37,393 nt of DNA from a virus. The translations under genes and the position numbers were made by a program. The notes under the pieces are model-generated. The model did no database searches, was not told where the DNA came from, and saw nothing but the letters and a program-made list of their open reading frames with translations. The stretch lies in UHGV virus genome UHGV-0149281. One strand, 5' to 3'. Shown one piece after another: positions 1-37,393 of this stretch (position 1 is its first letter; each line of letters begins with the position of its first letter).

Positions 1-49
1 CCGCCGTAGCGAGTTCAGATAAAAGAAATCCCCGCGAGTGCGAGGATTG

Positions 50-334
50 TTATTCATTGCAGATATTCACCTTTATCGCGAACACCTTTACCGGTTTATC
101 ACCGAAGTGCGGATGTGTGATTGTCTTGATTTCATATCCGTCATACGGGACGTCAATTCTGCGGCTGGAATCGTCGCGCTTCGGATATCCCTTTGTGATG
201 ATCAGGCGGTCATGCTTACGGTTAACGAGGCGCTTTTTCCAGTAGTCATTACATAGGCGATACTCTTCCGTTTTCTCGCCCCGCTTCATCTGGTCGAAGT
301 ATTCGCCGTTCACTGCCAGTTGCAGATTAGCCAT
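50..334 (-). CDS. hypothetical protein, possibly ASCH/PUA-like fold
   Basis: 94-aa ORF; N-terminal region (FDQMKRGEKTEEYR) resembles ASCH-domain proteins from memory; overlaps upstream gene by 8 nt, suggesting an operon. Confidence 0.5.
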   Translation of the reverse strand: MANLQLAVNGEYFDQMKRGEKTEEYRLCNDYWKKRLVNRKHDRLIITKGYPKRDDSSRRIDVPYDGYEIKTITHPHFGDKPVKVFAIKVNICNE

Positions 335-1124
335 TGTCAGCCTCCTGCTGCGGTGCTGCTGGTGCGGCGGCGAGCATTTTCGAGTAGCAATGCACTGTAT
401 TCAGCCAGAACCCAACCACCGATTGTCCAGCACGCAACATATCTTTTGTTGGGTCAATCGGAACAAGTTTCCATCCATCCGGAATCACCGGAGAGTTGCC
501 AGGCTTCACATATCCACTGTGTGCGTCGGCATCGTATTCAAGAATGTCCGGCTCCTCTGACAATTCACCAATCAAATGGCGCATGCGGTCAGATTCGTAG
601 CGAACGCGGTCAGGATACTCGGAACGCTCGATTGTGATGCCTTCCCATGGGTGCTGGCCTTTTCGATGCAGCATTACGGTCCAGTTTGTTTTGCCGTTCG
701 TTTCAGGCATTGATCCGTACCAGACTGTTAGTTCTGGCTTGCCATCGGCACCCTGAAGCATGGCGGCGCGATAGGCGTTCCAGCCAACAGCTTTTCCGTG
801 TTCAAACGCGCTGTCAAAGTCATCATCCATTTCCATCGCAGCGGGCACAGATACCGGCGCTGGCGTGGCAGAGCGATACAGAAGAACATCACCCATCTCT
901 GCTCTGGACGCAGGCCATACGTCTGCATCAGAGCCAGATTTGAGATAATCAAGATTGGACTGGTCGATTACGCACACAGCCTCCGCTTCGAGCGATGCCA
1001 GCGCGATACGCAGGGCAGCCAGCGTATTACTGTCGTCTTCATCCAGGCCGAACGGGATTTCATCGCGGGTGGCTTCCATGTCGGCAATTTTCTGCTGTAG
1101 CCATTGTTTGGTAAGTGTGCTCAT
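327..1124 (-). CDS. hypothetical early-left (pL operon) protein, 265 aa
   Basis: Long ORF, acidic; ATGA overlap with the upstream gene (1121-1124), co-directional with the erf operon. Confidence 0.6.
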   Translation of the reverse strand: MSTLTKQWLQQKIADMEATRDEIPFGLDEDDSNTLAALRIALASLEAEAVCVIDQSNLDYLKSGSDADVWPASRAEMGDVLLYRSATPAPVSVPAAMEMDDDFDSAFEHGKAVGWNAYRAAMLQGADGKPELTVWYGSMPETNGKTNWTVMLHRKGQHPWEGITIERSEYPDRVRYESDRMRHLIGELSEEPDILEYDADAHSGYVKPGNSPVIPDGWKLVPIDPTKDMLRAGQSVVGFWLNTVHCYSKMLAAAPAAPQQEADNG

Positions 1125-1910
1125 GATGCCTCTCCTTTACCGGCTGCGGCGCGGTCGATTCGTTCAATTTCGGCCAGAATAAGTGCGCCAGCTTTCACAA
1201 GGTCACGACGCGGATTTGTCGGCTTCCACCATTCTGGTGTCCACGGCCAGCCAAATGGAATGCGGTTAAATGGATGGATGGCATTCAGTACGTAGCATGA
1301 GGATGCCCACAGTAACTGCGATTTGCTGTACTGGTCATCATGCTCAGGCGTCCATCCCTCAGCTGATTGATGGCGTTGACGCTCTGCAATTACTGACTGA
1401 ACGGCATTGGATAGCGATTTCACACCCTGCGCACGCACTTCAGCCAGGAAAGCGTCGGTGGCTGGGGTTTTGTTATCTGACTCCAGCCACTGGTTGTAGT
1501 AATAATCGAACATGCCAGTAGGATAACCACATCCGCCGTGCACGTGGTCTTTCATAGCAGAACCACACATGCAGTAGTCATTGTCAGTATTACTAATGAT
1601 GTCGATAAGTTGCTGTGTCCGTTGCTTCAACATCGCATTCTCCGCCGCCAGCGCCGAAAACTTCTCGTGTGCCAACTTAACAGCTGCATCAGCCTGCTTA
1701 ATTGACTCAGTCGCTTTCTGGTGGTCTTCGGCCAGCCCTGCTAAATCAGCCTCCAGTTCGGCTAGGCGTTCATTTAATGCATCTCGTTCATCCAGTAGAG
1801 CCAGCACAACCTGAGGTGTGACTTTCATACGAAATGCCAGCAATTTTTGAGGTGTTGCTACTGTTTCAATTGCTACTGCTGCCTCACGCAGTACCTGATA
1901 GTCAATCTTG
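1121..1910 (-). CDS. hypothetical protein with N-terminal coiled coil and Cys/His-rich C-terminal region
   Basis: ORF open from 1936; likely GTG start at 1910 preceded by AAGGAGG; heptad-like N-terminal region; CMCGS..HVHGGCG motif. Confidence 0.55.
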
Positions 1911-1911
1911 C

Positions 1912-2112
1912 TCACTGGTTGCCTCCTTTGCGCCACATCGCATTCAGATATTTGTTGTCATTAACAGAACCGAAACTCTTTCTCTTAAGCAATTCCTCTC
2001 TCGATGGCATTGGCTTTACGCGTTGGCGAATAATCATTTCTGCCGGAAGAATGCCGGGATTGTATGCAAGTCCTCTCATGGTAAATTCCTCAGTCATTAC
2101 TGATAGCGCCAT
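1912..2112 (-). CDS. small hypothetical protein (66 aa)
   Basis: ORF overlapping the 3' end of the upstream gene by 23 nt; no strong RBS seen. Confidence 0.3.
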
Positions 2113-2386
2113 AGCGTGAGCGGTAATTACGCAGGCGCGGGTCGATATATTCAGGGAATTTGTCTATTGTCGCTTTTCGCAACGGTCGCATTGCTGTTTC
2201 GTTTGTTCGGTCCCTCTCATCTTTTAACGCGAGCTGTATATCGCGTCGGTACATCCGTTCTGCTTTTGTTTCTGGTGGCAGAGCAAGAAACGCGTCGAAA
2301 ATGTTTTTGATATTTTCCAGCACCTCCGACTTGGAGCTACCGGAGCAGTTGCGCGCGTCGTCCGCACCATACAGAGGCGCTGGCAT
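2090..2386 (-). CDS. small early protein, possible Abc2-like anti-RecBCD protein
   Basis: 98-aa ORF immediately distal to erf in the pL operon, the size and position of P22 abc2; assignment is by synteny, not sequence. Confidence 0.55.
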
Positions 2387-2409
2387 AATGGAATCCTTAT
2401 GTTGCTACT

Positions 2410-2793
2410 TTAGAAGGGAATTGAATCGTCGTATTCAGGATGATTTTGATGATTGCTACTTTGCTGCTGTTGGCTGTTTCCTGAGGTTGCAAATCCAATC
2501 TTTGCATTCAGTAATTCAAGAGTGATTGATTGACCATTTTGCCCCTGATAAACATCAACCCTGATGTTTTCTCCGGTAATTTCTACAATGCCACCTTCAA
2601 CAAGAACACTACGGTAGTAATCCGCTTGCGCTCCCGGCTTGGCAAATACAACGGCGCTGTAGTTTGTCCATTCTTTCTTTTTTGTCTGGCGATCGTAATA
2701 CTGAACGCCAGCACGGATGTTGAATCCGATATTTTCCCCGGCCTGAAACTCTCTTGCGGGCTTGTTTAGTCTTACAGTAATCGAATGTGCCAT
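2410..2793 (-). CDS. SSB-like protein with acidic C-terminal tail
   Basis: Start ATG at 2793 overlaps the erf stop (TAATG); C-terminus ...HPEYDDSIPF resembles the SSB DDDIPF tail; preceded by a Gln/Ser-rich linker. Confidence 0.65.
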   Translation of the reverse strand: MAHSITVRLNKPAREFQAGENIGFNIRAGVQYYDRQTKKKEWTNYSAVVFAKPGAQADYYRSVLVEGGIVEITGENIRVDVYQGQNGQSITLELLNAKIGFATSGNSQQQQSSNHQNHPEYDDSIPF

Positions 2794-3398
2794 TAAGCAG
2801 CCGCTCCTTCTAATTCGTCTCGTCTGATGTTGTAAACGTCCTGCGCTTTGTGCTGCTCCGGTGTGCCTTCGAGCATCTTCCACGCTTTGGCGAACGCCTG
2901 TTTAAGCTCTTCTACGGTGTTTTTCTGCATTGCTGCGTCAGTGAATGCTTTTAGAACCTGTTCAGGTGTAGGTGATGGTTTTGATTGCTTTGCTGCTGCG
3001 TTCTGCTGATGTTTATGCTCGTCTGTATCTGCATCTTTCGCATCATCAATGCCGAACAAACCATTGAGGCAATACTTGCGCGCATAAGAACTTGTAGCTC
3101 CAGTAACTTGTGCAGAATCCATTCCTTTCTTGCTTTCTTCCTCTCGTGCAAGAGCGGTTGCCGTATGACTGTTTTCGCCATCGGTAATAGTTGCCGTAGC
3201 TTTCACGTAATACCGATCACCAATCAACACAACTTCATCGCTGATTGATAAAAACAGGCCATTCAGTAACGGCTTAACGCCTTCAAGAATGTCTTCGCAG
3301 CTTCTGTATTTATATTTGCCGAATGAGTTGTACTGATTCTTTGGCGCGTTCAGATTCTCCTGAATAGCTGCCAGTCTTGCGTAAAATTCTTTGCTCAT
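2793..3398 (-). CDS. erf: Erf-family single-strand annealing recombinase
   Basis: MSKEFYARLA...NAPKNQYNSFGKYKYRSCEDILEGVKPLL matches remembered P22 Erf nearly residue for residue over the N-terminal domain. Confidence 0.9.
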   Translation of the reverse strand: MSKEFYARLAAIQENLNAPKNQYNSFGKYKYRSCEDILEGVKPLLNGLFLSISDEVVLIGDRYYVKATATITDGENSHTATALAREEESKKGMDSAQVTGATSSYARKYCLNGLFGIDDAKDADTDEHKHQQNAAAKQSKPSPTPEQVLKAFTDAAMQKNTVEELKQAFAKAWKMLEGTPEQHKAQDVYNIRRDELEGAAA

Positions 3399-3499
3399 AT
3401 GATTGTTCTCAGAATGGACACGGCCCAAGGAAATAACGCTGATTTAATACTTCGACTCGTGACAAATTAAGGCATACCCGCATTCCTTCGCGGTCGCCA

Positions 3500-3658
3500 T
3501 TATGGCGATACCAGAGAGCTTTCTGCGTGTACATGCGTCTCTGTAACTTGCTCTCCTTCACTGTGGTTGCAAGTGACATGAATATCTCCTTCGTTACCGA
3601 TTAAATCTTTCATCTGACGAATGAATTCTTCGTCTGACCAGTTATCTGTAAAACTCAT
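3500..3658 (-). CDS. small early protein (kil/arf position)
   Basis: 52-aa ORF from ATG 3658, overlapping the cIII stop by ATGA; position between cIII and erf. Confidence 0.4.
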   Translation of the reverse strand: MSFTDNWSDEEFIRQMKDLIGNEGDIHVTCNHSEGEQVTETHVHAESSLVSP

Positions 3659-3825
3659 GGGCGGCCTTGTTGTTTCAAAATATCCCAAAGCTTTTCGAGC
3701 AAGCTTTTCATTCTTGGTTGTTTAAAGTCTGCTCCGGTTAAAATATTTTTTCGTGAATGCTGTACCGATAAAATCGGGTTGAAAGGGCGAACCGATGCCG
3801 CCCCTGCAATAGCGAACTGTTGCAT
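3655..3825 (-). CDS. cIII: cIII-like protein (protease inhibitor that stabilises cII)
   Basis: 56 aa; MQQFAIAG...SLLEKLWDILKQQGRP parallels lambda CIII (MQYAIAG...); RBS AGGAG 6 nt upstream of the ATG. Confidence 0.8.
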   Translation of the reverse strand: MQQFAIAGAASVRPFNPILSVQHSRKNILTGADFKQPRMKSLLEKLWDILKQQGRP

Positions 3826-3888
3826 AGGATGCTCCTTCTGTTTTATTGCATAACGAAAACGCCTCGAATGAAGCGTTATTGGTATGCA

Positions 3889-3916
3889 TATAAAAAGGCC
3901 CTCACACTGGAGGGCA
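3889..3916 (-). terminator. rho-independent terminator within the pL operon (tL1-like)
   Basis: Minus-strand RNA GCCCUC-CAGUGU-GAGGGC followed by a U-run. Confidence 0.55.
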
Positions 3917-4010
3917 AAGAAGATTTCCAATAATCAGAACAAGTCGGCTCCTGTTTAGTTACGAGCGACATTGCTCCGTGTATTCACTCGTTGGAATGAA
4001 TACACAGTGC

Positions 4011-4199
4011 TTATTCGTCATGCATTTCAGGTAATTCTTCGTATTCGACGCCCCATACGAGTTTACACCAACTAACTCGCTCATATCTTTTACAGAAATC
4101 AGACCACATAACTTGTGTTCCATCATGGTTTGTTATTACTTCTGTAATATCACCAACACTAACAAAACTGGTATTAGAAGCGGTTATTTTTACTTTCAT
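4011..4199 (-). CDS. hypothetical small protein (62 aa), AT-rich
   Basis: ORF with TAATG overlap to the upstream gene; low GC. Confidence 0.5.
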   Translation of the reverse strand: MKVKITASNTSFVSVGDITEVITNHDGTQVMWSDFCKRYERVSWCKLVWGVEYEELPEMHDE

Positions 4200-4495
4200 T
4201 ACTTATCCCCAAGAGCTTTTCTTATTGCTGCGAGACCTTTATTAACAGCTCCATACCATTCTGGATATGTTGTCGTTGTTCTATTTTTGGTTTGCTTAAG
4301 TAATAACTGAAGTGCTTCGAGAAGGTCAGGTGCTGCCGCTATTAGATTGGCATCTTCAATGCATTGAACTTCCTCACAGATTGCAATATACGAACGCCAG
4401 CCTGCGCCATTTTCAAGTGAGTCTGCCTGGATGATTTTAATCTCATCCCCATCCATCATTATTTCCCACTTACCTTCAGTACCTTTAAATTCCAT
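4199..4495 (-). CDS. hypothetical protein (98 aa) with LIAAAPDLLEAL motif
   Basis: ORF in the pL operon; the motif is recurrent in enterobacterial prophage early proteins as I remember them. Confidence 0.55.
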   Translation of the reverse strand: MEFKGTEGKWEIMMDGDEIKIIQADSLENGAGWRSYIAICEEVQCIEDANLIAAAPDLLEALQLLLKQTKNRTTTTYPEWYGAVNKGLAAIRKALGDK

Positions 4496-4541
4496 GTTAG
4501 CCTCTGTTGTTTATGCCAAAAATAAAGGCCGACTATGCGGC

Positions 4542-5012
4542 CTAGTAGAATACCCAATTTTCTGTTTCTTGGTTGTGTCCAAAGTTATATTCAATATCTG
4601 GTGTTGATGTATCAATATTCTTCATCCCATCAACAAGAGTTGATACAACAGCCAAATCTTGTTTGATTCTCATTAAATGGTATTTCTTCCGGCGCAATAA
4701 ACTTTCAATGGCAAGTTTCTTCGTTGGGAATGCAAAAGATCTTTCTGCATTTTTTGCTACTTTCTTAATTGCATATCTATTTCTCTTTTGTTTCCATTCC
4801 TGTAACCACTGATTTGGTGCTGGTTTAAAATTAACAATCCAATGCGCAGGAACCAACCATGCATAATGCTCTGTCTGATGAAAAGCTATATATTGAAGTG
4901 CGAATATTTTGATTCCATCTTCTTCAACTGTCGCCTGGAATCTCCAGAAAACAGGCATTCCATCATGTTCAGTTTCTGATTCAGGAAAAGGTACGCTCCA
5001 TGATTTTGTCAT
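4542..5012 (-). CDS. hypothetical protein (156 aa), AT-rich, directly downstream of N
   Basis: ORF in markedly AT-rich DNA; sits where lambda/P22 carry ral/sieB/gene 17; no recognisable motif. Confidence 0.55.
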   Translation of the reverse strand: MTKSWSVPFPESETEHDGMPVFWRFQATVEEDGIKIFALQYIAFHQTEHYAWLVPAHWIVNFKPAPNQWLQEWKQKRNRYAIKKVAKNAERSFAFPTKKLAIESLLRRKKYHLMRIKQDLAVVSTLVDGMKNIDTSTPDIEYNFGHNQETENWVFY

Positions 5013-5020
5013 ATCTCACC

Positions 5021-5320
5021 TCAAATAAGTGGCTTGCTGCCTAATTTCATTTTCTGGCGACCAACACAAGTCACACCCATTTCACTGCGTGGCTTGCGGT
5101 AGTAAATACGGTTCTGTTTACGCTCGACTTCATCTGCCTTCTTGCAGAGAAGGCTTCCGAGTGATGCTGCTTTGTCTGCTCTGACGCAACCAGAGAGCTT
5201 TAGCGCAATTTTTCGCGCCAGTCGCTGTTCTTCCATTGCCTGCTCACGTTGAGCCTGTCTGCGTGCTCTGCGGCGATTTCTGGCGTTATCGTCAGCCAGA
5301 TATGTAATGACTACTGTCAT
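5021..5320 (-). CDS. N: N-like transcription antiterminator
   Basis: N-terminal arginine-rich motif (NARNRRRARRQAQREQ); C-terminus RKPRSEMGVTCVGRQKMKLGSKPLI parallels lambda N; GGAGG RBS; nutL immediately upstream. Confidence 0.85.
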   Translation of the reverse strand: MTVVITYLADDNARNRRRARRQAQREQAMEEQRLARKIALKLSGCVRADKAASLGSLLCKKADEVERKQNRIYYRKPRSEMGVTCVGRQKMKLGSKPLI

Positions 5321-5426
5321 GTTGACCTCCGATGATTGACTTTGGCGGTGACGCGCCGGGTGCTTATCTTCCGGTTGCCGTCGTGCAGCTGCACTTCACG
5401 TCACCCCAAAGCCAACTACTCTTTGG

Positions 5427-5469
5427 TTCCCGCATTTCGGCGGGACAATCCCATCAATGTTAAAGAGCC
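5427..5469 (-). promoter_or_regulatory. nutL (boxA + boxB)
   Basis: Minus-strand boxA GCTCTTTAAC followed 12 nt later by the boxB hairpin UCCCGC-CGAAAU-GCGGGA, identical to the boxB at nutR. Confidence 0.75.
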
Positions 5470-5516
5470 TGCCAATCTGTTCCGTTTGGCTACCAGCGTC
5501 CTGCTGATGGCTAAAG

Positions 5517-5556
5517 AATACTGTAGGTATTTTATTGTGTAAATACCCAAGGTATT
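5517..5556 (-). promoter_or_regulatory. oL operators / pL promoter region
   Basis: Two 15-bp palindromes AATACTGTAGGTATT and AATACCCAAGGTATT (consensus AATAC-N5-GTATT), the same consensus as at oR. Confidence 0.65.
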
Positions 5557-5688
5557 TATTTTTGGTGAAATAATGATAAGCAAATGAATACAAAGGATAT
5601 TTATTTTTTTCGGTGTCTGCTTGTTCAGTGCTTTTTATGCGGGATATGTGAAGTGGATCCCGATAGCTATTGCTGCCGGGATTATAGG

Positions 5689-6057
5689 TTAGTCAGCGAA
5701 GGTTAAGACGAGAATTACCTTAATGATGTCTGCTACAACAGACACGGCCATAGATAAACCAAAGACGATCCAAGCCACAGTGATGTCTTCACTACCATCG
5801 TATAGAGTTCCGTAATCACTGGTGTAAGGCGTAAATGTCGCGCCTTGATACAATAGGTATAAGCTTGATCCATAGAGGATAAATGCAGATATCCCTTGTA
5901 TTGCTATGACCACTAGAATCATGAAACGAGCTGATCTATGCGCCCAAGCCTGGCTTATTTTTTCTGATAGAGATTTCGCAATAAAAGCATGCGCTAAGCC
6001 GTAAATTGTCGAGATTGCCAACATCCCAAAAAAGCTTGCTATAGCGGTTCCAACCAT
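5689..6057 (-). CDS. small polytopic membrane protein downstream of cI (rex-like position)
   Basis: ORF with several hydrophobic helices; ATG at 6057 (alternative TTG at 6078 overlapping the cI stop); same strand as cI. Confidence 0.65.
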   Translation of the reverse strand: MVGTAIASFFGMLAISTIYGLAHAFIAKSLSEKISQAWAHRSARFMILVVIAIQGISAFILYGSSLYLLYQGATFTPYTSDYGTLYDGSEDITVAWIVFGLSMAVSVVADIIKVILVLTFAD

Positions 6058-6074
6058 AATCGCCCCTTGCGTGA

Positions 6075-6791
6075 TCAAACCAGCCTTAGTTTTGTCTCAA
6101 TTGCAACGCCTATAATCTTGCAGTTTCCATTGATTGGCACGAGAGGCCATGCAGGATTAAGTCCCTTGAGGTATTTATTTCCGCCGTCGATTATCAGCTT
6201 CTTGAATGTTGCTTCGTTAGAGTCAGAAAGTTTTGCTATGACCAAGCTGCCGTTGATCGCCTCCCTTCCGGTATCGAAAAGAACGAATGTTCCCTCTGGA
6301 ATGCTTAACCCAACCGGTGCCGTCATTGAATCACCTTCCACTTTAAGCCAGAACGCATTACCTTGAATATGCGCGTCAGACTCAAGCCAAACATCTATGT
6401 CTTTAATGGTGTATGGTTCGCATGCTTCACACCACGAGCCAGCCTGGATACTGCTTAACACCGGATACCTCTTTCCTGCTCTGTATTCCCCTGCATACCT
6501 TACGTTGGCATCGCTCTTAAGGCTTTCTGCCTGTTCTGCAACCTTGGCAGCAATTGACTGGCTAAAATCAGCAATTGAGACTTGCAACAAACGTGCAAAA
6601 CCAGATGCGACCTCAACGTTTAGCGCGTTTCTGCCATTAAGATAATGCCCTACCGCTCCTTGGGTGATACCCAGTTCATCAGCGATTGAGTATTGGGTTA
6701 TTCCCAATTCTTTCTTTTTTGACTCATACAAAGCCTTAAGCCGCTTAGCGTCTTCGAGCTGTTCTGTCGTCAGTGATTTTTTATTTTCCAT
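6075..6791 (-). CDS. cI: CI-type prophage repressor (HTH + LexA/S24 peptidase-like domain)
   Basis: 238 aa; N-terminal HTH (QYSIADELGITQGAVGHYLNG); C-terminal domain has the S24 Ser/Lys-type motifs (GDSM...K); divergent from cro. Confidence 0.9.
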   Translation of the reverse strand: MENKKSLTTEQLEDAKRLKALYESKKKELGITQYSIADELGITQGAVGHYLNGRNALNVEVASGFARLLQVSIADFSQSIAAKVAEQAESLKSDANVRYAGEYRAGKRYPVLSSIQAGSWCEACEPYTIKDIDVWLESDAHIQGNAFWLKVEGDSMTAPVGLSIPEGTFVLFDTGREAINGSLVIAKLSDSNEATFKKLIIDGGNKYLKGLNPAWPLVPINGNCKIIGVAIETKLRLV

Positions 6792-6826
6792 AGCTTAATT
6801 CTAGTAGCTAAGGTACTTAAACTAAA

Positions 6827-6866
6827 AATACCCTGAGTATTGATTGCTTTGAATACCTGTAGTATT
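6827..6866. promoter_or_regulatory. oR operators with divergent pR/pRM
   Basis: Palindromes AATACCCTGAGTATT (6827-6841) and AATACCTGTAGTATT (6852-6866) between cI and cro. Confidence 0.65.
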
Positions 6867-6897
6867 CTTTGTTCATGGTTAATAACGGAGAGTGCAT

Positions 6898-7092
6898 ATG
6901 ATTCGAATGACACTTGCCGATTACGCCAAAATCCATGGACAGGCTAAAGCAGCCAGTGACTTTGGTGTAATCCAGTGCGCTATCAGTAAGGCCATTCTGG
7001 CAGGCCGTAACATTATGGTTACGGTAAAGCCTGATGGCAGTGTGATTGGAGAGGAAGTTCGTCCTTTCCCAAGCAACAAGAAAAACAAATAG
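6898..7092 (+). CDS. cro: Cro repressor
   Basis: [34 protein letters not shown]....[16 protein letters not shown] parallels lambda Cro; GGAG RBS. Confidence 0.9.
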
Positions 7093-7098
7093 TAACAC

Positions 7099-7143
7099 CG
7101 CTCTTTAACAGTCATGGTCCTCATTCCCGCCGAAATGCGGGAA
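7099..7143 (+). promoter_or_regulatory. nutR (boxA + boxB)
   Basis: boxA CGCTCTTTAACA followed by the boxB hairpin TTCCCGC-CGAAAT-GCGGGAA. Confidence 0.8.
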
Positions 7144-7200
7144 TACAACGCGCATAAGTTGATGCGCATAACTTCTTATTAGTTAAGGAAATACTTACAT

Positions 7201-7479
7201 ATGCAACTTACAAGTACTCGCAAGAAAGCGAATGCAATTACAAGCAACATCCTGAATCGAATTGCTGTACGTGGTCAGCGAAAGGTTGCCGACGCGTTAG
7301 GGATTAATGAATCGCAAATTTCGCGATGGAAAGACAGCTTTATCCCAAAGATGGCCATGCTTCTGGCTGTTCTTGAATGGGGAGTTGTTGATGATGAGAT
7401 GGCGAGACTTGCTCAGCAGGTGGCATCGATTCTCACAAAAGAAAAACGCCCAGCTGTTGGTAGCAGTCTGGACGCTTAA
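7201..7479 (+). CDS. cII: cII transcriptional activator
   Basis: ...SQISRWK..FIPKMAMLLAVLEWGVVDDEMARLAQQVASILT matches lambda CII closely. Confidence 0.9.
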   Translation: MQLTSTRKKANAITSNILNRIAVRGQRKVADALGINESQISRWKDSFIPKMAMLLAVLEWGVVDDEMARLAQQVASILTKEKRPAVGSSLDA

Positions 7480-7513
7480 GCACACTGTGTTACGCCAAGT
7501 AACAGGAGTAATT

Positions 7514-7918
7514 ATGCCAGGACAAACCAAGCAAGTAAACACCGGCATAAAGGCCGGTGACAAGTTCGAAACCGTATATCCATTTATCTTCGTATGCACA
7601 GATTATCAGTCTTATGACGGCAACGTGCATACCGATGAGCGCTGGATTGGCGGTTGTCACAAAAATTATGAGCCAGCCGATTGTGGTTATGGTGATCAGT
7701 GTTTTTACACCGCTGATGCTGAAGGAAAGAGAATTCTTGAGGTTCTGGCAGTGGTGGAAATGCCAGGCAACTGGCAGCGCAGAATCATTTATTCGTGCCA
7801 CCTCATAGAGCCTGAAGGCAAGGAGAGGAAAGGAAGGAAGGCTTACACAGTCACCGAATCAAGGTTTTTAAAAATGTCTACTGGTTACTTCGCTGATTAC
7901 GAAGTAGAGGAGGCTTAA
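7514..7918 (+). CDS. hypothetical Cys-containing protein (134 aa) inserted between cII and O
   Basis: ATG 7514 with AGGAG RBS; in frame with a longer ORF overlapping cII that was rejected; no recognisable motif. Confidence 0.6.
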
Positions 7919-8064
7919 TGACAAAACCACTCAGTCCTTACCAGGACAAAATTCACAAACACATACTACGTGATCGCTTCCTGTCCAGCTTCAAGCAGCC
8001 TGGTCGATTCCGGGCTGAGTTGGAAAAAGTGAAGCTGATGCAGAAGGAGAAAGGTCATGAGTAA
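7918..8064 (+). CDS. small basic hypothetical protein (48 aa)
   Basis: ATG overlaps the upstream stop (TAATG) with GGAGG RBS; its stop overlaps the O start. Confidence 0.4.
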
Positions 8065-8917
8065 TCTTGCAACCGTAACACATTTAAGGCCTTCACAACG
8101 GCCTGTGGAGCGTCGTGTGGCAGAAGTTGAAGATGGTTATACCCGTCTTGCAAATGCCCTGTATGAAGAGCTTATCGGCGCAGATTTAACGAAAAATCAG
8201 AGCAAGGTTGCCCACGCCATATGCCGTAAAACATACGGCTACGGTAAAAAGATGGATCGCATCTCTGATAGTCAGTTAGCTCAAATTACCAGGCTGCCAA
8301 GACAGAAGGTAAACAAGGCCAAGAATGAGCTTATCGCGATGAAGGTTATCCTTCGCGAAGGCCAGCAAATCGGTCCTAACAAGAACATCGAAGAATGGCA
8401 AATCGAAGGGTGTCACTACTCTGGTGATAATGTCACTGCATTGGTGACAAAAAGTGTCACCAAAACGGTGACAGCGCTGTCACCAAAACAGGGACACACA
8501 AAAGAAACTATTACAAAAGAAAAAAGAAATAATAAAAACACTATGTCCGAAAGTGTTCGGACGGAGTGTGAAAAATCACATGACCGTCACGAAGAAACCG
8601 ACAAGGCATTCGAGGAAATATTCTGGTGTGCAGGCATGCGGAAATCCGGGAAGAAAAACGCGGCTTCGGCATTCAGAACACAGTTCAGGGAATGGCGTAA
8701 AACTACAAGGGGTACGGCAAGCGAGTTTGCCACGATGCTGGCAGAAGACATCGCATGCAGGAATGGTAAGCAGTTCGGATTCGACAGGTTGTTACCATCG
8801 AGCTACCTGAACGGTCAACGCTGGAACGACGAGAAGCCAGAAACTATTCAACCACAATCCAAACCATCATCCGCAATCACCGTATCGAAAACTGGCTACG
8901 TGTTTTTCGACAGGTGA
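8057..8917 (+). CDS. O: replication initiator, lambda O-type
   Basis: N-terminal domain ([46 protein letters not shown]) parallels lambda O; iterons lie inside the gene. Confidence 0.85.
8410..8545. repeat. replication origin: four iterons plus AT-rich region inside O
   Basis: Four GTCAC-N6-GGTGA-type repeats at about 20-24 bp spacing (8411-8495), then an A-rich stretch (8496-8545), mirroring lambda ori architecture. Confidence 0.75.
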
Positions 8918-8920
8918 ACC

Positions 8921-9028
8921 ATGAAATCAAAAATCAAATCGCTACTGGTCGCTGGTTATAACCACGGCTGGTTAAGTATTTCGTTTGTCGATTTCTGGTT
9001 TAAAAATCTCAATCTGAGGGAATCATGA
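8921..9028 (+). CDS. small hypothetical ORF (35 aa)
   Basis: Stop overlaps the primase-helicase start (ATGA). Confidence 0.25.
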   Translation: MKSKIKSLLVAGYNHGWLSISFVDFWFKNLNLRES

Positions 9029-10905
9029 GGCCAAGTGAACTCAGCGACCTGCTTTGGGCGCAGGTTGACAGGGTGGCTCCGCACCTGTTGCCAAACGGCA
9101 AGAAAGAGGGGCATGAGTGGGTTGCCGGTAACGTCAACGGTGACAAGGGAAACAGCCTTAAGGTCAATCTTAGCGGCAAGAAAAAATGGGCTGATTTCGC
9201 TGAGGGAGACGGCGGTGACATGCTTGATTTGTGGATGGCATGTCGTGGAATTAACCTGCATCAGGCTATGCAGGAAGCGAAAGCATTTCTCGGTATCAAG
9301 GATGACGATCACCATTTCGATGCCAAACGTGAGAAGAAATTCTCCAGACCTGATCGCAAGAAAATAGCCCGCTACGTTACCAGAACAGAATCCCATCTTG
9401 AGTACCTGCAATCGCGTGGCATATCGCCAGAAGTCGTAAAGCGCTACGAGGTTGTCAGCGGCAAGGTGTGGAATGGAGAACGAGAACTTGATGCACTGGT
9501 GCTTCCGTACAAACGCGATGGTGAGTTGTTGCAGGTCAAGCGAATCAGCACTGAGCGCCCGGACGGGAAGAAAGTCATTATGGCAGAAGGTGATTGTGAA
9601 CCTTGTCTGTTCGGATGGCAGGCTCTGGACGCTGGCGTGAGGGCGGTTGTGCTTTGCGAAGGCGAAATTGATTGTATGAGCTATGCGCAATACGGCATCT
9701 CGGCGTTATCCGTGCCGTTTGGTGGAGGAAAAGGCGCTAAGCAACAGTGGATTGAGTTTGAGTATCACAACCTCGACAGGTTTGAGGAAATATTCATCTC
9801 GATGGACGTTGATGATGTTGGTCGTGAAGCCGCAAGGGAAATCGCAAGCCGACTCGGTGAACATCGTTGCCGTCTTGTTACTCTGCCGTACAAAGACATC
9901 AACGAATGCCTGATGAACGGTGTTACCGAGGATGAAATCTGGCAGTACATCGGCACGGCATCCTACTTCGACCCTGAAGAACTCTACAGCGCGCGAGAGT
10001 TTTACCAGGACACTATCAACGCTTTCTACGGCAAGCAGCAGTATCTGTTTAATCCACCGTGGGAATCTCTGGCATATAAATTCCAGTTCCGTGAGGCAGA
10101 GTTGACGCTGGTCAATGGTGTGAACGGTCACGGAAAAACGGAGGTTGTCGGGCATATGGCACTTGAGGCAATGCGTCAGGGTGTGAAGACGTGCATCGCG
10201 TCACTTGAGCTGAAGCCTGGTATTCTCCTTAAGCGCCTTACCCGTCAGGCGACGTGCTGCAAGATTCCGCCAGTGCTGGAAATTGACTCTGCATTTAAAT
10301 TTTATGACGAAAGACTTTGGGTGTTTGGCCTGACCGGAACGGCGAAAGCCGACAGGCTGATCGAAATATTCGACTACGCTCGCCGCCGATACGGGATCCA
10401 GTTATTCATCATCGACAGCCTGATGAAATGTGGCATAGGCGACGATGACTATAACGGGCAGAAGGCGTTTGTTGACTCGATTTGCGACTTCAAAAACAAA
10501 ACAAACTCCCACGTCATTCTCGTTACTCACTCGCGAAAAGGAGACAGCGAAGAAAAACCAACCGGGAAAATGGACGTAAAAGGCTCTGGAGCGATAACAG
10601 ACCTGACAGACAACCTTTTCATCATCTGGCGTAACAAGGCTCGCGAGAGAGCGTTACAGAGAGTTCAGAGTGGTGAAAAGATGTCAGAGAAGGACGAACA
10701 GCTACTGGCATCTCCGGCATCTGTTTTGATGCTTGAAAAACAACGTAACGGCGAAGGTTGGGAAGGTGGCGTCCCTTTGTTCCTTGACGAGCAATCGCAC
10801 CAGTTCCTGCAACTTGAATCAGGATCGCCTTATAGCTACATCGCCAATATGCCGAAATCGGAATATGACGAGGCGTGGCGACAGGAAAACGTGACGGAGT
10901 ATTAA
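9025..10905 (+). CDS. bifunctional primase-helicase (Toprim + DnaB-like ATPase, T7 gp4-like)
   Basis: Toprim signature VVLCEGEIDCMSY...ISMDVDDVGREAA...LPYKDINECLMNG aligns with T7 gp4; Walker A GVNGHGKT and helicase motifs in the C-terminal half. Confidence 0.85.
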   Translation: MRPSELSDLLWAQVDRVAPHLLPNGKKEGHEWVAGNVNGDKGNSLKVNLSGKKKWADFAEGDGGDMLDLWMACRGINLHQAMQEAKAFLGIKDDDHHFDAKREKKFSRPDRKKIARYVTRTESHLEYLQSRGISPEVVKRYEVVSGKVWNGERELDALVLPYKRDGELLQVKRISTERPDGKKVIMAEGDCEPCLFGWQALDAGVRAVVLCEGEIDCMSYAQYGISALSVPFGGGKGAKQQWIEFEYHNLDRFEEIFISMDVDDVGREAAREIASRLGEHRCRLVTLPYKDINECLMNGVTEDEIWQYIGTASYFDPEELYSAREFYQDTINAFYGKQQYLFNPPWESLAYKFQFREAELTLVNGVNGHGKTEVVGHMALEAMRQGVKTCIASLELKPGILLKRLTRQATCCKIPPVLEIDSAFKFYDERLWVFGLTGTAKADRLIEIFDYARRRYGIQLFIIDSLMKCGIGDDDYNGQKAFVDSICDFKNKTNSHVILVTHSRKGDSEEKPTGKMDVKGSGAITDLTDNLFIIWRNKARERALQRVQSGEKMSEKDEQLLASPASVLMLEKQRNGEGWEGGVPLFLDEQSHQFLQLESGSPYSYIANMPKSEYDEAWRQENVTEY

Positions 10906-10931
10906 ATGACCATCTACATCACTGAGCTAAT

Positions 10932-10962
10932 AACAGGGGCTATTTACACAGTAGCCCTTTTT
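10932..10962 (+). terminator. rho-independent terminator (tR2-like, entry to nin region)
   Basis: GGGCTA...TAGCCC hairpin followed by TTTTTTATT just after the primase-helicase stop. Confidence 0.5.
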
Positions 10963-10990
10963 TATTGGATTAAGAACGAGGGGGATCCTG

Positions 10991-11194
10991 ATGGACACCG
11001 TTAACGGAATGTGTTCAGACGCACCGCGTGCCAAAAAATGTAAATGCGGAAAATCACCGACAATATTCGACATGGAGAGCGGGTGCCAAATCTACTGTGC
11101 TAACCACGCCGCTGTGGCGGCCGCGAATTATCGCAGTGCAGTAACGGAGTGGAATAACCTGAAATCTGTTAGAGAGGGAAGTCATGAATCTTGA
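10991..11194 (+). CDS. small Cys-rich hypothetical protein (possible zinc ribbon)
   Basis: 67 aa with CKCG...C..YCANH cysteine pairs. Confidence 0.5.
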   Translation: MDTVNGMCSDAPRAKKCKCGKSPTIFDMESGCQIYCANHAAVAAANYRSAVTEWNNLKSVREGSHES

Positions 11195-11366
11195 CGAGCA
11201 AGATGCACAAACTATTAGCTCATACATAAGGGCATCAAGACCAGATTACAAAGGTCCGGTATTCGTAGATTTATCTCGCCTTGAGGAGATTTACATGTGG
11301 GAAGCAAAGCTACGTACGCATTTTTTTATTCGTAAGATGACTAGCAACATTACAAAACCAATGTAA
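11184..11366 (+). CDS. hypothetical protein (60 aa)
   Basis: ORF overlapping the upstream gene end, nin-region operon. Confidence 0.4.
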   Translation: MNLDEQDAQTISSYIRASRPDYKGPVFVDLSRLEEIYMWEAKLRTHFFIRKMTSNITKPM

Positions 11367-11380
11367 CTGGAGAGGTGAAT

Positions 11381-11599
11381 ATGAGCACACTCGCAGACCT
11401 TATTCATGCCGATATGGCGGAAGATGGAGCAAGGCGTAATAGGTACTGGAAATCATCAAGCCTTCCAGTTTGTGAAAGATTCAACCACAGGCCAAAACCA
11501 AAACGTAGCCGGCGAGACAAAGTGTTGAAAAAACTCATGCAAATTAACATGGCTGGTTTTGTCAGATTCGTGAGTGAAACGACTAACGGGGATTGATAT
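11381..11599 (+). CDS. hypothetical basic protein (72 aa)
   Basis: ATG 11381 with GGAGAGG RBS. Confidence 0.45.
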
Positions 11600-11951
11600 G
11601 GACGAATCAAGAAAGTCTTTCGAGCAATGGGCATCAAAGCAATTCAATATCTCAGTAGAGGAAATTGTTAATAAGCGAATGCTGGGTGATTACCTGCACA
11701 ACCCAGACTTACATAATGCATGGCAAGCATGGATAGATAGCAGGGCGGCAATAGAAATTGAGCTACCAAAGCCTCATGCACATCTTATATGGATTCAGGC
11801 TGGTCATGCGCCTGACGATTATTGGGATGATGTGGCGGTGTCATATAGCGAAAAGGATAAATGCTGCGACGGTTCAGACCGCTATCCTGTGCATGCTGGA
11901 TGGGAAATTGAAGAGGTTCTTCGCGCCGCTGGAATCAAAGTGAAGGAGTAA
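11598..11951 (+). CDS. hypothetical protein (117 aa)
   Basis: ATG 11598; operon context. Confidence 0.5.
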   Translation: MDESRKSFEQWASKQFNISVEEIVNKRMLGDYLHNPDLHNAWQAWIDSRAAIEIELPKPHAHLIWIQAGHAPDDYWDDVAVSYSEKDKCCDGSDRYPVHAGWEIEEVLRAAGIKVKE

Positions 11952-11953
11952 CG

Positions 11954-12364
11954 ATGAAGCAAACAATCTTCCTCCGAACTAAGCAACAACAGCAAGCCGC
12001 AATAAATGCCATCCTCGCAACACCACTCGATAAAGACAAGCCAATCACCATCCGCATTACTGACTACAAGCGCAACCTTGACCAGAACGCAAAATTTCAC
12101 GCGATGCTGTCGGATATCGCTCATCAGGTTCAATGGTGCGGCAAATGGTTAAAACCGGAACAATGGAAGGTTTTGTTGATCAGCGGTCATGCAGTGGCAA
12201 CAAAGCAGGAAGCTGATGTTTTGCCCGGGCTTGAAGGCGAATACGTCAACATTCGCGAAAGCAGCGCGCAGATGAGTGTGAAGCGTATGGCAAGTCTGAT
12301 TGAGTACACGACAGCCTGGGCTATTGGTCAGGGTGTCAGATTTACCGACAGGAGGTATGAATGA
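11954..12364 (+). CDS. ninB: NinB recombination protein
   Basis: AINAIL...DKPI...I.....R.LDQNAK.HAML.D...QV.W.GKWL..E.WK parallels lambda NinB; AAGGAG RBS. Confidence 0.85.
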
Positions 12365-12543
12365 GGCGACAGCGACGAAGTTTCACCGACATCATCTGCG
12401 AAAACTGCAAATACCTTCCAACGAAACGCTCCAGAAATAAACGCAAGCCAATCCCAAAAGAATCTGACGTAAAAACCTTCAACTACACGGCTCACCTGTG
12501 GGATATCCTGTGGCTTAGAGAACGTGCGAGGAAAACAAGGTGA
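12361..12543 (+). CDS. ninE: NinE
   Basis: [49 protein letters not shown] matches lambda NinE. Confidence 0.85.
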
Positions 12544-12710
12544 TTGACCCAAATCGAAGTTACGAACAAGAAAGCGTCGAGCGGGCTTTAACGTGCGCTA
12601 ACTGCGGTCAGAAGCTGCATGTGCTGGAAGTTCACGTGTGCTCCGATAGCTGCGCAGAACTGATGAGCGATCCGAATAGCTCAATGTACGAGGAAGAAGA
12701 CGATGAATGA
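12540..12710 (+). CDS. ninF: NinF
   Basis: GTG start; [33 protein letters not shown]...[10 protein letters not shown] matches lambda NinF. Confidence 0.8.
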
Positions 12711-12804
12711 GTTAATAAATGGCAATGCCATCAAAATGACAAGCATTGAAATCGCTGAGTTGGTGGGTAACGGAATGCTGAAAGTAACAGGGGAGGCTGC
12801 TTAA
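12703..12804 (+). CDS. small ORF (33 aa)
   Basis: Overlaps neighbours at both ends. Confidence 0.25.
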   Translation: MNELINGNAIKMTSIEIAELVGNGMLKVTGEAA

Positions 12805-13094
12805 TGGCCAATCTACGCAAAGAAGCACGCGGCAGAGAATGTCAGGTACGTATTTACGGCGTATGCAATGGCAATCCTGAAACTACAGTTCTGGCACATT
12901 ACCGGATGGCTGGAATTTGCGGAACGGGAATGAAGCCTGACGACCTGATCGGCGCATGGGCTTGTAGTGACTGCCACGCGGAGATCGACCGACGCACCCA
13001 TAATCTCGACAACAAAGACGCCAGACTTTACCACCTCGAAGGCGTGATCAGGACGCAGGCGATACTGCTGAAGGAGGGGAAGATTAAGTCATGA
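12804..13094 (+). CDS. DUF1364/YbcO-like putative nuclease with Cys/His cluster
   Basis: 96 aa; C..C....H...C..C.SDCH motifs; resembles YbcO-type prophage proteins from memory. Confidence 0.6.
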
Positions 13095-13486
13095 AAACCT
13101 ACCGAATAAAATTGCCGTGGCCTCCTTCAAACAACCGATATTGGCGACACTCAAGAGGGATCCACTACATCAGCGACTGGGGGAAGAGATACCGAAAAGA
13201 AGTAATCGAAATAATCTAGCAACAACAGCTAGACATCAAAATCACACCTCGCATCAGAATAACCATCCACGCAGCACCTCCCGATAACCGCAAACGAGAT
13301 TTGGACAATCTGCCCAAAGCCGTTTTTGACGCACTCACCAGTGCGGGCTTCTGGCTGGATGACGGTCAGATAGACGATATGCGCATCAAGCGCTATCAGG
13401 CGATTAAAGGTGGAATGCTTGTGTTGGTTGTGACTGAAACATGCGGGAGTTTGCCAATGATTACAGAGCTACTGGAGGCCGCATGA
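13091..13486 (+). pseudogene. rusA: rusA Holliday-junction resolvase interrupted by an in-frame amber codon
   Basis: N-terminal [20 protein letters not shown] and C-terminal RKRDLDNLPKAVFDALTSAGFWLDDGQIDD both match RusA in one frame, separated by TAG at 13217-13219. Confidence 0.75.
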
Positions 13487-13653
13487 CGTTCTCAGTAAAA
13501 ACCATTCCAGACATGCTCGTTGAAGCATACGGAAACCAGACAGAAGTAGCACGCAGACTGAAATGTAGTCGCGGCACGGTAAGAAAATACGTTGATGATA
13601 AAGACGGGAAAATGCACGCCATCGTCAACGACGTTCTCATGGTTCATCGCTGA
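13483..13653 (+). CDS. ninH: NinH
   Basis: [56 protein letters not shown] matches lambda NinH. Confidence 0.85.
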
Positions 13654-13666
13654 TGGAGTGAAAGAG

Positions 13667-14332
13667 ATGCGCTATTACGAAAGAATTGATGGCAGCAAAT
13701 ACCGAAATATTTGGGTAGTTGGCGATCTGCACGGATGCTACACGAACCTGATGAAAAAACTGGAGACGATAGGATTCGACACCAAAAAAGACCTGCTTAT
13801 CTCGGTGGGCGATTTGGTTGATCGCGGTACAGAGAACGTCGAATGCCTGGAATTAATCACATTCCCCTGGTTCCGAGCTGTACGTGGAAACCATGAGCAA
13901 ATGATGATTGATGGCTTATCAGAGCGTGGAAACGTCAATCACTGGCTGCTTAATGGCGGTGGCTGGTTCTTTAATCTCGATTACGACAAAGAAATTCTGG
14001 CTAAAGCTCTTGCCCATAAAGCAGATGAACTTCCGTTAATCATTGAACTGGTGAGCAAAGGTAAAAAATATGTCATCTGCCACGCCGATTATCCTTGTGA
14101 CGAATACGAGTTTGGAAAGCCAGTTGATCATCAGCAGGTAATCTGGAACCGCGAACGAATCAGCAACTCACAAGACGGGATCGTAAAAGAAATCAAAGGA
14201 GCGGACACGTTCATCTTTGGTCATACGCCAGCAGTGAAACCACTCAAGTTTGCCAACCAGATGTATATCGATACCGGCGCAGTGTTCTGCGGAAACCTCA
14301 CATTGATTCAGGTACAGGGAGAAGGCGCATGA
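13667..14332 (+). CDS. ninI: NinI Ser/Thr protein phosphatase
   Basis: 221 aa; metallophosphatase motifs GDLHG, GDLVDRG, GNHE matching the lambda phosphatase. Confidence 0.9.
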
Positions 14333-14952
14333 GACTCGAAAGCGTAGCTAAATTTCATTCGCCAAAAAGCCCGATGATGAGCGACTCACCACGGGCTACG
14401 GCTTCTGACTCTCTTTCCGGTACTGATGTGATGGCTGCAATGGGGATGGCGCAATCACAAGCCGGATTCGGAATGGCTGCATTCTGCGGTAAGCATGAAC
14501 TCAGCCAGAACGACAAACAAAAGGCTATCAACTATCTGATGCAATTTGCACACAAGGTATCGGGGAAATACCGTGGCGTGGCAAAGCTTGAAGGAAATAC
14601 TAAGGCAAAGGTACTGCAAGTGCTCGCAACATTCGCTTATGCGGATTATTGCCGTAGTGCCGCGACGCCGGGCGCAAGATGCAGAGATTGCCACGGTACA
14701 GGCCGTGCGGTTGATATAGCAAAAACAGAGCAGTGGGGGAGAGTTGTCGAGAAAGAGTGCGGAAGATGCAAAGGCGTCGGTTATTCAAGGATGCCAGCAA
14801 GCGCCGCATATCGCGCTGTAACGATGCTAATACCAAACCTTACCCAACCTACCTGGTCACGCACTGTTAAGCCGCTGTATGACGCTCTGGTTGTGCAATG
14901 CCACAAAGAAGAGTCAATCGCAGACAACATTTTGAATGCGGTCACACGTTAG
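14329..14952 (+). CDS. Q: late antiterminator Q
   Basis: 207 aa with the zinc-binding CRDCHGTG...CGRCKG region; matches lambda Q. Confidence 0.9.
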
Positions 14953-14993
14953 CAGCATGATTGCCACGGATGGTAACATATTAACGGCATGAT

Positions 14994-15023
14994 ATTGACT
15001 TTTTGAATAAAGTTGGGTAAATT
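14994..15023 (+). promoter_or_regulatory. late promoter pR' (with qut region)
   Basis: TTGACT -35, 17-bp spacer, TAAATT -10, as in lambda pR'. Confidence 0.75.
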
Positions 15024-15057
15024 TGACCCAACGATGGATAAATGCACTCGTTAAATA

Positions 15058-15090
15058 AAGCCCTGAGTTAATAGCTCGGGGCTTTTTGCG
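15058..15090 (+). terminator. tR' terminator
   Basis: GCCCTGAG...CTCGGGGC hairpin followed by TTTTT. Confidence 0.65.
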
Positions 15091-15385
15091 TTTTAATCAC
15101 GACCTTTCTGAAAGCACATCAAACCAAATACCAGACAGACAAAAATAATCACCTTATCCGCTGTGGCTACGGTGCGGTGTGCTTTGCATAAAAGAAAACC
15201 AGCTCAATGGCTGGCTTCGTGAAAGCGGGTGGCAAGAAGTTGCGCTAACAACCTCCTGCCGTTTTGCCCGTGCATATCGGTCACGAACAAATCTGATTAC
15301 TAAACACAGTAGCCTGGATTTGTTCTATCAGTAATCGACCTTATTCCTAATTAAATAGAGCAAATCCCCTTATTGGGGGTAAGAC

Positions 15386-15709
15386 ATGAAGATGCCAGAA
15401 AAACATGACCTGTTAGCCGCCATTCTCGCGGCAAAGGAACAAGGCATCGGGGCAATCCTTGCGTTTGCAATGGCGTACCTTCGCGGCAGATATAATGGCG
15501 GTGCGTTTACAAAAACAGTAATCGACGCAACGATGTGCGCCATTATCGCCTGGTTCATTCGTGACCTTCTCGACTTCGCCGGACTAAGTAGCAATCTCGC
15601 TTATATAACGAGCGTGTTCATCGGCTACATCGGCACTGACTCGATTGGTTCGCTTATCAAACGCTTCGCTGCTAAAAAAGCCGGAGTAGAAGATGGTGGA
15701 AATCAATAA
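15386..15709 (+). CDS. S: holin S (class I, dual-start motif)
   Basis: [41 protein letters not shown] matches lambda S. Confidence 0.95.
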
Positions 15710-16169
15710 TCAACGTAAGGCGTTCCTCGATATGCTGGCGTGGTCGGAGGGAACTGATAACGGACGGCAGAAAACCAGAAATCATGGTTATGACGTCATT
15801 GTAGGCGGAGAGCTATTCACTGATTACTCTGATCACCCTCGCAAACTTGTCACGCTAAACCCAAAACTCAAATCAACAGCCGCCGGGCGTTACCAGCTTC
15901 TTTCCCGTTGGTGGGATGCCTATCGTAAGCAGCTTGGCCTGAAAGACTTCTCTCCGAAAAGCCAGGACGCTGTGGCACTGCAACAGATTAAAGAGCGTGG
16001 CGCTTTACCGATGATTGACCGCGGTGATATTCGTCAGGCTATCGACCGTTGCAGCAATATCTGGGCTTCACTTCCGGGGGCTGGTTATGGTCAGTTCGAG
16101 CATAAGGCTGACAGCCTGATTGCAAAATTCAAAGAAGCTGGCGGAACGGTCAGAGAGATTGAGGTATGA
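15693..16169 (+). CDS. R: endolysin R (lytic transglycosylase)
   Basis: [51 protein letters not shown] matches lambda R. Confidence 0.95.
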
Positions 16170-16603
16170 GCAGAGTAACCGCGATTATCTCCGCTCTGGT
16201 TATCTGCATCATCGTCTGCCTGTCGTGGGCGGTCAATCATTACCGGGATAACGCCATGACCTACAAAGAGCAGCGCGATAAGGCCGCATCCACAGTCGCT
16301 GACATGCAGAAGCGTCAACGTGATGTAGCAGAACTCGACGCCAGATACACAAAGGAGCTTGCTGATGCTAACGCGACTATCGAAAGTCTCCGTGCTGATG
16401 TTTCTGCTGGTCGTAAGCGCCTGCAAGTCGCCGCCACCTGTGCAAAGTCAACGACCGGAGCCAGCAGCATGGGCGATGGAGAAAGCCCAAGACTTACAGC
16501 AGATGCTGAACTCAATTATTACCGTCTCCGAAGTGGAATCGACAAGATAACCGCGCAGGTTAACTACCTGCAGGAGTACATCAGGACGCAATGCCTTCGA
16601 TGA
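16166..16603 (+). CDS. Rz: i-spanin Rz
   Basis: N-terminal TM ([30 protein letters not shown]) matches lambda Rz; the central region diverges (mosaic). Confidence 0.9.
16365..16550 (+). CDS. Rz1: o-spanin Rz1 lipoprotein embedded in Rz (+1 frame)
   Basis: Lipobox LLVVSAC followed by a proline-rich segment; AAGGAG RBS; entirely inside Rz. Confidence 0.8.
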
Positions 16604-16779
16604 TAGCGATAATTTTACTCATCATCCTTCACATCTGGCTCTGTAGACAGGGTGGTGATCACTTCTGGAGTAAATCCAGATTAAACATCTCATTGCTGAT
16701 GCTTGATATTGAGCATCTGGCGCGCAGTAAGGGGCTGCGTTGAGATAAGAGCCAGTTCATTACAAATACCAGGATTTAG

Positions 16780-16802
16780 CCTCGCATTCGCGGGGTTTTT
16801 TA
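16780..16802 (+). terminator. rho-independent terminator after the lysis cassette
   Basis: RNA CCUCGC-AUUC-GCGGGG (one U-G wobble) followed by UUUUUUAUU. Confidence 0.55.
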
Positions 16803-16825
16803 TTCCCAACTCCATAGGTAATTTT

Positions 16826-17305
16826 ATGACCCAGCATATTGGCGTAAAACTGATTAACGCCTTTCCGATGACGAGACAGGCATATAACGATTTTCGTGGC
16901 TGGCAGCTTCCTGCCGGAGAAAACGGCGAGGACGAAGGCTATCTGGTTGAATATCTGGATGGCGGAAAACCTAACACCGATCGCTTTGATGGCTACGTTA
17001 GCTGGAGTCCAAAAGAAGTATTCGAAAAGGCTTATCGTCCGGTATCAGGGTTAAGTTTCGGCCTTGCCATGGAAGCGTTAAAACAGGGCAAAAGTTTGCA
17101 GCGGGCAGGATGGAATGGGAAAGACCAGTTTGTTTATCTCGTGAAAGGGGAAAAATTAGCGTCTGCGTTGGGTTATGGCTTTGGCGAATATGTTGGCGAG
17201 CCAACTTTCAATGACACGCTTGTATTGAAAAACTCACAGAACCGCCTTGCTACATGGGTTCCATCCATTGGCGACCTGATGGCTGAAGACTGGCAAATCA
17301 TTTAA
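16826..17305 (+). CDS. hypothetical protein with C-terminal DUF2829-like domain (possible Tad2-like nucleotide sponge)
   Basis: 159 aa from ATG 16826; motif FGLAMEALKQGKSLQRAGWNGKDQFVYL resembles the DUF2829 signature as I remember it; not verified. Confidence 0.6.
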   Translation: MTQHIGVKLINAFPMTRQAYNDFRGWQLPAGENGEDEGYLVEYLDGGKPNTDRFDGYVSWSPKEVFEKAYRPVSGLSFGLAMEALKQGKSLQRAGWNGKDQFVYLVKGEKLASALGYGFGEYVGEPTFNDTLVLKNSQNRLATWVPSIGDLMAEDWQII

Positions 17306-17608
17306 CCATGTAGGCATTACAAAGCCTATCTACGGGTGGGCTTGATAATGAAACCGGAGTTAATTTCTGGCCACTAATTAACGGCAGTACAGCGAAACAA
17401 CCCAAGCCAGTAAGTGGGGAAATAACACTGGCAGCCACTGAAAGATGAACCTCCAGCCTTATGGCAAAAAAGATTCTTTGTGGTGGCGGACTGATGGAAA
17501 GACATCGGTTATTGCAGAAACCATTCAATGAGTGGTCTCGACAATGGCTTATACCCTACACGGGATAACTTAACTGATATCCCTTTTAACGGATAAACGG
17601 AGCCAACA

Positions 17609-17851
17609 ATGGCAGAGATTATTCCCATGACTGAAGAACAGAAATTCCAGTTAGAGATTTACAAACTGGTCATGAACCAGAACGCAGCAGCAGAAGAAGC
17701 ATTTCAGTTCATTGGTACTGACGAGCTGAAGCTTGAGCTATTTAAAATTCACTTCCAGTCAGGCGGCGCTAATTCAGATATCACGACCCGTACTATCGAA
17801 GCGGTGCGTAAATCGAAGGAGGCGTTAGACCTGTTCACCGCTGGAGTGTGA
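17609..17851 (+). CDS. hypothetical acidic protein (80 aa)
   Basis: ATG 17609 with GGAG RBS; stop abuts the next gene start. Confidence 0.55.
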   Translation: MAEIIPMTEEQKFQLEIYKLVMNQNAAAEEAFQFIGTDELKLELFKIHFQSGGANSDITTRTIEAVRKSKEALDLFTAGV

Positions 17852-17852
17852 T

Positions 17853-18242
17853 ATGGCTAAGGCCAAATGGCACAAACTCCCGGCGTTCACCATTCCGCTG
17901 TTTCAAAGTGCACACGTCTACCTCGCAACAACCAGAGAACAGTTTCAGCACGCTGATAAATTCCTTGGCGGCAGCGGGGATGAGAAGCCATTCAATCTTG
18001 GGCTTGCAAGCAACTATGAAAACACTGATACGGGTGAGCGATGCTATCTGATTGGAGTATTCGATCAGCAGATCGCTACGCTCGTTCATGAGTGCGCCCA
18101 CGTCTGCTTTTACGTTTGCTCTGATGTCGGCGTGACGACAAGGCCTGAAGATGCCAACGAGACGTACTGTTACATGCTGGACAGGATGGTTAATCACTTC
18201 CTGCCATTCATTCAGGAGAAACAAGATGTATCACTGGAATAA
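17853..18242 (+). CDS. hypothetical protein with HExxH motif (putative zinc metallopeptidase)
   Basis: 129 aa; LVHECAHVCF contains HExxH within a predicted helix, with additional downstream Glu/Asp/His. Confidence 0.6.
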   Translation: MAKAKWHKLPAFTIPLFQSAHVYLATTREQFQHADKFLGGSGDEKPFNLGLASNYENTDTGERCYLIGVFDQQIATLVHECAHVCFYVCSDVGVTTRPEDANETYCYMLDRMVNHFLPFIQEKQDVSLE

Positions 18243-18420
18243 TCAATCCCCTTATTGCCAATGCCAACGCTGCCCGTGCTGCGGGAAGATTGTTAACCAA
18301 TTTACTGGCAACAATTTCTTCAAGACTGGTTATGGATATGGTGTTGCGGGTAGCGTTAATTGCTCTGGGGCTGCTGCTGAAACGACATCAAACACAGGCA
18401 AGCAGGAAGGAGCTAAGTAA
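18226..18420 (+). CDS. small Cys-rich protein (64 aa), possible zinc ribbon
   Basis: AGGAG RBS 9 nt upstream; CQCQRCPCCGK motif; an alternative overlapping ORF at 18290-18490 is hydrophobic. Confidence 0.35.
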   Translation: MYHWNNQSPYCQCQRCPCCGKIVNQFTGNNFFKTGYGYGVAGSVNCSGAAAETTSNTGKQEGAK

Positions 18421-18514
18421 TGGTAATCAAAGTTTGTTCAGGCTCTCAGGGCTTCGACAACCCATCCAAATTCCGCGAAGAGTGGGATAAGCAAACAGAA
18501 GGGAAATAATCAAT

Positions 18515-19003
18515 ATGGCAGCACCAAAGGGCAACCGATTTTGGGAGGCCCGCAGCAGTCATGGGCGAAATCCTAAATTCGAATCGCCTGAGGCGCTGTG
18601 GGCTGCTTGTTGTGAATACTTCGAGTGGGCTGATGATAACCCGCTATGGGAGGGTAAGGTATTTTCATATCAGGGAAAAATAATTAAGGCTAATGTCCCT
18701 AAGATGCGAGCCATGACTATTTCAGGATTGTGTACCTTCCTTGATATCACCAGGCAAACATGGGGAACCTTCCGGTCAATGGAAGGTTTTTCTGACGTCA
18801 CATCACGAGCGGAAGACATCATCTACGACCAGAAATTCTCTGGCGCAGCCGCTGACCTTCTCAACGCTAACATCATCGCCCGTGATTTGGGCCTCAAAGA
18901 GCAGTCGCAAGTTGAAGACGTGACACCTGATAAGGGAGATCGCGATAAGCGGCGCTCTCGTATCAAGGAGCTATTCAACCGTGGAACTGGACGCGATTCT
19001 TGA
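18515..19003 (+). CDS. terminase small subunit (P22 gp3-like)
   Basis: 162 aa, the length of P22 gp3; position immediately upstream of the large terminase. Confidence 0.85.
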
Positions 19004-20480
19004 TAACCTGAGCGACGAAGAGCAAATCGAATTGCTCGAGCTACTCGAAGAAGAAGAGAACTACCGGAACACACACCTGCTATATGAATTTACGCCATAC
19101 AGCAAACAGCGTGAGTTCATCGACGCCGGGCATGACTATCCAGAGCGCTGTTTTATGGCTGGTAACCAGCTTGGTAAGTCATTTACTGGTGCTGCTGAAG
19201 TCGCGTTTCACCTTACCGGGCGTTATCCGGGCACAAAAGGCTATCCTGCTGATGGTAAATATGGTGGGGAGTGGAAAGGTAAGCGTTTCTATGAGCCTGT
19301 TGTCTTCTGGATTGGTGGCGAGACAAACGAGACTGTAACCAAAACGACTCAACGCATCCTGTGCGGTCGTATCGAAGAGAATGATGAGCCAGGCTACGGT
19401 TCCATACCTAAAGAAGACATCATTAGCTGGAAGAAGTCTCCTTTCTTTCCGAACCTTGTTGATCATCTTCTGGTTAAGCATCACACGGCTGATGGCGTTG
19501 AAGATGGCATTTCAATCTGCTACTTCAAACCATACTCGCAAGGCCGCGCTCGCTGGCAGGGTGACACAATCCACGGCGTGTGGTTTGACGAAGAGCCACC
19601 ATACAGCATTTATGGCGAAGGGCTTACCCGTACCAACAAATACGGGCAATTCTCAATTCTGACGTTTACCCCGCTGATGGGGATGTCTGACGTTGTTACC
19701 AAGTTCCTGAAGAATCCCAGCAAGTCTCAGAAAGTGGTCAACATGACCATCTATGACGCTGAGCACTACACCGACGAGCAGAAAGAGCAAATCATCGCAT
19801 CCTATCCCGAGCATGAGAGAGAGGCGCGTGCTCGCGGTATTCCTACGATGGGTAGTGGTCGAATCTTCCAGATACCGGAAGAGACGATTAAGTGTCAGCC
19901 GTTCGAGTGTCCTGATCACTTCTACGTAATTGGCGGGATGGATTTCGGATGGGATCACCCGCAGGCGCAGGTTCAGCTTTGGTGGGATAAGGACGCAGAC
20001 ACAATCTACGTTTCACGCGTGTGGAAGGCGAAAGAAAAAACAGCCGTTCAGGCGTGGGGAGCCGTTAAATCATGGGCGCATAAAGTGCCAACTGCATGGC
20101 CTCATGACGGAAACCAGCATGAGAAGGGCGGCGGTGAGCAGCTCAAAGGGCAGTATGCGGACGCTGGATTTATGATGTTGCAGGAGCATGCGACATGGCC
20201 TGATGGCGGTAACGCTGTTGAGCCTGGCATCACTGAATTGCGAGACATGATTCTCGACGGTCGCTTCAAAGTATTCAACACCTGTGAGCCATTCTTTGAG
20301 GAGTTCCGCCTCTATCACCGTGATGAAAACGGGAAAATCGTCAAGCTTAACGACGACGTGCTATCCGCCGTTCGCTATGCATACATGATGCGCCGCTTCG
20401 CAAAAATGATGCGCGACATCAAAAAGCCAAAAGAGAAAAAGATACCAGCCCCAATCAGGCCCATCGCACGGAGAACTTAA
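18981..20480 (+). CDS. terminase large subunit (P22 gp2-like)
   Basis: 499 aa; Walker A-like NQLGKS; sequence matches remembered P22 gp2. Confidence 0.95.
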
Positions 20481-22646
20481 ATGGCCGACGAAAACAGACT
20501 CAATTCCATTCTGTGTAAGTTTGACGCAGACTGGATGGCGAGCGATGAAGCCAGAACCGAGGCGACAAATGACCTGTATTTTAGCCGAGTGTCGCAATGG
20601 GATGACTGGCTATCAAACTACACCACCCTGCAATATCGCGGACAATTCGATGTTGTCCGCCCGGTGGTCAGGAAGTTGGTCGCAGAGATGCGCCGGAACC
20701 CTATCGACGTTCTCTTCCGACCAAAAGACGGTGCTAATCCTGATGCAGCCGATGTGTTGATGGGGATGTATCGTACTGATATGCGCCATAACACGGCAAA
20801 GATTGCCGTTAACGTTGGCGTTCGTGAGCAGATAGAGTCCGGCGTTGGTGCATGGCGTCTGGTCACACAGTACGAAGACAACGATCCAACAAGCAACAAT
20901 CAGGTAATCAGACGCCTGCCAATCCATGAAGCCTGCTCACACGTCATATGGGACGCCAACAGCAAGCAGATGGATAAGAGCGACGCTAAGCACTGCACGG
21001 TGATTAACGCTTTGTCACGCAATGGCTGGAAAGAGTTCGCAGAGGATTACGGTATTGATCCTGACACGCTGCCATCTTTCCAGAATCCAAACGATACATG
21101 GCTGTTTCCGTGGGTATCGAATGATGTCGTCTACGTCGCTGAGTATTACGAGGTCGAAGAGAAGAAAGAGAAAGTCTTCATCTATCGCGACCCGCTGACA
21201 GGTGAGCCAGTCAGCTATTACCAGCAGGATATCAAAGACGTCATCGACGACCTGGCTAATCGTGGATTCATTAAGGTAGCAGAGCGTAAGGTGAAGCGTC
21301 GGCGTGTGTATAAGTCGATCATCACCTGCACGCAGATACTGAAAGACCGCGAGAAGATAGCCGGAGAGCATATTCCAATCGTTCCAGTGTATGGCGAATG
21401 GTCATTCGCTGGTGACAAGGAGTGCTACGAAGGAGTGGTAAGGCTGACGAAAGACGGTCAACGCCTTCGTAACATGATCATGTCATTCAACGCCGATATT
21501 GTTGCTCGCTCACCGAAGAAGAAACCGACCTTCTTCCCTGAGCAAATCGAAGGCTACGAATACATGTACGGTGGAAATGATGACTATCCGTACTATCTGC
21601 AGAACAGGACCGATGAAAACGGTAGCGACCTGCCGATTGGTCCAATCTCCTACATGGAAAACCCTGAAGTGCCGCAAGCCAACGCTTATATGCTTGAGGC
21701 TGCCACCAACGCAGTGAAAGAGGTGGCTAGTCTTGGTGTGGATGCGCAGGCAGCAAACTCTCAGGTCGCTTTCGATACCGTCAATCAACTGAACATGCGG
21801 GCAGACCTTGAGACATACGTGTTTCAGGATAACCTGGCTACCGCAATGCGACGTGATGGCGAGATTTATGCCTCAATGGTCAACGATATTTATGACGTTC
21901 CTCGTCATGTAACGCTGACACTTGAAGATGGAAGCGAGAAAGACGTTCAACTCTATGCGCAAGTTGTCGATTACCAGTCCGGCAATGTGGTCACACTCAA
22001 CGACATTCGCGGTCGCTATGAGTGCTATACAGACGTTGGACCATCCTTCCAGAGTATGAAGGAACAGAACCGCGCAGAGATTCAGGAGTTGCTCACCAAG
22101 GTTCCGCAAGGTACTCCAGAGTTCCAGATGCTGATGCTGCAATACTTCACGCTGCTTGACGGTAAAGGCGTCGAGATGATGCGAGAGTACGCGAACAAGC
22201 AACTGGTGATGATGGGGCTTAAGAAACCAGAAACACCTGAAGAGATGGAGATGGTACAGCAGGCTCAACAGCAGCCGCAGCAGCCATCAGCAGAGCAAAT
22301 TCAGGCGCAGGGTATCCTTCTGCAAGGTCAGGCTGAATTGCTCAAGGCAGAGAACCAACAGGCGCAGATTCAGGTTGAAGCCGCCAAGGTTGAAGCTCAA
22401 AACCAACTCAACGCCGCGAAGATTGCAGAAATCTTCAACAATATGGACCTCGACAAGCAGGCAGAACTGCGTGAGTACCTCAAGCTCGTAGGTCAATTCC
22501 AGCAACAGCGCAGCAAAGATGCTCGTGCTAACGCTGAGCTGCTTCTTAAAGATGCAGACCAGGCTCATTCACAACGCATGGATTTCGCGAATCTTATGCG
22601 TCAAGTTCAAATCTCCTCCGGCGGAGTAGCCGAGACACCTCAATAA
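20481..22646 (+). CDS. portal protein (P22 gp1-like)
   Basis: 721 aa; MADNENRL...[17 protein letters not shown]...[18 protein letters not shown] matches P22 portal; Gln-rich C-terminal barrel region. Confidence 0.95.
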
Positions 22647-22659
22647 GAGAGAGTTAATC

Positions 22660-23571
22660 ATGGACCAAACCACCGACATTCAGGCTTCTGAAGAATTAAC
22701 CCTGCCCGGCAATCATGCAGCGGCATCTGCTGATGGCTTAGTTGTCGATAATGCCAACGACAACGCAGGTCAGGAAGAAGGCTTCGAGATTGTCCTGAAA
22801 GACGATGAGAAACCAAAACAAGACCCGGCAACTAATGCTGAATTTGCCCGTCGCCGCATCGAACGCAAACGCCAGCGTGAGCTTGAGCAACAGATGGAAG
22901 CGGTTAAGCGTGGAGAGTTGCCGGAGCACCTGCGGGTGAACCCTGAGTTACCAAAACAACCAGACCCTAACGATTATCTTTCCGAAGATGCACTGGCTAA
23001 GTACGACTATGACCAGAGCCGCGCACTGGCTGCCTTCCAGCAGGCAAATAGTGAATGGCAGATCAAGGCTATGGACGCACGAAGCCAGGCTGTCGCCGAG
23101 CAGGGTCGCAAAACTCAGGAGTTCACCCAGCAATCAGCGCAATACGTCGAGGCAGCCCGTAAGCACTACGACGCAGCGGAAAAGCTCAATATCCCTGACT
23201 ATCAGGAGAAAGAGGATGCATTCATGCAACTGGTGCCGCCAGCAGTCGGTGCCGACATCATGCGCCTCTTCCCGGAGAAATCCGCTGCTCTCATGTATCA
23301 CCTTGGTGCTAATCCTGAGAAAACACGCCAGTTGCTGGCGATGGACGGGCAATCCGCGCTGATTGAACTCACTCGACTGTCAGAACGTTTAACTCTCAAG
23401 CCTCGAGCCAAACCTGTTTCAGAAGCCCCGCTACCTGATGAACCCATTCAGGGACACGCTGTTGCTGCAAATATATCTGCGATTGAAAAGCAGATGGAAG
23501 CGGCAGCAAACAAAGGGGATGTAGAGACATACCGCAAGCTCAAGGCGCAACTGAATAAAGGAATTCGATAA
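22660..23571 (+). CDS. scaffolding protein (P22 gp8-like)
   Basis: 303 aa; [31 protein letters not shown]...[31 protein letters not shown] matches P22 gp8. Confidence 0.95.
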
Positions 23572-24093
23572 TTATTTCGATATCGTGATGTTGTTTTCCT
23601 CGTCAAACTTTCTGATTACTTCTTTCGCCTCTTCGAATGAAGAACATACTTTTTGCACTCTTGCATTAAGCAGTCGCTTATGAGCGATCCATCTTTTCCG
23701 CGTGTTGCAAAAGTAAACTCCAGATATTCCGCTGGAGTTATTTTTAGATAGTTTGATTCTATTCCTTTGGTTTGCTGATTTTTTCACAAGACGAAGATTT
23801 TCAATTCTGTTGTCGTGGCGAATCCCATTTATATGGTCAATTTCCATGCCTTCTGGAATATCTCCGTTAAACATTACCCATACGATGCGGTGTGCTAGCC
23901 ACTTAATGCCGTTAATTCTTATGCGGATATATCCATTGCTTTCTAAAAGACCAGCAACTTTCCCAGCGTGTTTTGCATTCCAAACGTTGTGATAGTTGCG
24001 ATTCTTTTTGTTGTTGAAAAATTCAGAGCTTCTGGCTTTCCAAACCAAAGAGCCATCGCGGTATTCGAAGTATTCATTCAGTTCCATGCTCAT
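23572..24093 (-). CDS. free-standing HNH homing endonuclease with AP2-like DNA-binding domain
   Basis: 173 aa; HNH motif EIDHINGIRHDNRIENLRLV; C-terminal SGISGVYF...KRWIAHKR AP2-like; AT-rich; opposite strand to the head operon. Confidence 0.85.
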   Translation of the reverse strand: MSMELNEYFEYRDGSLVWKARSSEFFNNKKNRNYHNVWNAKHAGKVAGLLESNGYIRIRINGIKWLAHRIVWVMFNGDIPEGMEIDHINGIRHDNRIENLRLVKKSANQRNRIKLSKNNSSGISGVYFCNTRKRWIAHKRLLNARVQKVCSSFEEAKEVIRKFDEENNITISK

Positions 24094-24160
24094 AACCCTA
24101 ATGCGCTATATGTTGATATAACAATAGTATAGCACATAAAGAAAGTAAGGTATTCAATAT

Positions 24161-25456
24161 ATGACTCTCAAAGAAGGGCAGTTAGTTACTTACGCTATCG
24201 ATGAAATCATCGAAACCGTCCAGAACCTGACGCCAATGGCGTCCAAAGTGACAAAATACACCCCTCCGGCAGAATCCATGCAGCGTTCAAGCAACACCGT
24301 GTGGATGCCTGTTGAGCAGGAAGCGCCAACCCAGACTGGCTGGGATTTAACTGGCAACGCAACCGGGATTCTGGAACTCTCCGTGAAATGCAACATGGGC
24401 GGTCCGGATAACGATTTCTTCGAGCTTCGTGCAGATGACCTGCGTGATGAGCGTTCTTACCGTCGCCGCATTCAGGCATCCGCCAAAAAACTGGCGAATA
24501 ACATTGAGTCAGCGATTGCCAAACAGGCAACTGAAATGGGCTCGCTTGTTGTTCACGATACCCGCGCAATTGGTCCATCTACTGGCCTGTCTGGCTGGGA
24601 TTTTGTGTCTGATGCAGAGCGCCTGATGTTCTCCCGTGAGCTAAACCGCGATATGGGCATCAGTTACTTCCTGAACCCTGACGATTACCGCAAAGCAGGA
24701 CGCAACCTGGTAGATGGTGACATCTTCGGTCGCGTTCCTGAAGAAGCGTATCGCAACGGTACTATTCAGCGTCAGATTGCTGGCTTTGATGAAATTCTTC
24801 GCTCACCGAAACTTCCGGCAGTTACCAAGTCAACCGCTACTGGTGTAACTGTTTCTGGTGCGCAGAAGTTTAAGCCGCAGGCATACACCCTTGATACCGA
24901 TGGTAACAAAGAGAACGTCGACAACCGTGTTGCAACGGTGACCGTATCCTCCACCACCGGGTTTAAGCGCGGCGACAAAATCAGCTTCACTGGTGTGAAA
25001 TTCCTGTCTCAGATGGCGAAGAATGTGCTAACTGATGACGCGACTTTCTCAATCACTCGTGTGATCGATGGTACTCACATCGAAATCACGCCGAAACCGA
25101 TTGCACTGGATGACGCGTCACTGACAAAAGAAGAGAAGGCTTACGCTAACGTAAACACCTCTCTTGCTGATGCCACTCCGGTAAACGTTCTGAACGTGGC
25201 AACAACCACCGCTAACGTGTTCTGGGCTGATGACTCAATCCGTCTGCTGTCTCAGCCGATCCCGGTAACCCATGAACTGTTTGCTGGCATGAAAACGTCT
25301 TCCTTCAGCATTCCTGGTATTGGTGTTAACGGCATCTTCGCAACGCAGGGTGATATCAACACTCTGTCTGGTAAGTGCCGTATTGCTGTGTGGTATTCAG
25401 CATGTGCTGTACGACCAGAGGCAATTGGTGTTGGTCTGCCTAACCAGACCGCGTGA
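24161..25456 (+). CDS. major capsid (coat) protein (P22 gp5-like)
   Basis: 431 aa; [21 protein letters not shown]...[15 protein letters not shown] matches P22 coat. Confidence 0.95.
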
Positions 25457-25464
25457 TAACCAGA

Positions 25465-25488
25465 GGGAGCTTCGGCTCCCTTTTTTAT
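25465..25488 (+). terminator. hairpin terminator/attenuator after the coat gene
   Basis: GGGAGC-TTCG-GCTCCC followed by TTTTTT. Confidence 0.6.
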
Positions 25489-25500
25489 CTGGAGACAAGC

Positions 25501-25731
25501 ATGACACACATGATCTTTCGTCATGGCGACATGAAGAAGTGGAAAGGAGTTGGGTACGACTTTGAAATCGTGAAAGCCGAAGAGCTTCAGGAATATCTGG
25601 ATGCTGGCTGGGTTGCACATCCTGATGATCTTCTGAAGGATGTTGAAGAGCCAGAGCCAGAAGAAAAACAGCGTAAAAAGCCTGGTCGAAAACCTAAGGC
25701 GGCAGCAGATGAACCTGACAACGAAGGGTGA
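25501..25731 (+). CDS. small acidic/basic hypothetical protein (76 aa)
   Basis: ATG 25501 with GGAG RBS; overlaps the gp4 start by 23 nt. Confidence 0.45.
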
Positions 25732-26209
25732 TTTAGTCCTTGCAGCATTACGTAAGCTCGGTGTTGCATCAAATGCCACGTTAACCGATGTCGAACCGCA
25801 GTCTATGGAAGACGGCGTCAACGACCTTGAAATGATGATGGCTGAATGGCTTGGCGGTGATGCGTCACCTGGGATCAACGTTGGCTACATTTTTGCTGAT
25901 GCAGATGTTGCTCCGGATCCGGGCGATGAGCACGGCTTATCAAATAACGCTATAAATGCTGTCATTTTCAACCTTGCCTGCCGCATTGCTCCGGATTATG
26001 CGCTGGAAGCGTCTGCAAAACTTATAACCACTGCCAGATACGGGAAAGAGCAACTCGTCAAACTGTCTGCAATGGACAGAGCAAAAGCCGCTAAATGTAA
26101 GTCCGGTTATCCAAACCGTATGCCTGTTGGTAGCGGTAATCAGTTGGCGAAGTGGAACGGTTGGAATTACTTCCACCGGAAGGAACCTTGCGATAACGGG
26201 AGCGAATAA
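25709..26209 (+). CDS. head completion/portal-closure protein (P22 gp4-like)
   Basis: 166 aa; [37 protein letters not shown] matches P22 gp4. Confidence 0.9.
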
Positions 26210-27628
26210 ATGCCGATTCAGCAACTTCCGCTTATGAAAGGTGTCGGCAAAGATTTCAGAAACGCCGACTATATCGACTATCTGCCAGTGAATATGTTGG
26301 CTACACCCAAAGAAATCCTCAACAGCAGCGGATATCTTCGCTCATTCCCGGGCATTGCCAAACGTTCTGATGTGAACGGCGTATCGCGAGGCGTCGAGTA
26401 CAACATGGCGCAGAATGCTGTTTATCGCGTGTGTGGTGGCAAGCTGTATAAGGGCGAAAGTGAAGTCGGTGATGTTGCCGGAAGTGGTCGCGTATCAATG
26501 GCGCATGGTCGGACATCACAGGCGGTAGGCGTTAATGGTCAACTGGTCGAGTATCGTTATGATGGCACGGTTAAAACCGTCTCAAACTGGCCTACAGACA
26601 GTGGATTCACTCAGTATGAGTTAGGTTCGGTTCGTGACATTACGCGCTTACGTGGGCGTTATGCGTGGTCAAAAGACGGAACTGATTCATGGTTTATCAC
26701 TGACCTTGAAGACGAATCGCACCCTGACCGATACAGCGCACAATATCGTGCAGAGTCTCAGCCTGACGGCATCATCGGCATCGGAACATGGCGAGACTTC
26801 ATCGTCTGCTTTGGTTCATCGACGATTGAATATTTCTCCCTGACTGGCGCAACCACCGTTGGTGCTGCTTTGTATGTCGCACAGCCATCACTGATGGTGC
26901 AAAAAGGAATAGCCGGAACCTACTGCAAAACGTCGTTTGCTGATTCTTATGCATTTATCAGCAATCCGGCAACAGGTGCGCCGTCTGTGTATATCATCGG
27001 CTCCGGTCAGGTATCACCAATCGCCAGCGCGAGCATTGAGAAAATACTACGCTCCTACACTGCTGATGAACTGGCTGATGGCGTGATGGAGTCTCTGAGA
27101 TTTGATGCGCATGAGTTGCTGATTATCCATCTTCCGCGCCATGTCCTCGTATACGACGCATCTTCAAGCGCCAATGGTCCGCAATGGTGTGTGCTGAAAA
27201 CCGGCCTGTATGACGATGTGTACCGCGCTATCGACTTCATTTATGAGGGCAATCAGATAACGTGCGGCGACAAACTGGAATCGGTGACCGGGAAATTGCA
27301 TTTCGATATCAGCAGTCAGTATGGGCTTCAACAGGAACACCTGCTGTTTACTCCACTGTTCAAAGCGGATAACGCCAGAGTTTTCGACTTTGAGATTGAA
27401 TCGTCAACTGGCGTTGCGCAGTACGCCGACCGCCTTTTTCTCTCTGCAACCACTGACGGCATAAATTACGGACGTGAGCAGATGATTGAACAGAATGAAC
27501 CGTTCGTTTACGACAAACGCGTTTTGTGGAAGCGAGTTGGGCGCATCAGGAAAAATGTCGGCTTCAAATTGCGCGTTATCACGAAGTCACCTGTCACTCT
27601 GTCAGGCTGCCAGATAAGGATTGAGTAA
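26210..27628 (+). CDS. tail hub protein (P22 gp10-like)
   Basis: 472 aa; near-identical to remembered P22 gp10 along its length. Confidence 0.95.
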
Positions 27629-28329
27629 TGGCTGATTCGAATCTCAACACCCCTGTTATTGTGCAGGCGACGCGGCTCGATACATCAATCCTTCCACGCA
27701 ATATCTTCTCGCAGTCGTATCTGCTGTACGTTATCGCACAGGGTACTGATGTTGGTAACGTGGCGAACAAGGCCAACGAGGCCGGACAGGGCGCTTATGA
27801 CGCACAAGTCAGGAACGATGAGCAGGATGTGATTCTGGTCGATCACGAAGAAAGAATTCGTCAGCTCCGCATCGACGTAGACGACCATGAAATCCGTATT
27901 ACTGCAAATACCAATGCAATCGCGTCGCTGGATGTCAGACTAACCACGGCTGAAGGTGAAATAGTCACCTTGCAGGCTGATGTCAGTGCTCTCGATGGTA
28001 GAGTGACGGAGGCTGAAGGAAATATTTCTGCATTGCAGGACGATTACGTATCGAAAACAGCCACAGCAACACAATCGCTGGCATCCCCCCTCAACGTAAC
28101 AACATCCTATTCAGTCGGCGGTACCAAGGTTATCGGTGCTCGTCAGACAGGATGGACAGCGGCAACCGGAACGGCACTCCTCGGCGCATTCAACGCTAAC
28201 CAGGCATACACTGTCGGCACTACGTACACGCAATCCGAAGTCGCGGCTCTCGCTACAGGTTTGCAGCAGGCGCGGCAGCGTATTCTGGCGCTTGAAACGG
28301 CACTTAGATTACATGGGCTGATTGACTGA
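27628..28329 (+). CDS. tail needle (P22 gp26-like)
   Basis: 233 aa trimeric coiled-coil needle; N-terminal 140 aa match P22 gp26; C-terminal tip diverges. Confidence 0.9.
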
Positions 28330-28784
28330 TGATTACATTCAAACCAACGCGAAACATCGACCTGATCGAAGCAGTCGGAAATCACCCTGACATTATTGCC
28401 GGAAGCAACAACGGTGATGGATACGACTACAAGCCTGAATGCCGTTACTTTGAGGTGAACGTGCACGGTCAGTTTGGCGGCATTGTTTACTATCAGGAGA
28501 TTCAGCCGCTGACATTCGATTGCCACGCCATGTACCTGCCAGAGGTTCGTGGATTCAGCAAGGAAATCGGGCTGGCGTTCTGGCGATACATTCTGACTAA
28601 CACCACCGTTCAGTGCGTAACATCGTTCGCTGCACGCAAATTCCGCCACGGTCAGATGTACTGCGCAATGATTGGCCTTAAGCGTGTAGGAACCATCAAG
28701 AAATACTTCAAAGGCGTGGATGACGTGACTTTTTACAGCGCAACACGTGAAGAACTAATCGACTTCCTGAATCACGGGAGATAG
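28329..28784 (+). CDS. P22 gp14-like protein
   Basis: 151 aa ORF at the syntenic position between gp26 and gp7. Confidence 0.75.
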   Translation: MITFKPTRNIDLIEAVGNHPDIIAGSNNGDGYDYKPECRYFEVNVHGQFGGIVYYQEIQPLTFDCHAMYLPEVRGFSKEIGLAFWRYILTNTTVQCVTSFAARKFRHGQMYCAMIGLKRVGTIKKYFKGVDDVTFYSATREELIDFLNHGR

Positions 28785-28786
28785 CC

Positions 28787-29482
28787 ATGTTATATGCATT
28801 TAAGCTGGGCAGAAAACTGCGCGGCGAGGAACCTTATTGCCCTGAAAAAGGCGGGAAAGGTGGCAGTTCTGATAAAAGCGCAAAGTATGCAGCAGAAGCT
28901 CAGAAGTATGCCGCAGACCTGCAAAATCAGCAGTTCAACACCATCATGAACAACCTGAAGCCGTTTACTCCTCTGGCTGATAAGTATGTCGGCAGCCTCG
29001 AGAACTTATCGTCTCTGGAAGGGCAAGGTCAGGCACTTAACCAGTATTACAACTCTCAGCAGTACAAAGATCTTGCTGGTCAGGCTCGCTATCAGAGTCT
29101 GGCGGCAGCGGAAGCAACAGGTGGATTGGGTTCCACTGCAACCGGTAATCAGTTAGCAACAATCGCACCAACGCTTGGTCAGCAATGGCTATCTGGTCAG
29201 ATGAACAACTACCAGAATCTGGCAAATATTGGTCTTGGCGCACTGCAAGGTCAGGCAAACGCCGGGCAGACATATGCCAACAACATGAGTCAGATTTCGC
29301 AGCAAAGTGCGGCTCTTGCAGCGGCAAATGCCAACAGACCATCAGCAATGCAATCTGCTATTGGCGGAGGTGCGTCTGGTGCTATTGCTGGGGCTGGACT
29401 TGCGAAATTAATTGGTTCATCAACTCCGTGGGGTGCTGGTATCGGTGCTGGTATCGGTCTGCTTGGTTCACTGCTTTATTAA
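28787..29482 (+). CDS. ejection protein (P22 gp7-like)
   Basis: 231 aa; N-terminal MLYAFKLGRKLRGEEPYCPEKGGKGGS; Gln/Ala-rich; C-terminal glycine-zipper hydrophobic segment. Confidence 0.9.
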   Translation: MLYAFKLGRKLRGEEPYCPEKGGKGGSSDKSAKYAAEAQKYAADLQNQQFNTIMNNLKPFTPLADKYVGSLENLSSLEGQGQALNQYYNSQQYKDLAGQARYQSLAAAEATGGLGSTATGNQLATIAPTLGQQWLSGQMNNYQNLANIGLGALQGQANAGQTYANNMSQISQQSAALAAANANRPSAMQSAIGGGASGAIAGAGLAKLIGSSTPWGAGIGAGIGLLGSLLY

Positions 29483-29491
29483 GGGGTAATC

Positions 29492-30871
29492 ATGGCTACG
29501 TGGCAACAGGGTATTAATTCTGGTGGTTTTCTGGCTGGCATCGGTACGCAAAATGAGAATGCGCCAAAGGCAAGCGACATTAACGCAACGCTTGGTCTGA
29601 TCCGCGAAAACAATGAACTGGCTCGCTCAGGTGCAAATAACGTTGGTCTGACCGCGTTACGTGGTCTGGCTGGAGTTGCTGATATTTACAATCAGGAACA
29701 GCAACAGAAAGCTATTAGTGCGTTCAATAAGGTTCACGCTGATGCATGGGCTTCTGGTGATCCATCGGGACTATTTAAGTTTGCCCAGGAAAATCCAGCG
29801 TTTGTTGCACAGGCACAACAGGCGTTTTCCGGTCTTAATGAGCAGCAACGCAACGATATGGGCGATTTAGCCATGAGGGCTAACGTCGCTCTTTCTCAGG
29901 GACCGGAAGCCTACAGTAAATTCATTACTGACAACAAGGACAGGTTAAATCGCGTGGGGGCGAATGCTGACTGGATGATTCAGACAGGTATCCAGAATCC
30001 AGAGCAGCTATCACACATGCTGACTACTATGTCTCTCGGTGCGCTTGGACCAGAAAAGGCGTTTGCTGTTCAGGATAAGATGGCTGGTCGTGAAATTGAC
30101 CGAGGCAGGCTGGCAGAGACAATCCGCAGCAATCAGGCTGGCGAGGCGCTAACAGCGCGTGGTCAGAATATCACGATGCGCGGTCAGGATTTATCGATGC
30201 AGAGAGCATCAATGAAAGGGTCGGTTGGGAATAATGAGCGTACAGTTCAGTTAGCAGATGGCAGAACTGTAACGGTAGGCGGGAAGCTTCACGGCGCTGG
30301 GGCTAATGCGTTCTACGAAGGTATCGACAACGAGGGGAATATGGTTCGCGTTCCTGCTGGCTCTATTGCCGCTCCGGCTACATCGGCAGCAAGCGCGCAG
30401 AATTACGCAATGAAGAAAGATCTTGATGCAATTTCTGGTGCATCAATTGACGATCTTGGCTTCATGACTGGCATTACAGGCTCTTCAGGTTCTCCTGCTC
30501 TTGGTGCAGATATTCGTAGCCGTGCATCTGGTGGTGATCAGAGGAAACTATACAACGCTGCACAGCGAATCCAAGGAAAGATGCAGAATCAGGGCATTGC
30601 AGCAGCCAGAGACATGGGGGCATCCGGTATCAACACCGTTGCAGAAGCAAAGCTGTATTTTCAAGGTATGCCACAGGTTGATTTCTCAAGCCCTGAAGCA
30701 CTGCAACAATCAATGCGCGACATTCAGCAATATACCGACAATTACAACCAACAATATAACGTTAATGTCGGTAATGGAGGGAAGAAATCATCAATGCAAC
30801 AGCCGCCTACTCAGCAATCAGCAGGAGGTAGCTACACGTCAAAATCAGGCATTCAATTTACGGTGGAATGA
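29492..30871 (+). CDS. ejection protein (P22 gp20-like)
   Basis: 459 aa ORF at the syntenic position; start overlaps the gp16 gene end. Confidence 0.85.
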
Positions 30872-32997
30872 TGAAAGTAACTGCAAACGGTAAGACATTT
30901 ACCTTTCCTGATGGTACGAGCACCGAAGATATTGGCACCGCCATTGATGAGTATTTTGCTGGTCAGGCTGTTCAGCAACAAACAGTTAATCAGGCCAATA
31001 ATGCACCAACACGGGAAGAACCATCATTGATGCAACAAGCTGGCGATTGGCTCACTGGTGGTCAAAGTGCAGGGCAAATTGCAGAACAGGCTGGTCGTGG
31101 TCTGGTAAACATACCATTTGACGTATTGCAGGGTGGCGCAAGTCTGATTAATGCAATCAGTCAGGGGCTTGGTGGCCCCAAGGTTTTGGATGATGTCTAT
31201 CGCCCTGTCGATCGACCGACAGACCCTTACGCGCAAGCCGGTGAAACAATTGGTGGGTATCTCCTGCCAATTGGCACAGCAGCAAAAGCTGCTGGAGCGC
31301 CAGCAAAGCTCGCAGGAGACATCGGTTCCGCAGGAAACATGATTGCCGGTTCTCTTGCTGATGCTGCAAATCAGGAGGGTGATTTTGCACAAAATGCTGC
31401 CATTAACGGTGGTATCAATATTGGTGCTCAAAGCGTTCTTTCAGGTGTCGGGCGCGTTATTGCGCCAAGAGTTTCACAGGCTCTTGGTGGTGCAGCACTG
31501 AATTCTGCTAATGATGTTTCCAGGATGGCAAAGTCAGGTGCTGGGCGTCAGTCAATTGCCAGTCAGGCCGCTAATGTGTCCGAAGATGTAGCAAAAGCGG
31601 CTGAGTCTGCTGGAATTGATATAAACGCATTAACACCAGGAATGCGATCTGGAAGTCGTGGAATTGCACAAGCCGAAGGCGCATTGGCATCAACACCAGG
31701 AATTGTTCAGGACGCCCATCAGGCAGCATTTAACGAAATATCATCAAAGTTAAGTCGAAACCTTGATGAATTTGGGGCCGCATCTGGAACGGCATCAGAA
31801 AAAAGTGCGGCTATAAAACAAAGGATTCTTCAAAATCTTGATCAGATGAAGGATGCCGAGCGCGCGGCATGGGATGACGTGCGGTCAACAATGCCAAATC
31901 AAAAAGCAAGAATGCTAAATGGTAATGCCGTTATTCAGGCAGAGCGATCTGCTGGCATACCGCTTACTCCTGAAATGAAACAGTTTGTTCAGGCAAACAA
32001 TCAAGGTGGAGTAACATTTGATGGCATGAAAGCATGGAGAGCGAAATTTGCTGATGCGGAGCAAAAATATAAGCGTGGCGGAGAGGCAAATGCGGCAAGG
32101 AGAGCAGGGGAAATACGCCGGGCAATTACTGATGATATGCGCACAATGGCGGAAAACGGCGGATTTCTTGATGACTGGCAGAAAGCTAATGATCTGTCTA
32201 AAGCGAGGTTATCAGCACAAGAGAGTGCAGAGTCTGTTTTCGGGCGTGATTTGGCAACAGATGCACTGATTACGAATGGAGTAAAATCCCTTCAATCATC
32301 GTCAGCTAAAGGTCTTAATGGTCCTGCTGGGTTCCATTCTATGATCCGCGCGCTGCCAGAATCAGAGCGTGTTCCTGCTATATCATCAATGTTGCAAGAT
32401 GCTATCTCGCATGGTGTACGTGGTGGCAAAGCTGATGCAGCAGGAATTAACCATATCGCAGGGATACTTACCCCACAAAATGTAAAAGCCATTAGCAGGT
32501 ATTCCTCAGAACTTGGAAGAATTGCTGATGCATATGGCACTCTTGCAAGAGCAGCAGTGAAACCTCAGCAGTATATTGAAAGAACAGGGAGAACTGCCAA
32601 TGTACTACGCGATCTGGATGCCGGTTTATCCAACGTCACATCAACAGTGTTAAATGCAATTGCCAACTCAACATCAGGTGCAATTGTTGGTGGAGCAGGA
32701 GGAGGGGGTATTGCAGGCGCTGCCGCAGGTGCTTTAGTTGGCGCCGGGTTAAAAGGTGCTGTATCTAAAATTGCCACCACGCGTAGCGGTCGATATGCGA
32801 TAGAGAAAGCAGTTCAGGAAGCCACGAAAGCAGTAAGAGCTGGCGGAAGTAAAGAAGCATTAGCGGCGGCGGAACGCAGATTTATGGCAAATAAAGCCGC
32901 CGTAAAAGCAATACGTGATGCAGTTGGAAACGAAGAGTTCAATCGCTTAGCGAGGGCTGGCATTGTAGCGTCGCTAAGCGGAATAGCACAGGAGTAA
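30868..32997 (+). CDS. ejection protein (P22 gp16-like)
   Basis: 709 aa, Ala/Gly-rich; last gene of the ejection-protein block before the ImmI region. Confidence 0.85.
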
Positions 32998-33321
32998 TTA
33001 ATCATCCATGGATGGATTGAGCTTATCTCGTGTTGATGTGGCGATTTGTCCTACATTCCTAAGCCAAGATTTCAAATCCTTGATATTGTCATTGATTTCA
33101 TGAATATCTTCTTTTTTTAGTCTGTTAATATTATTCTCAATAATTTCAATGGATTGCTCAATATCAGATATAGTGAATGATAGTTTGTTCTTCTCATCTT
33201 TTATTGAGTTTTTAAGTGCTTCGTTCTCAGTCTTGAGGTCAGATATCTTTTGTTTTAAAGATGCCAGTTGGTACTGAACCACAATGAGTGCGATAGCTAT
33301 CACGATAACTGTTGTATACAC
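32998..33321 (-). CDS. small membrane-anchored coiled-coil protein (sieA-locus replacement)
   Basis: GTG start with strong AAGGAGG RBS; N-terminal TM (YTTVIVIAIALIVV) then a heptad coiled coil; very AT-rich. Confidence 0.65.
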   Translation of the reverse strand: MYTTVIVIAIALIVVQYQLASLKQKISDLKTENEALKNSIKDEKNKLSFTISDIEQSIEIIENNINRLKKEDIHEINDNIKDLKSWLRNVGQIATSTRDKLNPSMDD

Positions 33322-33439
33322 ACCAACCTCCTTAGTTTTGAGCAGGATACCATGAAAAAAGTAAACATCTTTTGCCTACTTCACATTTGAATGGTTTGTC
33401 ATTAGGATGTTTCCGGTTTTTTCAAATATGGAAATTGAT

Positions 33440-33859
33440 ATGAAGAGGATTATCGGCGTTGTTGCTGGCGCTATATTGTTATCTGGGTGCGCAACTATTG
33501 TTGGTGACGAAACACAGCTCGTGCAAGTGAACAGCAATCCTTCCGGTGCGAGCTTTAAAGTAAAAGACGAATCAGGCGTGATTGTTGCGCAAGGCAAGAC
33601 CCCGCAAGGAGTAACTCTTGCCAAGTCAGATGGTAGTTATTTTGGCAAAAAGAGCTACCAGATCACTATGGAAAAGGATGGGTACGAACCAGTTACCCTG
33701 CCAATCAAAGCCAATGCTAATGGTTGGTATATTGGTGGAAACCTTGTGTTTGGTGGGTTAATTGGTTGGCTTGCTGTAGATCCTTTTAATGGCGGGATGT
33801 ATACCTTGAAGCCAAAAGAGGCAAACGCATCTCTTATACCATCAACAAAGCAAGACTAA
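33440..33859 (+). CDS. lipoprotein of unknown function
   Basis: Signal peptide with lipobox LLSGC; Gly-rich C-terminal segment GGNLVFGGLIGWLAVDPFNGGMY; own terminator. Confidence 0.75.
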   Translation: MKRIIGVVAGAILLSGCATIVGDETQLVQVNSNPSGASFKVKDESGVIVAQGKTPQGVTLAKSDGSYFGKKSYQITMEKDGYEPVTLPIKANANGWYIGGNLVFGGLIGWLAVDPFNGGMYTLKPKEANASLIPSTKQD

Positions 33860-33867
33860 TAAATAGG

Positions 33868-33890
33868 ACCCACCTTCAGGTGGGTTTTTT
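33868..33890 (+). terminator. rho-independent terminator
   Basis: CCCACC-TTCA-GGTGGG followed by TTTTTT; overlaps the mnt 3' end. Confidence 0.7.
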
Positions 33891-34127
33891 GTACAAATCC
33901 TTCAGCGTATCAAACACCATCTTCTTAACAAGCTCTGACTGCTCATCAGCGAGTCGTTCTGCATCGTCGCGATATCCAGTCACAGGCGATGGTTTTGATA
34001 GAGCATCTTGGACGATTTGTAACAACTCGGAGTTCATTGATCTCCCATTCGCCTCCGCCCTGAATTTTAATTTCTCCCTTACTTCCATAGGCATACGGAA
34101 GTTAAAGTGCGGATCATCTCTAGCCAT
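33876..34127 (-). CDS. mnt: Mnt repressor (ribbon-helix-helix)
   Basis: MARDDPHFNFRMPMEVREKLKFRAEANGRSMNSELLQIVQDAL matches P22 Mnt. Confidence 0.95.
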   Translation of the reverse strand: MARDDPHFNFRMPMEVREKLKFRAEANGRSMNSELLQIVQDALSKPSPVTGYRDDAERLADEQSELVKKMVFDTLKDLYKKPT

Positions 34128-34218
34128 GCCATCACTCCAAGTTAGTGTATTGACATGATAGAAGCACTCTACTATATTCTCAATAGGTCCACGGTGGACC
34201 TATATTGTGAGGTGAATA
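34128..34218. promoter_or_regulatory. Omnt/Oarc operators with divergent Pmnt/Pant promoters
   Basis: Arc operator-like ATGATAGAAGCACTCTACTAT and Mnt operator palindrome AGGTCCACGGTGGACCT between mnt and arc. Confidence 0.8.
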
Positions 34219-34379
34219 TGAAAGGAATGAGCAAGATGCCGCAGTTCAATTTGCGGTGGCCTAAAGAAGTATTGGATTTGGTACGCAAGGTGGCGGAAGA
34301 GAATGGTCGGTCTGTTAACTCTGAGATTTATCAGAGAGTAATGGAAAGCTTTAAGAAGGAAGGGCGCATTGGCGCGTAA
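34219..34379 (+). CDS. arc: Arc repressor
   Basis: [53 protein letters not shown] matches the 53-aa P22 Arc. Confidence 0.95.
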
Positions 34380-34450
34380 AGTTGAAGCCCCAACTGCGGG
34401 AACAGTCAGGGCTTCGGTATCAACAAATCGGATTAGGAAATATTGACATG
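34380..34450 (-). ncRNA. sar: candidate sar antisense RNA (against the ant RBS)
   Basis: P22 makes a short antisense RNA across the arc-ant junction; the junction is conserved here; boundaries not determined. Confidence 0.35.
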
Positions 34451-35326
34451 AAAAGTATAGCAAAGGCACAAAACGATTTCACCATCTTCAAATTCGGCGA
34501 CAGTGAAATCCGCGTCATCAACAAATGCGGTGAGCCGTGGTTTGTAGCAAAAGATGTTTGTGATGCTTTAACCCTGACTAACTCACGCAAGGCGCTTACT
34601 GCACTTGATGACGATGAAAAGGGAGTAACTTTAAGTTACACCCTTGGTGGTGAGCAGAATCTAAGCATTGTTAGCGAATCAGGTATGTATACATTGGTTC
34701 TGCGCTGCCGCGATGCTGTCAATAAAGGTTCGGTCCCGCACAAATTCCGCAAGTGGGTAACAGCAGAAGTTCTGCCTTCAATTCGCAAACATGGCGAGTA
34801 TGTGAAAGGCAAGAAAACCACTGTTGAGGAAAGAACACCGCTACGCGATGCAGTAAACATGCTGGTAGGAAAGAAAGGACTTCGCTATGACGATGCATAC
34901 AGTATGGTTCATCAGCGTTTTGGTATTGACAGCATTGATGAACTTTCAATTGAACAAATCCCGCTGGCCGTAGAGTACATCCACAGGGTAGTGCTTGAAG
35001 GTGAATTCATCGGAAAACAAGAGAAGAAAACCAACGAGCTTTCTGCAAAAGAAGCAAACAGCCTTGTATGGCTCTGGGATTATGCTAACCGTTCACAGGC
35101 ATTATTCCGCGAACTGTATCCGGCATTAAAACAAATTCAATCGAACTATTCCGGCAGATGCTACGACTACGGTCATGAATTCTCGTATGTTATCGGAATG
35201 GCGAGAGACGTTTTAATCAATCACACACGAGATGTTGATATCAATGAGCCAGACGGACCAACGAATCTTTCCGCATGGATGAGACTTAAGAATAAAGAAT
35301 TGCCTCCTTCAGTACATAACTACTGA
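34448..35326 (+). CDS. ant: antirepressor Ant
   Basis: 292 aa; N-terminal KilA-N/Bro-N-like region; sequence parallels P22 Ant; follows arc. Confidence 0.9.
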
Positions 35327-35345
35327 CAGATAACCAACGCAACGA

Positions 35346-35368
35346 CCCAGCTTCGGCTGGGTTTTTTT
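35346..35368 (+). terminator. rho-independent terminator after ant
   Basis: CCCAGC-TTCG-GCTGGG followed by TTTTTTT. Confidence 0.75.
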
Positions 35369-35426
35369 ATGCCCAAAATTCACCGTAGCCATGCTGCGGC
35401 GATTCCTTGTATCTGGAGCAAATTAA

Positions 35427-37343
35427 ATGACAGACATTACAGCCAATGTTGTGGTAAGCATGCCTTCGCAACTCTTCACTATGGCTCGTTCTTTTAAAGC
35501 CGTTGCCAATGGCAAAATTTATATCGGTAAAATTGACACTGACCCGGTAAATCCTGAAAACCAGATTCAGGTTTATGTAGAGAATGAAGACGGCTCTCAC
35601 GTTCCTGTTTCGCAACCAATCATCATTAACGCTGCTGGTTACCCGGTATATAACGGACAGATTGCCAAGTTCGTAACTGTGCAGAATCATTCCATGACTG
35701 TGTATGATGCTTATGGTTCGCAGCAGTTCTATTTTCCGAATGTGTTGAAGTATGACCCTGATCAACTTTCTTCGCGCTTATCATCTGATGATGGTGCTTC
35801 TTATATTTCATTTAAGAAGCCTTATGCTGATGCTGCAACCAGAAAAGCATCTGACTACTTTAATCAGGAAATTAATGTAGATGACTTTGGTGCGTATGGC
35901 GATGCCTACTTATTGAACGGAGAAGATAACCCAAGCAAGCATGACGACACACACGCATTTCAGGCCGCTCTGATTGCTGCGTGGCGTGCAGGTGGTGTTA
36001 AAGTAGTAGCCACTCCGTGGAAAAGCTATTACATCGCTGGTAAAGTTTATGTGTTGGCTTCGGAATCCCTATCCGACATTGAAGCAACTAATTTCCCTAA
36101 GCGTCGGATGCAAGTGATAGATTTTCAGGGCGCTCGTATCGTTGGGCGGGACGACACTTCCGACACAACTAATGTGTTCATGGAAACAGGTTACATAAGT
36201 TCTACTGGCTCTATAGCTTCTGTATTTGGGAAATCTGGGGAAGAATACTTAGCCACAGGAACCACCATTCGTAACGCAACCTTGGTTAACTTCTATCAGG
36301 GGTTCCGTTTACGTGACCATGTATTTGGTTGTGAGGTTACAGATATTGTTGGAGTAAACGTCCAGCAGTTAGTTTACACTCAGCGATGTTTCTACTCACT
36401 GTTCCGTAACCTGCAATGTAACGGCACATATACTACCGGCCTGCATCGCTATCACTTCACTGATGAATGCAACATTCAACCTCTGGTTTCTGTCAACACA
36501 GGACAGTGTGATGTAGGTATTAAGTTTGAAGGTGCGGTTGAAGCTCTTACGCTGTTCAACTGCGGCATTGAAAGTTTTCGCACCCACGGCGTTTGGATTG
36601 CAGGAGCATACAACATCAAGTTCGATTCATGCTACATAGAGTCAAACGAAAGCAATGTATACGGTGTTATAGCTACGAGCGCAAATAACATTACGCTGGA
36701 TAACTGCTGGATTTACGGTAGCAGTATGAAAATGTTTGGTGCATTCGACGACAATACCAACGTAAGAATTATGCCTAATAACCGTATTGGAGGAGGGGCG
36801 GTTTGGTGGGATCTTAACGAAGGGTCGCCGTACAACCTTTCCGATATTCACTGGCAAACAGATATAAAGGCAGGTGGTGTAACACTTCCTGCGGCATCCG
36901 CTAAAGAAGCCAGCACGGTGGAACAGACGATAGTTTTCTACCATCCAGATTTTGGCTTGAGTTCAATCGTAGGAAAAGCAAAACAAACGAGTAAATACCA
37001 CCCGCAGCTTGTTAACGGCAAAATGAGTAACGGTAGCTCTGCTGCACATACAGTTGGCGCAAGTGTCTCTACAGAGGTTTCAGGTTCAGACACTAGAGCA
37101 AAATGGACAACGCAAATACAATACTCTGATACACAGCTTATTTTTTTAGCATTGAAGATAGATCATAACTTAGGGACATGGTTTTGGTTAGGTGTTGTGG
37201 CAGGAGATAAAGCGATGGTTATTTCAACATCTGATGAATCAAAGACTCCGGTTATAAGTAATGAAAATGGGTTTGTCGTAGTAGAGAGTCCGCTTCTTAT
37301 GACGCCAATAAATGTTCATGGTGGAGAAATAAGATTGCTATAG
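35427..37343 (+). CDS. tailspike: P22 gp9-like head-binding domain fused to a divergent beta-helix receptor-binding domain
   Basis: First ~115 aa ([11 protein letters not shown]...[34 protein letters not shown]...NVLKYDPDQ) match the P22 tailspike; the remainder diverges with beta-helix-like repeats; 3' end AT-rich. Confidence 0.85.
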
Positions 37344-37393
37344 TTGACAAAACTATCATCAAATTCTTAATCGATCGATGACTTACTGTGGTT

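Follow-up and report, generated by a model that had tools for sequence, protein, structure and literature searches.

A module-swapped tailspike of a P22-like Escherichia coli prophage and the phage lineages that share its receptor cassette

The window, by which we mean the whole 37,393-nucleotide stretch of virus genome UHGV-0149281 that was analyzed, is a P22-like (Lederbergvirus-type) genome with a complete set of P22-type virion genes. Across the late region it is 94-97% identical to the E. coli phages HZ41, Dewey, Louie, IME10, and APC_JM3.2, and the likeness stops inside the tailspike gene. The tailspike gene occupies 35427..37343 on the plus strand and runs from ATG to TAG, with 638 codons and a stop, as given by the open reading frame list and as found when the codons were read again. 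Its 638-amino-acid product is intact and lies exactly where the original prediction placed it, and an identical (100%) protein, P0001, is present on three public contigs. An overlapping reading frame of 132 amino acids on the minus strand (35367..35765) and other internal frames were set aside as by-products of the long frame, as it is the plus-strand frame that is strongly conserved as protein. Upstream lie the immI genes mnt (33876-34127, minus strand; Pfam Arc and Repressor_Mnt), arc (34218-34379, plus strand; Pfam Arc), and the antirepressor gene ant (34382-35326, plus strand; Pfam Bro-N and P22_AR_C). The gene order is that of P22: mnt-arc-ant, then the tailspike gene, with no further gene ahead of the attachment site. 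The tailspike gene has the position expected of a P22-like tailspike, at the end of the late region and after the immI genes. Between the antirepressor and tailspike genes, a hairpin followed by a T-run (GACCCAGCTTCGGCTGGGTTTTTTTATGCC; 35344..35373, plus strand) was located by a pattern scan of the identical locus L003 (9918-9937) and may serve as a terminator.

The site of integration is apparent from contigs that encode exactly the same protein, in which the prophage end adjoins ybhB-bioABFCD-uvrB. The lambda att common core GCTTTTTTATACTAA is found there at L003:12339-12361, about 420 nucleotides past the tailspike stop and beside ybhB-bioA, and therefore this P22-like prophage uses the lambda attachment site. 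The window itself ends 50 nucleotides past the tailspike stop, about 370 nucleotides short of the prophage end. No O-antigen-modifying genes (gtr or oac) adjoining the tailspike were found in either the window or the neighborhood of the identical contigs. We conclude that the tailspike gene at this locus is intact and, for a P22-like prophage of E. coli, ordinary.

Other parts of the prophage deserve mention in their own right. Between the gene for the gp16-type ejection protein and mnt is a stretch (32998-33859) that contains low-GC DNA (0.33-0.35 at 33000-33450) and encodes a 107-amino-acid coiled-coil protein on the minus strand (phrog_5962) and a 150-amino-acid protein on the plus strand (phrog_6823). 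Neither of the two belonged to a Pfam family or a credible PADLOC family. The stretch lies roughly where P22 has sieA, and the two genes could be moron or exclusion genes. At the other end, E. coli assemblies with 97% identical copies of the tailspike (L014-L017) have an 88-amino-acid reading frame and an IS1 element about 830 nucleotides downstream of the tailspike stop. Beyond IS1 the flanks are strain specific, encoding an FRG-domain protein and a DEAD helicase, sit-like ABC transporter genes, or aerobactin iucA. Because the flanks past IS1 differ between strains, IS1-mediated rearrangements seem to have occurred at the prophage end. Strain 2017.06.05CC has the FRG/helicase flank in common with this group, and its spike is reduced to the C-terminal 276 codons.

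The tailspike begins with a P22-type head-binding, or virion-attachment, domain (residues 1-113; 35427..35765, plus strand) that ends in a conserved NVLKYDPDQ junction. Pfam Head_binding (PF09008) matched residues 1-113 over the full profile with an E value of 1.2e-65 and a score of 219 bits, against a cut-off of 24 bits. The original prediction had assigned the N-terminal ~115 residues to the P22 gp9 head-binding type, and indeed these residues are 76% identical to P22 gp9, though closer still to Sf6 gp14 (92%). The first 341 nucleotides of the gene occur at ~94% identity in more than 1,000 E. coli genomes, with the match stopping there. The protein had also been predicted to be unrelated to the P22 endorhamnosidase from about residue 116, and at the sequence level it is: P22 gp9 chains matched residues 1-118 only in a search of PDB sequences (E ~1e-50), and the residues past ~118 found no PDB match either by a single-sequence search (phmmer) or by a search with a profile built from relatives.

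Comparison with characterized tailspikes places the protein in the class of P22-like tailspikes and its receptor module outside the P22, Sf6, HK620, and CUS-3 types. Sf6 gp14, an endorhamnosidase (PDB 7sg7 and 2vbk), is the top PDB match (E 1.6e-65) and resembles the protein in overall architecture and length (623 versus 638 amino acids). Past the head-binding domain, a weak alignment to Sf6 gp14 takes in the neck and the first DFG...D cap motif before it fades near residue 162, and Sf6 gp14 gives the best TM-score among solved tailspikes (0.51). The two receptor modules, however, are ~13% identical, with no sequence match past about residue 162, no homology across the β-helix that includes the catalytic Glu/Asp pair, and conserved acidic residues that are not the same. 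P22 gp9 (PDB 2xc1 and 8tvr; endorhamnosidase) has the same gene position after mnt-arc-ant and the same presumed virion role but does not align past residue 118, and no homology to gp9 residues ~120-666 was found by phmmer or profile searches. P22 infects Salmonella of serogroups O:4, O:9, and O:2. HK620 gp9 (PDB 2vji), an endo-N-acetylglucosaminidase directed at the O18A1 O antigen, is matched by tblastn within residues 1-154 alone, and its β-helix differs, with 9-11% identity and a TM-score of 0.38. CUS-3, a tailspike of the CUS-3/K1F endosialidase type, matches residues 1-193 only, and the predicted structure of our protein is a β-helix without a propeller. A characterized tailspike that aligns over the full length would have contradicted a module swap, and none was present in the PDB, in 50,697 phage records, or in fold searches.

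How the receptor module folds was addressed by structure prediction. An AlphaFold run on 14 near-identical sequences gave a pLDDT of 41 and was replaced by one on a 70-sequence alignment from an exhaustive search of cluster representatives, for which the monomer model reached a pLDDT of 89.6 and a pTM of 0.83. The model has a cap helix (residues 175-187), a long right-handed parallel β-helix (about 192-520), and a C-terminal β-sandwich (about 545-637). In fold searches, the tailspikes of HK620 and Sf6 came closest, with identities that did not exceed 14%, and no solved relative was more than 18% identical. Family databases were similarly sparse for the receptor part: Beta_helix (PF13229) matched below the Pfam gathering threshold, PHROGs gave weak "tail fiber" matches only, and a search of NCBIfam returned no family. 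When residues 116-638 were compared exhaustively with 1.84 billion cluster representatives, 143 relatives were recovered at E ≤ 1e-3 and 12 at E ≤ 1e-30, and the lengths of their N-terminal extensions varied widely. Segment identities and model confidence divide the rest of the protein into a neck or linker where differing N-terminal anchors join (residues 114-146; 35766..35864, plus strand), a conserved core that comprises the cap helix and most of the β-helix, with pLDDT mostly above 90 (residues 147-470; 35865..36836, plus strand), and a C-terminal segment that includes the last β-helix rungs to ~520 and the β-sandwich at ~545-637 (residues 471-638; 36837..37340, plus strand).

We also asked whether base composition marks the swap junction, and it does not, as GC content is unchanged at residue 116. 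The original prediction of an AT-rich 3' end is correct for the last ~100 codons, as the final 300 nucleotides have a GC content of 0.39 and a GC3 of 0.27, which is the 4th percentile among 300-nucleotide pieces of the window (overall GC, 47.6%). It does not extend to residues 116-539, where the subsegments measured had GC contents of 0.445-0.451, compared to 0.423 in the head-binding part. The AT-rich DNA lies within the C-terminal segment.

The receptor module also occurs outside P22-like phages. Among 50,697 phage records, the sole substantial match to the receptor part was the "tail fiber protein" XXQ42883 of Escherichia phage vB_EcoP_P64441 (P64441), a lytic T7-like podophage (Autographivirales, Slopekvirinae), which is 68% identical over residues 142-638. 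The P64441 fiber belongs to the same module family but is 520 amino acids long and has an N terminus of ~23 residues instead of a head-binding domain. Spikes of 650 amino acids with the same module are encoded on ~45-kb contigs that are complete, lytic Kagunavirus siphophages, 93-99% identical in nucleotide sequence to K1ind1 and XY1 across the tail genes. Another 650-amino-acid protein with the module has a Tail_spike_N (PF18668) N terminus and is encoded by a contig that shares ~86% identity with C1 and DS8, both Deseoctovirus phages. With the window protein as reference, residues 1-113 are 24, 22, and 9% identical in the Kagunavirus spike, the Deseoctovirus-like spike, and the P64441 fiber, respectively, and residues 114-146 are 27, 52, and 3% identical. 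Over residues 147-544 the identities of subsegments rise to 90-95%, 89-99%, and 62-78%, with the segment right after the linker at 92% for the Kagunavirus and 89% for the Deseoctovirus-like spike, and residues 545-638 are 81, 81, and 66% identical. Thus, the siphophage spikes (P0111-P0120 and P0110) carry essentially the same cassette, 89-99% identical over residues 147-544, but on unrelated anchors and on siphophage tails rather than a P22-type podophage tail. We conclude that the receptor module (residues ~147-638) is a mobile cassette that is found on three further unrelated N-terminal anchors. The module swap claimed in the original prediction is upheld by both the pairing of a conserved P22/Sf6 head-binding domain with a different β-helix module and the recurrence of that module behind unrelated anchors.

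A second breakpoint lies within the module. The P22-type proteins P0107, P0108, and P0109 are 93-98% identical over residues 147-350, 69-88% identical over residues 351-470, and 33-47% identical from residue 471 on, and we conclude that the last ~170 residues exchange separately. P64441 encodes two receptor-binding proteins (L001:1-7494), an endo-N-acetylneuraminidase and the 520-amino-acid fiber, the gene for which is placed after the lysis genes with the ~23-residue N terminus ahead of the module. The pair suggests a dual-receptor arrangement, capsule plus perhaps O antigen, and given the identity of 62-78%, the specificity of the P64441 fiber may differ.

Which receptor the cassette recognizes was approached through its distribution. 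At 92-100% identity along the entire protein, relatives of the spike fall into more than 100 protein clusters, which come from both E. coli and Salmonella enterica and are in some cases represented on hundreds of contigs. NCBI already names them "phage tailspike protein." One member of the P0069 cluster, P0167, is labeled "phage tailspike protein [Bifidobacterium longum]" beside an E. coli label from a metagenome-assembled genome, and the Bifidobacterium label is almost certainly a binning or contamination error. Seven Salmonella entries were named to serovar, and these were Rubislaw, which has the 97% type, and Aberdeen and Veneziana, which have a 75% type with an alternative C terminus. Veneziana we take to be O:11 under the Kauffmann-White scheme. 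Published strain tables give O:11 for both Rubislaw and Aberdeen (PMC5015238, PMC8432352, and PMC7432712). Any part of the receptor module was present in 3 of 5,426 complete E. coli genomes: EC6, with an intact copy at 89% amino acid identity and an O60-type ABC-transporter cluster disrupted by insertion sequences; HKUOPY1, with a decayed copy and an O75 cluster; and 2017.06.05CC, with a decayed copy and an O91 polymerase and cluster.

The O75 cluster provides a link between the two genera. A search of 5.8 billion proteins found just seven relatives of Wzy, the O75 polymerase. One of them, at 70% identity, is a Salmonella cluster of 517 members, the named ones being Rubislaw and Aberdeen. The O-antigen clusters of E. 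coli O75 (L018:795-10966, from HKUOPY1) and Salmonella enterica O:11 (L021:5172-17687) are colinear, with the shared order rmlBDAC, a glycosyltransferase gene, wzy, GT4, GT2, manC, manB, and wzx, followed in Salmonella by gnd, and the products of the five O-unit-specific genes are 56-67% identical. Such colinearity is a known pattern for O antigens shared by E. coli and Salmonella. The colinear clusters and the identity of the O-unit genes therefore imply that the O75 and O:11 antigens are identical or near-identical. The papers available to our literature search did not describe the O75/O:11 pair, the structure of Salmonella O11, or any counterpart in E. coli, and none mentioned CP029212, which carries an intact, 97% identical allele of the tailspike. 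O75 accounts for 1.1% of complete genomes, and one O75 strain among three carriers would be expected by chance about 3% of the time. Of the 60 complete O75 genomes, a single one shows any trace of the module. From the typed carriers, that is, the named Salmonella serovars and the three complete E. coli genomes, we rate it an even call that the target is the O:11/O75-type O antigen. If so, near-identical spikes would occur in both genera because that O antigen is shared. The original prediction that the host range is not that of P22 gains indirect support, as the named Salmonella carriers are O:11 rather than O:4 or O:9 and the window is an E. coli prophage.

Two of the E. coli carriers do not fit an O:11/O75 receptor, namely, EC6 with its intact 89% copy and O60-type cluster and 2017.06.05CC with its decayed copy and O91 cluster. 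The O60-type cluster as an explanation of the E. coli carriers was dropped, as 3 of 5,426 genomes have that cluster and the other two spike-bearing genomes lack it. The EC6 locus (L008:20745-40483, galF to gnd) is an "O60 family" wzm/wzt cluster with gmd/rmd in which IS1 truncates a glycosyltransferase gene, and in the colanic acid region nearby, IS5 splits the gene for mannose-1-phosphate guanylyltransferase. A review of E. coli O antigens notes that the published O60 structure is at odds with its galF-gnd locus. The spike might then be functional and bind something else, whether another O antigen or a common glycan, such as capsule, colanic acid, or enterobacterial common antigen. Three O clusters (O60-like, O75, and O91) in three complete E. 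coli carriers would be accounted for, as would 97% identical proteins in two genera and the 68% relative that P64441, a phage of capsulated uropathogenic E. coli, encodes beside an endosialidase. Nonetheless, a single, rare serogroup takes in all seven Salmonella entries with a serovar name, the O cluster of the one O75 E. coli strain is precisely the one that is colinear with that of O:11, and the decayed copies, two of the three in E. coli, are poor guides to present specificity. Moreover, a common glycan does not predict restriction to O:11 serovars. We regard a different receptor as possible but rather unlikely.

How the module acts on its receptor may be reflected in its conserved residues. 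In the 70-sequence alignment, which includes relatives at only 21% identity, Y403, E405, and G531 do not vary, and E382 (99%), N349 (97%), Y323 (93%), and D173 come close to invariance. E382 (36570-36572) and E405 (36639-36641), in the motifs NCGIES and FDSCYIES, are 23 residues apart, or about one helical rung, and together with Y403 (36633-36635) they mark candidate active-site rungs at 36570..36641 on the plus strand. A carboxylate pair on adjacent rungs is the usual signature of β-helix glycoside hydrolases, including the P22, Sf6, and HK620 tailspikes, and E382 and E405, with Y403, are by their conservation the best candidates for the active site. Alternatively, the module might bind or modify polysaccharide without hydrolyzing the backbone, as a lyase, a deacetylase-type modifier, or a pure adhesin. 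Two essentially invariant carboxylates predicted to lie on adjacent rungs speak against this. Moreover, the O75 and O:11 clusters encode rhamnose and mannose pathways and no uronic acid pathway within the cluster, which disfavors a lyase if the receptor is right. A nonhydrolytic module thus seems improbable to us.

Very probably, then, the gene encodes a functional, module-swapped O-antigen tailspike of a P22-like (Lederbergvirus-type) temperate podophage that integrates at the E. coli lambda att site. By analogy with P22 and Sf6, the tailspike would trimerize, and residues 1-113 would anchor each trimer in the tail hub. The β-helix and C-terminal β-sandwich of residues ~147-638, joined as a cassette just after the conserved KYDPDQ motif, would bind and most likely cleave the host O-antigen polysaccharide. 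On the paradigm of P22, Sf6, and HK620, O-antigen chains would be held along the β-helix groove and cut endolytically by a putative catalytic pair of E382 and E405 such that the virion reaches the outer membrane. The most likely substrate would be the O antigen that E. coli O75 shares with Salmonella serogroup O:11. The Kagunavirus and Deseoctovirus-like siphophages use the same cassette, and the Slopekvirinae podophage uses a diverged form of it.

Selection appears to have maintained the protein. Between the CP029212 allele and the window gene, 115 codons differ silently and 17 differ with an amino acid change, and nucleotide divergence is uneven, at 18% in codons 241-370 and 0.8% in codons 521-638. 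The excess of silent change and the patchwork of divergence therefore indicate old, recombining alleles under strong purifying selection. That the gene is instead a relic in a defective prophage with its role in infection lost, as the decayed copies in HKUOPY1 and 2017.06.05CC and the end of the window 50 nucleotides after the gene might suggest, is very hard to reconcile with the 115:17 ratio, an intact reading frame, a full virion gene set 94-97% identical to plaque-forming HZ41, Dewey, Louie, and IME10, and the same cassette on complete lytic phage contigs of ~45 kb.

Receptor-module exchange behind a conserved head-binding domain is textbook, and proteins of this type are abundant and annotated. 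What is new is a module without a characterized relative that is common to four phage lineages and two host genera and for which a specific receptor can be predicted. Tailspike receptor modules set phage host range and are put to use as diagnostic probes for particular serotypes and as O-antigen-stripping enzymes. E. coli O75 is a frequent serogroup among uropathogens, and many complete O75 genomes are human clinical isolates, including strains labeled UPEC. There would therefore be practical use for a depolymerase or a detection reagent specific for O75. The predictions are that the substrate is O:11/O75-type lipopolysaccharide and that E382 and E405 are catalytic. Tentatively, and with somewhat less than even confidence, we propose that the module founds a family of O-antigen glycanases that is specific for O:11/O75 and that moves between P22-like podophages, two genera of siphophages, and a T7-like podophage. 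If true, specificity would be tuned by a second unit, the last ~170 residues, which could be swapped on its own, and a shared glycan would let related prophages cross the boundary between E. coli and Salmonella with the same spike. The principle is well established, and the locus illustrates it cleanly, with a single receptor cassette shared by four phage lineages in two genera of hosts.
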